This document shows positions 1 to 50,607 of a stretch of 50,607 nucleotides of DNA, in pieces; position 1 is the stretch's first letter, and the number at the start of each line of letters is the position of its first letter. The stretch is from Salipiger bermudensis (GTDB lineage: Archaea; Thermoplasmatota; Poseidoniia; Poseidoniales; Poseidoniaceae): assembly GCA_964227855.1 (NCBI GenBank), contig CAXQWT010000009.1:1-50607 (forward strand). Reading direction: 5' to 3'. The notes below the pieces were generated by a model that saw nothing but the letters and a program-made list of their open reading frames with translations, was not told the DNA's origin and did not search any database. Made by a program: the position numbers and the translations under genes.

Positions 1-833
1 CTAAATAAACTAGATGTCATAAGGGCATCTGATACAATTCCAGTTAAAGAGATAGTTGGAGCTGAAATCAGATCCTCGGAAAAATGGGCAGTTATAGTTA
101 CAACATCTGAGTTTTTTACAATATTATCAGAATCATTATCTGTCAGTGTTACAGTGGGCGCAGTATTGTCAATTCTAAAGGTAATACTCTCATTTCCGCT
201 GTATTGATTCCCGGCTAAGTCTGTTCCGCTGGCTGTCGCATGATCATCTACATCGGCATTTTCAGCCTTAATGTTCGTACGTGTGACCATTTCAACATCC
301 TCACCTGCTCGATCAGAACGGTCTACTGAAGCAATTTCTTTACTTGGGACCGTTCGCCCAGCATGGTACAGGTTTGTGTCAATATCCTCCTTACTCCATG
401 TTTCAGAACCAATCGCTCTAGCAAGCTCAGGCTCAGGGGGTTTGTCTTTCCATTGGTTTTTATTTGCAACATTTTGGATTACATTTTGTTTCTCGGTCCT
501 CTTTTGTTGTTCAAAAATTTCGAGAACATCCTTTTCGGTCTGTTGTTTTCCTTTTGGAATATACTTGCCTGCACGACGTTGCTGCTCTTCTAGCCATGGG
601 CCGTGGATTGAATCGTTATCGTGTCGATGAGGTGCTACAGACATAGCAAGCAATTCCTTCGCAAATTGATAGAAGGCGTCCTCTGGAGGCGCTTTGGCCA
701 TTTCATCACGGATACGGCTGTGTGAGGCGATACACTTACGACAACGTGAACTTCCAACCTCATCGGGTTCATCACACCACAGACAACATGCCTGGAAACC
801 CATGTCTTTCATTGCTCGCCTTGGCATTGACAT
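1..833 (-). CDS. ORF open at window edge (not in the ORF track): Cys-motif hypothetical protein (CCLWC...CRKC) running in frame into a bacterial Ig-like (Big-type) segment at about 240..1; possibly chimeric
   Basis: Manual translation from ATG at 833: MSMPRRAMKDMGFQACCLWCDEPDEVGSSRCRKCIASH...ENADVDDH|ATASGTDLAGNQYSGNESITFRIDNTAPTVTLTDNDSDNIVKNSDVVTITAHFSE...; no stop before position 1. Confidence 0.7.
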   Translation of the reverse strand, partial: MSMPRRAMKDMGFQACCLWCDEPDEVGSSRCRKCIASHSRIRDEMAKAPPEDAFYQFAKELLAMSVAPHRHDNDSIHGPWLEEQQRRAGKYIPKGKQQTEKDVLEIFEQQKRTEKQNVIQNVANKNQWKDKPPEPELARAIGSETWSKEDIDTNLYHAGRTVPSKEIASVDRSDRAGEDVEMVTRTNIKAENADVDDHATASGTDLAGNQYSGNESITFRIDNTAPTVTLTDNDSDNIVKNSDVVTITAHFSEDLISAPTISLTGIVSDALMTSSLF

Positions 834-922
834 GGATGCTCATACACTCGTAGTTGTTCAAACACATGAAGTCTCGTACATCGCGAGCGAGGATTCAAAG
901 AAGACCATGTATTGAGAGTTTC

Positions 923-1810
923 ATGGTTCGAGACCCACGTGCGGACATTATTGAACCAAGTCCCTTTTATGGAACACAGCAGAAAGTCCACCGAGTTCAT
1001 GCGGGTCAACAACCCCGAGCGAACTCACCGATCAACAATTTCTTCCGAGTCCTATCTCAAACACAACCAACACTGCATAAAGGCGGCATCTGGCACTTCA
1101 GTGAAGAAGAAAAGAAACATCTCTTGTATGCCACTGCAGCTTTTACACTCGCTCTTGGATTCATGGCTGCCGGAGGCCTTAGTGGACTTTCAGTTAATGG
1201 GCCATCGACATGGGTGCTCCAAATTCTTCTCTCTATGCCAATTATGCTGATTGCAGTTGGCCCTGCATTTGTTCTTCATGAAATCGGGCACAAAATCATT
1301 GCAAAGAAGAATGGCTGTTGGGCAGAATTTCGAGCAGATCCTAAAGGCCTTCAATTTGGTGTACTTATCTCTCTCTTCCTTGGCATTCTCTTCATGGCAC
1401 CAGGGGCTGTTATGGTTGCAGGGCTTGTTACGCGTCGTCAGAACGGTCACATAGCGATCGCAGGACCACTGGTCAATCTTGGTTTATTCATCATTGGGAT
1501 ACCATTAGGAGCATTGCTCTTCATGCTTACAAATGCTCAAGACTACAGTTCATTTGCTTATTTACAGGATGGTTCACTTATTTGGCAATCAATGGTGTAC
1601 GATATCGTTCTTTATTGGATTGGTGCAAATCTGATTTTAGGCTTGTTCAACATGATTCCACTCGGACCACTCGATGGGGTGAAAGTAAAAGATTGGAACA
1701 GCGGTGTCTGGTGGGGACTTTTCCTAATCTTCTTATCGCCAATCATCATCTATTTGACGACTCCATACTCGCCAATGACTCTCGTCATTTGGCTTTCTAA
1801 TCTGGTTTGA
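923..1810 (+). CDS. Site-2 protease family (peptidase M50) intramembrane zinc metalloprotease
   Basis: HEIGH (HExxH) after a TM helix, IAIAGPLVN, NMIPLGPLDG motif, multiple TM segments; start moved to ATG 923. Confidence 0.9.
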   Translation: MVRDPRADIIEPSPFYGTQQKVHRVHAGQQPRANSPINNFFRVLSQTQPTLHKGGIWHFSEEEKKHLLYATAAFTLALGFMAAGGLSGLSVNGPSTWVLQILLSMPIMLIAVGPAFVLHEIGHKIIAKKNGCWAEFRADPKGLQFGVLISLFLGILFMAPGAVMVAGLVTRRQNGHIAIAGPLVNLGLFIIGIPLGALLFMLTNAQDYSSFAYLQDGSLIWQSMVYDIVLYWIGANLILGLFNMIPLGPLDGVKVKDWNSGVWWGLFLIFLSPIIIYLTTPYSPMTLVIWLSNLV

Positions 1811-3850
1811 TCAGAGACCGTGGATTTCCTTGGACTTGTCATGGCTCCAGTGGTAGCACAATCGGAGCAAGTTTAGGTAATGACCCTGTCCATCCTTAGT
1901 CATCTTCTCGTGAAGAGGCTCGTTACTCATGAACATGTCTCCCCAAACGTTAGCAGAAGTACCCTTCTTACCCTTTGGTAGATCAAAGACTTCGTTGGTT
2001 GTTGGCTCCAACAAGTTCTTCCAGACGATTGCAGGGTTCACAGCCATTGTAACTTCGACAATAATCTCATCTTCATTGAGGCCTGTTCCAGTCTGCCATG
2101 ACTCTTCACCCATATCAGCAAGGAAGGGTAGGCACAAGTCAATGATCGAAAGACCGGTCATTGGATCAGCACCGGTCATCTGACCGTATGCTTCACGCAT
2201 TCGACCACGATCGGCACCACGAGCACCAGTAATCATGCGCAACTTGTCAATGGAAGTTGGTACAAGGAAGCGAATGTCTGTGTAATAGACAAGTGCTTGT
2301 TCACTGTTTCCGGCAGGTGCGAAGATGTGAGAGAAAGGTTGAGCACCACTACTCTCACCAAGCATATCCATTGGGTACAATGTCTTGAGTGCGTTTGTAG
2401 CAACGGACTGAACGACACGTCGAATCAATCGTTCTGGAGCAGCGGAAACATCGTTGAAGGATTCCATGTACTCATCGAGGTTGAGGATGTCGTATCCACG
2501 TACTGCAAGGATTGAGTGGACGTTTGGTCCGAGAATCTTATCTCCGCCAATCATAGCTTGACTGATCCATCGAGCACCCTTTGCGAAGTCACTTGCTGTA
2601 ACGAGGTCAGCATATGCCTTGTATCGGCGAGCAACACGGTTCATGAAGTCAGCTTGGTCAAGCTTAGTGAAGACGGTAGCAGCGTAGTTTGACTTGAGTG
2701 CGTGGTCAGCAACTTGACTTGCGTTCACACATGTCAAGAGGTTTCCTTGGTCGTGAGGATAGAGCAACAATCGTCGTCGCTTTGCAGCGCCACCGAGAGA
2801 ACCTACCTTAGGATCGGTCAAGAGATATCCAAGACATGCAGTAACCTCAAACAGTCGAGCGTACTTATCTTCATCGCTTGCGTTCTTGATCCACTCGTCA
2901 AGACCGGGTTCGATACAGTGGAATTCAAGAGGCACCATCTCAGAACCTGCTCCGAACATTTGTCGAACGGTTGAGGAAGACATCATTCCCATCATTGTGT
3001 ATAGGGATGTCTTTCCAGTGGTGAGATAAACGTCAGTAATACCTTCTTCACCGAAGGAGATTCGTCGGTCAGGCAGGTTAACCAAGAGGTTGAATGAAGT
3101 AGCAGTGTCTCGGTTTCCATCAACTGCAGGATGAATCCATGTCGTTGGCTTGGTCATCAAGTATCCACTCGCATCCTTCCCAAAACCAGCAGGAGAATAT
3201 CGAATCCAACCCAATCTATTGTTGAAAGCAACACCACGGTGCATTAACGAAGGGTAGTAGACCTTGTCTTGCGGGTCTGAATCCGGTACAACACCACGGT
3301 GACCGAGCCCCCATAGAATTGGTTCCCACTCAGAAACACCGTCTTCGTCTCCACCGTCTCCTAGGAATGGGTGTCCACTTGATACTGTTTCGCCAGTAAG
3401 CATCGAACCGCCCAATCGCTCTTCATCACCTGTTGAACAGAAAAAGAATGTTTGTGTTGTGACGAGTTGCTTTGGCGTCCACATGTTAGCATTTACAACA
3501 GTTTTCTGCTTCAGGAAATCGGAAAGAGTACTGATTCGACGTTCAAACTTAAATCGCTCAGATTCAATCCATGTGGAGCCGAGGATTAGGTTGGTGTTCA
3601 ACAATTTCGGGCGTCCTGGACCGATATATCGTGTTCGAGGGTCACCTTTGGTATCATCCGTTTCATGAATTGGTTCCCAAGGCCCTTCTTTTGGAATGTA
3701 TTTGAGGAATTCTTCATGATCAAATGGCATTTTTTGTGCTTCTTTGACCGAGTCTTCGACCTTATCCATCAATTGAACATAGGTCTCCGTTGGCGTAATT
3801 CGTCCACTTTCCTTGAATTGTTTATGCGATACTGCTCGATGTTCCCACAT
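1811..3850 (-). CDS. Large soluble hypothetical protein (679 aa), no recognised family
   Basis: Long ORF, GAGGTG SD just upstream of ATG, biased codon usage. Confidence 0.85.
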   Translation of the reverse strand: MWEHRAVSHKQFKESGRITPTETYVQLMDKVEDSVKEAQKMPFDHEEFLKYIPKEGPWEPIHETDDTKGDPRTRYIGPGRPKLLNTNLILGSTWIESERFKFERRISTLSDFLKQKTVVNANMWTPKQLVTTQTFFFCSTGDEERLGGSMLTGETVSSGHPFLGDGGDEDGVSEWEPILWGLGHRGVVPDSDPQDKVYYPSLMHRGVAFNNRLGWIRYSPAGFGKDASGYLMTKPTTWIHPAVDGNRDTATSFNLLVNLPDRRISFGEEGITDVYLTTGKTSLYTMMGMMSSSTVRQMFGAGSEMVPLEFHCIEPGLDEWIKNASDEDKYARLFEVTACLGYLLTDPKVGSLGGAAKRRRLLLYPHDQGNLLTCVNASQVADHALKSNYAATVFTKLDQADFMNRVARRYKAYADLVTASDFAKGARWISQAMIGGDKILGPNVHSILAVRGYDILNLDEYMESFNDVSAAPERLIRRVVQSVATNALKTLYPMDMLGESSGAQPFSHIFAPAGNSEQALVYYTDIRFLVPTSIDKLRMITGARGADRGRMREAYGQMTGADPMTGLSIIDLCLPFLADMGEESWQTGTGLNEDEIIVEVTMAVNPAIVWKNLLEPTTNEVFDLPKGKKGTSANVWGDMFMSNEPLHEKMTKDGQGHYLNLLRLCYHWSHDKSKEIHGL

Positions 3851-3861
3851 TCTTCTTCACC

Positions 3862-4422
3862 TCAAAATTTCTTCTTTTTAACAGGAGTTTTATCCTCTTC
3901 TTCGGGAGCTTCTTCTTCTTCAGAATCGTCGCCTTCGTCTTCAGGCACTTCATCCCCTTCTTCAAGGCTATCCCCTTCATCAGTAGAATTCTCTTCCTCG
4001 GATTCATCATCAAGATCTTCATCTTCTGATTCCTCATCTTCAGATTCGATATCTTCCATCATGACATCTACAACTTCGTCGATCTCTTCATCGTCATCAG
4101 GTACTAACCCGTCAACCTCTTCTGATTCTTCTCGTGGAATAAGGAGTTGCAAAACAAGACCTAGGGTCCCAGCAACTGCTCCGAGACCAACAACCAATCC
4201 GTTGTTGATTCGTTGCGTTTCGTTATCTTTTTCGCTTGCTTCCATACCAGTCACAGGGGGAATTTCATTCCCAACGACGTTTGTTACAATTTCTACGGCA
4301 GCCCATGCTGCAAAAATGAGCATAATTATTGAGAGCAAATTTGCGGTGGAGGCATTCGTTTTGACCCAATTTGCAAAGGGTGTCTGACCATCTTCCATAC
4401 CAATGCCTCGCGACGTTTGCAT
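3862..4422 (-). CDS. Two-TM membrane protein with a very acidic (D/E-rich) C-terminal tail ending KKKKF
   Basis: Two hydrophobic helices then about 85 aa D/E-rich; 11 nt upstream of the 679-aa gene; start may be the second Met (MEDGQ). Confidence 0.8.
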   Translation of the reverse strand: MQTSRGIGMEDGQTPFANWVKTNASTANLLSIIMLIFAAWAAVEIVTNVVGNEIPPVTGMEASEKDNETQRINNGLVVGLGAVAGTLGLVLQLLIPREESEEVDGLVPDDDEEIDEVVDVMMEDIESEDEESEDEDLDDESEEENSTDEGDSLEEGDEVPEDEGDDSEEEEAPEEEDKTPVKKKKF

Positions 4423-4459
4423 ATAACTTGTGTGCCTTTAATAAGGAAAAATGAACGAA

Positions 4460-6238
4460 TCACTCATCGAGGTAAGCATTTCTTACAGGATTCTCATCAA
4501 GATGGAAGAACGAATACGTTGCCCACCATGTAATTGTGTCAAGTGCATCGACAAGATTGCTCGTTCCACTTTGTTCTTCTCCGTAGTCCTTACCAGTCGT
4601 ATCCATCCAATCGATCATTTCTTCAACCGTATCACATGTTTGATGATAGCACCAGTATCCATCTACAAGTCCACCAAAGCCCATTGTGACTGTACCAAGG
4701 TTATCTTGGAATGTAGCATGATCGGACCGAGCAGTTGTATCTTCGTAAACGATGATTTCAGGGCGGTCTTTGGCATACCAATCATCAACCTTCCATGTCT
4801 CAACATCGTGCCCTTCTCCAAGAAGAGGTGCCATTTGTTCCTCGACACCAATCGCATCGGAACCAATCCACATAGCAAGGCCAACCATGCCCGGCTGATT
4901 CATGACATCATGGTCCAAACTTGGACCAATGTAGACTCGCATAGGCCAGACCTCCTCGTCTTTTGGATAACCATCATCATCAACAGTAGGGTCAGGATCA
5001 CAATTGGGTTCTCCGCCTCCGTGGTTGTTTCCACAAGGAGCACCACCTCCCCCTGGCCAATTTACACCAGCCATATCGAGATTAACGTAATTTGTAACCT
5101 CTACGTTGGGGTTGTCTTCTTTGACCCATTCATCGGTCCAATAATCACTACCTCTTTTTCCGCCTTCTTCACCAGACCACAGACAGAATACCATTGTATT
5201 ACGGGTGCTAAATTCAGCCATTGCTTCTGCAACGGTCAATACCATACTCGTTCCTGCTGTGTTGTCGTAGGCGCCTACTCGTGTACCGTACGTCCTTCCA
5301 ACAGCAGGTAAGTGTGGTGAAATCAATCCTCCATTGATTGGGGGGGCGATGTCAAAGTGAGCACCAAAAACCATCCATTTATCCGGATCAACTTCCCCAA
5401 AACGATAACCACAGATGTTGTAAGCTTCAGGATTTACATCTCCTGGATTCATTTCTGAATCATAGACAAACCGCTGCGTGATGACTTCAAGACCAAAACT
5501 TTCGAGGGTCTGGATAAGATGCAAAGCAGCATCTTCGTACGCAGCATTCCCTTGGCCGGCCCAACGATCAAGATAGCCTAGAGCACCATCGGCCAAGTCT
5601 GTTGGGTCTGCTGTTTGGTCGCTTAGACTTGAGAGAAAATTGAACGTTGTACGTCCGTTGACTACACCGGTTGAATGCCGACCACCTTCTGCTTCTGTGT
5701 AAGCAGGTGCTGCTGGACGATCAATCGAAAGAATGACCGGAGTAACTCCTCCTCCGTTTGAGTTTGAAGATTGAACTGTATTCAGACTTCCATTTTGACC
5801 TGCGACACCAGAGATTCCTTGTGAATTTTGATCACTATAGCCTCCACGTTCCCACCATGTTTTCCATGATTCATCCAGATTACGAATGGGCCAATTTTTC
5901 CGCTGATAATCACCGAGAAGAACGACAGCAGTATCGGTTCGGGGCGGAGCAAGAACGGTCAGAAGAACATCTTCCCCAGCCTTGAGATCAACAACGGTTG
6001 AATTTTGAACGAAACCAGTGTCAGTGTTCATGATTAAATACGGCACGAAAGCCGAGAGATCACGATCAGCAGATATTGTGAGCCCTTGAAAAACTCCTCC
6101 AATGAGCGTTTCAGGAGTGATAACAACATCACTTTCTTTGATTTGCCTACCGTCATCTCCTTCACCAAAACATCCAGCGAGTGGAGCAAGCATCATGATG
6201 CAAACTAGGCCGAGCGCCCTGCAAGCATCTCTCCCCAT
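4460..6238 (-). CDS. M28-family zinc (amino)peptidase, lipoprotein
   Basis: Lipobox LAGC; GAHFD, GAYDNTAG, WSGEEGG, NLDMAG, RSDH, CYH motifs. Confidence 0.9.
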   Translation of the reverse strand: MGRDACRALGLVCIMMLAPLAGCFGEGDDGRQIKESDVVITPETLIGGVFQGLTISADRDLSAFVPYLIMNTDTGFVQNSTVVDLKAGEDVLLTVLAPPRTDTAVVLLGDYQRKNWPIRNLDESWKTWWERGGYSDQNSQGISGVAGQNGSLNTVQSSNSNGGGVTPVILSIDRPAAPAYTEAEGGRHSTGVVNGRTTFNFLSSLSDQTADPTDLADGALGYLDRWAGQGNAAYEDAALHLIQTLESFGLEVITQRFVYDSEMNPGDVNPEAYNICGYRFGEVDPDKWMVFGAHFDIAPPINGGLISPHLPAVGRTYGTRVGAYDNTAGTSMVLTVAEAMAEFSTRNTMVFCLWSGEEGGKRGSDYWTDEWVKEDNPNVEVTNYVNLDMAGVNWPGGGGAPCGNNHGGGEPNCDPDPTVDDDGYPKDEEVWPMRVYIGPSLDHDVMNQPGMVGLAMWIGSDAIGVEEQMAPLLGEGHDVETWKVDDWYAKDRPEIIVYEDTTARSDHATFQDNLGTVTMGFGGLVDGYWCYHQTCDTVEEMIDWMDTTGKDYGEEQSGTSNLVDALDTITWWATYSFFHLDENPVRNAYLDE

Positions 6239-6407
6239 GATACGGTGCTAAACCTCTCTCTATCTCAATTCTTTGCTCATAGCACAGGCAAAACCACAGA
6301 CGCAACCAGGCTCATGACACTCTCATTCATGAACTAGTTTGATTTTTCAAAAAACATAACAATTCCTGAACCCCAATCAACAACTTCGAGCGTCTGTCGA
6401 AGAAGAG

Positions 6408-6908
6408 TTACCAAGCTGAGTCAAAAATTCCACTTTCATCTTTGAACGATTTGAATTCAAGGTGATTCCCAGATGGGTCAACAATGAACATAGTTGCTTG
6501 CGATCCTGGTTGACCTTCGTATCGAGTATAAGGCCCTATAACAAATTGAACGCCGTTCTTAGCAAGTTTATCTTTCAACTGATGCCAATCATTCCATTCC
6601 ATAACAATCCCAAAATGCATCGCTGGAATATCCTTTCCATCAACCGGATTGGTTGACAAATCCGGCATATGAGGAACCAGATGGGCTACGATTTGGTGTC
6701 CAAAAAACTTGAACACACATGATTCGTCTTTCTCTCGACCAGTTGTGCATCCAAGGACATCAACATAGAACTGCTTCGCCTTTTTCAAATCATCAACAGG
6801 AAAGGCGAGATGGAAGGGACGGAGTTTCTTTGGGGGCGAGTAGTCGGTTCCACAACTCCGACACACGTCGTTTTCATCCCAATCGCATTGACGAATACAA
6901 CCTGCCAA
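6408..6908 (-). CDS. VOC/glyoxalase-family (COG3565-like) protein with an N-terminal Cys4 motif (DUF1289-like)
   Basis: PFHLAFPV, HQIVAH, HFGIV, QATMFIVDPSGNHLEFKSF; N-terminal CIRQCDWDENDVCRSCG; TTG start at 6908 inferred, 4 nt after the upstream stop. Confidence 0.8.
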   Translation of the reverse strand: MAGCIRQCDWDENDVCRSCGTDYSPPKKLRPFHLAFPVDDLKKAKQFYVDVLGCTTGREKDESCVFKFFGHQIVAHLVPHMPDLSTNPVDGKDIPAMHFGIVMEWNDWHQLKDKLAKNGVQFVIGPYTRYEGQPGSQATMFIVDPSGNHLEFKSFKDESGIFDSAW

Positions 6909-6912
6909 CCCA

Positions 6913-7452
6913 TCACTTCCACTTGACTGAGCAGCCAATGGAGTCTGTGGATTGAACGTCAGGGATCGAACCAGCAAGCATAGCATCAATGGCATCTTTC
7001 AATTCACTGGTTGTCACTTGTGTAGGATCGCGTGGATTGTCATCCATGCGCCCCTGATAGGTAATAATTCCATCAGCGTTAAGAAGAAAAAACTCAGGTG
7101 TTCGCTGCGCCCCCCATGCAGTTGCAACACGTTGGGTGTCATCATGCAGGTATGCGTAAGGCATTCCCTTTTCGGCTCGTTTTACCATGTTTTCAAAGGA
7201 ATCAACAGGATAGTTGTCTGGATCGTTTGAATTGATTCCAACGAATCCTATATTGTTAGCATTGCAATACTCAGCCATGTTGTTTATTCGGTCAATGCTA
7301 GCGATGACGTATGGGCAATGATTGCACTCAAAAACAACGACACAGCCATTCGTTAACATTGATTCTGCCAAGGTGGAACTCTCACTACCAATGCTTCTAT
7401 TCGCATTAAGAAGGTGGAACTCAGGTGCTTTATCGCCGACATTAAGGGGCAT
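6913..7452 (-). CDS. Thioredoxin-fold AhpC/TSA (peroxiredoxin-like) protein
   Basis: VGDKAPEF, CNHCPYV, INSND, GAQRTPEFF, YQGRMDD, IGCSVKW. Confidence 0.92.
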   Translation of the reverse strand: MPLNVGDKAPEFHLLNANRSIGSESSTLAESMLTNGCVVVFECNHCPYVIASIDRINNMAEYCNANNIGFVGINSNDPDNYPVDSFENMVKRAEKGMPYAYLHDDTQRVATAWGAQRTPEFFLLNADGIITYQGRMDDNPRDPTQVTTSELKDAIDAMLAGSIPDVQSTDSIGCSVKWK

Positions 7453-7494
7453 GCCTCCCCCTCAATGACGTCATTCATATGTGTTCGCTTAAAC

Positions 7495-9768
7495 TCACAA
7501 GGTTGCAATGTGCTGCTCACAATCCTGCAAACGTTGCCTTGCGAGCGGGTGATCAGGCTCTAAAGCAAGAACTCCTCTCCAAGCAGCGGAAGCCTGGTCC
7601 ATGTTGTTACTCGCATGGTGGATAGCGGCCGCTTGCAAACGAGCATCGAGATTGTTTCCGTCCGCTCGTATCGCTGCTTCAAAGTCACTCAATGCCGACT
7701 CATATTTGCCCCAAGCAAGATACAACATACCTCTCTGATGCCAAGCATCAGCGTAATCTGTCGCTAAACGCAACGCTTCGTTAATCGGCCCCTCTGCACG
7801 CTCAGGACGATCCAAAGCAAGATAACATGCGCCCAATTTTGTCAACGCCTTATGGTGATGTGGAGCCTTTTCAAGTACGGCAAGGAAACCATCCTTTGCT
7901 TCCTCCCATTCACCAAGTCGAGATTGAGCATCCGCTTTTGCAAAGACCGCTACCATTAATTCAGGTGCGAGTGAAAGGAGTATGTTAGCATCATCCTTTG
8001 CTTCAACTGCTTTGTTTAGGCCCAGGTAGCAACTGATTCGGTTGAGTCGTGCACGGATGTGCTTCGGCCTTTCGCTCAGAGTCTCACTATACATTGCAAT
8101 AGCCCGTTCGAAATCCCCAGATTTGATTGCAATCGTTCCACGAACGTAAGCAATGGTAGGGCCACTTCCTTGTATTTCAGCTGCGTCAATGTAACGCGTT
8201 GCAGCATGAACATCATCCAAGTCGATGGCCAACATAGCCGCTTCGATTGAACATGAAGAGTCGGTTTCGCCAAGAAGTCGCCTTGCACGAGTGAGGGATT
8301 CACTGGCTTCATCCAAATTCTTCAACAGACGTTGTGTTCGTGCCAATCCAAGCCAAGCAACCCCCATTTCTCGATTGATTTGAAGTGCCGCTTGGAAGGA
8401 TTGAATGGCCGAACCAAGGAGAAGTTGATCGGTTTCACCCGTACCGTCTCGTTGTCGGTCGGCACGAGCCAAGTGGAGGCGGCCTTCTACAATGTGAAGT
8501 TCCGGATGGTCAATCTCTGGAGGAGTACCATCGAGAAGCGCTTGAGCAACCTCGATACGCCCCTCTGCTAATCTGCGTGAAGCGACAATACTTCTGAGCC
8601 CTGGGTCCATCGGATGTTTTTCAATCGCCTTTTCTAAAGTCGTTTCAGCAGCCATAACGTCGCCGGATTCAGCAATCAAATCAGCCTTCAAGACAATGAG
8701 TTGAGCGCCTCCACAGTCTAGAGCAACAGCGTGTGTAGCTGCTTTCAACGCTTCCTTTTCTCGTCCTGATTTAACACTGAGCAAAATCGCACGCAATGCC
8801 CACGCCTCGCCAATTTGGCGGTCAAGGTTTAGACAACTATCAACAGCTTCCAAAGCTCGTTCGTTCTCTTCCGCCTCATGCAACAATTGAGCATATTGCA
8901 ACCAATAATCAGGCTTATTGTTGTCTTCAGCAAGTGCTTGTTCTATCGCATCGAGGGCTTCATTTGAAGATCCAGCACGCTGCCGCAATCCAGCCAACAA
9001 GGAACGGTCTGCAGGCGTGTCCAGACCCAATGCTTCCAATCGACGAACATCTTTCTCAGCGTTTTCATCACCTTGCTGGACAAGGATGTGAGCGTGCGAG
9101 CGCAACAAGTCAGGATTGTCTGGATCAAGATGCAATTGCGCTTCCAACCAATGCAATCGAAGAACTCCGTCAGATTTCAGAATTGCAACCTTCTCAAGAC
9201 CTTGCAACACCACATCGTTACCGGGTAAAGCTTGGTGTGCATAACCGAAAGCATCTTCTGCCCAAACAAGGTTTTGCAAATGCAAGGCGCATAGTCCAAT
9301 CTGAAGTGCTTGTCGACCGTTGAGATTGAGAGAAGCCATATTCATGCCATTGTGCGTTAGAACACTCAGCAGGCGTGATACCATCTGATATTTCATTGGT
9401 GAAAGAACGACGTCCACATTCTCGAGGGTGATAGAAGAACAAACCGCATCGATTGCATCGTGAATTTTGACCGTTGAAACATCACCACTTTCAAGCGAAG
9501 CAATCGCTTGATGGGCTCGAATTCCATGGTCAACTTCAGGTTGCGTTGCTCGCAAGGCATGAATAATGTCATCGTATTGATCGATTTTCTTCTGCAATAC
9601 AATCAATGCATCGGTTGTTTGCTTTGCATGCGCACCTTGTGATTCAGAGAGAACAAGTGTTCGGTCAGTGACGTTCTGCAAGGCATTTCTTGCATGATAG
9701 AGATTCCAAGAAAGAGCACCACCAACTCCAATCGATGCACCAATGAGAATGAAGGTAATTGGTTCCAT
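7495..9768 (-). CDS. Membrane-anchored tetratricopeptide-repeat protein
   Basis: N-terminal TM helix, coiled segment, many TPR units (e.g. AWHQRGMLYLAWGKYESALSDFEAAIRADG). Confidence 0.88.
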   Translation of the reverse strand: MEPITFILIGASIGVGGALSWNLYHARNALQNVTDRTLVLSESQGAHAKQTTDALIVLQKKIDQYDDIIHALRATQPEVDHGIRAHQAIASLESGDVSTVKIHDAIDAVCSSITLENVDVVLSPMKYQMVSRLLSVLTHNGMNMASLNLNGRQALQIGLCALHLQNLVWAEDAFGYAHQALPGNDVVLQGLEKVAILKSDGVLRLHWLEAQLHLDPDNPDLLRSHAHILVQQGDENAEKDVRRLEALGLDTPADRSLLAGLRQRAGSSNEALDAIEQALAEDNNKPDYWLQYAQLLHEAEENERALEAVDSCLNLDRQIGEAWALRAILLSVKSGREKEALKAATHAVALDCGGAQLIVLKADLIAESGDVMAAETTLEKAIEKHPMDPGLRSIVASRRLAEGRIEVAQALLDGTPPEIDHPELHIVEGRLHLARADRQRDGTGETDQLLLGSAIQSFQAALQINREMGVAWLGLARTQRLLKNLDEASESLTRARRLLGETDSSCSIEAAMLAIDLDDVHAATRYIDAAEIQGSGPTIAYVRGTIAIKSGDFERAIAMYSETLSERPKHIRARLNRISCYLGLNKAVEAKDDANILLSLAPELMVAVFAKADAQSRLGEWEEAKDGFLAVLEKAPHHHKALTKLGACYLALDRPERAEGPINEALRLATDYADAWHQRGMLYLAWGKYESALSDFEAAIRADGNNLDARLQAAAIHHASNNMDQASAAWRGVLALEPDHPLARQRLQDCEQHIATL

Positions 9769-9941
9769 TACCTGTTTAGTTGTTCAACTGCCTTTATGTT
9801 CTGCGGTCTTATTGACGCCACAACCTACCATTTTCGAACCCTTTGGAAAATCCCAAAGGCCAAAAATTTCGAACAAATTTGTGGAATTTACGGCTCACAT
9901 TGAAATCCTATGCATTCATATCGATTATCTGAGGAGAGGCC

Positions 9942-12752
9942 ATGGGAAGTAATGACGTCTCCAACGAAGTGGCAGATTTGGGATCATACCTTGCTGCGTG
10001 GAAGGAGGTTGGATTTGACGTATCCCTTCCCGGCGGCGAGGCAACATCAATCAAACCCTCTGAATTTACTGAACTCCAATCGATGGTTGAATCAGCGATT
10101 GAACTAAAAGTTCGAATGGAGCCATTTCAGGATTCAGAAAAAATTGGACGTCTAATCAGTACTTTTCGCGATCCAAACAACTTGGCAGAAATACAATCAC
10201 AATTTCTAGATTGGATTGCAGACAATGCTCCTTGGGAACCGGGGTATTTTCGATGGTATCCTAATTGGTGGATGAGCGAAGAAACGCGGTCACAATTCTG
10301 GGACCTCGTCAACATCAGTTCATCACTTGATGAATCGAGTTGGACTTCATTGGATTTACTTCTTCCTCTCCTTTCAGACCCCAAAAACTATCCAAACATT
10401 ATCAAGGAACTTGAACAACTTGTTCATGATGAGAAGCGACAACGAGATCTTCTCGAAAAGGCAGTCTTCCAATTGAAGGAAAAAGGATACACGATTGCAT
10501 TCGAATCAATGAAAATAATTGATCAATTTGATGAAATTGAGCGGCTCCAAACCTATTCAAATCAAGTTGATTTACTCGAACTCCAAATTCAGTCCAACAT
10601 TCTTCCATTCGACCCAGTTCTTGCTGATACGTTCACAGGTCGATTGAAGGAATTGATGACAACTCCATCTGAGGAGTTGAATACACTCCAAAAGAACGTT
10701 GCGACAATTTCCGAACATCTCCAAGTTCGCCTCAACGAAATGAATGCATTGTTACGTCAATGGCATTCGGAGGGCTATTCATATGAAGATCGTTCGATGA
10801 TTCAACCAGAGGAACTTCTCGAGTGGGAACATCTTCTACCTGAAATTGAACAACAATACCACCGCCATGCAGGAGCTTCGGAACGCTGGAAAGAAATCCA
10901 GAAATTATGGGGCATCGAGGACCCTTCGATTGAGCAGATTGTTGGTAAACTCCAGCATACTGATGCGTTCTTAGATAAAATCGATGCCCTTGAACAGCAA
11001 TGGACTGAAAAAGAACTCCAAGGGGCATCCCTGATTGAACGCTGGGAGCAACTCGGATTCGAGATGGACGTATGGCGATATAAGATCACTCAAGACCCCC
11101 GCCAAGGGTTGTTTGAATTGAACCAACAACTTCCGTTCTATGAGCGAGCGAATGAATTGCTGGAACGAATGCTCCAACTCGACACCTCTCTTGGTGGAGA
11201 AGAAGAGGTAGAGGGGCGCACTACGATACTCCGTACCATGGATTTGGAAAATGATTTGCTCGATGAGATGCAACATTGGATTGATAAGAAGACGTTGCGC
11301 AATACTCGGCACCGACGGATGCTTCAGTCCGAATGGGAACGTGCAGTTCGTGAGGGAAAGGCCGATCCTACAATCACATTCTCAGACCTCCACTCATTCG
11401 AGTCGGCGATAGCCTCACTTGAACATCAAACACAACACATCATGTCAAGTGGAGCAACATCGCACGCAATCGGGCGAACGAAGGCCGAGCTTCTACGCTT
11501 GGAAACACGAGGCTGGAACATTTCAGAACTTCTTCAACTCCAAGAAGAACAACCAGACTCTTTCTTTCAACAATTTTCAAACACCATTGAGGCAATATCT
11601 CGGATCCAATCAACACAACGGCGGTTGGCAAATTTGGACTGGCGCCGTGATGTACAGCGTGCAACTGAAGTATCGATCGAAGTTCGGAATCCATTGCAAT
11701 TGATGAAACTTGAACGGCAAATTCCTGCATTAATCCGCCATTTAGCGGAACGAGAAATCGAAGACGAAGATTACACCTACGTCGCTTGGTTGCCTGAGCA
11801 ACGCCCCGTTCTTCTTCCTAGAGAACAATCATTGGTACGGAAAGTGCCTGCAAAGGTCCAACCGCGTTCAACTCTTGAAGAAGCTCATGAAGCCATGCTT
11901 GAGGCCATGGACCATAATCCTGTGACGGATGTTGTAGAGGCAGAAACCATACCGAACAACGAGGGAGATTCCAACGAAGTAACTCCGGAGGAGTGGCGAC
12001 ACCCAGAGACAAAGCATCCGCACGATGATGGAGTGTCAGATGAGGAATTTTTTGCAGACGATAAGTGGTCTGTCGAGCGTTGGAGTGGATGGCGTGAGCG
12101 GCAACAGGAACTAGAGTTAGCAAGGCAAGAGCAAAGCGACAACTCGAATCAACCAACATCTCAACCTGCGGCAGAGGAAGCCAAAACCCTCCCAGAAAGA
12201 CGAGAGAATTCCGTTGAAGAAAAACCGAAAACAGCCATTGTACCTGCATCAAGTTCGGTTGTTGAAGGGGATTTGACATCCTATGAAGGACTTCTTCGCC
12301 TCATTGGCTTGACAGAAGAGGCTGATATCCTTGCTGGATCGAACGACATATCGATTGTTCGTAGGGCATTGGCATCTTACGTTGGTGACGAACCCCGAGA
12401 TATTCGTGTCGATCGATTGCTCAGGCTGGTTCTGAGACTCCTTCCATTAGGCGATCATGATGATTCCAAGCGTTCGAAAATGATCGACGTTCTTGGTAAG
12501 GCCATTCCGAAATACAACCAATGGGTTCGCATGCGACTCGAAGCACGACATATGGGGGCATCGGGCGATTTCTTCGAAGATGCTACGCGCCTTGGAATAG
12601 CACTACATCGAGTTCCCGGCCCCGGAGTTCGCGTACCCCTCAAAGCCGATGTATTGCCATTACCCGAAACGTCCAACTTGAACGAATTGCAACATCAAAC
12701 AGAGCGTTTGGTTCAGTCCATGAACCTTCCAGCAGCGGGCGGAATCAACTGA
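9942..12752 (+). CDS. Large alpha-helical/coiled-coil hypothetical protein with recurring [WL]xxxG[FYW] motif
   Basis: 936-aa ORF, E/L/Q-rich; WKEVGF, LKEKGY, WHSEGY, WEQLGF, LETRGW. Confidence 0.85.
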   Translation: MGSNDVSNEVADLGSYLAAWKEVGFDVSLPGGEATSIKPSEFTELQSMVESAIELKVRMEPFQDSEKIGRLISTFRDPNNLAEIQSQFLDWIADNAPWEPGYFRWYPNWWMSEETRSQFWDLVNISSSLDESSWTSLDLLLPLLSDPKNYPNIIKELEQLVHDEKRQRDLLEKAVFQLKEKGYTIAFESMKIIDQFDEIERLQTYSNQVDLLELQIQSNILPFDPVLADTFTGRLKELMTTPSEELNTLQKNVATISEHLQVRLNEMNALLRQWHSEGYSYEDRSMIQPEELLEWEHLLPEIEQQYHRHAGASERWKEIQKLWGIEDPSIEQIVGKLQHTDAFLDKIDALEQQWTEKELQGASLIERWEQLGFEMDVWRYKITQDPRQGLFELNQQLPFYERANELLERMLQLDTSLGGEEEVEGRTTILRTMDLENDLLDEMQHWIDKKTLRNTRHRRMLQSEWERAVREGKADPTITFSDLHSFESAIASLEHQTQHIMSSGATSHAIGRTKAELLRLETRGWNISELLQLQEEQPDSFFQQFSNTIEAISRIQSTQRRLANLDWRRDVQRATEVSIEVRNPLQLMKLERQIPALIRHLAEREIEDEDYTYVAWLPEQRPVLLPREQSLVRKVPAKVQPRSTLEEAHEAMLEAMDHNPVTDVVEAETIPNNEGDSNEVTPEEWRHPETKHPHDDGVSDEEFFADDKWSVERWSGWRERQQELELARQEQSDNSNQPTSQPAAEEAKTLPERRENSVEEKPKTAIVPASSSVVEGDLTSYEGLLRLIGLTEEADILAGSNDISIVRRALASYVGDEPRDIRVDRLLRLVLRLLPLGDHDDSKRSKMIDVLGKAIPKYNQWVRMRLEARHMGASGDFFEDATRLGIALHRVPGPGVRVPLKADVLPLPETSNLNELQHQTERLVQSMNLPAAGGIN

Positions 12753-13877
12753 TCAGGACAGTTCATCGAGAAGAGCATCCTGTTCTTCTTGAGAAATTGA
12801 AGGCTCATTGCTCGGCGTGGCCTGTACAGCAATTCGTGGAGCTTCAGGCATTGGCATATCCAAGGGAATCGGTTGATTGAGTCCTGGAGGGCCGGCTGGT
12901 AGAGGGGCTATCGGTGGTGGAAGCGGCGTAGGTGAAGGTGTGGCGACAACAGGCGGGGACGCAATACTTGGTGGCCCCATCGGTGGTGAGAGAGGCGGGG
13001 GGAGAGGCGCAGGAACCGGCTCAGGAGGAGCAGGTATCGTTACTGGTGGGCCCATTGGTTGCGACATCTCCTCAACCAGAACCTCTTGAAGAACCGGCTG
13101 TGGTCCAGGAGCATTTGTCTCAATGTTCGCCTCTGGCATTTGAACTGGGATAATTTCCGTTGGTGTAACTGGCATTGGTAGTTGCGCAACAGGTTCCTCC
13201 AAAACCTTCGGAACAATTGGAGTGCGGAGTTGCTTGTGCAAATCATTAATTTCCGTAACATTAAGGCTACCGACTCTCATGTAATCCGCCATTGCAGGAC
13301 CAATCAAAGCCATACTTGCGCGGAATCCAGGGGAAAAGACGTTCCATGTACCAAGATCAATTTCATGCGAGTTCCCACAGGAAGAAAACACGAGACGATG
13401 CCTCTCCAAATGATTTGGTAAAAATTTCAAACCTACCAAGAAGAGACCCAGACCTAGAACAATTGAAGTTAATCCCTGTATCATCATGAGTAGAATCCCA
13501 ACCAGAGCAAAACCCCCAGAAAGGCCGAACTCAAGAGGAGTCGGTTTATCGATGCAGTGTTGGAAACTTGTTAGTTCAGCATCCATCACCAACTGCACGT
13601 CAACTCTCGGCACACCGTCTTGGTGCAGCGTGGTTTTGACGACACGAAACAACCCCTCGCCAACAACAATTGATGTCGATTTGAGACCATCCTTCGATTC
13701 TGAAAGTGGAAATTCTTCAACATCTTCATGATTGTTGTGAAACAGAGGTTTTGCTCGAATTGGTAAAGTGAGAACATCCATGAGTTCATACTGTTCATCC
13801 AACGAATCATCACCAGTTTGCTCTTCAACGATTTCCTCTTCGTCAACTTCAGAGGAGGCTTCGGACTCATTCTCCAT
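12753..13877 (-). CDS. Two-TM membrane protein with proline-rich C-terminal region
   Basis: Acidic N-terminus, TM hairpin, PPP-rich tail; GGTGA SD upstream. Confidence 0.8.
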   Translation of the reverse strand: MENESEASSEVDEEEIVEEQTGDDSLDEQYELMDVLTLPIRAKPLFHNNHEDVEEFPLSESKDGLKSTSIVVGEGLFRVVKTTLHQDGVPRVDVQLVMDAELTSFQHCIDKPTPLEFGLSGGFALVGILLMMIQGLTSIVLGLGLFLVGLKFLPNHLERHRLVFSSCGNSHEIDLGTWNVFSPGFRASMALIGPAMADYMRVGSLNVTEINDLHKQLRTPIVPKVLEEPVAQLPMPVTPTEIIPVQMPEANIETNAPGPQPVLQEVLVEEMSQPMGPPVTIPAPPEPVPAPLPPPLSPPMGPPSIASPPVVATPSPTPLPPPIAPLPAGPPGLNQPIPLDMPMPEAPRIAVQATPSNEPSISQEEQDALLDELS

Positions 13878-13917
13878 ACGCTCACCTTATCCAAACAATG
13901 AAATGAACGTAACGGAA

Positions 13918-15147
13918 TCAACGATGGGTCTCAGAAAACCACGATTTCGCATCACTCTTTGCAGCAAAGCCCTTACCTGGCTTTGTTCCTACAACGGTTG
14001 AAATCGATGCTTCAGAAGCGATTTCTTGGATTCTGTCACTGATTGGACCATTAATGATCAATGCTTGAACACCTTCTGTTCCTTCAGCAGATTTAGCGAT
14101 GGACCCAGCGCCCATTTCTTCGCTTACGGTACCATCAGCAAGAACAAACATTGCCTTGTTCTTACCGAGACTGTCCTGATGATCGAACATCTCTTGGATT
14201 TCGGCAGGGGCGATCTCGGATTCATAGACGTCCGACATTTCTTCAACCCACTCATCGTTGTTTCCTCCGTGTTTCTCTTCGTCTTCTTTGTCCTGTGCTT
14301 CCATTGTCTTTGCAAACTTAGCAGCATCGACTTTCATGGAGAGTGACTTGGTAATTGTTTTCTGAGGAAGCAATTCCCATTCTTGGCCAACAGGCGCCTG
14401 TGCAACGAAATCAACCTTGAGAATAGCATTGAGTTGTCGGAACAACATTTCGCCACCACGGTCTCCATCGATTGCAAGTGTTACTGATTGCTTTCCATTT
14501 GCCAAATCAATAAGCTCTTGCTTGATGTTTCCAGCACCATCAGCACTGATAGCATTCTTCACTCCACAATTGAGTAAGTTGATGACATCGTTTCGTCCTT
14601 CAACGATAATCAATGAATCCGAACTCTCAACATTTGGTCCACACGTCAAACCATGAAAGTTCGTTGCAGTACCCACTGTCAATACAGAGCGAACTTCTTC
14701 AACAACTGTCTTACTAGCCGCTTCACCGGAATTAACCAGTGCGAGAAGAAGCTCCTTTGCACGATCGACGACGGCAGTACGCTTGGTGGCCCGAACGTCT
14801 GAGATTTCAACAACAGTGATCTTTGCTTGGCACGGGCCAATCCGATCAATGGTTTCCAATGCAGACCCGATGATCGCAGTTTCGACATTGTCCATGCTGC
14901 TCGGAATGAGAATCATTCCGTGCACCTTACCGCCTTTGGTTTCCATTTCTACGTCAACGTGTCCAACACGAGCCGTACGTTGCAATTTTCTTAGTTCGAG
15001 CTCATCTCCGAGCAAACCTTCGGTTTGACCCATGATGGCTCCGATGATATCCTTACGCTGAACAGTACCATTGATTTTGATGTCAGCCTTTATCAAATAT
15101 TTCATCGCTTTTCCTTGTTTGTTTCCTGAATTGTTTTTTCGAGACAA
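13918..15147 (-). CDS. dnaG: Archaeal DnaG-type primase / exosome-associated TOPRIM protein
   Basis: KYLIKADI...DIIGAIMGQTEGLLG, IDRIGPC, IVEGRNDV, DGDRGGE; start TTG 15147 behind AGGAGG (alternative ATG 15105). Confidence 0.93.
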   Translation of the reverse strand: MSRKNNSGNKQGKAMKYLIKADIKINGTVQRKDIIGAIMGQTEGLLGDELELRKLQRTARVGHVDVEMETKGGKVHGMILIPSSMDNVETAIIGSALETIDRIGPCQAKITVVEISDVRATKRTAVVDRAKELLLALVNSGEAASKTVVEEVRSVLTVGTATNFHGLTCGPNVESSDSLIIVEGRNDVINLLNCGVKNAISADGAGNIKQELIDLANGKQSVTLAIDGDRGGEMLFRQLNAILKVDFVAQAPVGQEWELLPQKTITKSLSMKVDAAKFAKTMEAQDKEDEEKHGGNNDEWVEEMSDVYESEIAPAEIQEMFDHQDSLGKNKAMFVLADGTVSEEMGAGSIAKSAEGTEGVQALIINGPISDRIQEIASEASISTVVGTKPGKGFAAKSDAKSWFSETHR

Positions 15148-15313
15148 ATTAAATCCTCCTTTCGGCCTCTTCACAGTCGGTGCTTTTATCCCAAGAGGGG
15201 ACGCAGTGCAACGGTTTGGCAAAAATGTCAAACCAAGTGAATGTGATTCAGCAGTTAATGCTGGAGCCTTCCCCTTTTCAATCCTATGGAAAAAAATCCC
15301 CAACATTCCCGAT
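15148..15313 (-). promoter_or_regulatory. Structured 5' leader of dnaG with three stem-loops and AGGAGG SD
   Basis: Inverted repeats at 15249-15263, 15213-15234 and 15166-15198; SD at 15155-15160. Confidence 0.45.
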
Positions 15314-15889
15314 TTATTCTTTCGGAAGCGAAGAGGAACGTTCAATTAAATCGGCTTGCATTTTTTCGCTGAGGAATGGAAGATGAGGATCTTCATCACC
15401 CATTGAATTCTTCCAGGAATCCATTGCACGAGCCCATATTTCCTCATCCGCATTCCATTCCAACCAACGCTCAACAAATGCAACATGCCGTTGGACTTCC
15501 TCATCATCTGCTGCAATTTGCTTCAGAAGCATGTTTGTCTGTGCAAGAATGAGGCCCATTGGGGGCGAAATAAGATAGACGCCAAATGGGTTTCGTTCAG
15601 TTGAAATGGTCAAATGCTCCTTCCACAGCCCAAGCCCAACATCGTAGATGTAACCGATAAGAAGGACGCTGAGAAGGACGAGAAGCCCAATTGACATGAG
15701 CCCAAAATACGTAGAAGGGATGCCGAGAATTTCATTCGAGAAACACAATCCAGAATCACAGGTCGATTCAAACCGCCACTTAACATATGGCCAAATAAGC
15801 AATGTGAGCGTTGTTGTCCAAAACACCATTGAAATAACGGTTTGAGACTGTTGAAGGCGCCAGTATTGACGCATGATGACCTTCTTCAT
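15314..15889 (-). CDS. Hypothetical two-TM membrane protein
   Basis: 191-aa ORF with two hydrophobic helices, upstream of dnaG. Confidence 0.8.
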   Translation of the reverse strand: MKKVIMRQYWRLQQSQTVISMVFWTTTLTLLIWPYVKWRFESTCDSGLCFSNEILGIPSTYFGLMSIGLLVLLSVLLIGYIYDVGLGLWKEHLTISTERNPFGVYLISPPMGLILAQTNMLLKQIAADDEEVQRHVAFVERWLEWNADEEIWARAMDSWKNSMGDEDPHLPFLSEKMQADLIERSSSLPKE

Positions 15890-15981
15890 TGGGTGGTGCT
15901 ATCTTGCAACACTTATGGATTCAACCCCTTTCATCATCGTCCGAACTACCATTTTCAACAAAATACATGCCATCGACGTGG

Positions 15982-15988
15982 TTAAATA
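15982..15988 (+). promoter_or_regulatory. Putative TATA box for the glycosyltransferase gene
   Basis: TTAAATA about 40 nt upstream of ATG 16028. Confidence 0.35.
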
Positions 15989-16027
15989 TCCAACACAAGA
16001 GGAAGCAATAGCAAAGGTTGTAAGAAG

Positions 16028-16906
16028 ATGGGCGCATTCACTTTCATCCGCAACATTCCAGGCAAACTCTACATTTCCCTTCTGATAATGAAATTAAACA
16101 TTCACAACCGATTGTCAAGAAAATCCATGCTCTGTGAAACGGGGCCAACGCTTTCGATGACAACGTATGGTGTTCGTTTTCAAACAGCCCACATTTCTCT
16201 TGAAGCAATTGCGCGAGGAAAGACCCTCCCATCAAGAGCCATCCTTTTTGTCGATGATAACGAACTCTACAATCAACCGACGAAAGGGCTTAGGCGCCTC
16301 ATGAAACGAGGACTGGAAATCCAGCTGGTTGATAATTTCGGACCGCATACGAAATACTACCCCTTCCTAGAATTGGTATCTGATTTCGACCGGCCACATG
16401 CAACCGGAGATGACGATCATATCTACCCGACATGGTGGTTGAAGAAACTCACCTCTTCGATGAAGCAAAATCCCGGGTACCTGCACGCCTACCGAGCTCA
16501 CTGCATCCGATTGAATGAAGATGGGACCGAAGCACTCCCCTATCTTGAATGGGGCCCAGGAATCACAACAGCCCCTTCAAATCTTAATTTTTATACTTCA
16601 GCCATGGGAGAGATTTACAGTTCCGAATTTCTTCGGATTGCAAAACAACGTGGCCGAGAATTCCTAGACTCTTGTCCGAAGAACGACGACCTATGGCTCA
16701 CCTCCCTTGCGATAGAGAATGAAGTTCCTATTTCATTGGTTGATGGTATCAACAGAACCTTCCCTGCGATTCCAGCCTCGCAACAATTGACATTGGAGGC
16801 AACGAACGTGTTTGGTGGTTACAATGATGTGCAAATCCGAGACACATTCACAGAAAAAATACTGGAAAGGTTGAGAGAATTGGAAAGGCAAGAGAATCTT
16901 CGCTAA
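16028..16906 (+). CDS. GT-A fold glycosyltransferase (family 2-like)
   Basis: LSMTTYGVR, GPHTKYYP, TGDDDHIYP (DxD), KNDDLW motifs. Confidence 0.8.
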   Translation: MGAFTFIRNIPGKLYISLLIMKLNIHNRLSRKSMLCETGPTLSMTTYGVRFQTAHISLEAIARGKTLPSRAILFVDDNELYNQPTKGLRRLMKRGLEIQLVDNFGPHTKYYPFLELVSDFDRPHATGDDDHIYPTWWLKKLTSSMKQNPGYLHAYRAHCIRLNEDGTEALPYLEWGPGITTAPSNLNFYTSAMGEIYSSEFLRIAKQRGREFLDSCPKNDDLWLTSLAIENEVPISLVDGINRTFPAIPASQQLTLEATNVFGGYNDVQIRDTFTEKILERLRELERQENLR

Positions 16907-16917
16907 TTTTTTTCTCT
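16907..16917 (+). terminator. Oligo-T archaeal terminator
   Basis: TTTTTTTCTCT immediately after the stop codon. Confidence 0.45.
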
Positions 16918-16990
16918 AACGTCATTAAAACTCTACAAACTGGAAAAAACCTCGCGTGGGTTCAAGAAGAAGTTCTCCTTACGTCAGCGC

Positions 16991-17476
16991 GTGTCCGCCA
17001 AATCTGTTCACCGGCTGGCTGCTTTCCGCAGCACGATTGAGGTGATGTTGCTTGATGGAGTGCTGACACGCGAAGAAAAACGGCTTATCATCCGCCTTTC
17101 TTCCTGCCTCAATCTTGAACCTCATCAACCCGCAGAAGTGTATCAAGCCATTCTTGATGGTAACAAAACAGAAGACGGCGACGCTCTAAGCCCTGAAGAG
17201 CAGCATGAAGTTTACAAAACCGTCTTTGAGGTGGCGATTATCAATGCCTCTCTTTCAAAGGATGAGTTCAGAGTTATGGCACATCTACGCGACATCTTTG
17301 CAATTGATGATGACGAACATAATTTGGTTGAGAGAGAATTACGGGACATGGTTAAGGAACGGTTCGAGGATCCAAACATGGTTGAAAAGACTCTCACAAC
17401 CCTTCGAGATTCCGTTCGCGTTGTTACCACTTTATTCGATAATGTTCGAAAGAAGAACAACGGTGAAACGCGATGA
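16991..17476 (+). CDS. TerB-like (tellurite resistance B fold) protein, two helical repeats
   Basis: LLDGVLTREEKRLI and IINASLSKDEFRVMAHL repeats resemble the TerB ADGxxxxxE motif; GTG start. Confidence 0.6.
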   Translation: MSAKSVHRLAAFRSTIEVMLLDGVLTREEKRLIIRLSSCLNLEPHQPAEVYQAILDGNKTEDGDALSPEEQHEVYKTVFEVAIINASLSKDEFRVMAHLRDIFAIDDDEHNLVERELRDMVKERFEDPNMVEKTLTTLRDSVRVVTTLFDNVRKKNNGETR

Positions 17477-18096
17477 AAGCGACTTCACTTGACGACTACC
17501 TGGATGGCTTTTCTTCCTTTCCGAACCGACGGAGTAAACGTTTGACAATGCTTCGAGAAGCATACACGTTCGGCGTCCCAGGAATGATGGCGAAATCAAT
17601 GACCGACCGTTTGGCACAGTCAGGTCACTATACATTCCACATCGGGACCCCAGATCCAGAAATGAGGCGTATAGCCTCGTGGATGCTTACGAATGAAAAA
17701 GGCCGAAGGAAAATTGTGAAGTTCATTCCGAAGATATGGAAGCGAGGCGGCCGAGAAGACCTCAAACTCGTAGGTCTTCTTCTTGCAAACATGTCCGATG
17801 AGGAACTTGGCGAGGATGCTTGGACTGTTTTTCTTCAACTTGTTCAGGAGCGTGTTTCTGTTGAGGTATTCCTCGAAACAGCTCAAGAGTTCTTGCGTGG
17901 GGGCAGGCAACTCCCAAATGATGCATGGATTCAGGATGCTGCAAACCAAAGTCAAACCTGGGCTCAATTGATGGTCCTCTTGCTTTCATTGGATGAAGGC
18001 CGCTGCATCAACCATAGGGCGTTGCTTATGCAAACCCCAGAGGGAGGCGAATTGTTCGAACGTATCCGCACTCGCCTCATCGAAAGGCTATCTTGA
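17473..18096 (+). CDS. Helical-repeat protein, AlkD-like DNA alkylation repair family (tentative)
   Basis: IGTPDPEMRRIA...KIWKRGGREDLKLVGLLL resembles the AlkD N-terminal GVxxPxLR...LW...RE pattern; ATGA overlap with the upstream gene. Confidence 0.5.
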   Translation: MKATSLDDYLDGFSSFPNRRSKRLTMLREAYTFGVPGMMAKSMTDRLAQSGHYTFHIGTPDPEMRRIASWMLTNEKGRRKIVKFIPKIWKRGGREDLKLVGLLLANMSDEELGEDAWTVFLQLVQERVSVEVFLETAQEFLRGGRQLPNDAWIQDAANQSQTWAQLMVLLLSLDEGRCINHRALLMQTPEGGELFERIRTRLIERLS

Positions 18097-18121
18097 TGTG
18101 CCCCGAACCTATCCCAACATC

Positions 18122-18331
18122 ATGGCTGAGCGTTTCTTGCCAACTGAAGACCCTGTACTTGAACAGGTCTTGTCTTGGACTGTTGAACGCGATGCGAGAG
18201 ACGTGCGCCGGCTGCTTGAGTGGCTCCCCCAAGCACGTTCAAACCGTGAACGACAAGCTCTTCTTGACCGTGTTCGAGATCTTCTTGACGAGTTGGAACA
18301 GGCAATGTCTGCCTTGGATGAACTTGTGTGA
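18122..18331 (+). CDS. Small helical hypothetical protein (69 aa)
   Basis: MAERFLPTEDPVLEQVLSWTVERDARD...; fills the operon gap, ATG 18122. Confidence 0.7.
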   Translation: MAERFLPTEDPVLEQVLSWTVERDARDVRRLLEWLPQARSNRERQALLDRVRDLLDELEQAMSALDELV

Positions 18332-18336
18332 ACACC

Positions 18337-18852
18337 ATGTCCCTTTTGTGTCTGATTCTTGCTGGAGGGAAAAGCGTCCGAATGGGTCAAGATAAGGCCT
18401 TGATCAATAATTCAGTGAATGAACTATCAGAAAAACTAGCCACACGCAACTGTCGGGTGATCGTTGCTTGTGGGAGTGAAGAACGATCTCGACTTTTCAA
18501 CTCAGAATGTTGGTTTGATCCAATAGAATCGAATTCTCTTGGAGAGGTTCTTCACGCCTTCTTACAGGGGTTTGATGAGGAGGTTCAATTGTTCCCATGT
18601 GATATGTATGAACTTGATGACGAAGCGATTGACATCATATTGGCACAATTACCTGGAGTCCCGGTCGATGTTGAAGGGCGGGAGCAATTCACATTAACGC
18701 GCATACCGCGAGGCTACAAACCCTCTATTTCGTTGAGTTTGAAGAGTCTATTTTCAGGGTTGGGCCGAAATGAAATGGCTCCACTCGGGGGTCGATTGGA
18801 AAACTTCAATTTCCCAAATCAAATCGATGACCGGAACAAATCAAATCAATAA
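18337..18852 (+). CDS. MobA-like NTP transferase (short)
   Basis: LILAGGKSVRMGQDKAL, FPCDM, LENFN; start GTG 18328 or ATG 18337. Confidence 0.75.
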   Translation: MSLLCLILAGGKSVRMGQDKALINNSVNELSEKLATRNCRVIVACGSEERSRLFNSECWFDPIESNSLGEVLHAFLQGFDEEVQLFPCDMYELDDEAIDIILAQLPGVPVDVEGREQFTLTRIPRGYKPSISLSLKSLFSGLGRNEMAPLGGRLENFNFPNQIDDRNKSNQ

Positions 18853-19450
18853 TTTCTGGATACACTCGATGTTCTTCGACTTGAATACGCTTAGCGAGTT
18901 GAAGCCGTGTGTCCGAATCAAAAACCGGGACTCGCCGCTGAGCAAGGATAGGACCTGTGTCCATACCAGCATCGACGACATGCACAGTACATCCGCTGAC
19001 CTGAACGTCTGAGGCGAGAACATCACTGTGTGCATCCTTTCCAGGAAATGCCGGTAGAAGCGAAGGGTGAATGTTGACGATTCGAGGATAATGCCGCTCA
19101 ACAAATTCAGCCGATAGGAGTCGCATGTATCCAAACAATACGATGAGTTCAATATTGGAATTCTGAAGATGTTCTTCGATTCGCTGCTCGTGCTCATACC
19201 TACGTTCTTCTTGAGAAAGATCAACATTTACAGTCTCGACTGCAACTTGGACACTGTGTTTTTTTGCAAAATCGATTCCACTGGCCTCATCTTTATCCGT
19301 AATACACAGAACGGTTTTGTGACTGCAATGTGGATTTTGTTGATGCTGAAGAAGCGCATTCATTCCAGTTCCAGATCCAGAGAAAAAAACTGCAATTCGA
19401 ATTGGGTCGTTACGATACCCAATCCGTGATAGCAACAGAACCTCTCCCAT
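18806..19450 (-). CDS. purN: Phosphoribosylglycinamide formyltransferase
   Basis: IAVFFSGSGT, GYMRLL, NIHPSLLPAFPG, SGCTVHVVDAGMDTGPI, EHRVYP. Confidence 0.95.
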   Translation of the reverse strand: MGEVLLLSRIGYRNDPIRIAVFFSGSGTGMNALLQHQQNPHCSHKTVLCITDKDEASGIDFAKKHSVQVAVETVNVDLSQEERRYEHEQRIEEHLQNSNIELIVLFGYMRLLSAEFVERHYPRIVNIHPSLLPAFPGKDAHSDVLASDVQVSGCTVHVVDAGMDTGPILAQRRVPVFDSDTRLQLAKRIQVEEHRVYPEIIDLICSGHRFDLGN

Positions 19451-19553
19451 GCTCCGGCCAAGAACTGCTTGATTTCAGTCCTTCCGATTGTTCCGGGCTC
19501 ACCCCTATTCCTTATGTGTGTCAATTTACAGGCTCGGCACAGGAAGTGAGGTG

Positions 19554-20060
19554 ATGGGAGACCAGTCCGTTCAGGCCGCCTCTATTCTCCCGGCTTTCGA
19601 AGATCTTTCAGATGAGGAAGCCCTTGAAGCGATTTTGGACATGCACAAACCCTCAAAAAACCCAGTCGTACGGTGGTTATGGACTGGACTCGGGAGCATT
19701 TTCGTGGTCTTTGCTGCAATTGGAACGGTTCTACCCGGATGGCCTACAACATCGTGGCTTGTTGCTGCTGGATTCTGCTTTGGCCGATCATCGAGGCGAA
19801 TGTTTCGTTGGTTGCTAACCAACCGCGTCTTTGGCAATGCTCTCCTTGAGTATTACAAAGCCGGACGAGCATTGCCTCTTCACTCAAAGATTGTCATCAT
19901 CGGCATTATTTCAGTTGTATCTGCATTTTCAATCTATGCCGTCACGAAACTTGGCGACCCTGGCTTTGGTCAAACAACAATTGCAATTGTTGCTTTGATT
20001 GGAATTTGGTTTGTAGGCTGGAAAGTCCCTACAATTCAGTTGCAAGCACAACCCAATTAG
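19554..20060 (+). CDS. YbaN/DUF454 family membrane protein
   Basis: IGTVLPGWPTT, CFGRSS, WLLTNRVFG; GAGGTG SD before ATG 19554. Confidence 0.85.
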   Translation: MGDQSVQAASILPAFEDLSDEEALEAILDMHKPSKNPVVRWLWTGLGSIFVVFAAIGTVLPGWPTTSWLVAAGFCFGRSSRRMFRWLLTNRVFGNALLEYYKAGRALPLHSKIVIIGIISVVSAFSIYAVTKLGDPGFGQTTIAIVALIGIWFVGWKVPTIQLQAQPN

Positions 20061-21238
20061 AGCTCTTTCAAATGCGCAGCAAGCCGATCTGCAATGGAGA
20101 TTCCCACGTCTGTGCAAGATGCCGTTCCACCCAAATCATAGGTAAGCGATTTACCATCCTTGAGATGCTCTGCAACACTTTGATCAAGAATTTTTGACAC
20201 ATTCAATAATTCATCGTCGTTGGAGCGGCGAGCGAGCCAATCCAACATCATTTGAACCGAATTAATGCTTGCGATCGGATTGACTTTGTTTTGTCCAGCA
20301 TGCTTTGGAGCTGAACCGTGAACCGGTTCGAAGAATGCGCTGTCGTCGCCGATGTTTCCGGACGCAGCCATCCCCATTCCTCCTTGTAAAACAGAGGCGA
20401 GGTCAGTTGCAATGTCGCCGAACATATTGGATGTAACCACTACGTCGTAAAACTCAGGTGTACGTGTCAACCACTGAGTGAATGCATCGATGTATCCGTA
20501 GTCTTTCTCCACATGTGAATAAGAATTTGCAACCTCATCAAACGTTCGCCGGAACAATTGACATCCACGCGTAACATTGCTTTTGTCGATGCATGAAACG
20601 CGTGATACTCCATCAACAGGAGCTCCATTTCGAGTATCACAAATATCAAAACCCATCTTGATCAGTCGTTCAGACCCATGGGATGAAATCGGTCTTGGAT
20701 CATACGCAACTTCTCCATGAAGCCCAGGGAAGTCAATTTCAGGAGGCTCGTATCCTTCCAACCCTTTTGCTCGCTGTGCGCTTCGGTGAAGCAATGAATG
20801 GTAGAGTCCTTCTGTGTTCTCTCGAAGAATGACCATATTGACCATGTCTGGATCCCAAATGTTGGTGAAGCGCCCATGGACTTTGTGAGGAACACCTTCG
20901 TAGAGACGAATTGGGCGGACATTTGCATACAAATCCAATCCACTTCGCATACCGAGAATTACCGATCCGCCTGCAAGATCACCGTTTGGTAATCGTGCAC
21001 CAGGGTATCCTATAGCACCCATGAATATTGCATCAGCATCATCACGACAGAATTCAAATGAACCTTCAGCCCACTCTTCTCCAGTAGCAAGATAATGTTG
21101 ACCGCCGCATGGAATCACAGTTTGCTCAAACCCATGGTTTGTATGCTCTTGGATTGTATCCAAAATACGCTGTGCTTCGACCGCTACTTCCTTCCCCGTG
21201 CCGTCGCCGGGAAGCACCGCAATGACGTGGTCGCTCAT
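20057..21238 (-). CDS. Isocitrate/isopropylmalate/tartrate dehydrogenase family enzyme
   Basis: PGDGTGKEV, LDLYANVRP, RENTEGLY, DKSNV, NMFGDIATD, EPVHGSAP; start ATG 21238. Confidence 0.92.
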   Translation of the reverse strand: MSDHVIAVLPGDGTGKEVAVEAQRILDTIQEHTNHGFEQTVIPCGGQHYLATGEEWAEGSFEFCRDDADAIFMGAIGYPGARLPNGDLAGGSVILGMRSGLDLYANVRPIRLYEGVPHKVHGRFTNIWDPDMVNMVILRENTEGLYHSLLHRSAQRAKGLEGYEPPEIDFPGLHGEVAYDPRPISSHGSERLIKMGFDICDTRNGAPVDGVSRVSCIDKSNVTRGCQLFRRTFDEVANSYSHVEKDYGYIDAFTQWLTRTPEFYDVVVTSNMFGDIATDLASVLQGGMGMAASGNIGDDSAFFEPVHGSAPKHAGQNKVNPIASINSVQMMLDWLARRSNDDELLNVSKILDQSVAEHLKDGKSLTYDLGGTASCTDVGISIADRLAAHLKEL

Positions 21239-21293
21239 GGCTCTTCGATATGTCAATAGTACATGAAGGAGACCCATTTCTCCGATGCACGTT

Positions 21294-22931
21294 TCAATGG
21301 CGGAACAGCCGATGGCCTGTGAACAACATGGAGATTCCGAGTCGATTTGCGGCATCGATGACTTCCTGATCCCGAATTGAACCGCCCGGTTGAACGATTG
21401 CCGAGGCACCTGCCTGAGCAGCCTGCTCAAGACCGTCTGGGAATGGGAAGAAAGCATCACTTGCGAGGACACAATCTTTCGCTCGCTCGCCAGCGCGACG
21501 GGCTGCAATTCGGACGGCCTCAACACGACTCGTTTGACCGGGGCCGATACCGACGGTTGCCAATCCCTGCACCATCACAATTGCATTGGATTTGACTTGC
21601 TCACAGACGCGTACTGCGAATTTCATCGAATCAATTTCTGATCGAGTTACCGCTTTTTCTGTTACCGTTTTTGCTGAGGCCCAATCGATGATTGGAGCTT
21701 CTTCTGTCTGAACAATCCAACCTCCTTCAATTTGTTTCAGAATTCGCTTACGTTCAAGGGGAGCAAGACGATTGTTTGGTGATTCGATTGTAAGAAGTCG
21801 TCGATTTCCTTTTTGCATGATAAATTCCTTTGCTTCAGCAGTATAACCTGGAGCAATGAGAACTTCGATGAACAATCCAGCCATCGCTTTGGCCGTATCG
21901 ATTGTCACAATTTCATTAAAGCAAATAATCGAACCAAAAGCAGACTCAGGGTCGCTTGCTAAGGCGTTTGTATACGCATCAACTTGATTTGCTGCGAGAG
22001 CAACGCCACATGGGTTGTTGTGTTTGACAATGACGCATGCATGTGGTGTTTCAGGCCATTCATTGGTTGAAAGAGAACGACACAATCGGAGTGTAGCATC
22101 AGCATCGGAGTAGTTGTTGTACGACATCGCCTTGCCACCTTCAACATGTGCAGTAACAAGGGTTGAGTGTTTTCCGAGTACTTCATCATCCACAAACAAT
22201 GCAGCGCTTTGATGAGCATTTTCTCCGTAGCGTAATGTCTCCATCTTTATTGATGAAGCGAGCAGAGTTTTATGGAATCTACCAGATTGCTCTTCAACTG
22301 AATCATACGATTCTGGGACTCCATTCCACCGGCCATGCAGTGTGTTTGCTATGGCCACATCATACGATGCAGTGTGCTGATAGGCTGCGAGAGCAAGTTC
22401 TTGCCGTCGTACAATCGACACTCCAGATGGGTCTCCTCCAGATTCTTCCAAATCCTCAACGATAGAATTGTAATCGTTGGGATTGCAACAGATAATGACA
22501 TTTGCATGGTTTTTTGCCGAGGCTCGAACCATTGTCGGTCCACCGATATCGATCATTTCCAACAATGCTTCCTTATCGAGCGGCGGATCTGATGATGCTG
22601 CAGCGACAAACGGATAGAGGTTGCAAGCCACCAAGGCAATGGGCGTATACTGCAGTTCTTTCATTCCGATTCGATCGTCTTCTTTTTGCAAACGAGCAAG
22701 CAGTGGACCATGAATAGCAGGATGAAGGGTTTTAACTCGGCCATCAAAAATTTCGGGATGCTGTGTGACATCAGAAACGCTCATCACTGCAAGGCCTGCT
22801 TCCTTGAGTTTACGTGCTGTACCTCCCGTTGAAATCAATTCGAACCCGAGATTGACCAGTGAAGTTGCGAATTCGACGATTCCTGTTTTATCCCATACGC
22901 TGAGTAGTGCGCGAGGTTTTCCCGAGTCCAT
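21294..22931 (-). CDS. purH: Bifunctional AICAR transformylase / IMP cyclohydrolase
   Basis: ALLSVWDKTG, GRVKTLHP, IDIGGP, LRYGEN, KHNNPCG, ASDAFFPF, RLFRH. Confidence 0.97.
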   Translation of the reverse strand: MDSGKPRALLSVWDKTGIVEFATSLVNLGFELISTGGTARKLKEAGLAVMSVSDVTQHPEIFDGRVKTLHPAIHGPLLARLQKEDDRIGMKELQYTPIALVACNLYPFVAAASSDPPLDKEALLEMIDIGGPTMVRASAKNHANVIICCNPNDYNSIVEDLEESGGDPSGVSIVRRQELALAAYQHTASYDVAIANTLHGRWNGVPESYDSVEEQSGRFHKTLLASSIKMETLRYGENAHQSAALFVDDEVLGKHSTLVTAHVEGGKAMSYNNYSDADATLRLCRSLSTNEWPETPHACVIVKHNNPCGVALAANQVDAYTNALASDPESAFGSIICFNEIVTIDTAKAMAGLFIEVLIAPGYTAEAKEFIMQKGNRRLLTIESPNNRLAPLERKRILKQIEGGWIVQTEEAPIIDWASAKTVTEKAVTRSEIDSMKFAVRVCEQVKSNAIVMVQGLATVGIGPGQTSRVEAVRIAARRAGERAKDCVLASDAFFPFPDGLEQAAQAGASAIVQPGGSIRDQEVIDAANRLGISMLFTGHRLFRH

Positions 22932-22994
22932 GGTTGCACCCGTTATCGACCTCTAGTATGTCTTTGTTATCAAGCATGTGATGAGGCCACTTGC

Positions 22995-24578
22995 TCAATC
23001 ACCGCGAGATGAAATGACCTGATCGACACGAAGAAGTCCACAAGCTGTCTCAACTGCTGCTTGTAACGCATGCGCAACAGTGTGGGATGAAAGCAAGACC
23101 CCCTTGATTTCACCAATCTTTCCGTCCTTGCATACGCCGAATTGATTGGATTGATTACGATGTGCTGCCCGTAGTTGCAACAGGGCGTCGATTTGATCCT
23201 CGCCTGCATTGAGTGCAAGCGTGCTGGGAATCGTTTCGAGAGCGCGGGCAAAACCTTCGATTGCTAAGCGTTGGCGACCCGATATGGATTCCCCTTCTTC
23301 CCTCAAACGGAGAGCTGCAGCAATGTGGAACGAACCGCCTCCAAGCAATGTCCTTGGATGCTCCAACACGGATTCAAGCGTTCGAAGAGCATCGTACATG
23401 GCCCGTATGTATTCTTCGACAGCGGCGCCTTGTCCACCACCGACATCAATGGTGACAAGACCAGAGCTCGGTCCAACATTGACAATCAACCGAGTTCGGC
23501 GCCCATCTTCGTGTTCGGAAACGTCAACCAATGCGGATTGAAGAATACCGAGACTTTCGAAAGCAACATCATCGAGGTGGTTGATGAGTGTGGCGCCGGT
23601 CGCTGCAGCAATATCTTCAATTCCATCATCTTCCATCATTCCAACGAGGAGAATCCCGTTGTTGTTGCAAGCATGTTGGATGCGATCATCGACCTCCTTT
23701 GAAGTAAAGACCACGTTCGCACCCGAACGCATAAGCACTTCGATTTTTTCATCAAGAAGTCGTTCTTCAGCATCCAAAAAAGCAACCATCTGTTCAGGAC
23801 GTTCAATTTCAATTTCAGCATCACGCTTTGTTTTCTGAATGGTAAGTGGGCAAGTCAAGGCCAAGACGCCAGAAGGCTGAGTGATTTTTGGGGTTCGTTC
23901 AGAATCAAACTTCTTATCGATTACAACGCCCTTGATCAATCGTGTTTCTTGGAGTGAGTCATGTCCACGCTTCGTCATACGAACGTTCTCTGCTCGAACA
24001 GGTTGGCCACTGGATTGGATTGTTGTCATGCATTCGACCAGAAGTTGTGCGAGAGCATCTCCTCCGGCTTCAGCAGACTTTCCTACCATTGCAGTTTTTG
24101 CTATTGAATGCAATGATTCGACTCCTACTTCCTTCATTGAACGTTCATCGAGAATGTCTAACGTTTGCATGATAGAATCTTGGTATGCTTCAACGAGGAC
24201 AAGCGGATGCACTCCACGTTCCAGCAAACGCCCAGCTTCTTTCATCAATTCACTCGCAAACAGGAGGCATCCCGTGACTCCATCTCCGCATGCATTTTCT
24301 TGAGATTCTGCAAGTTGAACAAATGCTTTCGCAGCAGGGTGTTTAACGAGTAAATCGGCGACGATTTTTGCACCATCGTTTGTAATTGCGTTTTCCCCAT
24401 TGGTTTTGTACATCATCTTGTCCAAACCATTCGGGCCAAACGTTCGACGAAGTATGTCTCCAAAAGCAGCGGCAGCACCGACGAGTTTCTGTGTTACTGC
24501 CACACCACTTGTTACTGAAGTGGTTGGTCGAACAATGACGACTGGTGCACGACCTGAACCATCGCCCTGTTGCGCCAT
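22995..24578 (-). CDS. Group II chaperonin (thermosome-like) subunit, divergent
   Basis: TFGPNGLDKM, ITNDGA, HPAAK, GDGVTG (canonical GDGTTT), LLRVDQVI. Confidence 0.9.
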   Translation of the reverse strand: MAQQGDGSGRAPVVIVRPTTSVTSGVAVTQKLVGAAAAFGDILRRTFGPNGLDKMMYKTNGENAITNDGAKIVADLLVKHPAAKAFVQLAESQENACGDGVTGCLLFASELMKEAGRLLERGVHPLVLVEAYQDSIMQTLDILDERSMKEVGVESLHSIAKTAMVGKSAEAGGDALAQLLVECMTTIQSSGQPVRAENVRMTKRGHDSLQETRLIKGVVIDKKFDSERTPKITQPSGVLALTCPLTIQKTKRDAEIEIERPEQMVAFLDAEERLLDEKIEVLMRSGANVVFTSKEVDDRIQHACNNNGILLVGMMEDDGIEDIAAATGATLINHLDDVAFESLGILQSALVDVSEHEDGRRTRLIVNVGPSSGLVTIDVGGGQGAAVEEYIRAMYDALRTLESVLEHPRTLLGGGSFHIAAALRLREEGESISGRQRLAIEGFARALETIPSTLALNAGEDQIDALLQLRAAHRNQSNQFGVCKDGKIGEIKGVLLSSHTVAHALQAAVETACGLLRVDQVISSRGD

Positions 24579-24616
24579 GATTCACGGGTGTGACCGCTCT
24601 TCAAGAAGTCTCCTTC

Positions 24617-25960
24617 TCAACGCCGACGGCCTTTTCTCGTCTTCTTGGAGCGCCCAGGTTGTTCGTAAGCACGACTTTGATATGCTCGACGATCTTGATC
24701 ATCACTCCAAATTGAGTGCTCTGATACATCAGCAGACTCTGGCATGTCATCGAGGGACTCAATCGTAAGTCGTAAGCCTCCGAGTTGGTCCTGTAATGCC
24801 CGGACATTGTCCCCACCTCTCCCAACCAGTGTTGAGATCATGTTGCTTGGAGCGTATACGGTTGCAGCAGTATCACTCGTGAATTGAACCCGAACATGAA
24901 CGCCTGCCCACTGACGTATTGTATGGATGAGTTGCTTCTGCGCAAGTTGCTGAAGGGGCTTCTTTCGACTTGCTTCAGTAACGGGAACAACTGCAAGTTC
25001 TGAACCAAAGGCAAACATTTCGTGAGTTACTTTACCCGTTGGGAATTCAACCACTTCAATGACAGGACGAGCCAACTCTTCCTGCATTCCAGAAGGTGGC
25101 TTTACGGTCATTCTGAGTTCAAGTACCTGCTGGATTTGACCCGCTTCAACATGGAGTACGGTATCAAGAACCTGAGAAACAAGCCCCAATTCGACCTTCC
25201 CAATCAGCCGCTGTATGGCTTCAAGAGCCGAATTGGCGTGGGTAACGCCAAGCAATCCGACTCCGGCAAGCCGTACATCAGCAAAAATTTCGAAATCACG
25301 TGCGCGACGAACTTCATCGAAAATAACGAAATCGGGCCGTACTAGGAAAATGATTTCTGCTGTCTTTTCGAGATCACCTTCCAATGGAGCATATTGAGTG
25401 ATTCGTTCAGCAAGTTGTAAATCTCTTGGCGCCTCCATTGTCTTCACCATCGCACCAATGTCATCATCGAGATATTCAGCAATGGCTTGAGCGAGTGTTG
25501 TTTTTCCTGAACCTGGCCGCCCACAAATGAAAACACCGCGGTGATGATTGGAGAGGCGCTCAACGATTTTTGGATCCAAATCATAATCACTTAGTGAGAG
25601 TTTTGCAACCGGGCGAACAACGGTAATTTCGCGAGCATCTGAAAACGGGGGGCTTGCACAGGTAACCCTTAGATCTCCTAATTGGAGAACCTGGCAACCT
25701 TTACGATTAATTTCCAAGAAACAATCACTTCGATGCTGGTTCTCTCCAACGACGGTTTGGAGCGATTCTTGCAGCGACTCCAAACGCAGATTGTCCCATT
25801 CCTCGTCTTTCGTATCAAGTTCTACCAACTTGAGTTGGCCGATTGTTCCCCTTTTGACACGAGGAGGGCAATCGGCCTTGAGAAAGATGGTGTGGACGTC
25901 CGCCTCCAACAATTCTTCCAGTTCGGAAGGGAGTTCAGGATGCTCACCATACTTTGCCAT
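24617..25960 (-). CDS. PINA-like secretion-family P-loop ATPase with C-terminal KH domain, lacking an N-terminal PIN domain
   Basis: EITVVRPV, GRPGSGKTT, TMEAPRDL, FDEVR, GVTHA, KH motif LVGRGG; start ATG 25960. Confidence 0.85.
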   Translation of the reverse strand: MAKYGEHPELPSELEELLEADVHTIFLKADCPPRVKRGTIGQLKLVELDTKDEEWDNLRLESLQESLQTVVGENQHRSDCFLEINRKGCQVLQLGDLRVTCASPPFSDAREITVVRPVAKLSLSDYDLDPKIVERLSNHHRGVFICGRPGSGKTTLAQAIAEYLDDDIGAMVKTMEAPRDLQLAERITQYAPLEGDLEKTAEIIFLVRPDFVIFDEVRRARDFEIFADVRLAGVGLLGVTHANSALEAIQRLIGKVELGLVSQVLDTVLHVEAGQIQQVLELRMTVKPPSGMQEELARPVIEVVEFPTGKVTHEMFAFGSELAVVPVTEASRKKPLQQLAQKQLIHTIRQWAGVHVRVQFTSDTAATVYAPSNMISTLVGRGGDNVRALQDQLGGLRLTIESLDDMPESADVSEHSIWSDDQDRRAYQSRAYEQPGRSKKTRKGRRR

Positions 25961-26001
25961 TATGTGAATGTCAGGACGGAGGCCTTTGACACTTCGCACA
26001 G

Positions 26002-26379
26002 TTATACAGAAGGCGTACCCGGTTCGAGCATGCCGAATGTCCACCAAATGTAGGCATTTGTGCCAATGCTTCCGATGATTGAACCAACGAGTGGGAAGTC
26101 ATAGAAGTAAATGCACCAATACGTGAGGCCCGCTGTTACTGCAACGAAGGCGAGAATGTTCAAGATGCCTCCATTTTTCATGCCACTCAATTGAATGGTT
26201 TTGTCATAACGACTTGCACCCCAGATAATGGCCACAACGATTGAAAGAATCGAAAAGGTGACTGCAGCATCAAAGACAGAATCTTGGACAAACCAAGTCG
26301 CAAAGGATGCAAGAGTAACGCCAGCAAGGAGCCAAAGCATGACACGTTCGGGGCTCATGATTGACCCAGTTGGCTTCAT
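26002..26379 (-). CDS. Small four-TM membrane protein
   Basis: Hydrophobic helices; ATGA overlap with the upstream oxidoreductase stop. Confidence 0.7.
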   Translation of the reverse strand: MKPTGSIMSPERVMLWLLAGVTLASFATWFVQDSVFDAAVTFSILSIVVAIIWGASRYDKTIQLSGMKNGGILNILAFVAVTAGLTYWCIYFYDFPLVGSIIGSIGTNAYIWWTFGMLEPGTPSV

Positions 26380-27317
26380 CTCTTCAATTCTCGTGTCTTT
26401 GAACGTCCTGAGGCGATTAATTGCAAATGAGCCTGTTCAATGCATTTGAGGGTCCGAAGAATCGATCCCGTTGAGGCTGCAATCGAGGTCGATTCACTAT
26501 TGACAAAATCAAGTATGACTGCTTCAAGCGGAGTATGTTTGGATTCAATGTATTCAATGCTTGACTGATTTTTCAAAATTTCATAGTGGTCATGATGTTG
26601 CAATTGGATGAGCATCCGACCCTCCCGTCCAATTACTTCCAATTCTGCAACATCGCATTCTTCGTTCCAACCGACATCGATGTAGATTTCCACCTGATTT
26701 GGATATTCCAATACCAACTCGCTCGCTGTACGAGTTCCATGGACCTCAGATATCCTTAACGGTGTTTGCCCATCGAGTAGAAATTCAGCCAGATCGATGC
26801 CATGAATGGCTAATGTATCCAAGGCATGGGAAGATTCATCACTGATCCGTTGAGATTTTTTCCGATAGTGGATGGATTGTATTGCACCGATTTGGCCTGC
26901 TCGAATTTGCGATCTTGCATCGAGAATACATGGATGAAAACGAAGTAGAAAACCACTTTTGAGAATCTTTCCTTCTTGTATTGCGGTAGAGACGAGAGAT
27001 GATGCATGATCAAAAGTTGTAGCGAGTGGTTTCTCGAGGAAGACGTCAACGCCCTTCCCCAAGAACTCCATTCCTAATTCGTAGTGGGTCGCATTGGGTG
27101 TTGCGATGATGACAGAATCAAGTTGGAAGCTGTCAACAAGCGTGTGAGGGTTATCATGCAACTCAACATTTCGGTATTGAATGGATTCAAGCGTTGAAGC
27201 ATCAAGATCACATGCAACGATGCATTCAATATCTGCTTCATGAGCCAGAGTTTGCAAGGATTGGAGGTGTTTCGAACCCCATCTGCCGCATCCAATGACG
27301 CCTATTCGTCGCGACAT
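26376..27317 (-). CDS. Gfo/Idh/MocA family NAD(P)-dependent oxidoreductase
   Basis: IGVIGCGRWG, IATPNATH, FLEKPLA, RFHP, AIHGID. Confidence 0.92.
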   Translation of the reverse strand: MSRRIGVIGCGRWGSKHLQSLQTLAHEADIECIVACDLDASTLESIQYRNVELHDNPHTLVDSFQLDSVIIATPNATHYELGMEFLGKGVDVFLEKPLATTFDHASSLVSTAIQEGKILKSGFLLRFHPCILDARSQIRAGQIGAIQSIHYRKKSQRISDESSHALDTLAIHGIDLAEFLLDGQTPLRISEVHGTRTASELVLEYPNQVEIYIDVGWNEECDVAELEVIGREGRMLIQLQHHDHYEILKNQSSIEYIESKHTPLEAVILDFVNSESTSIAASTGSILRTLKCIEQAHLQLIASGRSKTRELKR

Positions 27318-27365
27318 GCCCCGAGGGTCGCCTTTCAGCAATTGAGGTTTGGCTTATCGCCGTGC

Positions 27366-29600
27366 CTAGTATTCATAGTAGGCATAATCTGGGAATTCAA
27401 TGTCAAAGGTTACAACATCGGTCAATTCCATGCTCGTTAAGTTGTGAACAGTGATGCCAGCTCCAGAAAATGCATAGATGAAGTCGCCCATGAATATGGT
27501 TCGTCGGATGTTTTCATCTCCGCCCCACCAGTGGTTGACATCTTCATGATTGACGAGGGAAGAGTGGTTGACCTCACCGTGAACGGACATGCTTCCAGTG
27601 TCTTCATCGACACTGACAATAATGGCCTTTGAAACGTATTCATAGTGCCACTGGTAACCCCGATCTTCGTCGTAGGACTCGACATATCGATAGGTAGAGA
27701 GCGGTACGGCGAGCATTTCCTTTGGCCCCCAATACTGGAACGCTTTGTGTTCATACTTCGCTTCAGAATACGACCAGGACCACCGGTTGTCTTCAGGGTC
27801 ATCAACTGGCGAAAGCATGAGCGTATCGGCTACAGCCGGTTGTGTCAAATCACTGATGTTGAACGTTGAAAGACGTGTACTTGACCAATCGAGACCCAAC
27901 CCGTCTTCGCCAGCAGGCCCCATTCCAATGGTGAGAAGCATGTCATCGTGAAGTGGATGGATGTAGGTCGAAACCCCTGGAACTTCCAATTCTCCTAGGA
28001 TTGTTGGCGTCGAAGGATCCGACAAATCGATGGTCCAAAGCGGATCAATTTGCTCAAATGTGACGATGTAAGCCCGATCCCCCACAAATCGTGCAGACCA
28101 AATACGCTCATTCTCTGCAATATTGTCCAAGCGACCGTATTCAAGCAAGACTTGTTGGTCGGTTTCAGGATTGACGCCACGAACGAGCGTGATAACCGAA
28201 GAGGACATCGGTTCAGGATCTTCCATCCACCATCGATTCCACTGGCCAACTGTTGTTGCCACCCGCAGCACCCCCTCATGCTCAGAAATGCTGAACTGAT
28301 TCAAGATCTGTCCATCAACGCGACCTGACCCGGTGTAGGTTGTTGTTCCTGGTACAGAAATATCGAATGTGTGAATGTTGGTCATATCATCGACATCATC
28401 TTGGCCCCAGAACCACCACCAATCCCATGCGTTCTCCGTGAGAATGAGCGCATCAGTTGATGCGTAAACCATTGGATGGTTGCTGAGTAAGTGATCCGAT
28501 TCGTAAGCGAAGGTTGGTGAAAACAAATCAAGCGAAAGAATGTTGGTGAATCCACGACTGAACCCATCCATCGGCTTTGCGAAGTTTTCACACGCTTGAG
28601 AACGCATATCGTGCTCGAAAATTTGACCATCAATTCGCTGGTAGATTTTCGGAACAAGCTCCTCCAAATCCATGGCCCCAAGAACTTCGTCGTTGGCCTG
28701 GATTGTTTCATAGGCAATCATTTCACGGTAGGTTCTGCGTTCTGGATCATCCCATTTGAGATCATAGTAGGCACTTGGCATGTTGAGCCAACTCGTTAAT
28801 CCAGGAATGTTCAACCAAGAATGCGTGATGGCTCGAATGGAGCCATCAACTTCACGAGCATCAACATTGTATCCTTCGAGATAGAGTTCTTGGATAACTT
28901 CTGGATTTGTCCTGTCTGAAACATTGTACGTCGTGTACTTGGTCATCGAACTCACTCGCCATTCACTGTAATCCCCATCCCAGCGAAGATAATTATACAG
29001 TTCATCTTCGGAGTCGATACTCCACGGATTGTAACTCGAGAGAACGATCAATCGATCACCACGCAACATCATGGAGATAGGTGAGCCTTCGATTGAAGAG
29101 TTGCTTGTAAATTCAATCTCTCCATATTCTGGAACACTCATGATTGAGAGTGTCGAGCCTTGTAAAGCATAGATGAAGTAACCATCCGTTTTGATGAAAT
29201 CTGCTTCATCAACACCTTGTTCTTGGTTATTGGTTCCACTGAAATCCTCGCCCTGGGTTCGTGGTTGTGGCTGTGCTGAGCCCGTTGATGCAGAATCACC
29301 ATCCATGGCAGCTTCTGCAACCATGCCATCTTCGAACATTCCCCAGCCGTAGTAGTACTGTTCTTCGACTGCCTGTAAGAGTTGAGTGCGATATTCCTCA
29401 GCAATACTCGCTTTGAGATCGTATTCCATATTCAAACAAGAGTCAAACTGAACCAAGTGAGGTTGGGAGATGGTCCGGCTGGTTTTTGTTTTCCAATCAT
29501 CAGGCAGTTCTGTGATAATTTCATCACGCACATTCCCAATGCATCCAGCTGTGAGCATCAACAGTACGAGCCCGATTGAGGTAACCATGCTTTTGTTCAT
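27366..29600 (-). CDS. Secreted beta-propeller domain lipoprotein (PF09826-like)
   Basis: Lipobox LTAGC; FSGTNNQEQGVDEADFIKTDG, LNQFSISEH, IWSARFVGD, DPLWTIDL, PGVSTYIHP. Confidence 0.88.
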   Translation of the reverse strand: MNKSMVTSIGLVLLMLTAGCIGNVRDEIITELPDDWKTKTSRTISQPHLVQFDSCLNMEYDLKASIAEEYRTQLLQAVEEQYYYGWGMFEDGMVAEAAMDGDSASTGSAQPQPRTQGEDFSGTNNQEQGVDEADFIKTDGYFIYALQGSTLSIMSVPEYGEIEFTSNSSIEGSPISMMLRGDRLIVLSSYNPWSIDSEDELYNYLRWDGDYSEWRVSSMTKYTTYNVSDRTNPEVIQELYLEGYNVDAREVDGSIRAITHSWLNIPGLTSWLNMPSAYYDLKWDDPERRTYREMIAYETIQANDEVLGAMDLEELVPKIYQRIDGQIFEHDMRSQACENFAKPMDGFSRGFTNILSLDLFSPTFAYESDHLLSNHPMVYASTDALILTENAWDWWWFWGQDDVDDMTNIHTFDISVPGTTTYTGSGRVDGQILNQFSISEHEGVLRVATTVGQWNRWWMEDPEPMSSSVITLVRGVNPETDQQVLLEYGRLDNIAENERIWSARFVGDRAYIVTFEQIDPLWTIDLSDPSTPTILGELEVPGVSTYIHPLHDDMLLTIGMGPAGEDGLGLDWSSTRLSTFNISDLTQPAVADTLMLSPVDDPEDNRWSWSYSEAKYEHKAFQYWGPKEMLAVPLSTYRYVESYDEDRGYQWHYEYVSKAIIVSVDEDTGSMSVHGEVNHSSLVNHEDVNHWWGGDENIRRTIFMGDFIYAFSGAGITVHNLTSMELTDVVTFDIEFPDYAYYEY

Positions 29601-29654
29601 GAGCCTATGAGGGCCTGCAACATTATGAAGAAGTTGGTAAAATGATTTTACTTT

Positions 29655-30467
29655 CTACACAACAATTTGTAACGCTTGAACACCGTCCAAAGAAATTCTC
29701 CATGGCGCTTTTTTGGATGAACTTGTTTTTTCGATGAAGCCGTTGCTGTCGAGTGCACGGAGGTGATGAGACAGTAATTGTCTTGAGATTTCCAATTGTA
29801 TTCGAATTTCTTTTCCGCTAAGGCCAAGGGTTCCTGATTGAGACAGAACTTGTAAAATTGCCAATCGCGTTCCAACCAGGGGGCTTTTTATTGAATCGAT
29901 ATCACTCATATCAACCGTTGAAACAGCATATCGCCGTAACTTCCCATCTCGCCATGATAGGATGGAACGTTCCTTTTCGAGAATTTGTAAATGATACGCA
30001 GTCACACCATTAGCAAGTCCAAGACCGTCTCGAAGGGCTGAGAAATGGATGCCTGCATTTGCTTCTATGAATCCAAGAACACGCCCACGAGTTCGTTCAT
30101 TATCATGCTTCTTTTTTGCAACCAATGGTGTTAGGAACGCTACGATGAACAGCACGCGCATAAATTCGAAGAAGAAGGAGCCTACGAAAACAGAGGAAAG
30201 CACACCTCCGCCAATCAATACCATGAGTGGACCGCGATCGGATTCACCCTCACCTTGGAGCGGAGTCTGCTCTGGGGCAAAATCTGCCCCTGCAGGGGCG
30301 TCGTTGCTTTCAGCAGCACTTTCTTCTTCAAATGCATCAGCATTTGGTTCAGGAAGAGCCACTTCTGAAACTGCATCTACGTCATCAGAATCCATGATAG
30401 CAATTCCTGAAATCAAAGAAATGAGGCCGAGGAGAACGAGAAGTCGAAGAAGATTCACCCCTCGCAT
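29655..30467 (-). CDS. Membrane-anchored tandem winged-helix transcriptional regulator
   Basis: N-terminal signal/TM, acidic linker, TM, RGRVLGFIEANAGIHFSAL...YHLQILE and a second HTH SRQLLSHHLRAL. Confidence 0.8.
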   Translation of the reverse strand: MRGVNLLRLLVLLGLISLISGIAIMDSDDVDAVSEVALPEPNADAFEEESAAESNDAPAGADFAPEQTPLQGEGESDRGPLMVLIGGGVLSSVFVGSFFFEFMRVLFIVAFLTPLVAKKKHDNERTRGRVLGFIEANAGIHFSALRDGLGLANGVTAYHLQILEKERSILSWRDGKLRRYAVSTVDMSDIDSIKSPLVGTRLAILQVLSQSGTLGLSGKEIRIQLEISRQLLSHHLRALDSNGFIEKTSSSKKAPWRISLDGVQALQIVV

Positions 30468-30564
30468 AACTCCTGTTTTTGGTTGAACGCATATCAAATC
30501 CTTGGTAAATTGATTTGACATTCGCTTGGACATCATTATGTGCTAAAGCCGTGTACGCTCAACC

Positions 30565-31143
30565 ATGCCAGAAAATGTCGAAATCGAACGACGTTTTCTT
30601 GTTGATGGACGATACAATCGGCCATGGGTTGCGGAATCGTCGGATAAGATTTTCATCACACAATGGTATCTCGATTCGGAAGCATTCGACGCATCAGACG
30701 AAACAGGTTCGCTTTCCTATGGCAATCTTCCTTTGGTTATCGGCGTGGATCCAGAAGACTGTCGAACAATCAGTGAACATTCGAATTGGACAGTCCGCAT
30801 TCGAAGATGGAACAGCACCTATTTCTTGACGCTCAAAGGCATGCGTACAGGAGCCTCAGCAAGCGAATACGAATGGGAATTGCCATCGGGCATCGCAGCA
30901 AACATTGTTCAGGATTCCACCCATCCACACATTGAGAAGAACCGCTATCTTTGGGAAGGGGCTGATGGAATGCTCTGGGAAATTGATGAATTTGAAGGCA
31001 GTCTTTCAGGTTTAATTATCGCCGAGGTTGAACTTGAACGTGAAGATTCTGAAATACGTATACCAGAGTGGGCCGGAATGGAATTGACACACTTGAAAGG
31101 GTGGTCAAATGCCTCACTGGCCAGGATGATCAGTCATGAATAA
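30565..31143 (+). CDS. CYTH domain (adenylate cyclase/triphosphatase) protein
   Basis: EIERRFLV, VRIRR, LTLKG, EYEWE, IEKNRY, WEIDEF, IAEVEL. Confidence 0.92.
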   Translation: MPENVEIERRFLVDGRYNRPWVAESSDKIFITQWYLDSEAFDASDETGSLSYGNLPLVIGVDPEDCRTISEHSNWTVRIRRWNSTYFLTLKGMRTGASASEYEWELPSGIAANIVQDSTHPHIEKNRYLWEGADGMLWEIDEFEGSLSGLIIAEVELEREDSEIRIPEWAGMELTHLKGWSNASLARMISHE

Positions 31144-32234
31144 GATCGAAGAGCATCCACGATTCGATTGATTTCATCGACCGTCAAGCCATGATGAACA
31201 GGGATTGCAACCAGTTTTTGACACAGATTCTCGGTCGTTGAAAACCGCTCTTTGGCTTGAGGATGGTCTGCATAGACGGGATGGTGGTGGCAAGGCACAG
31301 GATAGATTTGTCGAGCATCGATGTTTTGTAAGGCCATGTGCTCAATAAACGAATCAACATCGTTTGTTTGAATACAGTATTGATGCCATGCATGTTCTGA
31401 ATCTGGACGAACCGAGGGTGCACTGAGAGCAGGAACTGATTCGAGAATTTCTGTAAACGTTGCAGCGGTTGAACGCCGTTTTGTAAGCCATTCGTCCAAG
31501 TGTTTGAGTTGTTCACGTCCAATGGCTGCAAAGACTTCCGACATGCGCATGTTGGTTCCAACCTCCTGTGATTGAAGCGTACCGTCCCTCCCATGATCGA
31601 CAATGGATTTGATTCTCGCTCCAATATCTGGATGGGCAGATGTGATCATGCCACCCTCGCCTCCTACAGCCACATTTTTGGAAGGGAAAAAAGAGAAACA
31701 GGAGACTGTACCAAGGGACCCGGCTTTCATTGATGCTCCATTGTGATGAATGCTTGCTCCATGCGCTTGAGCCGCATCTTCAATCAAAGCGAGATTGTTT
31801 TCTTCACAGAACGTGATGAGTTTAACATCGTAACATTGCCCAAACAAATGAACACCAATGACTCCTTTGGTATTCTTTGTCATCCGTCGTTTGACGTCAT
31901 CGACGTCAAGACACCAATGATCGCTTTCAACTTCAGCGAAGACAGGGGTCGCTCCAGTCATTGATACGGACGTTGCTGTTGCAATGAACGTTAGCGAAGG
32001 GACAATGACTTCGTCTCCAGGGCCGATTCCAAGAAGTCGTAATGCGGCGATGAGCGCGCCTGACCCACTGTTGCAAGGGGAAGCAAACTCAACACCGCAA
32101 TACCTTGCAAACTCTTCTGCAAACGAACGTCCCTGTGGTCCCTTAACCCAACGGCCAGAATCTAAGGTGCTCATTGCAACCTGTCGCATTTCATCAGTCC
32201 ACGATGGTCGAGCCAAGGGAATACGCTCAGGCAT
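31134..32234 (-). CDS. DegT/DnrJ/EryC1/StrS family PLP sugar aminotransferase
   Basis: GDEVIVPSLTFIAT, VHLFG, IEDAAQAHGA, FSFFPSKN, GEGG. Confidence 0.95.
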   Translation of the reverse strand: MPERIPLARPSWTDEMRQVAMSTLDSGRWVKGPQGRSFAEEFARYCGVEFASPCNSGSGALIAALRLLGIGPGDEVIVPSLTFIATATSVSMTGATPVFAEVESDHWCLDVDDVKRRMTKNTKGVIGVHLFGQCYDVKLITFCEENNLALIEDAAQAHGASIHHNGASMKAGSLGTVSCFSFFPSKNVAVGGEGGMITSAHPDIGARIKSIVDHGRDGTLQSQEVGTNMRMSEVFAAIGREQLKHLDEWLTKRRSTAATFTEILESVPALSAPSVRPDSEHAWHQYCIQTNDVDSFIEHMALQNIDARQIYPVPCHHHPVYADHPQAKERFSTTENLCQKLVAIPVHHGLTVDEINRIVDALRSYS

Positions 32235-32324
32235 GATTCGGCGAACGAATAGACCTTCAAGAGCATGCGGTTTGAACCTTCTGCGCGTCGCGCACTTCAA
32301 GACCTCAAGCGTCTCTGCTCGGTT

Positions 32325-34706
32325 ATGGTGTCTGATGAGGAGCAACCCTCTCCATCGGAATTTGCCTCTCTTGTCAATGATATTCTTGACCCGGCCGTAT
32401 CTGCGGGCCCGAAGAAGAAGTTCAAGCCGAAAGGGCTCTTTCTTGGTGAGCGAAGAGATTCGGGAGCTCCAATTGATATTCCCTCACAAGTTCTCGCCCG
32501 CCACGCAGCAATGCTTGGTTCCACAGGTTCTGGTAAAACTGTCATGGCAAAAGCACTGATTGAGGAAGCAGCCCTTGCTGGGATACCTGCTCTCATCATT
32601 GATCCGCAAGGCGACCTCGCTCGTCTTGCACTTGGAATTGATGAATCTGAGCTTCTTGAACGAGACGGAGATGTTGATCGGAAGCGCAAGTTAATGGAAA
32701 ACAGCGAGATTCGGATTTGGACCCCACTTCGTAGCAAGGGGCTACCTCTTTGCATCGACCCATTCCGAGCCCCTCCTGCTGATCTCGACCCAGAGGAAGC
32801 CATCACAGCTTGGGATATGGTCGCAGCTGGATTCACGAGCCTTGCAGGGTACGACGTCGAAAAAGCACAAGGAAAAGTCGTCAAACCGTTTCTTTACGAA
32901 ATTCTTGTTGAGGGAACGCGGTGTGGCCTAGATGTAGGAGACTTCCAATCACTTGCTCGAGTTGTTCGCGAACCTCATCACGAATTCACTCGATTTCTCT
33001 ACCCTCACTGCTTTATTGAAGATGATGAAGGAGAGAAACCCGATGTTCCAAGTTGGGATGAGGTCATGTTTGAGCATCGACTGACGGACTTTGAAGAACG
33101 ATTGCCAAAGACGACCCGCAACGATTTGGCTCGACGCTTGGCAGCATTCTCAAGCGGTGTCAATCAACTCCTGTTTTCTAATGGCGTCCCAATCGACATT
33201 GATTCATTTGTTGAGCCCGCAATTCCTGGAAAGATACCACTCAACATCGTTTATCTGAATACAATCCAAGACGAAGCACAAAAGCAGTATTTCGTCCAAG
33301 AACTTTCACGTGAATTGTACGACTGGATGTTAACACAACAACCTGCAGATGGAGAATTGAAACTCCTCTTTTTCATGGATGAAGTCGCTCCATATCTCCC
33401 TCCACATCCTCGCAATCCTCCAGCAAAAGATCTCATTAAACTCATTTTCAAGCAGGCGAGAAAGTACGGTGTTGCCTGCGTGTTGGCGACGCAGAATGTT
33501 TCGGACGTCGATTACAAAATTCTCGCTCAAGCAAATACGACGTTCATTGGGCGATTTACACAACCACAAGACGTTGAGAAGGTTCGTCACCTCCTCAAAG
33601 AGAGCGGAGGAGACCAAGATTTAGTTGCACAATTGCCAACTCTCGGCCCAGGACAATTCCAGATGGTGGCTCCGGATGTCGACCCTGCTCCCGTTCCCAT
33701 CCAGTGTCGCTGGTTGTACACCGATCACGGAGCCCCTCTCAACGAAGACCAAGTTGAGGACATTATATCGGCGGAGATACGGGCTTGGGCAAAATCACGT
33801 TCAGCAGGACGAAAAGGACGAGGTACAGGGGCTGCGCATGCTGCCAGCAGAGGTTCAAATTGGTCCAACGGAAATGACGAGGATGAATCCGAGAGTATTG
33901 TCGAAACAGCTCGAATCCAGGCCATTGGTGGAATGACAGCAGCAAGCCGTGGCATTGTTGATGAATCAGGATTTGAGGTGCGTTTAATGGGCGGGCTCTC
34001 CGTCCTCAAGGATGGAAGAGATCCTCTCTACACCATGCAGGCAGCCGTCAATAGCGCATCGGTCATCGCTCTTGCTTGGGCTTTTGTTGCTTTACTAGAA
34101 GCATGGCGCATTGGTGATATCGGGTGGTTTGGACTTGCTTCAAGCGGGATAATTACTCTAACAGTAGGCCTCTTTATTTCACTTGAATTGATTCTTTCAC
34201 ATGACCTGGTTCTGCTGAGAAAACTCGCAAAGTTTGCTCGGCTGTTCCAACTTTTCCTTGTTGCTTGGATATGGACAATCTTCTCGTGGTCAACATGGGG
34301 GTCGCTTGATTTGATGGGATTGGATCCGTTACTCGAAGTCGTTGTTGTTTGGGTGACTGTGTTTACTGGTATCGATTTCATCAACCGATTCCAGCTTGGG
34401 AAAATTCGTTGGAATGGAGGGAGCGCTTTGGATAAAGTCGTTGGATTGACAGCAATACTTACGGATTCCCAAATGTCCGAGATGCGCGCAAATTCAACAC
34501 AGATATTGGGTGTATTCCGATGGATTCTCCACGGGATAACCGTGGTTTGGTTAACAATTCTCATTGCATTTGCAACACCGTTTGAAAACGCACCAAATTG
34601 GCTTGATGAGGTATCAAACATTCACCTTTGGCTTGCTTCATTGTACGCTTTGGTCTTCTTTAGTGAAGGTTGGTTGCGTATGCGAAAGCGATATGTTGAA
34701 GCCTAA
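32325..34706 (+). CDS. HerA/FtsK-superfamily (DUF87/DUF853-like) ATPase with a C-terminal multi-pass membrane domain
   Basis: RHAAMLGSTGSGKT, IIDPQGDL, FMDEV, QARKYG, ATQNVSDVD; about 6 hydrophobic helices at the C-terminus. Confidence 0.88.
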   Translation: MVSDEEQPSPSEFASLVNDILDPAVSAGPKKKFKPKGLFLGERRDSGAPIDIPSQVLARHAAMLGSTGSGKTVMAKALIEEAALAGIPALIIDPQGDLARLALGIDESELLERDGDVDRKRKLMENSEIRIWTPLRSKGLPLCIDPFRAPPADLDPEEAITAWDMVAAGFTSLAGYDVEKAQGKVVKPFLYEILVEGTRCGLDVGDFQSLARVVREPHHEFTRFLYPHCFIEDDEGEKPDVPSWDEVMFEHRLTDFEERLPKTTRNDLARRLAAFSSGVNQLLFSNGVPIDIDSFVEPAIPGKIPLNIVYLNTIQDEAQKQYFVQELSRELYDWMLTQQPADGELKLLFFMDEVAPYLPPHPRNPPAKDLIKLIFKQARKYGVACVLATQNVSDVDYKILAQANTTFIGRFTQPQDVEKVRHLLKESGGDQDLVAQLPTLGPGQFQMVAPDVDPAPVPIQCRWLYTDHGAPLNEDQVEDIISAEIRAWAKSRSAGRKGRGTGAAHAASRGSNWSNGNDEDESESIVETARIQAIGGMTAASRGIVDESGFEVRLMGGLSVLKDGRDPLYTMQAAVNSASVIALAWAFVALLEAWRIGDIGWFGLASSGIITLTVGLFISLELILSHDLVLLRKLAKFARLFQLFLVAWIWTIFSWSTWGSLDLMGLDPLLEVVVVWVTVFTGIDFINRFQLGKIRWNGGSALDKVVGLTAILTDSQMSEMRANSTQILGVFRWILHGITVVWLTILIAFATPFENAPNWLDEVSNIHLWLASLYALVFFSEGWLRMRKRYVEA

Positions 34707-34748
34707 ATTTACAACAAACCTAAGATAGGATGTTGTGAATGGAAATCC

Positions 34749-35660
34749 ATGAATCCCCAAATTGGTGATTTTTCAGAGGATGGATACTGGATACTTACTG
34801 CTGATGGTTGGCAGCCTTCAGAGAAACAAACAGAAGCGCTTAGTCAAGGCGCAACACCCTACGATGGGACGGCTAATCAACAGGCTGCAATGGTAACGCT
34901 TACGACCGATGTTAAGAAGACCCAAAGTACCAATTTGATGAAGTACATTTTTTCCGGAGCAGTCGCCATTACACTCATTCTATTACTCATTGGTATGTAC
35001 CATGATTCATGGACTACAACCAGCGATGAGAGCCAAGAAATTGGCATGGAGGGAGGAATTGGCCTCACAGGAGTTACGTTTGATTGTTCAGAGGTTACTG
35101 GGACCGATTCGGATACTGGAGAATCAAACAAGAACATGTGCAAATTTGCCGCAGGAATGGCAACTGGTGAAATTCCAGTTTCACAAATTATAGTAGCAAA
35201 CACGGTTGAAGAACTCGTAGAAGATGTACCAGATGAAATGTCAGCAGATGTCGACACAATGTGTGCTTCATGGAAAGAGTTGAATGAAGTCCTTGATGAC
35301 TCAGAAGTCGCCGACGACATTGAATCATGTGAGGATCGTTCAACCGCTGGTTCCGTAGGAATAACGTTCTTTTGGCTATCTTTCATCACTGCGCTAGTAA
35401 CGCTCTCTGTAGTCCTCCTTACCGCAAATAAAATTGTGATTCCATATTCAATTGAGGTTGAAAAATTCGGCGTACTATCTTCAGCGATACTTGCGTTATT
35501 TGGTCTTGTTATGTGGTTACTTTTGAAGCCGGAAAACGGGGATACAAGCTTTGGTGGGGCGTTTTATCTTGCCCTCTTCAGTATTCTTTTACTCGCGGCT
35601 TTAGCAACCTTTCAATTCATACGTCCAAAAGCGATTGGAAATGTCGTACTTTTCGAATAA
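34749..35660 (+). CDS. Four-TM membrane protein, claudin/PMP22-like topology, with an N-terminal W-rich module
   Basis: TM1, W..GIGL..C..C large loop, TM2-TM3, TM4 SFGGAFYLAL; N-terminal SEDGYWILTADGWQP. Confidence 0.7.
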   Translation: MNPQIGDFSEDGYWILTADGWQPSEKQTEALSQGATPYDGTANQQAAMVTLTTDVKKTQSTNLMKYIFSGAVAITLILLLIGMYHDSWTTTSDESQEIGMEGGIGLTGVTFDCSEVTGTDSDTGESNKNMCKFAAGMATGEIPVSQIIVANTVEELVEDVPDEMSADVDTMCASWKELNEVLDDSEVADDIESCEDRSTAGSVGITFFWLSFITALVTLSVVLLTANKIVIPYSIEVEKFGVLSSAILALFGLVMWLLLKPENGDTSFGGAFYLALFSILLLAALATFQFIRPKAIGNVVLFE

Positions 35661-35724
35661 AACCAACAAGTTCTAAAACACAAATTGAGCACAATACAAT
35701 AACTCATGGCTTCTTACAGAATAC

Positions 35725-36396
35725 ATGGACAATGAAGAGTTCATCCCTCTTGCCTGGGAAGAGACGCCTTCGGGCGATATGCAACGTCTCTCGGCAGAGT
35801 TGTTAGAACTCATGCGTAAGCGAAGAACGACACGACACTTTTCAAGACGAGAAGTCCCAAAAGAATTGATTGAGCATGCTATACTGTGCGGGGGTACGGC
35901 TCCAAGTGGTGCGCACCTACAGCCGTGGACATTCGTAGCCATATCATCTCAAGAGTTGAAGCAGAAGATTCGAGACGCAGCAGAAGCCGAGGAACGAAAA
36001 ACCTACGAAGATCGAATGCCTGATGCTTGGAGAGAAGTGCTCCAACCTCTTGGTACGGATGCAGTCAAAGAACATCTTACGGATGCTCCATGGGTCATTG
36101 TTTTGTTTCGACAAACAAAGCGCCTGCGAACAAATGGAGAATGGGGCCCAACTTACTACAGTAGCGAAAGCTGCGGTATTGCTGCTGGGATGTTCATTCA
36201 CGCCATTCACAACATGGGTTTGGTAACGTTAACGCACACGCCGTCGCCAATGGGATTCTTACGGGACATTCTGAATCGGCCTGATCACGAACATGCAATG
36301 CTTGTACTTCCAGTCGGTTATCCTGCTGAAGATGCGAAAGTTCCTGATTTACAACGAAAAACGTTGGAAGAGATTGCAGTGTTCTTTGAAGGCTGA
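35725..36396 (+). CDS. Nitroreductase family, iodotyrosine deiodinase-like
   Basis: RRTTRHFS, TAPSGAHLQPW, AAEAEERKTY, LGTDAVKEHL, YSSESCGIA, TLTHTPSPM. Confidence 0.88.
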   Translation: MDNEEFIPLAWEETPSGDMQRLSAELLELMRKRRTTRHFSRREVPKELIEHAILCGGTAPSGAHLQPWTFVAISSQELKQKIRDAAEAEERKTYEDRMPDAWREVLQPLGTDAVKEHLTDAPWVIVLFRQTKRLRTNGEWGPTYYSSESCGIAAGMFIHAIHNMGLVTLTHTPSPMGFLRDILNRPDHEHAMLVLPVGYPAEDAKVPDLQRKTLEEIAVFFEG

Positions 36397-37158
36397 TCAC
36401 TTTCGAAGACCGCCGCGAGCCCATTGCGTATCAACTTCCAATTCTGGATGGTAATGCGATCGTCGTACTGCCTGACGTTGCTGCTGCACCTCATTCGTAA
36501 CGATACCATCTGGATTGTTTCGTTTTTTGTGCCAACGTTGAACGAGAAGACTTACGATGACGCTTGGAATGACAACAAGCGGTGCAAGTGAAGACTCCAA
36601 ATTGAGGTATTCCATCGGCAAATCGAGAATGATACAACCACCTACATACAACCCAATTGAAGCGAGCAGTGCAGCCACAATTGGAGGTAAAATGTGACGG
36701 AAGGACATACCAACGAAGAAGGCGATGATCGCCGTAATTCCTGGAAGCAATTCTCCGCGTTCCGGGTTGATACCGTAATTCTTCAACAACTGAATTCCGT
36801 TGGAAATGACAATAAAAACAAATCCAGTTGCGAGCAATCGAATGGACATCGAGGTAATCATGACAGCGATGATTGCGAATGCCATTGCAGAAAAGAGTTG
36901 GAATCGATCGAGTGTGACTGCAAGACCAAGTTCGAGTACGAACGGATAAAGCGTGCTTGCGGAAAGATATCCAATGGCTGCACCAGCAATGGCTGTGATC
37001 AGACTCAATCTACGATACCCCTGGACGAACAGGTAGAGGGACAAAATGACGATTGGAATCGCTGTGACATATCCACCCTCCACAATTTGTGTGATAACCG
37101 TGTCACGAATATCGTCAACGTTTGGAGCATCATCTGTCATAGCACTCATGTCTCCCAT
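36397..37158 (-). CDS. Multi-pass membrane protein (DUF4203-like)
   Basis: About 7 hydrophobic helices, GYRR after TM1. Confidence 0.75.
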   Translation of the reverse strand: MGDMSAMTDDAPNVDDIRDTVITQIVEGGYVTAIPIVILSLYLFVQGYRRLSLITAIAGAAIGYLSASTLYPFVLELGLAVTLDRFQLFSAMAFAIIAVMITSMSIRLLATGFVFIVISNGIQLLKNYGINPERGELLPGITAIIAFFVGMSFRHILPPIVAALLASIGLYVGGCIILDLPMEYLNLESSLAPLVVIPSVIVSLLVQRWHKKRNNPDGIVTNEVQQQRQAVRRSHYHPELEVDTQWARGGLRK

Positions 37159-37190
37159 ATCTAAACAGATTGTGAACTTGTTGGAGGATG

Positions 37191-37277
37191 TGGTGCAGAG
37201 GGCAGGATTCGAACCTGCGAACCGTTACGGACTGGGACCTCATCCCAGCGCCTTTGACCAAGCTGGGCGACCCCTGC
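37191..37277 (-). tRNA. tRNA-Leu(GAG), CCA encoded
   Basis: GCAGGGGTCGCCCAGCTTGGTCAAAGGCGCTGGGATGAGGTCCCAGTCCGTAACGGTTCGCAGGTTCGAATCCTGCCCTCTGCACCA: cloverleaf with variable arm, GAG anticodon. Confidence 0.95.
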
Positions 37278-37324
37278 AGCAAACTCAACGGCCACACTCG
37301 CGTATATCAACGCGCTGATTGAAT

Positions 37325-38137
37325 TCAGAAGAAGATTGAACAGCACGTGATTGAACCGTCTGCCTCACGAATCTGCCCCATGTCAAGAACCACTGGATCA
37401 AGGCCTTTTTCTTGGAGTGTTTTGAGGACGGTTGGATACCCATCTGCAACGAGAACCTTTCCGTTACTGAAACCAATCGTGTTGCACCCGTAAACCTCTT
37501 CTTCAGGCATGAGAATGACTTCACAACCCTCTGGGAGCTCGCCGAAATCCTCTGCAGTGAGGTAGCCTTCAGCGGTGAGGATGATGTTGTCAGTGGGAGT
37601 TGACGAGATCGATGTAAGGTGGAGTGCTTTCTCGGTAGGAATATTGACAATTCGCAATTCATGTCCGAGATGAGACAAGAGATCTCGCAACGTTTCAATA
37701 CCCTGTTGGTTTGTACGCTTAGAAAGTCCAACGAAGAAGATATCACCTAGTCGAAGAATATCCCCGCCGTCCATTCGCGCATCTCCAAACATGCCGCATA
37801 CTTGGAAACCATTGAGTTGGCGCGAGAGGAAATCAGCGATTGGAGGTTGCTCGGCGACGCGGGAAGGGTGGCCAGGAACTGGTAACAAAACGTGTCCATC
37901 AACGACAATGGCCTGGTCCTCAACAAAAATACAGTCAGGATGGTTGTTGTCAGCAGGAAGGATGGTGACTTCAAGGCCAATGTCCAAGAGCGCCTGTACG
38001 TAGGCAGCATGCTGTGTTTTTGCCAACGCAATATCGGTTGGCCCTGACCCAAAATAACTGGCTATGGCTTTTGAAAAGGAGTTAGGAACGGCCCTCATGA
38101 GGACACGTTGCTTTTGATCCGTTCGAACAGTAGCCAT
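37325..38137 (-). CDS. Dimethylarginine dimethylaminohydrolase (amidinotransferase superfamily)
   Basis: PDCIFVED, SRVAE, MDGGD, SKRTN, LHLTS, DGSITCCS. Confidence 0.88.
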   Translation of the reverse strand: MATVRTDQKQRVLMRAVPNSFSKAIASYFGSGPTDIALAKTQHAAYVQALLDIGLEVTILPADNNHPDCIFVEDQAIVVDGHVLLPVPGHPSRVAEQPPIADFLSRQLNGFQVCGMFGDARMDGGDILRLGDIFFVGLSKRTNQQGIETLRDLLSHLGHELRIVNIPTEKALHLTSISSTPTDNIILTAEGYLTAEDFGELPEGCEVILMPEEEVYGCNTIGFSNGKVLVADGYPTVLKTLQEKGLDPVVLDMGQIREADGSITCCSIFF

Positions 38138-38234
38138 GGTTGTTCGGCCAATCAACGTCATTTAATCCTTGGCGCAAGGATGAAATGCTCCAAAGACCAC
38201 TGAATTCAAACATGATTGGTAAGTGGAGTTTGTC

Positions 38235-39827
38235 ATGCGCATTCCGATTCAAGCCGTCGGGCTCGTGTTTTTGATGATTCTAGCTCCACTTTCTGGATGT
38301 TTTGGTGAGAACGAAACTCAGTCGTTGGATGCTTCTTCGCTTTCAGTTTCTGAAAAAGACTCCTTAGAAGCTGGAATGTGGCAAACGATTACTCTCGAGG
38401 CTAGTGATGATCTTGCTGTATTCATTCCGTACTTTATTCAAGACCCGGGATCGATGCGTGCTCAAAACGGTACAGTATTGGACATGAAATCTGGTGAAAA
38501 GGTGAGCATGAACGTTCTCTTTCCACCACGAAATGAAGAAATTGTGTTTTTCATTGGTGACATTGGGCGGGTCAATTGGCCCATCAGGGAACCTGATCAA
38601 TCGTGGACTTCTTGGTTGAATGATCCGAGCATAGGATCCGCAGTCCAAGCAGTAGACAATCAAGATACAGGAGGGCTATGGCCTTGGCTCATTCCTGGAA
38701 ACGCGACAGGCGGTGACGCCATCCCTGTGGTTATGGAAACAAGCCGCCCGTTCCGAGCAGATTTGAGTGAAGACAATGGTGTTGGTGCAAGCGATGGGTG
38801 GGTCAACGGCAGAGATGTCTACGATTGGGTTGACTTCATCACAGACGATACGCCATGTGCAACATGCGGTCCAGATGGCGCAGTAGGCTATCTTGATCGT
38901 TGGATTGGAAATGCAAACCCCTCTTACGAACATGCCGTGACTTACTTCGAAGGAGTGATGCTCGGTTATGGCTTAGATCGAGTCGAAGTACATCGATTCC
39001 AATCAAATACCGCTTGGTCTGTGAACATTTGTGGATACAAAGACGGTTCTGTTTACCCGAACGAATGGTTGATTTTCGGAGCCCACTTCGACATCGCTCC
39101 TCCTGTTGCATACACCCCCGGCGCTCAAATCGGTGTTCCAGGCTACGGTACCCGACACGGGGCCTACGATAACGCAGCCGGCTCCAGTATGGTTCTCACT
39201 ACCGCAAGCGTTCTCGCAGATTTCGATGCTCGTAGGACGATGGTTTTCTGTTTGTGGTCTTCTGAGGAAGAAGGCCTCTGGGGATCCCGCTCTTTTGCGA
39301 ACGATTTGCCGGATGGAATAACGGTGAGTAACTACCTCAATCTCGACATGGCTGGAGTAAATTATCCTGGAGATTATGCGCTTTCTGTTTACCTTGGTCC
39401 AGATGGCACTCAAGAAGCAATTGACCAAGCAGGAATGTTTCACTTAGCAGAGTGGATTGGGGGAGATGCACTTGATCTAGGCTATGAAATGGAGCGTGGA
39501 AGAGAAGCTTGGCTTGAAGGTGGAGAAAGCCCACTGTGGGGGGACATCTACGAAGACACCGTCGCAATTTACGAATCACCAACCGCCCGGAGCGATCACG
39601 ATTCGTTCCAAAACATCGGTGTTGCAACGCTCGGTTGGAATGGATTGGTCGACGGCTATCCTTGCTACCATCGTGAATGCGACACTATGGAGACAATGAT
39701 TGATTACATGGGGACGGACAATTCAACAGGAATCAACAACCTTGTTCACTCATGGGATATCGTCACCTGGTGGGCTGTGTACGCGTTTCTCCATATGGAT
39801 CAAACACCGGTTCCAAACGAATTGTGA
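38235..39827 (+). CDS. M28-family zinc peptidase lipoprotein, paralog of 4460..6238
   Basis: Lipobox LSGC; GAHFDIAPP, GAYDNAAG, WSSEEEG, NLDMAG, RSDH, CYH. Confidence 0.9.
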   Translation: MRIPIQAVGLVFLMILAPLSGCFGENETQSLDASSLSVSEKDSLEAGMWQTITLEASDDLAVFIPYFIQDPGSMRAQNGTVLDMKSGEKVSMNVLFPPRNEEIVFFIGDIGRVNWPIREPDQSWTSWLNDPSIGSAVQAVDNQDTGGLWPWLIPGNATGGDAIPVVMETSRPFRADLSEDNGVGASDGWVNGRDVYDWVDFITDDTPCATCGPDGAVGYLDRWIGNANPSYEHAVTYFEGVMLGYGLDRVEVHRFQSNTAWSVNICGYKDGSVYPNEWLIFGAHFDIAPPVAYTPGAQIGVPGYGTRHGAYDNAAGSSMVLTTASVLADFDARRTMVFCLWSSEEEGLWGSRSFANDLPDGITVSNYLNLDMAGVNYPGDYALSVYLGPDGTQEAIDQAGMFHLAEWIGGDALDLGYEMERGREAWLEGGESPLWGDIYEDTVAIYESPTARSDHDSFQNIGVATLGWNGLVDGYPCYHRECDTMETMIDYMGTDNSTGINNLVHSWDIVTWWAVYAFLHMDQTPVPNEL

Positions 39828-39872
39828 AAATGTAGGGAGAAGACATATATTCTCTGTGCATTACTTTCCAAT

Positions 39873-40487
39873 ATGGTCTTGATTGAGTGTCCACATTGCG
39901 AAGAGCATATCGAATTGGACGATGATGCGGCCGGATTATTCGCATGCCCACATTGCGATGGAGAATTCGAATGGGGTGAAAAAGAATCAGGCAGCGACGC
40001 AATAAGGGAGTATGCTTCAACAGACCATGATCACTTCCTATCACGCCCAGCAACGCGAATTACAGTGGGGGCAATCGTGGCAACCGTCTTTGGTATCCTT
40101 GGAATCATTACGGGAATAGGGCCGATCTTATGGGGGGCAATTTTCTCTGATTTGGGAGCCGGCGGTTTGGGGGCCTTCCTTATTCTGACTGGGCTGTTCT
40201 TCTTCGCAGTTGGAGGCTTCGGAATTTTTGTTGGTGTCATGACCGCAAAAGGTAAGATTTGGGCTTTAGTCACCGGCTTTATACTGTCAGTTCTTTTGAT
40301 AATCATTCAACTTCTTGGATGGCTTGTTTCCGAAGACACTTGTGCTGAGATAGATTTCTGGACGGGCGAATGTGTCGAAACATATTCTGAACCATTCCCC
40401 GTTTTCGGCTTCTTAATCTTCATCACGCTCGCTGGATGCATTGGAACGCTGCTTTTCCACCCAGCAGGGCGATATCAGTTCGATTGA
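39873..40487 (+). CDS. Zn-ribbon (CPHC x2) plus four-TM membrane protein
   Basis: IECPHC...FACPHCDGEF then hydrophobic helices. Confidence 0.8.
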   Translation: MVLIECPHCEEHIELDDDAAGLFACPHCDGEFEWGEKESGSDAIREYASTDHDHFLSRPATRITVGAIVATVFGILGIITGIGPILWGAIFSDLGAGGLGAFLILTGLFFFAVGGFGIFVGVMTAKGKIWALVTGFILSVLLIIIQLLGWLVSEDTCAEIDFWTGECVETYSEPFPVFGFLIFITLAGCIGTLLFHPAGRYQFD

Positions 40488-40488
40488 A

Positions 40489-40911
40489 TCAATACTGTTC
40501 GAGTACAAGTTCAGTGGTTGTTGAAGCGATTTCGTTGTCTGCTGCCATCCACATTTTATCGAGAAGTGTACGTAGTGCAACGGTATCATCGACGTGAACG
40601 AGAGCAACAAGATCGGCTTCACCCGATACTTCGTAGATAATTTCAACACCTTCCCAACCGGTTACTTCGGATGCAAAAGATCCGATTTCAACACCTGGTG
40701 AGACCTTGATTCGAATAAGAGCCGTAAGACCGATTCCACTTTCTCGAACAGTGTAGCCACGGATTGTACCGTTCTCTTCCATGGTTCGGATATGGGTGCG
40801 AACAGTTCTTTCGCTGGCGCCGACTTCCTTTGCAAGGTCGACAAAGGACATTCGTCCGTTCTTTCGAAGTTGGGCAAGGATTGCACGATCAATTTCTGCG
40901 ATTCGGGGCAT
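40489..40911 (-). CDS. Lrp/AsnC family transcriptional regulator
   Basis: IDRAILAQLRKNGRMSFVDLAKEVGASERTV, GTIRGYT, YEVSGEADL. Confidence 0.93.
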   Translation of the reverse strand: MPRIAEIDRAILAQLRKNGRMSFVDLAKEVGASERTVRTHIRTMEENGTIRGYTVRESGIGLTALIRIKVSPGVEIGSFASEVTGWEGVEIIYEVSGEADLVALVHVDDTVALRTLLDKMWMAADNEIASTTTELVLEQY

Positions 40912-40944
40912 ACACATCGCTCCACATATCGGTATATCAAACCT

Positions 40945-40975
40945 TTTACATCCGTATTCTGTAAAGAATTTTACA
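40945..40975. promoter_or_regulatory. AT-rich inverted-repeat cluster (TTTACA/TGTAAA) between the divergent Lrp and eno genes; putative operator
   Basis: TTTACA 40945-50, TGTAAA 40960-65, TTTACA 40970-75. Confidence 0.45.
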
Positions 40976-41093
40976 TTATACGTCTTTTTTCGGAAATTTA
41001 AGAGCAAAGAAATTATTTTTCCGGAGTGGCAAGTTTAACAGAAATCGGCCCGCTGAATTCAAAGAGCGCCTTTACTTGGGATGGATGAGAGAC

Positions 41094-42344
41094 ATGTCAG
41101 ATTACATTTCAGGTCTTGAAGCTCGTATGGTTTTGGACAGTCGTGGCAATCCAACTATCGAGGTCGATTGCTATGTTGATGGTCGACTAGCAGGCAGAGC
41201 GATGGTGCCTTCTGGGGCATCAACAGGTCAACACGAAGCACTTGAAATGCGAGACGGTAATCAGAGCAAATGGCTTGGCAAGGGTGTTGATACGGCCGTT
41301 GATAATGTTCGGCAATCAATTTCGGAAGTTCTTGTAGGCATGCCTGTGGATGAACAACGACTGATCGATGAAGCAATGATCGAACTCGATGGAACATCCA
41401 ACAAATCCAATCTCGGTGCAAACGCAATGCTTGGAGCATCACTGGCTTGTCTCCACGCAGGGGCAGCGTCTCACGAACTACCTCTTTGGAAGTACATAGG
41501 TGGCGTCGCTGGCGGGCAAATGCCTGTACCAATGCTCAATATTCTCAATGGTGGGGCGCATGCTGCTTCCAATGTTGATGTTCAAGAATTCATGGTTATG
41601 CCGCACGGCTTCGACTCGTTCAAAGAAGGGCTACGCGCAGGAGTTGAAATCTACCACCAACTCAAGCGTGAACTGAAGAACGATGGCCTTCTTGGAGGTG
41701 TAGGCGATGAAGGAGGTTTTGCACCCAATCTTGGAGCGAACGAAGATGGCCTGAAGTACATGGTTCGTGCCATTGAAGGGGCAGGCTACTCGACAGATGA
41801 TATCGGAATCGCTCTGGATGTTGCAGCCACTGAATTTGAGAAATCCGACGGCTATCACATGGATGGCAAGGTTCTCTCTTCGGAACAAATGATCGATGTG
41901 TACGGTGAGTGGTTGGATGCGTACCCTATTTTGTCCATTGAGGATGGTTTGGGTGAAAACGACTGGACTGGCTGGACGGCGTTGACGAAGCAAGAAGGAC
42001 ACAGAGTTCAGATTGTTGGAGATGATCTTTTCGTTACTCAATCCGAACGATTGGCTCAAGGAATTGATATCGGAGCAGCCAATGCATTGCTGGTGAAGGT
42101 CAACCAGGTTGGAACTGTGACTGAAACACTCGAAGCGATGGATCTAGCGACGTCAAACGGTTACCGCAATGTCGTCTCCCATCGAAGTGGTGAAACTGAA
42201 GACACAACAATCGCAGATCTCGCCGTTGGAACACGGGCAGGACAAATCAAAACTGGGGCGCCTGCACGTTCCGATAGAGTGTCGAAATACAATCAATTAC
42301 TCCGGATTTCGGAAGATGTGGAAGATTATCGTTCCCCTTTCTAA
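41094..42344 (+). CDS. eno: Enolase
   Basis: [45 protein letters not shown]. Confidence 0.98.
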
Positions 42345-42367
42345 CATTTATGAATCCATACACTGGG

Positions 42368-42373
42368 TTATAA
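42368..42373 (+). promoter_or_regulatory. Putative TATA box (near-leaderless promoter) of the fasciclin-cupredoxin gene
   Basis: TTATAA 23-28 nt upstream of ATG 42396. Confidence 0.45.
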
Positions 42374-42395
42374 GGGAGGTTTCACGCCTGAAACC

Positions 42396-43925
42396 ATGCG
42401 CAAATCAATCGTGTATACCTTCGTAGCCTGCCTTCTAATCGCCGCAATGCCGTACTCAGTCACTGCTGACGCATCAGAAGATATCCCAACTAATGCCGCT
42501 GCAACTGGAGTCCATGACTCACTCGTCGCTGCGCTTACGCATGCAAATCTCGTGGCAACTCTTCAGGGTGATGGACCTTTCACGGTCTTCGCACCAACCG
42601 ATCAAGCCTTCATCGATGCCGGTATCGACCTCTCAACATTTGATACTCCAGAAGAAAATGAGACGTTAGCAGACATTCTGCTTTATCACGTCCTTTCTGG
42701 TGACGTCGACGCCTCTCAAGTTACTGACGGACTTTCAGTCGTTATGGCGAACGGCGACAAAGCCTCGTTCACTGTCACCAACGACAGTGTGATGATCGGT
42801 GACGCAACCGTCACAACAGCAGACGTGGAAGCCAGCAACGGTATTATCCATGTTATTGACAAAGTCCTCATGCCACCGCCTGGTGACATTTGCTACAACG
42901 TCATCTCTCACACAATCATCCCAGGAGCAACAAACCTGATTTGCAACTCTCACATGTTTGTAGAAAACTACACCATGGGTGGCCAAACCATCACAGGGTG
43001 CTACAACACAGTGACACATCAAGTTAGCAACATCAGCGCTGCAGAATGTGGTGCCTACATGTGGACTCCAGCGGTTAACATCGTTATGACCGCTCAGGCA
43101 ACAACCATCCACACAGCACTCGTTGCTGCTCTCGGTGTAGCAGACCTTGTCACAACCCTAACTGGTGATACAGATTACACAGTCTTCGCTCCTAGTGACG
43201 ATGCATTCGCAGCAGCTGGTATCGATCTAGACACCTTCGATACCGACGAAGAGATTGCAGTACTTGCTGACATCCTCCTCTATCACGTAGTTGCAGGTAC
43301 CACGCTTTCCACAGATTTGGCTGCTGGTGCAAACACGGTAACTGCAGCTAACGGTGATGAGTTGACGATCACAGTCTCCGATACCGGCGTTGCCGTTGGT
43401 GCAGATGGCGCAACAGTCACGCTCGCAGACGTTCCAGCGTCCAACGGTGTCATTCACGTCATTGACAAGGTCCTCACGCCTCCAGCAGACGATCCATTCG
43501 CAGGAATTGATTGTGCAGCAACCATTGGTCTCACTTCTGATGGATACGGATTCACGCCATCATCCGTGAGCATCGACGTTGGACAAACCGTTTGCTGGTC
43601 GTGGACTGATTCCGCAATGGCACACAACGTCAAGGAAGTTGACGGATTCCAGTCAAGCACATACGTTGATGGTGGAGTAACATCCGGCGCACCTGCAACC
43701 ACAGTAGCATTCCACCACACATTCACTGAGAACCAGACGTTCTACTATGCATGTGAACCTCACATCTCAATGAAGATGCACGGTGAAATCATTGTTGGTG
43801 ACGGAGGAGTAGAGCCCACCTCAGATACAAAAGAATCTGAAGACGCTCCAGGATTCATTGCATCGACAATGGTCGTAGCAATCCTCGGCGCGGTCCTCTT
43901 TATGGGCCGCCGCCGAAGCCTCTGA
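42396..43925 (+). CDS. Cell-surface protein: two fasciclin (FAS1) domains, type-1 copper cupredoxin, PGF-CTERM-like anchor
   Basis: Signal peptide; FTVFAPTD/YTVFAPSD and ASNGIIHVIDKVL twice; AHNV...YACEPHISMKM; APGF-TM-RRR tail. Confidence 0.9.
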   Translation: MRKSIVYTFVACLLIAAMPYSVTADASEDIPTNAAATGVHDSLVAALTHANLVATLQGDGPFTVFAPTDQAFIDAGIDLSTFDTPEENETLADILLYHVLSGDVDASQVTDGLSVVMANGDKASFTVTNDSVMIGDATVTTADVEASNGIIHVIDKVLMPPPGDICYNVISHTIIPGATNLICNSHMFVENYTMGGQTITGCYNTVTHQVSNISAAECGAYMWTPAVNIVMTAQATTIHTALVAALGVADLVTTLTGDTDYTVFAPSDDAFAAAGIDLDTFDTDEEIAVLADILLYHVVAGTTLSTDLAAGANTVTAANGDELTITVSDTGVAVGADGATVTLADVPASNGVIHVIDKVLTPPADDPFAGIDCAATIGLTSDGYGFTPSSVSIDVGQTVCWSWTDSAMAHNVKEVDGFQSSTYVDGGVTSGAPATTVAFHHTFTENQTFYYACEPHISMKMHGEIIVGDGGVEPTSDTKESEDAPGFIASTMVVAILGAVLFMGRRRSL

Positions 43926-43937
43926 TGACGTGATACG

Positions 43938-44846
43938 TTGAACTACAAGCGTCTGATGGTGGCCACCGCCTTGGTGGCCACCATCGTTCTTGCTGCCTGG
44001 ACGTACCTCGTGGTGTCCTATGATTCACCGCTCGGTACCGACAATGTTGTGGTTGTCGAACGAAGTTCTACCTCAAACGGTTCGAACGATGTTCTAGCGA
44101 CTCTCTCCTTCCAAGATGGAGCGGAAGATCTCGACTGGGCATCGATGCTGATCGAGATTGAAGTTAATGAGCAATCGTATACCTGTTCTTTTGGAAGTCA
44201 ATCGATTGATGCTGATGGGAGCGAGAAAGCGAACTCACGGTTGTCATCTGATGGTGTAACGTTCTCCACCACCATCGATGCAACCTCAGAGGAAACCTTC
44301 ACGTATTTTTCAGTACCAATACAACGAGAGGCCAATGAATCGATGTACACCGTTCGAGCATCGAAGACCGATGTGTTCCTTAGTGAAGGGACAAAATGGA
44401 TGTTTTTGCCAGACACTGCCTTCCAAGACGTAACCTCAGTCAATGAATCCGAGATGTCAAATTCAACGACCGATCGTCTAGAATGGTACACATACGACCT
44501 TGCCGCACACCGAATTACCCCAAATCAAGGGACCTACGTTCTTCTACAAGGAGATCTTCTCTACAAGATGCAATTCCTGAGTTACTACAACGAAAATGAT
44601 GAGAGCAGATACATTTCAATGCTCACATCCGCACTCATCCCTGAAGAACACCCAGCTTTGCAGGACCCAACTTTGGTCATACCATCGCCCTGTTTGATTG
44701 AAACATCAGGGGATTCGGTTCAATGGAACGCATCAGAATCGATTACCCTACGTGAACAAGATGCGAACATCTGCGGGGAAAACTGCGCAATGGGCATTAC
44801 AATCACATACGAAATGATTGCGGTGAAAACTGAAAATACCGAATGA
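43938..44846 (+). CDS. Membrane-anchored archaeal pilin-like protein with an inserted HmuY-like domain
   Basis: N-terminal TM; LDWASMLIEI...C and C...WNASESITLRE...C flanks; central TIDATSEETFTYFS ... EWYTYDLAAHRITP..GTYVL...YKMQFLSYY; TTG start. Confidence 0.65.
   Translation: MNYKRLMVATALVATIVLAAWTYLVVSYDSPLGTDNVVVVERSSTSNGSNDVLATLSFQDGAEDLDWASMLIEIEVNEQSYTCSFGSQSIDADGSEKANSRLSSDGVTFSTTIDATSEETFTYFSVPIQREANESMYTVRASKTDVFLSEGTKWMFLPDTAFQDVTSVNESEMSNSTTDRLEWYTYDLAAHRITPNQGTYVLLQGDLLYKMQFLSYYNENDESRYISMLTSALIPEEHPALQDPTLVIPSPCLIETSGDSVQWNASESITLREQDANICGENCAMGITITYEMIAVKTENTE
43955..43985. repeat. Perfect 13-bp inverted repeat with self-palindromic arms
   Basis: GATGGTGGCCACC-GCCTT-GGTGGCCACCATC. 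Confidence 0.85.
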
Positions 44847-44869
44847 GTTGAGCAACCTCTGGAGATAGT

Positions 44870-45907
44870 ATGCTGCGCCACCTACCACCCATTGCGTGTG
44901 TGTTGGTACTTCTCCTCATCGCACGTCAGATTTACCCGTATTCTTCCTTCAATTCACCATCGGTGGATGATGGGTTTGAGATTGAGGTCGTTGCCACAAA
45001 TCTCGGGGGTCCAACATGTTTGGAGTGGTTTGATGAATCAACGCTTGTCGTTTGTGATCGAGACGGTGGACAAATTTACACTCTGGATATGAACATGAGC
45101 AAAACCGTTCTCGTAAGCGGCTTAGACCGACCTCACGACGTTGCAATTACCGATTTGGATCTGTTTGTGAGTGAGGCAGGAGAACTTAGCAGGTACACTC
45201 ACGACGGACAATTAGGCCAAATTGGCAATAAGACCGTTCTTGTTTCGAACGTTCCCACTGGAAACCACCAAACAAACGCCGTCAACATCCTGCCCAATGG
45301 CACACTTGTCTGGCATAGCGGCTCGACTTGCAACATCTGCGTTGAAGACGATAAACGCAACGGAGCTCTGCTTTGGGTCAACGGATCAACGGGAGAACAT
45401 GGTATTCTCGCAAGTGGTGTTCGGAACTCATTTGACGGCGTCTGGGTTCCCAACGTTGGATATGTCTTCACCGACAATGGACGCGATTGGGAAGGAGATC
45501 ACCCAGATGAAGAACTCAATCTCTTATCGGAAGGGGGCGATTACGGGTGGCCAGATGATGATCCTTCAAACCCAGTTCCAGCGGGAAGTATTGCTCCAAT
45601 AGCATCATGGACACCACATACTTCAATGAACGGAGTGGCACTTCGACCATCAAATTCAGATTTACCTGGTGGAAATTCTACAATCTACGCTACAGTATAT
45701 GGTTCTTGGAACACGATTCTTCCTCAAGGCCATGAAATTGTTCGAATCGACTTGAATTCAACAGGTGAAACAGTGGTTGGAACAACTTCTGTCTTTGCTG
45801 AAGATGTGGGAACGCCCCTTCCAATTACATTCCACCCAAATGGCGATCTCTACTTTGCAGTGTTTGGCTCAAACGGAAAGCTGTACAAGATTAGCGCAAC
45901 AACATGA
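44870..45907 (+). CDS. PQQ-dependent sugar (glucose/sorbosone) dehydrogenase family, membrane-anchored beta-propeller
   Basis: GNHQT, GSTCNICVE, ASGVRNS, TDNGRD, DEELN, GGDYGWP, PNGDLYF. Confidence 0.85.
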   Translation: MLRHLPPIACVLVLLLIARQIYPYSSFNSPSVDDGFEIEVVATNLGGPTCLEWFDESTLVVCDRDGGQIYTLDMNMSKTVLVSGLDRPHDVAITDLDLFVSEAGELSRYTHDGQLGQIGNKTVLVSNVPTGNHQTNAVNILPNGTLVWHSGSTCNICVEDDKRNGALLWVNGSTGEHGILASGVRNSFDGVWVPNVGYVFTDNGRDWEGDHPDEELNLLSEGGDYGWPDDDPSNPVPAGSIAPIASWTPHTSMNGVALRPSNSDLPGGNSTIYATVYGSWNTILPQGHEIVRIDLNSTGETVVGTTSVFAEDVGTPLPITFHPNGDLYFAVFGSNGKLYKISATT

Positions 45908-45929
45908 AACGCATACTAAAGTATGCACA

Positions 45930-47069
45930 TCACATAATCGCCGAAAGCCATTGCTCCAATCGATTAATTCCTTCATGTATATTCTCAAGAGAAGTGGCGT
46001 AAGAAAGGCGAACTAGACCTTCTCCTCCTTGCATGAGTGAACCTGGGATTAGCTGAACACGTGCTTCTGCTAGAGCGCGATCTGCGAATTCAATATCGGT
46101 CATTCCCGTTTCTGTGATGTCAGCGAGAATGTAAAACGCCCCTTCAGGTTCTGGGGCATTGACTCCCGGTAAACTGTTGAGGCCGGCGTGCATAACCATT
46201 CGACGATTAGCAAATGAATCAGCCATCTCTTGAGTTTCTTCTTCCAATCCAAGTGCTACTTCACCAGCAGGCATGAGGAACGTAGGAATGTGTGTGGCGG
46301 CCGAAGTTTGACAAGTCTTGACAGCTTCCATAAACTCGGATGGCCCAGTAATCCAACCCATACGCCATCCTGTCATTGCCCATCCCTTTGACCATCCTCC
46401 AATGGTAATGGTTCGGCCTTTCCCTCCTGCGTGGTTGATTGGTGAAGTGTAAGCGTGATCTGCCCAGACAAGCGTTGAGTAGATCATGTCATCAACGATC
46501 CACAAGTCATGCTTTTCTGCGAACGAAGCAATCTTTTCAATTTCCTCAGGTGTGTAAACTGCCCCAGTAGGATTGTTCGGAGAATTCAACATGATTGCTT
46601 TTGTGCGTTCAGTTACGCTTGCTTCAAGCGCTTCGAAATCAGGGTGATAGGATGGTCGGGATACCGGCACGTGAACGGGGACTCCATCAAAAATACGAAT
46701 CATTCCGTCGTAAGAGGGCCATGCAGGAGCCAAGAGAAGCACTTCATCTCCCGGAGTAATGGTTGCCATCAAAGCATAGAGTAGAGCCTGCTTACAACCC
46801 GGTGTAACAACAACATCCTCGGGGTTTGAATCGATGTTCAATGTCTTCAAGTGTTTTGAAACGGCATCACAAAGTGAAATACTACCTTGAGATCGTGTAT
46901 AAGCAGTTTCACCACGTTGTAACGCATCAATTGCAGATTGAACAACAGTTTCAGGAGTATCAAAATCCGGTTGGCCAACAGTGAATCGAATTACATCAGG
47001 AGATGGCGGTGCAAGATAAGCAGCAAAACCACGACCGATGTGTGAAAAAGCGGGACTAATTTCTGGCAT
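45930..47069 (-). CDS. Class I/II PLP aminotransferase (aspartate aminotransferase-like)
   Basis: GQPDFDTP, GCKQAL, NSPNNPTG, DDMIY, SKGWAMTGWRMG, PEGAFY. Confidence 0.95.
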   Translation of the reverse strand: MPEISPAFSHIGRGFAAYLAPPSPDVIRFTVGQPDFDTPETVVQSAIDALQRGETAYTRSQGSISLCDAVSKHLKTLNIDSNPEDVVVTPGCKQALLYALMATITPGDEVLLLAPAWPSYDGMIRIFDGVPVHVPVSRPSYHPDFEALEASVTERTKAIMLNSPNNPTGAVYTPEEIEKIASFAEKHDLWIVDDMIYSTLVWADHAYTSPINHAGGKGRTITIGGWSKGWAMTGWRMGWITGPSEFMEAVKTCQTSAATHIPTFLMPAGEVALGLEEETQEMADSFANRRMVMHAGLNSLPGVNAPEPEGAFYILADITETGMTDIEFADRALAEARVQLIPGSLMQGGEGLVRLSYATSLENIHEGINRLEQWLSAIM

Positions 47070-47148
47070 TGTTCCACCGGTCTGTATCCTTGCGAATCCA
47101 CAATTCCTCTTCAAGACTTTCCAACAGTTTGAGCTTTGGTTTCATTTT

Positions 47149-47224
47149 TGGAGCACGGACTGGGATTTGAACCCAGGTAAGAGGATTTGCAATCCCCGGC
47201 ATGGCCAAGCTTTGCTATCCGTGC
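47149..47224 (-). tRNA. tRNA-Cys(GCA), CCA encoded
   Basis: GCACGGATAGCAAAGCTTGGCCATGCCGGGGATTGCAAATCCTCTTACCTGGGTTCAAATCCCAGTCCGTGCTCCA; GCA anticodon, U discriminator. Confidence 0.93.
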
Positions 47225-47302
47225 GGTATTCGTACGACCAACATGTTGTATTTCAACGCGTCTCATAATCAGCCTTATGATAAACAGGGTGCACCGTTAG
47301 AC

Positions 47303-47818
47303 ATGCTTCACTTGATAGGGCCGAAATGGCATCCAACAGATGCATACTACGAATGCAGATATGCGATTCTACGCGAACCATTGGGGTTCGAGCGCGGGGC
47401 CGAAATTTTACAAGATGATACCGAAGCAATACACGCCTACGTCGAAATTGACGACGTAGTTGTAGCAGTTGGCCGCAGCCATCTTATTCCTGAGACAAGT
47501 GATGGTTCGCAGTCTGATTTTCCGGGACGGTCGGGTCCGAAGACTCCGCCCTTCTCTCCACTCGATTCTAGGCGCAGACCAGCCATCCAAATACGACAGA
47601 TGGGAACCCTTGATTCGCACCGTCGGCAGGGATTTGCAGCTGATGTGCTCGATGCTCTCGAGAAAGCTTCTGTCAAGAAATTCAACGCAGCATGCGGCTT
47701 TTTGCAAGCCCGAGAGGGTGCGATCTCGTTCTACCAATCCCAGGGGTGGATTCTCATCGACGAACCGTATTCAATTCCAAACGTCGGCCCTCATCGCTCA
47801 ATGATGAAACAATTCTAA
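47303..47818 (+). CDS. GNAT family N-acetyltransferase
   Basis: RYAILREPLG, QIRQMGT..HRRQGFA, LQAREGAISFYQSQGW, GPHRSM. Confidence 0.88.
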   Translation: MLHLIGPKWHPTDAYYECRYAILREPLGFERGAEILQDDTEAIHAYVEIDDVVVAVGRSHLIPETSDGSQSDFPGRSGPKTPPFSPLDSRRRPAIQIRQMGTLDSHRRQGFAADVLDALEKASVKKFNAACGFLQAREGAISFYQSQGWILIDEPYSIPNVGPHRSMMKQF

Positions 47819-47871
47819 CAATCGAACCTTTACAAACGGTGGACTGCACCTAATATTGATGGGTGAGCCGC

Positions 47872-48612
47872 ATGAAGCAAAAGATAGAAACAAACAAGAA
47901 CGATTCTTATTATATGAAAAAGAAGGAGGCGGAACAGATGGAAATGAATGCTGAGTCCCTTTCCACGAAAAAAAAGAACGAACGCTTCCTTGAAGCACTC
48001 AAGACATTAAGCGATCAAGATCCTCAATCGTTCTCAGAAATCGCGCCAGAACTTCTCCAACGCTGTGCGTATTATTGGAGAGGTTCTGATCCTTTTTTCT
48101 CAACCAAATTAAATTCATGGCTTTCCTATGATATGATGTGGAAGCCATTTGGAGAAATTATTCCCGACGATGCAAATTTTTCAAAACGCATAGAGTCCGA
48201 TGCATTTGACATAAAAATGTACAGTGGCTCTACAAAAGACCTCCTCGAATCACTACAAACCCGATTCCCGGACGATTTTAATCAGTGGGATGCGTCAATT
48301 CGCAATCAATTTATTATCCTCGGGATGATTGCAATGGGTCGAGAAAAAGGAGAATATCAAGGAGCACTTGTTCACAGGCTTGGCCTAGGTTCGGGGGATG
48401 TTCGGATCAAAGGCTCGAACGTCATCCGTGCAGCGAAAATTGCTCTTGCGCGATTGGCCAAGGACAACGGGGCCGACCTCTTTTCGCCGGCATCTGGTCA
48501 TGGTGTCGAACGTGTTCATAGGATGTCCAGTGCAAAACTTGCTGAAACGATCGAAAGGTTCGTCCTTTCACATTCTGCATCTGTCCTTCTTCCTCCTCCT
48601 CGTAGTCTTTGA
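47872..48612 (+). CDS. Hypothetical protein
   Basis: About 246-aa ORF, GGTGA SD before ATG 47872. Confidence 0.7.
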   Translation: MKQKIETNKNDSYYMKKKEAEQMEMNAESLSTKKKNERFLEALKTLSDQDPQSFSEIAPELLQRCAYYWRGSDPFFSTKLNSWLSYDMMWKPFGEIIPDDANFSKRIESDAFDIKMYSGSTKDLLESLQTRFPDDFNQWDASIRNQFIILGMIAMGREKGEYQGALVHRLGLGSGDVRIKGSNVIRAAKIALARLAKDNGADLFSPASGHGVERVHRMSSAKLAETIERFVLSHSASVLLPPPRSL

Positions 48613-48661
48613 CGTTTCAAAGCGTTGGTTTCATATAGTCTCGGGCTTTTGTAGTTTGTAG

Positions 48662-48906
48662 AGGGAACGTTGGGTTCCCTAAGAACACCCCCGTGAAAAG
48701 CGATGAATTTGGAGGAAAAAGTCAACCATTCTGACAGAACAATTTCGATGCACAGCGCCCTAGTTAAAGGGCGTAAGCAAAAGACTGATGTTGTTCAAAA
48801 CCTCCGCCTTTCAACAGAAGCAGTGCGCATGCTCTGCACCTCTCCCGAGATTGAATGTATCAGTTCAGGTACCTTTTGTTCGGAAAGAGAGAACAGTGGG
48901 TTCTCT
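48662..48906. promoter_or_regulatory. Structured intergenic region with two related palindromes AGRGAAC-N5-GTTCYCT
   Basis: AGGGAAC-GTTGG-GTTCCCT (48662-80) and AGAGAAC-AGTGG-GTTCTCT (48888-906); also CGCCCT-AGTTAA-AGGGCG. Confidence 0.55.
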
Positions 48907-48943
48907 GTGTAAACACAACAAAATAAATTGGAAGTGAAGAAAA

Positions 48944-50607
48944 ATGAACACGAATACGAAGACAAAGACAATGAGCATGCTTTTGGCTTTCCTTCTCGCT
49001 CTATCAGCAGCCTCTGCTGTAAGCGGTGACGGATCTGACCCTCTGGACCCCAACGACGGTGGTGCAGACTGGGACGGCGATGGTCTAACCAACGCTGAAG
49101 AACAAGCTGAAGGTACAAACATGAACAACGCGGACAGCGATGGCGATGGTCTGCCTGATGGATGGGAGGTTGCCAATGGCCTCAACCCAACCAACGGCGG
49201 TGACGGCAATGCGGACTCTGACAACGATGGTCTAACCAACGCACAAGAGTACCAAATGGGTACAAACCCAAACAATGCTGACACCGACGGCGACGGCAAG
49301 AACGACAACGTCGATTCGTTCCCAACCGATCCGAACGATGGTGAGTACTCCGACTCCGACGGTGACGGTATCCCAGACGCATACGACCCAGACTTCCAGG
49401 AGTCTCAGTCGGGCGCTGGTGATGGCGGCACTGAAGGCGGTGGCGAATCCAACGATCAAGGACAAGGTCAGGGACAAGGTCAAGGACAAGGTCAAGGACA
49501 AGGTCAGGGACAAGGTCAAGGACAAGGTCAAGGACAGGGTCAAGGACAAGGTAAAGGACAAGGTCAAGGACAAGGTCAAGGACAAGGTCAAGGACAAGGC
49601 CAAGGACAAGGTCAAGGACAAGGTCAAGGTCAAGGACAAGGTCAGCAAGGACAGCAAGGCCAAGGTGGCCAGCAAGGTCAAGGTGGCCAGCAAGGCCAAC
49701 AAGGCCAAGGTGGTCAACAAGGTCAGCAATCTGGCCAACAAGGCCAGTCTGGACAGCAAGGCCAAGGTCAACAGGGCCAGAACGGTCAGCAAGGTCAGCA
49801 GCAGGATAACGGACAAGGACAGCAACAGCAAGGTGGCCAACAAGGCGGCCAGCAAGGTGACCAGTCCCAACAAGACCAAGGAGGCCAAAACGGCCAAAAC
49901 GGTCAGAACCAGCAGCAACAGGGCCAAACCCAGAACGGTCAGCAAGGTCAGCAAGGTCAACAAAATGACCAGCAGCAAGGCCAGCAACTGGACAACCAGG
50001 ACCAGAACGGCGAAAACGACAACGATGGTGACGGAATCCCAGACGATCTCGACAATGACGACGACAACGACGGAATTGCAGACGATCTAGACGACAATCC
50101 AAACGATCACGACAACGATGGCATCGACGACGCTGAAGACAACGACGACGATGGTGACGGAATCGATGACCGCGAAGAGACTCAGGACGGCGATGACAAC
50201 ACTAACATCTACGACCATGACAACGACGGAATCAACGACGCAGTTGACCTTGACATCGACAACGATGGCATCGACAACCGCAACGACTTCGATGACGTAA
50301 ACAACAACGGTGTAAGGGACGCTGGTGAAGACCGAATGCGTGACCACGACAACGATGGCATGGACGATGGAGAAGACACCGACGACGACAATGATAACAT
50401 CCTAGACGTGGATGAAATCGGTGGCGCTACTGGCGCATACCGCTACGACCACGACAACGATGGAATCTGGGACAGCACAGACACCGACGACGATAACGAC
50501 GGTCTGTCTGACTGGTTCGAAGCGAACGACGGTAACAGCCTAACAGGTCAATTCGACCACGACAACGACGGTATTGAAGACCACGTAGACGACGATGACG
50601 ACAACGA
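48944..50607 (+). CDS. Secreted Ca-binding thrombospondin type-3-like (DxDxDG) repeat protein with a central Gln/Gly low-complexity region; runs off the window (not in the ORF track)
   Basis: Manual translation MNTNTKTKTMSMLLAFLLALSAASAVSGDGSDPLDPNDGGADWDGDGLTNAEE...DSDGDGLPDGWE...(QG)n...DNDGDGIPDDLDNDDDNDG...DHDNDG; no stop seen. Confidence 0.88.
   Translation, partial: MNTNTKTKTMSMLLAFLLALSAASAVSGDGSDPLDPNDGGADWDGDGLTNAEEQAEGTNMNNADSDGDGLPDGWEVANGLNPTNGGDGNADSDNDGLTNAQEYQMGTNPNNADTDGDGKNDNVDSFPTDPNDGEYSDSDGDGIPDAYDPDFQESQSGAGDGGTEGGGESNDQGQGQGQGQGQGQGQGQGQGQGQGQGQGQGQGKGQGQGQGQGQGQGQGQGQGQGQGQGQGQGQQGQQGQGGQQGQGGQQGQQGQGGQQGQQSGQQGQSGQQGQGQQGQNGQQGQQQDNGQGQQQQGGQQGGQQGDQSQQDQGGQNGQNGQNQQQQGQTQNGQQGQQGQQNDQQQGQQLDNQDQNGENDNDGDGIPDDLDNDDDNDGIADDLDDNPNDHDNDGIDDAEDNDDDGDGIDDREETQDGDDNTNIYDHDNDGINDAVDLDIDNDGIDNRNDFDDVNNNGVRDAGEDRMRDHDNDGMDDGEDTDDDNDNILDVDEIGGATGAYRYDHDNDGIWDSTDTDDDNDGLSDWFEANDGNSLTGQFDHDNDGIEDHVDDDDDN
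49457..49642 (+). repeat. Coding tandem repeat, 12-nt unit CAAGGACAAGGT, about 31 QG dipeptides
   Basis: 186 nt of near-perfect repeat; variants mostly synonymous (CAG, GGC), one AAA (Lys). Confidence 0.92.

What the first reader, a model, noticed from the sequence alone, without database searches (positions are those of the whole stretch)
42396..45907. Candidate cell-surface redox module: FAS1-cupredoxin + HmuY-pilin + PQQ sugar dehydrogenase
Seen: three co-oriented, tightly spaced genes (gaps of 12 and 23 nt) behind one TATA box, all with export or anchor signals. Established: FAS1 domains mediate adhesion, type-1 cupredoxins (halocyanin/plastocyanin class, H...C-x2-H-x4-M) are one-electron carriers, GSDH-family PQQ enzymes pass electrons to external carriers, and HmuY proteins bind haem. 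Inference: an extracellular 'attach-and-oxidise' system in which a surface dehydrogenase oxidises sugars at particles and electrons pass through the tethered cupredoxin, with haem capture alongside. I know of no description of this combination in marine archaea.
Basis: partly seen in the sequence, partly recalled or inferred. Interest (0 to 1): 0.8.

Follow-up and report, generated by a model that had tools for sequence, protein, structure and literature searches.

The report
Archaeal surface cupredoxin, haem-binder, dehydrogenase cluster
Three neighbouring genes of a marine Group II archaeon encode cell-surface proteins (a copper electron carrier on an adhesion stalk, a relative of bacterial haem-capturing proteins, and a sugar-dehydrogenase-like enzyme) that recur side by side in related genera and may help these cells scavenge haem and oxidise sugars outside the cell.

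Summary
Three co-oriented ORFs (42396-43925, 43938-44846, 44870-45907; gaps 12 and 23 nt) follow one TTATAA box that is invariant in 12 of 12 aligned relatives.

Gene 1 is 2xFAS1 + type-1 cupredoxin + PGF-CTERM anchor. Gene 2 has no Pfam hit itself but is an HmuY-family protein by fold (Z 10.3-13.5) and by profile search. I saw no canonical pilin signal by eye; none was tested. Gene 3 is a six-bladed propeller nearest fungal AA12 PQQ dehydrogenases.

Across 201 Poseidoniaceae genomes the trio is not a fixed operon, but its members keep re-associating:
- cupredoxin gene + HmuY-like gene adjacent in 57 of 72 genomes of other genera;
- cupredoxin directly upstream of the dehydrogenase in 25 of 97;
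- HmuY-like gene beside the dehydrogenase in 30 of 58, in two orientations.

The HmuY-like gene is found mostly where porphobilinogen synthase is not (odds ratio about 0.1 across four genera). This is not controlled for relatedness.

Electron transfer, PQQ use and haem binding remain untested. Two PQQ-clamping arginines are not conserved, and no PQQ synthesis gene was found.

Verdict: a real, recurrent surface gene neighbourhood. The redox-module reading is partly supported. Haem capture gains comparative support.

The parts
42358..42373 (+). Conserved promoter-like element: ATACA (42358-42362) and TATA box TTATAA (42368-42373), 22 nt upstream of the gene 1 ATG
   Evidence: Invariant in 12 of 12 aligned enolase/gene-1 spacers of the genus while flanking spacer bases vary. 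Sequence read. Promoter function is inferred, not shown.
42396..43925 (+). Gene 1: secreted 2xFAS1 + type-1 cupredoxin protein with C-terminal PGF-CTERM anchor (509 aa)
   Evidence: Pfam Fasciclin 2.5e-57 (2 stretches) and Copper-bind 5.4e-11. PDB sequence hits to TGFBIp/periostin FAS1 domains and to plastocyanin/amicyanin. 534 homologue clusters; the 120 listed all carry PF02469 + PF00127.
42480..42881 (+). FAS1 domain a (aa about 29-162)
   Evidence: Pfam best stretch 42-160. PDB alignments.
42882..43079 (+). Cys-rich linker (aa 163-228; Cys 166, 183, 202, 218), no known family
   Evidence: No Pfam match. Cys positions. Conserved at 42-62% identity in other genera and families.
43080..43487 (+). 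FAS1 domain b (aa about 229-364)
   Evidence: Second Fasciclin stretch. PDB alignments 254-361.
43491..43805 (+). Type-1 cupredoxin domain (aa 366-470); ligand set H410, C453, H456, M461
   Evidence: Copper-bind residues 380-467. C-x2-H-x4-M at 453. All four ligands, and C373/C400, invariant in 18 of 18. Halocyanin model TIGR03102 scores 51.9 bits, under its 93.8 cut-off.
43842..43922 (+). PGF-CTERM-like sorting signal (PGF at aa 485-487, hydrophobic stretch, RRRSL)
   Evidence: TIGR04126 14.7 bits, under its 24.5 cut-off. P485, G486, F487, R505 and R506 invariant in 18 of 18. Archaeosortase A model TIGR04125 95.1 bits in the same genome.
43938..44846 (+). Gene 2: membrane-anchored HmuY-family protein (302 aa): N-terminal helix, Ig-like sandwich (aa about 35-95 and 240-300) with an inserted HmuY-like domain
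   Evidence: AF2 model pLDDT 75.5. Foldseek's top 8 hits are all HmuY-family entries. VIA Z 10.3-13.5, rmsd 2.8-3.3 A over 124-140 residues for 8 HmuY-family entries; the next unrelated hit has Z 5.4. Profile search: 467 hits, and 10 of 10 distant hits tested carry Pfam HmuY.
44220..44651 (+). HmuY-like domain (aa about 95-238) with invariant W183, Y184, Y186, D187, H191, K210, Y216, Y217
   Evidence: Model range 94-239. Motif shared with bacterial Pfam-HmuY proteins. H191 aligns with Met172, a haem-iron ligand of B. vulgatus Bvu. The residues are invariant in 15 of 15 homologues down to 29% identity.
44870..45907 (+). Gene 3: membrane-anchored six-bladed beta-propeller of the GSDH/AA12 (PQQ sugar dehydrogenase) superfamily (345 aa)
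   Evidence: AF2 pLDDT 84.8, pTM 0.85. Foldseek top hits are TrAA12 6h7t and CcPDH 6jt5 (E 1e-15, TM 0.72-0.74), then Asd/sGDH. A profile of 20 homologues hits AA12 chains at 1.3e-8. Pfam GSDH 24.3 bits, under the 25 cut-off.

Best explanation
The region is one probable transcription unit of a Poseidoniaceae (Marine Group IIa) archaeon. It encodes three proteins displayed on the outer face of the cell membrane.

1. Gene 1 is a lipid-anchored (PGF-CTERM/archaeosortase) protein. Its type-1 cupredoxin lies next to the membrane and its FAS1 domains project outward.
2. Gene 2 is a single-pass-anchored HmuY-family protein. It most likely binds haem, using invariant His191 as one iron ligand, and serves haem acquisition in lineages that cannot make tetrapyrroles.
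3. Gene 3 is a single-pass-anchored AA12-like propeller. It most likely oxidises aldoses with scavenged PQQ, and the membrane-proximal cupredoxin is its most plausible electron acceptor on the way to the haem-copper oxidase.

The three genes form a loose, recurrent neighbourhood rather than a fixed operon. The tightest unit is cupredoxin gene + HmuY-like gene. That unit, or the cupredoxin gene alone, has been placed or kept immediately upstream of the dehydrogenase in several genera.

Shown: gene structure, domain and fold identities, ligand conservation, gene-neighbourhood statistics, and the complementary distribution with hemB/hemC. Inferred: every biochemical step (copper, haem and PQQ binding, substrates, electron flow, attachment).
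For: Identities.

Outer-face topology.

One conserved TATA box and gaps too short for separate promoters. Contigs from a library labelled metatranscriptomic (flagged 'probably DNA') bridge both gene junctions (records 3 and 7). This is compatible with co-transcription but is not proof.

Neighbourhood:
- In the genus, 15 of 15 loci with gene 2 have it directly before gene 3. Fourteen of those 15 have gene 1 directly before it; the fifteenth is cut by a contig end.
- The same order occurs in 3 of 3 sampled loci of genus g21.
- From listed rows for other genera: cupredoxin gene and HmuY-like gene are adjacent on one strand in 57 of 72 genomes holding both. The HmuY-like gene is beside the dehydrogenase in 30 of 58 (22 tandem, 8 divergent). 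The cupredoxin gene is directly upstream of the dehydrogenase in 25 of 97, plus 20 with gene 2 between.
- In genus g14 a cupredoxin + PGF-CTERM gene without FAS1 sits between enolase and the dehydrogenase: 8 of 8 by coordinates.

Haem role:
- HmuY family and the position of His191.
- Gene 2 present versus ALAD present, by genus: g1 4/15/14/4, g21 3/23/13/3, g22 6/20/6/6, g23 7/16/15/4 (both / gene 2 only / ALAD only / neither). Odds ratios are 0.08, 0.03, 0.30 and 0.12, pooled 0.10.
- HemC follows ALAD on the same contigs.
- A remnant of the gene 2 3' end lies in the spacer of two gene-2-less, ALAD-positive genomes.
- The genome holds a haem-copper oxidase, but no ALAD or HemC was found.

Dehydrogenase competence: His133, Arg185-Asn186 and the G-S-W-N loop (W280, N281) match the catalytic His363, Arg430-Asn431 and Trp563-Asn564 of CcPDH.
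Against: - No experiment or direct computation shows any binding or electron transfer.
- The neighbourhood pattern can also arise from break-up of one ancestral cluster within a single family. The dehydrogenase tree is compatible with a single insertion.
- In 10 of 20 sampled loci (7 genera) enolase and the dehydrogenase are directly adjacent without a cupredoxin, and likewise in 3 of 9 loci of two other families. Ten neighbours of the dehydrogenase in other families showed no cupredoxin domain; six matched unrelated families and four matched none.
- No dehydrogenase-cupredoxin fusion was found; only two PEBP fusions appeared.
- CcPDH Arg273 aligns to T49. Arg621, and sGDH Arg406/408, map to T315/L317 on an alignment I reasoned by hand, which is less sure.
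- Pfam GSDH is just under its cut-off.
- No PqqC-family gene was found. The TIGR02111 control rang in no control genome.
- The first haem-ligand loop of HmuY/Bvu lies in an insertion that gene 2 lacks.
- The gene 2/ALAD pattern is not corrected for relatedness. On an enolase tree of the genus only 5 independent pairs exist, sign test p 0.5.
- Many genomes have neither gene 2 nor ALAD: genera g13, g16, g17 and g20, and 23 of 24 genomes of the two other families. Gene 2 cannot be the only route to haem.
- The genome has a second, stand-alone cupredoxin that could serve respiration.
Confidence: 0.5

Rival explanations
1. Three unrelated surface proteins. The stretch between enolase and the dehydrogenase-aminotransferase block is a variable slot for surface-protein genes, and the adjacencies are leftovers of common descent within one family. 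The cupredoxin serves ordinary respiration, the propeller and the HmuY-like protein act on their own, and co-transcription is incidental.
For: - The content of the slot varies: nothing, a cupredoxin, FAS1-cupredoxin, or FAS1-cupredoxin + HmuY-like gene.
- FAS1 copy number varies from 0 to about 4.
- Gene 2 diverges faster than its neighbours: 52-82% against 74-90% identity for full-length copies of gene 3 within the genus.
- In a single-contig genome of another family the cupredoxin and HmuY-like genes lie 250 kb apart, flanked by unrelated genes, and no dehydrogenase was found.
- The dehydrogenase is near-universal in the family (154 of 200) whatever its neighbours.
- The dehydrogenase tree allows a single insertion event.
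Against: - The cupredoxin/HmuY-like pair stays adjacent in 57 of 72 genomes across four other genera, also where it lies far from the dehydrogenase.
- The HmuY-like gene is beside the dehydrogenase in two different orientations.
- Each of the three pairs occurs without the third gene.
- There is one conserved TATA box and gaps of 12 and 23 nt.
Confidence: 0.28
2. A three-step extracellular electron chain analogous to fungal AA12-AA8-LPMO. The PQQ dehydrogenase passes electrons to haem held permanently by the HmuY-like beta-sandwich, which acts as a b-type cytochrome. These go on to the cupredoxin and then to the oxidase or an outside acceptor.
For: - Gene 3 is closest to AA12 enzymes. In fungi these hand electrons to a beta-sandwich haem b domain (AA8) and on to a copper enzyme (passages read).
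- Gene 2 is a beta-sandwich of a haem-binding family with an invariant His.
- All three pairwise adjacencies occur.
- The order of typical midpoint potentials (PQQ, then haem b, then blue copper) would allow this flow. That order is recalled knowledge, not a call.
Against: - Gene 2 is missing from many genomes that keep the cupredoxin gene directly upstream of the dehydrogenase: 7 loci in the genus and 12 genomes in g21.
- Its complementary distribution with ALAD fits scavenging, not a fixed cytochrome.
- Only one candidate iron ligand is conserved.
- HmuY relatives characterised so far are haem shuttles (abstracts and passages).
Confidence: 0.1
3. Gene 3 is not a PQQ enzyme. The propeller has lost the cofactor clamp and acts as a binding protein or uses another chemistry, so there is no redox link at all.
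For: - Pfam GSDH is under its cut-off.
- Arg273 of CcPDH aligns to T49, and the C-terminal arginine positions to T315/L317.
- No PQQ synthesis gene was found.
- The same fold includes the non-enzymatic HHIP.
- A family-specific C-x2-C (C154, C157) and C50/C62 have no counterpart in the residue lists I read.
Against: - The catalytic His, the Arg-Asn dyad and the G-S-W-N loop are invariant in 20 of 20 homologues down to 45% identity.
- PQQ-dependent enzymes are known in organisms that do not make PQQ (E. coli, fungi; passages).
- TrAA12's docked PQQ site names no C-terminal arginine either.
Confidence: 0.15

Closest known systems
Fungal AA12 PQQ-dependent pyranose dehydrogenases (CcPDH 6jt5/6jwf; TrAA12 6h7t) with their AA8 cytochrome b partner domain
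   Same: Six-bladed propeller; these are the best fold and profile matches of gene 3. Catalytic His, Arg-Asn(Asp) dyad and the G-S-W-N loop, which binds a PQQ carboxylate through main-chain amides, are kept. The enzyme is extracellular, the organism does not make PQQ, and electrons leave to a separate redox protein (passages).
   Different: About 18% identity. No hit to the AA12-type Pfam model was listed. Arg273 aligns to Thr and His560 to Tyr/Phe. There is no fused cytochrome or CBM. The protein is anchored by an N-terminal helix. The candidate partner is a cupredoxin encoded by a neighbouring gene. The host is an archaeon.
HmuY hemophore-like family of Bacteroidota (P. gingivalis HmuY 3h8t; B. 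vulgatus Bvu 3u22; Tfo; PinO; BfrB/C)
   Same: Same fold: Z 10.3-13.5 for 8 entries. Shared sequence motifs. His191 sits where Bvu has its iron ligand Met172. It is a surface-exposed protein.
   Different: The Pfam HmuY model does not reach its threshold on gene 2 or its orthologues. The loop carrying the first iron ligand (His134/Met145) is absent from the profile. The domain is inserted in an Ig-like sandwich. It is anchored by a transmembrane helix, not a lipoprotein. There is no TonB-dependent HmuR partner, as an archaeon has no outer membrane. Its conserved neighbour is a FAS1-cupredoxin gene.
Halocyanin/plastocyanin/amicyanin type-1 cupredoxins
   Same: H...C-x2-H-x4-M ligand set, invariant. 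Pfam Copper-bind is above its cut-off. It is membrane-tethered on the outer face like halocyanins. Amicyanin is a precedent for a cupredoxin that takes electrons from a quinoprotein dehydrogenase encoded nearby (recalled knowledge).
   Different: Under the cut-offs of the NCBIfam halocyanin, amicyanin, pseudoazurin and plastocyanin models. It is fused to 0-4 FAS1 domains and a Cys-rich linker and carries a PGF-CTERM signal. A separate 167-aa cupredoxin exists in the same genome.
Bacterial/archaeal soluble aldose sugar dehydrogenases (A. calcoaceticus sGDH 1c9u, E. coli Asd/YliI 2g8s, P. aerophilum 3a9g)
   Same: Same fold: Foldseek E 1e-13, TM 0.65-0.73 normalised to the model. Catalytic His and Arg-Asn are conserved. 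The DE-x-N...YGWP stretch aligns.
   Different: sGDH Lys377 and Arg406/408 have no counterpart by alignment. The protein is membrane-anchored rather than periplasmic and soluble.

Membership tests
Fasciclin (FAS1) domain, PF02469 | HMM score above the gathering cut-off | tested here: met
   192.8 bits against 22, two stretches. PDB FAS1 hits down to 3e-40.
Type-1 (blue) cupredoxin, PF00127 | HMM above cut-off and the four copper ligands His, Cys, His, Met | tested here: met
   43.2 bits against 21.2. H410, C453, H456, M461 present and invariant in 18 of 18.
Halocyanin subfamily (TIGR03102) | NCBIfam score above the curated cut-off | tested here: not met
   51.9 bits against 93.8. It works like a tethered halocyanin but is not filed as one.
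Type-1 (blue) cupredoxin | Binds copper and cycles Cu(I)/Cu(II) | not testable with these tools
   Needs purified protein.
PGF-CTERM / archaeosortase A substrates | C-terminal PGF motif, hydrophobic helix and basic tail; TIGR04126 above cut-off; ArtA in the genome | tested here: inconclusive
   The motif architecture is present and invariant in 18 of 18. TIGR04126 scores 14.7 bits against 24.5. ArtA model 95.1 bits against 75 in the genome.
HmuY family, PF14064 | Pfam HMM above cut-off on the protein itself | tested here: not met
   No hit at E up to 1. Orthologues score 17-23 bits against 27.
HmuY family | HmuY fold | tested here: met
   Z 10.3-13.5, rmsd 2.8-3.3 A, 124-140 residues for 8 HmuY-family entries. 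The next unrelated entry has Z 5.4. Foldseek's top 8 are all HmuY family.
HmuY family | Sequence homology by profile | tested here: met
   The gene 2 profile finds 467 proteins. Ten of 10 distant hits tested carry PF14064 above its cut-off. Shared motifs appear in the alignment.
HmuY family | Two axial haem-iron ligands (His134/His166 in HmuY; Met145/Met172 in Bvu) | tested here: inconclusive
   His191 aligns with Bvu Met172 and is invariant in 15 of 15. The first-ligand loop is an insertion missing from gene 2. The offset between chain index and published numbering was inferred by me.
HmuY family | Binds haem | not testable with these tools
   Needs protein. Indirect support is the complementary distribution with ALAD.
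GSDH, PF07995 / TIGR03606 (PQQ glucose/sorbosone dehydrogenases) | HMM above cut-off | tested here: not met
   PF07995 24.3 bits against 25. TIGR03606 38.6 bits against 434.55.
GSDH/AA12 superfamily | Six-bladed propeller fold | tested here: met
   pLDDT 84.8. Foldseek E 1e-15 to 1e-12, TM 0.65-0.74 normalised to the model, to AA12, Asd and sGDH.
GSDH/AA12 superfamily | Catalytic His and Arg-Asn(Asp) dyad at the PQQ carbonyls | tested here: met
   H133, R185 and N186 invariant in 20 of 20. H133 aligns with His363 of CcPDH and His153 of TrAA12. The dyad is assigned by motif, since the HMMER alignment did not cover it.
AA12 | PQQ carboxylate contacts: Arg273, His539, His560, Trp563-Asn564, Arg621 (CcPDH) | tested here: inconclusive
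   W280-N281 are kept. Arg273 aligns to T49 and His560 to Y277. His539 and Arg621 are not covered by a printed alignment. My hand mapping puts Arg621 at T315.
GSDH/AA12 superfamily | PQQ- and Ca-dependent sugar oxidation | not testable with these tools
   Needs enzyme. No PqqC-family gene was found in the 86.6%-complete genome.
Archaeal type IV pilin (class III signal peptide) | Short basic N-terminus, G/A/S at -1 of the cleavage site, then a hydrophobic helix | not tested
   No dedicated predictor was on hand. By eye the basic residues are followed by L or W, not G/A/S. An archaellin chain appears only at Foldseek rank 46, prob 0.23.

The most novel reading that the evidence does not exclude
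Poseidoniaceae carry a previously undescribed archaeal haem-acquisition system at the cell surface. It is a conserved two-gene unit of a FAS1-stalked, lipid-anchored cupredoxin and a membrane-anchored HmuY-like haem receptor, kept in lineages that lost tetrapyrrole synthesis. In several genera it is wired to an AA12-like PQQ dehydrogenase, so that sugar oxidation, copper and haem redox chemistry are coupled outside the cell. This would be redox-assisted haem capture, or a PQQ-haem-copper chain like fungal AA12-AA8-LPMO.
Probability: 0.2. Interest if true: 0.8.

Novelty: new variant of a known kind. Interest (0 to 1): 0.62.

Why it matters
Marine Group II archaea are abundant and uncultured. 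A genome survey has already flagged them as apparent haem auxotrophs (bioRxiv 10.1101/2021.01.11.426183; passages read). 'HmuY' does not occur in that paper's main text, and the 'heme uptake' and 'transporter' passages I read concern acI bacteria.

A surface HmuY-family protein that is present mostly where hemB/hemC were not found gives a concrete, testable candidate for haem acquisition. It also points to haem as a growth factor for cultivation attempts.

The FAS1-cupredoxin with PGF-CTERM is very common in marine metagenomes (534 clusters). It is annotated only as 'fasciclin domain protein' or 'TGF-beta-induced protein'. Recognising its copper centre and its conserved partners would correct that annotation.

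An archaeal AA12-like enzyme with a cupredoxin neighbour would extend the fungal picture of PQQ-driven extracellular electron transfer to planktonic archaea, and would bear on how they use dissolved sugars.

If the rivals are right, the cluster is a set of ordinary surface proteins and matters only for annotation.

Tried and rejected
- **Complex prediction**: gene 3 ectodomain (27-345, alignment A2) with the cupredoxin domain (366-472, alignment A3). Verdict 'no answer', score 0.00. This is no evidence either way.
- **Direct sequence searches of gene 2**: Pfam, NCBIfam and PDB gave nothing. A gene-2-only profile against PDB also gave nothing. The link needed fold search and a library-wide profile search.
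- **Longer fused forms of gene 3**: only two PEBP fusions, no cupredoxin or cytochrome fusion. The tool itself calls this weak evidence.
- **PQQ synthesis**: PF03070 gave no hit in the genome. TIGR02111 gave none either, but it rang in no control genome, so it says little. TIGR02109 gave only weak radical-SAM matches under the cut-off.
- **RNA evidence**: only contigs were available, not raw reads. X1 and X2 are flagged 'RNA? (probably DNA)'. X5 and X6 match at mostly 90-95% identity, so they are relatives. X1 had no cover over enolase and over most of gene 3.
- **Independent-pairs test on an enolase tree of the genus**: 5 pairs, p 0.5. It is underpowered, uses a single-gene tree, and several 'absent' calls sit at contig breaks (G002, G004, G010).
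- **My first reading, that the adjacency is confined to one genus**: rejected after the family-wide searches.
- **Dehydrogenase tree**: does not follow the family labels and could not be rooted, so the order of events (one insertion or several) stays open.
- **Literature**: no paper in the held library has 'Poseidoniales' + 'fasciclin', 'fasciclin' + 'Marine Group II' or 'heme auxotrophy' + 'Poseidoniales'. 'fasciclin' + 'cupredoxin' gave 42 papers; the 15 listed are on plants or fungi. Supplementary tables of PMC9723583 (transcription of Poseidoniales genes) could not be opened and may hold expression data for these genes.
- **Model coordinates**: not available to me, so pocket residues of genes 2 and 3 could not be inspected in 3D.

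Full report
**1. What is there**

The window holds three co-oriented ORFs exactly as described: 42396-43925 (509 aa), 43938-44846 (302 aa) and 44870-45907 (345 aa). They are separated by 12 and 23 nt.
- Upstream lies enolase, 41076-42344 (Pfam). Before that is a divergent Lrp/AsnC regulator.
- Downstream lies a convergent class I/II aminotransferase, 45930-47114, then a GNAT gene.
- The 51-nt spacer before gene 1 contains ATACA and TTATAA (42368-42373), 22 nt before the ATG. Both are invariant in 12 of 12 aligned loci of the genus while the rest of the spacer varies.
- Names attached to homologues place the organism in Candidatus Poseidoniaceae/Poseidoniales, Marine Group IIa.

**2. Gene 1**

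- Pfam finds two Fasciclin domains (2.5e-57) and a Copper-bind domain (5.4e-11).
- NCBIfam's halocyanin, amicyanin, pseudoazurin and plastocyanin models all match, but under their cut-offs.
- The ligand set H410, C453, H456, M461 (C-x2-H-x4-M) is present and invariant in 18 of 18 homologues.
- The C-terminus is PGF + hydrophobic stretch + RRRSL. It is invariant in the same alignment, although TIGR04126 scores under its cut-off. An archaeosortase A gene is present in the genome.
- The cupredoxin is only about 15 residues from the anchor signal. The copper centre should therefore sit near the membrane with the FAS1 domains projecting outward. This is inference.
- Between the FAS1 domains lies a 66-residue, four-Cys linker with no known family.
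- The FAS1 + Copper-bind architecture is common in marine data. There are 534 clusters at E up to 0.001, and all 120 listed carry both Pfam domains. Lengths of 281-763 aa reflect different FAS1 numbers. Names are generic.

**3. Gene 2**

No Pfam, NCBIfam or PDB sequence match exists for the protein itself. Its 194 close homologue clusters are unnamed or 'hypothetical'; the one taxon name given is Candidatus Poseidoniaceae.

Fold evidence:
- An AlphaFold2 model from 22 sequences has pLDDT 75.5.
- Foldseek's eight best PDB hits are all HmuY-family structures.
- VIA-align gives Z 10.3-13.5 (rmsd 2.8-3.3 A, 124-140 residues) for eight HmuY-family entries. The next, unrelated entry scores 5.4.
- The HmuY-like domain is residues about 95-238. 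It is inserted in an Ig-like sandwich made of residues about 35-95 and 240-300, behind an N-terminal helix.

Sequence evidence:
- A profile of the family against 1.84 billion representatives finds 467 proteins. Ten of 10 distant hits tested carry Pfam HmuY above its cut-off.
- The joint alignment shows shared motifs and six invariant residues: W183, Y186, D187, H191, Y216, Y217.
- In the HMMER alignment to B. vulgatus Bvu (3u22), His191 lies opposite the Met at chain index 154. A second Met lies at index 127. With an offset of 18 these are Met172 and Met145.
- A paper (abstract and passages read) names Met145 and Met172 as the haem-iron ligands, with His134/His166 in P. gingivalis HmuY.
- The first-ligand loop is an insertion that gene 2 lacks.
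- His191 and the motif are invariant in 15 of 15 homologues from four genera of the family and one genome of another family, down to 29% identity.

Haem binding is plausible but unproven. 'Pilin' has no support.

**4. Gene 3**

Pfam GSDH scores 24.3 bits, one bit under its cut-off.

Fold and profile evidence:
- The AF2 model (pLDDT 84.8, pTM 0.85) is a six-bladed propeller behind an N-terminal helix.
- Foldseek ranks the fungal AA12 enzymes TrAA12 and CcPDH first (E about 1e-15, TM 0.72-0.74). Next come Streptomyces, Thermus, Pyrobaculum and E. coli aldose dehydrogenases and Acinetobacter sGDH, then HHIP.
- A 20-sequence profile also hits AA12 chains best (1.3e-8).

Active-site residues, using the residue lists in the CcPDH and TrAA12 papers (passages read):
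- The catalytic His (His363/His153) aligns with invariant H133.
- The Arg-Asn dyad corresponds by motif to invariant R185-N186.
- The AA12-specific loop Trp563-Asn564 aligns with invariant W280-N281.
- Arg273 (TrAA12 Arg57) aligns with T49, and His560 with Y277.
- By my hand mapping, the C-terminal arginines of CcPDH and sGDH fall on T315/L317.
- The family has its own invariant C50/C62 and a near-invariant C154-x2-C157.

No PqqC-family gene was found in the 86.6%-complete genome. The papers note that E. coli and fungi use PQQ without making it.

I read gene 3 as a probable, not certain, PQQ enzyme.

**5. Neighbourhood, first pass**

Within the genus (36 other species genomes, which is the whole genus held):
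- Gene 2 is found in 18.
- All 15 fetched loci with gene 2 have it directly before gene 3. Fourteen have gene 1 before it; one is cut by a contig end.
- Six fetched loci, and a seventh by coordinates, have gene 1 directly before gene 3 without gene 2.
- Two of those (G009, G036) keep a 20-nt remnant of the gene 2 3' end in the spacer (90% identity, E 9e-4). Gene 2 was therefore lost there.

In two other families:
- Nine dehydrogenase loci show no cupredoxin or FAS1 hit. Three of them have the dehydrogenase beside enolase.
- Ten neighbours showed no cupredoxin domain. Six matched unrelated families (Dus, MarR, SufBD, HEAT repeats, DUF2240) and four matched no family.
- The single-contig genome G051 (91% complete) has the FAS1-cupredoxin at 254 kb and a 37%-identical gene 2 at 504 kb among fatty-acid genes. 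No dehydrogenase was found in it.

At this stage the cluster looked genus-specific.

**6. Neighbourhood, family-wide**

Sampling 200 further genomes of the same family (12 genera) changed that reading.

Presence:
- dehydrogenase in 154 of 200;
- gene 2 profile in 96 of 200, in genera g1, g19, g21, g22 and g23, with one weak hit in g15;
- cupredoxin + PGF part in 146 of 200.

Twenty loci from 11 other genera:
- enolase-dehydrogenase directly adjacent in 10 loci of 7 genera;
- enolase-cupredoxin-dehydrogenase in genus g14 (3 loci). That gene is a 181-aa signal peptide + Copper-bind + PGF-CTERM protein without FAS1;
- the full enolase/FAS1-cupredoxin/gene 2/dehydrogenase order in 3 of 3 loci of g21;
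- the dehydrogenase alone in 4 loci (g17, g23).

Eight g23 genomes have a 29-35%-identical gene 2 divergently adjacent to the dehydrogenase, with no cupredoxin within 5 kb. In G071, G067, G088 and G129 the FAS1-cupredoxin and gene 2 are adjacent far from the dehydrogenase. In G198 the FAS1-cupredoxin is directly upstream of the dehydrogenase and gene 2 is elsewhere.

Counting all listed rows for genera other than g1:

| Pair | Adjacent | Breakdown |
|---|---|---|
| cupredoxin gene + gene 2 | 57 of 72, same strand | g21 25/25, g22 22/23, g23 9/22, g19 1/2 |
| gene 2 + dehydrogenase | 30 of 58 | 22 tandem (g21), 8 divergent (g23) |
| cupredoxin gene + dehydrogenase | 25 of 97 directly | g14 8/8, g21 14, g23 3; 20 more with gene 2 between |

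Every pair therefore occurs without the third gene. The tightest unit is cupredoxin + HmuY-like gene.

This is what functional coupling predicts. It is also what the piecemeal break-up of one ancestral cluster inside a single family would leave. The dehydrogenase tree does not follow the family labels, cannot be rooted, and is compatible with a single insertion.

**7. Haem**

- Porphobilinogen synthase (ALAD) is found in 18 of 36 genus genomes, in 0 of 24 genomes of the two other families, and not in this genome.
- HemC follows ALAD on the same contigs: 17 of 36 genus genomes and 0 of 24.
- The genome does hold a haem-copper oxidase.

Gene 2 against ALAD, by genus:

| Genus | Both | Gene 2 only | ALAD only | Neither | Fisher p |
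|---|---|---|---|---|---|
| g1 | 4 | 15 | 14 | 4 | 9e-4 |
| g21 | 3 | 23 | 13 | 3 | 9e-6 |
| g22 | 6 | 20 | 6 | 6 | 0.14 |
| g23 | 7 | 16 | 15 | 4 | 2e-3 |

The Mantel-Haenszel odds ratio is 0.10. Incomplete genomes would bias towards 'both absent', that is, against this pattern.

Caveats:
- Relatives are not independent.
- On an enolase tree of the genus only 5 independent pairs exist, and the sign test gives p 0.5.
- Genera g13, g16, g17 and g20, and nearly all of the two other families, have neither gene. Gene 2 cannot be the only way to obtain haem.

Apparent haem auxotrophy of MG-II is already in print as a genome survey (bioRxiv 10.1101/2021.01.11.426183, passages read). HmuY is not mentioned there.

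**8. Transcription**

Only assembled contigs of public runs were available.
- In run X1 (labelled metatranscriptomic, flagged 'probably DNA'), near-identical contigs bridge the gene 1/gene 2 junction (43775-43996) and the gene 2/gene 3 junction (44639-45055).
- This is compatible with one transcript but does not show it.
- A paper on Poseidoniales transcription reports a highly transcribed halocyanin gene in the other family, Thalassarchaeaceae (passages read).

**9. Reading**

The gene structure and the four domain identities are solid. The proteins are ectoproteins.

The comparative data support a functional relation best for the FAS1-cupredoxin and the HmuY-like protein. Support is moderate for the cupredoxin and the dehydrogenase. 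The data favour haem acquisition over a fixed cytochrome role for gene 2, because gene 2 is dispensable where hem genes are present.

I give:
- the loose-module reading 0.5;
- unrelated neighbours 0.28;
- a strict PQQ-haem-copper chain 0.1.

Separately, I give 0.15 to the view that gene 3 is not a PQQ enzyme. This overlaps the others.

**10. Novelty**

All parts belong to known families. The following were not found described in the searches:
- a cupredoxin on a FAS1 stalk with PGF-CTERM;
- an archaeal, membrane-anchored HmuY-like protein as its conserved neighbour;
- an AA12-like enzyme next to them.

I rate it a new variant of a known kind, of real interest to people working on marine archaea and on haem and PQQ as shared public goods.

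Noticed in passing
window 42882-43079 (gene 1 aa 163-228): A 66-residue linker with four Cys between the two FAS1 domains has no Pfam family. It is conserved at 42-62% identity in other genera and families, and is duplicated in a genome of another family (G042).
   Followed up: partly
loci L013-L022, L043-L048, L077, L087-L089; proteins P0121-P0240: The number of FAS1 domains before the cupredoxin varies from 0 (genus g14) to about 4. It varies even between species of one genus (ORFs of 308 to 795 aa).
   Followed up: partly
G000:C11:17457-20378 (same genome, other contig): A giant FAS1-repeat protein (open frame about 1291 aa, at least 7 tandem FAS1 units at 59-67% identity to gene 1's first domain). 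It is also seen in many genus members.
   Followed up: no
L043 and L048 (G009, G036), spacer between the cupredoxin gene and the dehydrogenase: A 20-nt remnant of the 3' end of gene 2 (90% identity) marks a deletion of gene 2 in these two genomes.
   Followed up: yes
G036:C60:2407-3441; G084:C12:7611-8678; G095:C87:4275-5153; G168:C65:7636-8052: In-frame stops occur in otherwise full-length copies: 1 TAA in a dehydrogenase, 2 TGA in another, 1 TGA in a gene 2 copy, and 1 TGA in a cupredoxin gene. These may be pseudogenes or assembly errors.
   Followed up: no
61 genomes of the order and 201 of the family: ALAD and HemC were found in none of 24 genomes of the two other families, many over 90% complete. 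They are patchy (80 of 201) within Poseidoniaceae, although a haem-copper oxidase is present in this genome.
   Followed up: partly
G030:C56:493-8792: One contig carries a second, differently scoring ALAD and HemC and a 209-aa ORF that passes the Pfam HmuY cut-off. With 6% contamination reported, this contig may be foreign.
   Followed up: no
G000:C118:7083-7334 (locus L055 1339-1842, minus strand): A second, stand-alone 167-aa cupredoxin with a signal peptide and a C-terminal hydrophobic tail is a candidate general respiratory carrier.
   Followed up: partly
P0241, P0242: The only longer relatives of gene 3 found are fusions with a PEBP (YbhB/YbcL) domain. They also carry PF22807 and PF07995.
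   Followed up: no
loci L094-L101 (genus g23): A second, divergent type of gene 2 (29-35% identity) lies head-to-head with the dehydrogenase, about 120 nt apart. The spacer may hold a shared divergent promoter.
   Followed up: partly
loci L024-L026 (genomes of another family): ORFs of about 190 aa match only the N-terminal 90 residues of gene 2 (helix and first half of the Ig-like sandwich) at 31-33% identity. The anchor module may be shared with other ectoproteins.
   Followed up: no
window 47863-48612: A 249-aa ORF conserved at 70-96% identity across the genus, and 44% in genus g23, has no Pfam family.
   Followed up: no
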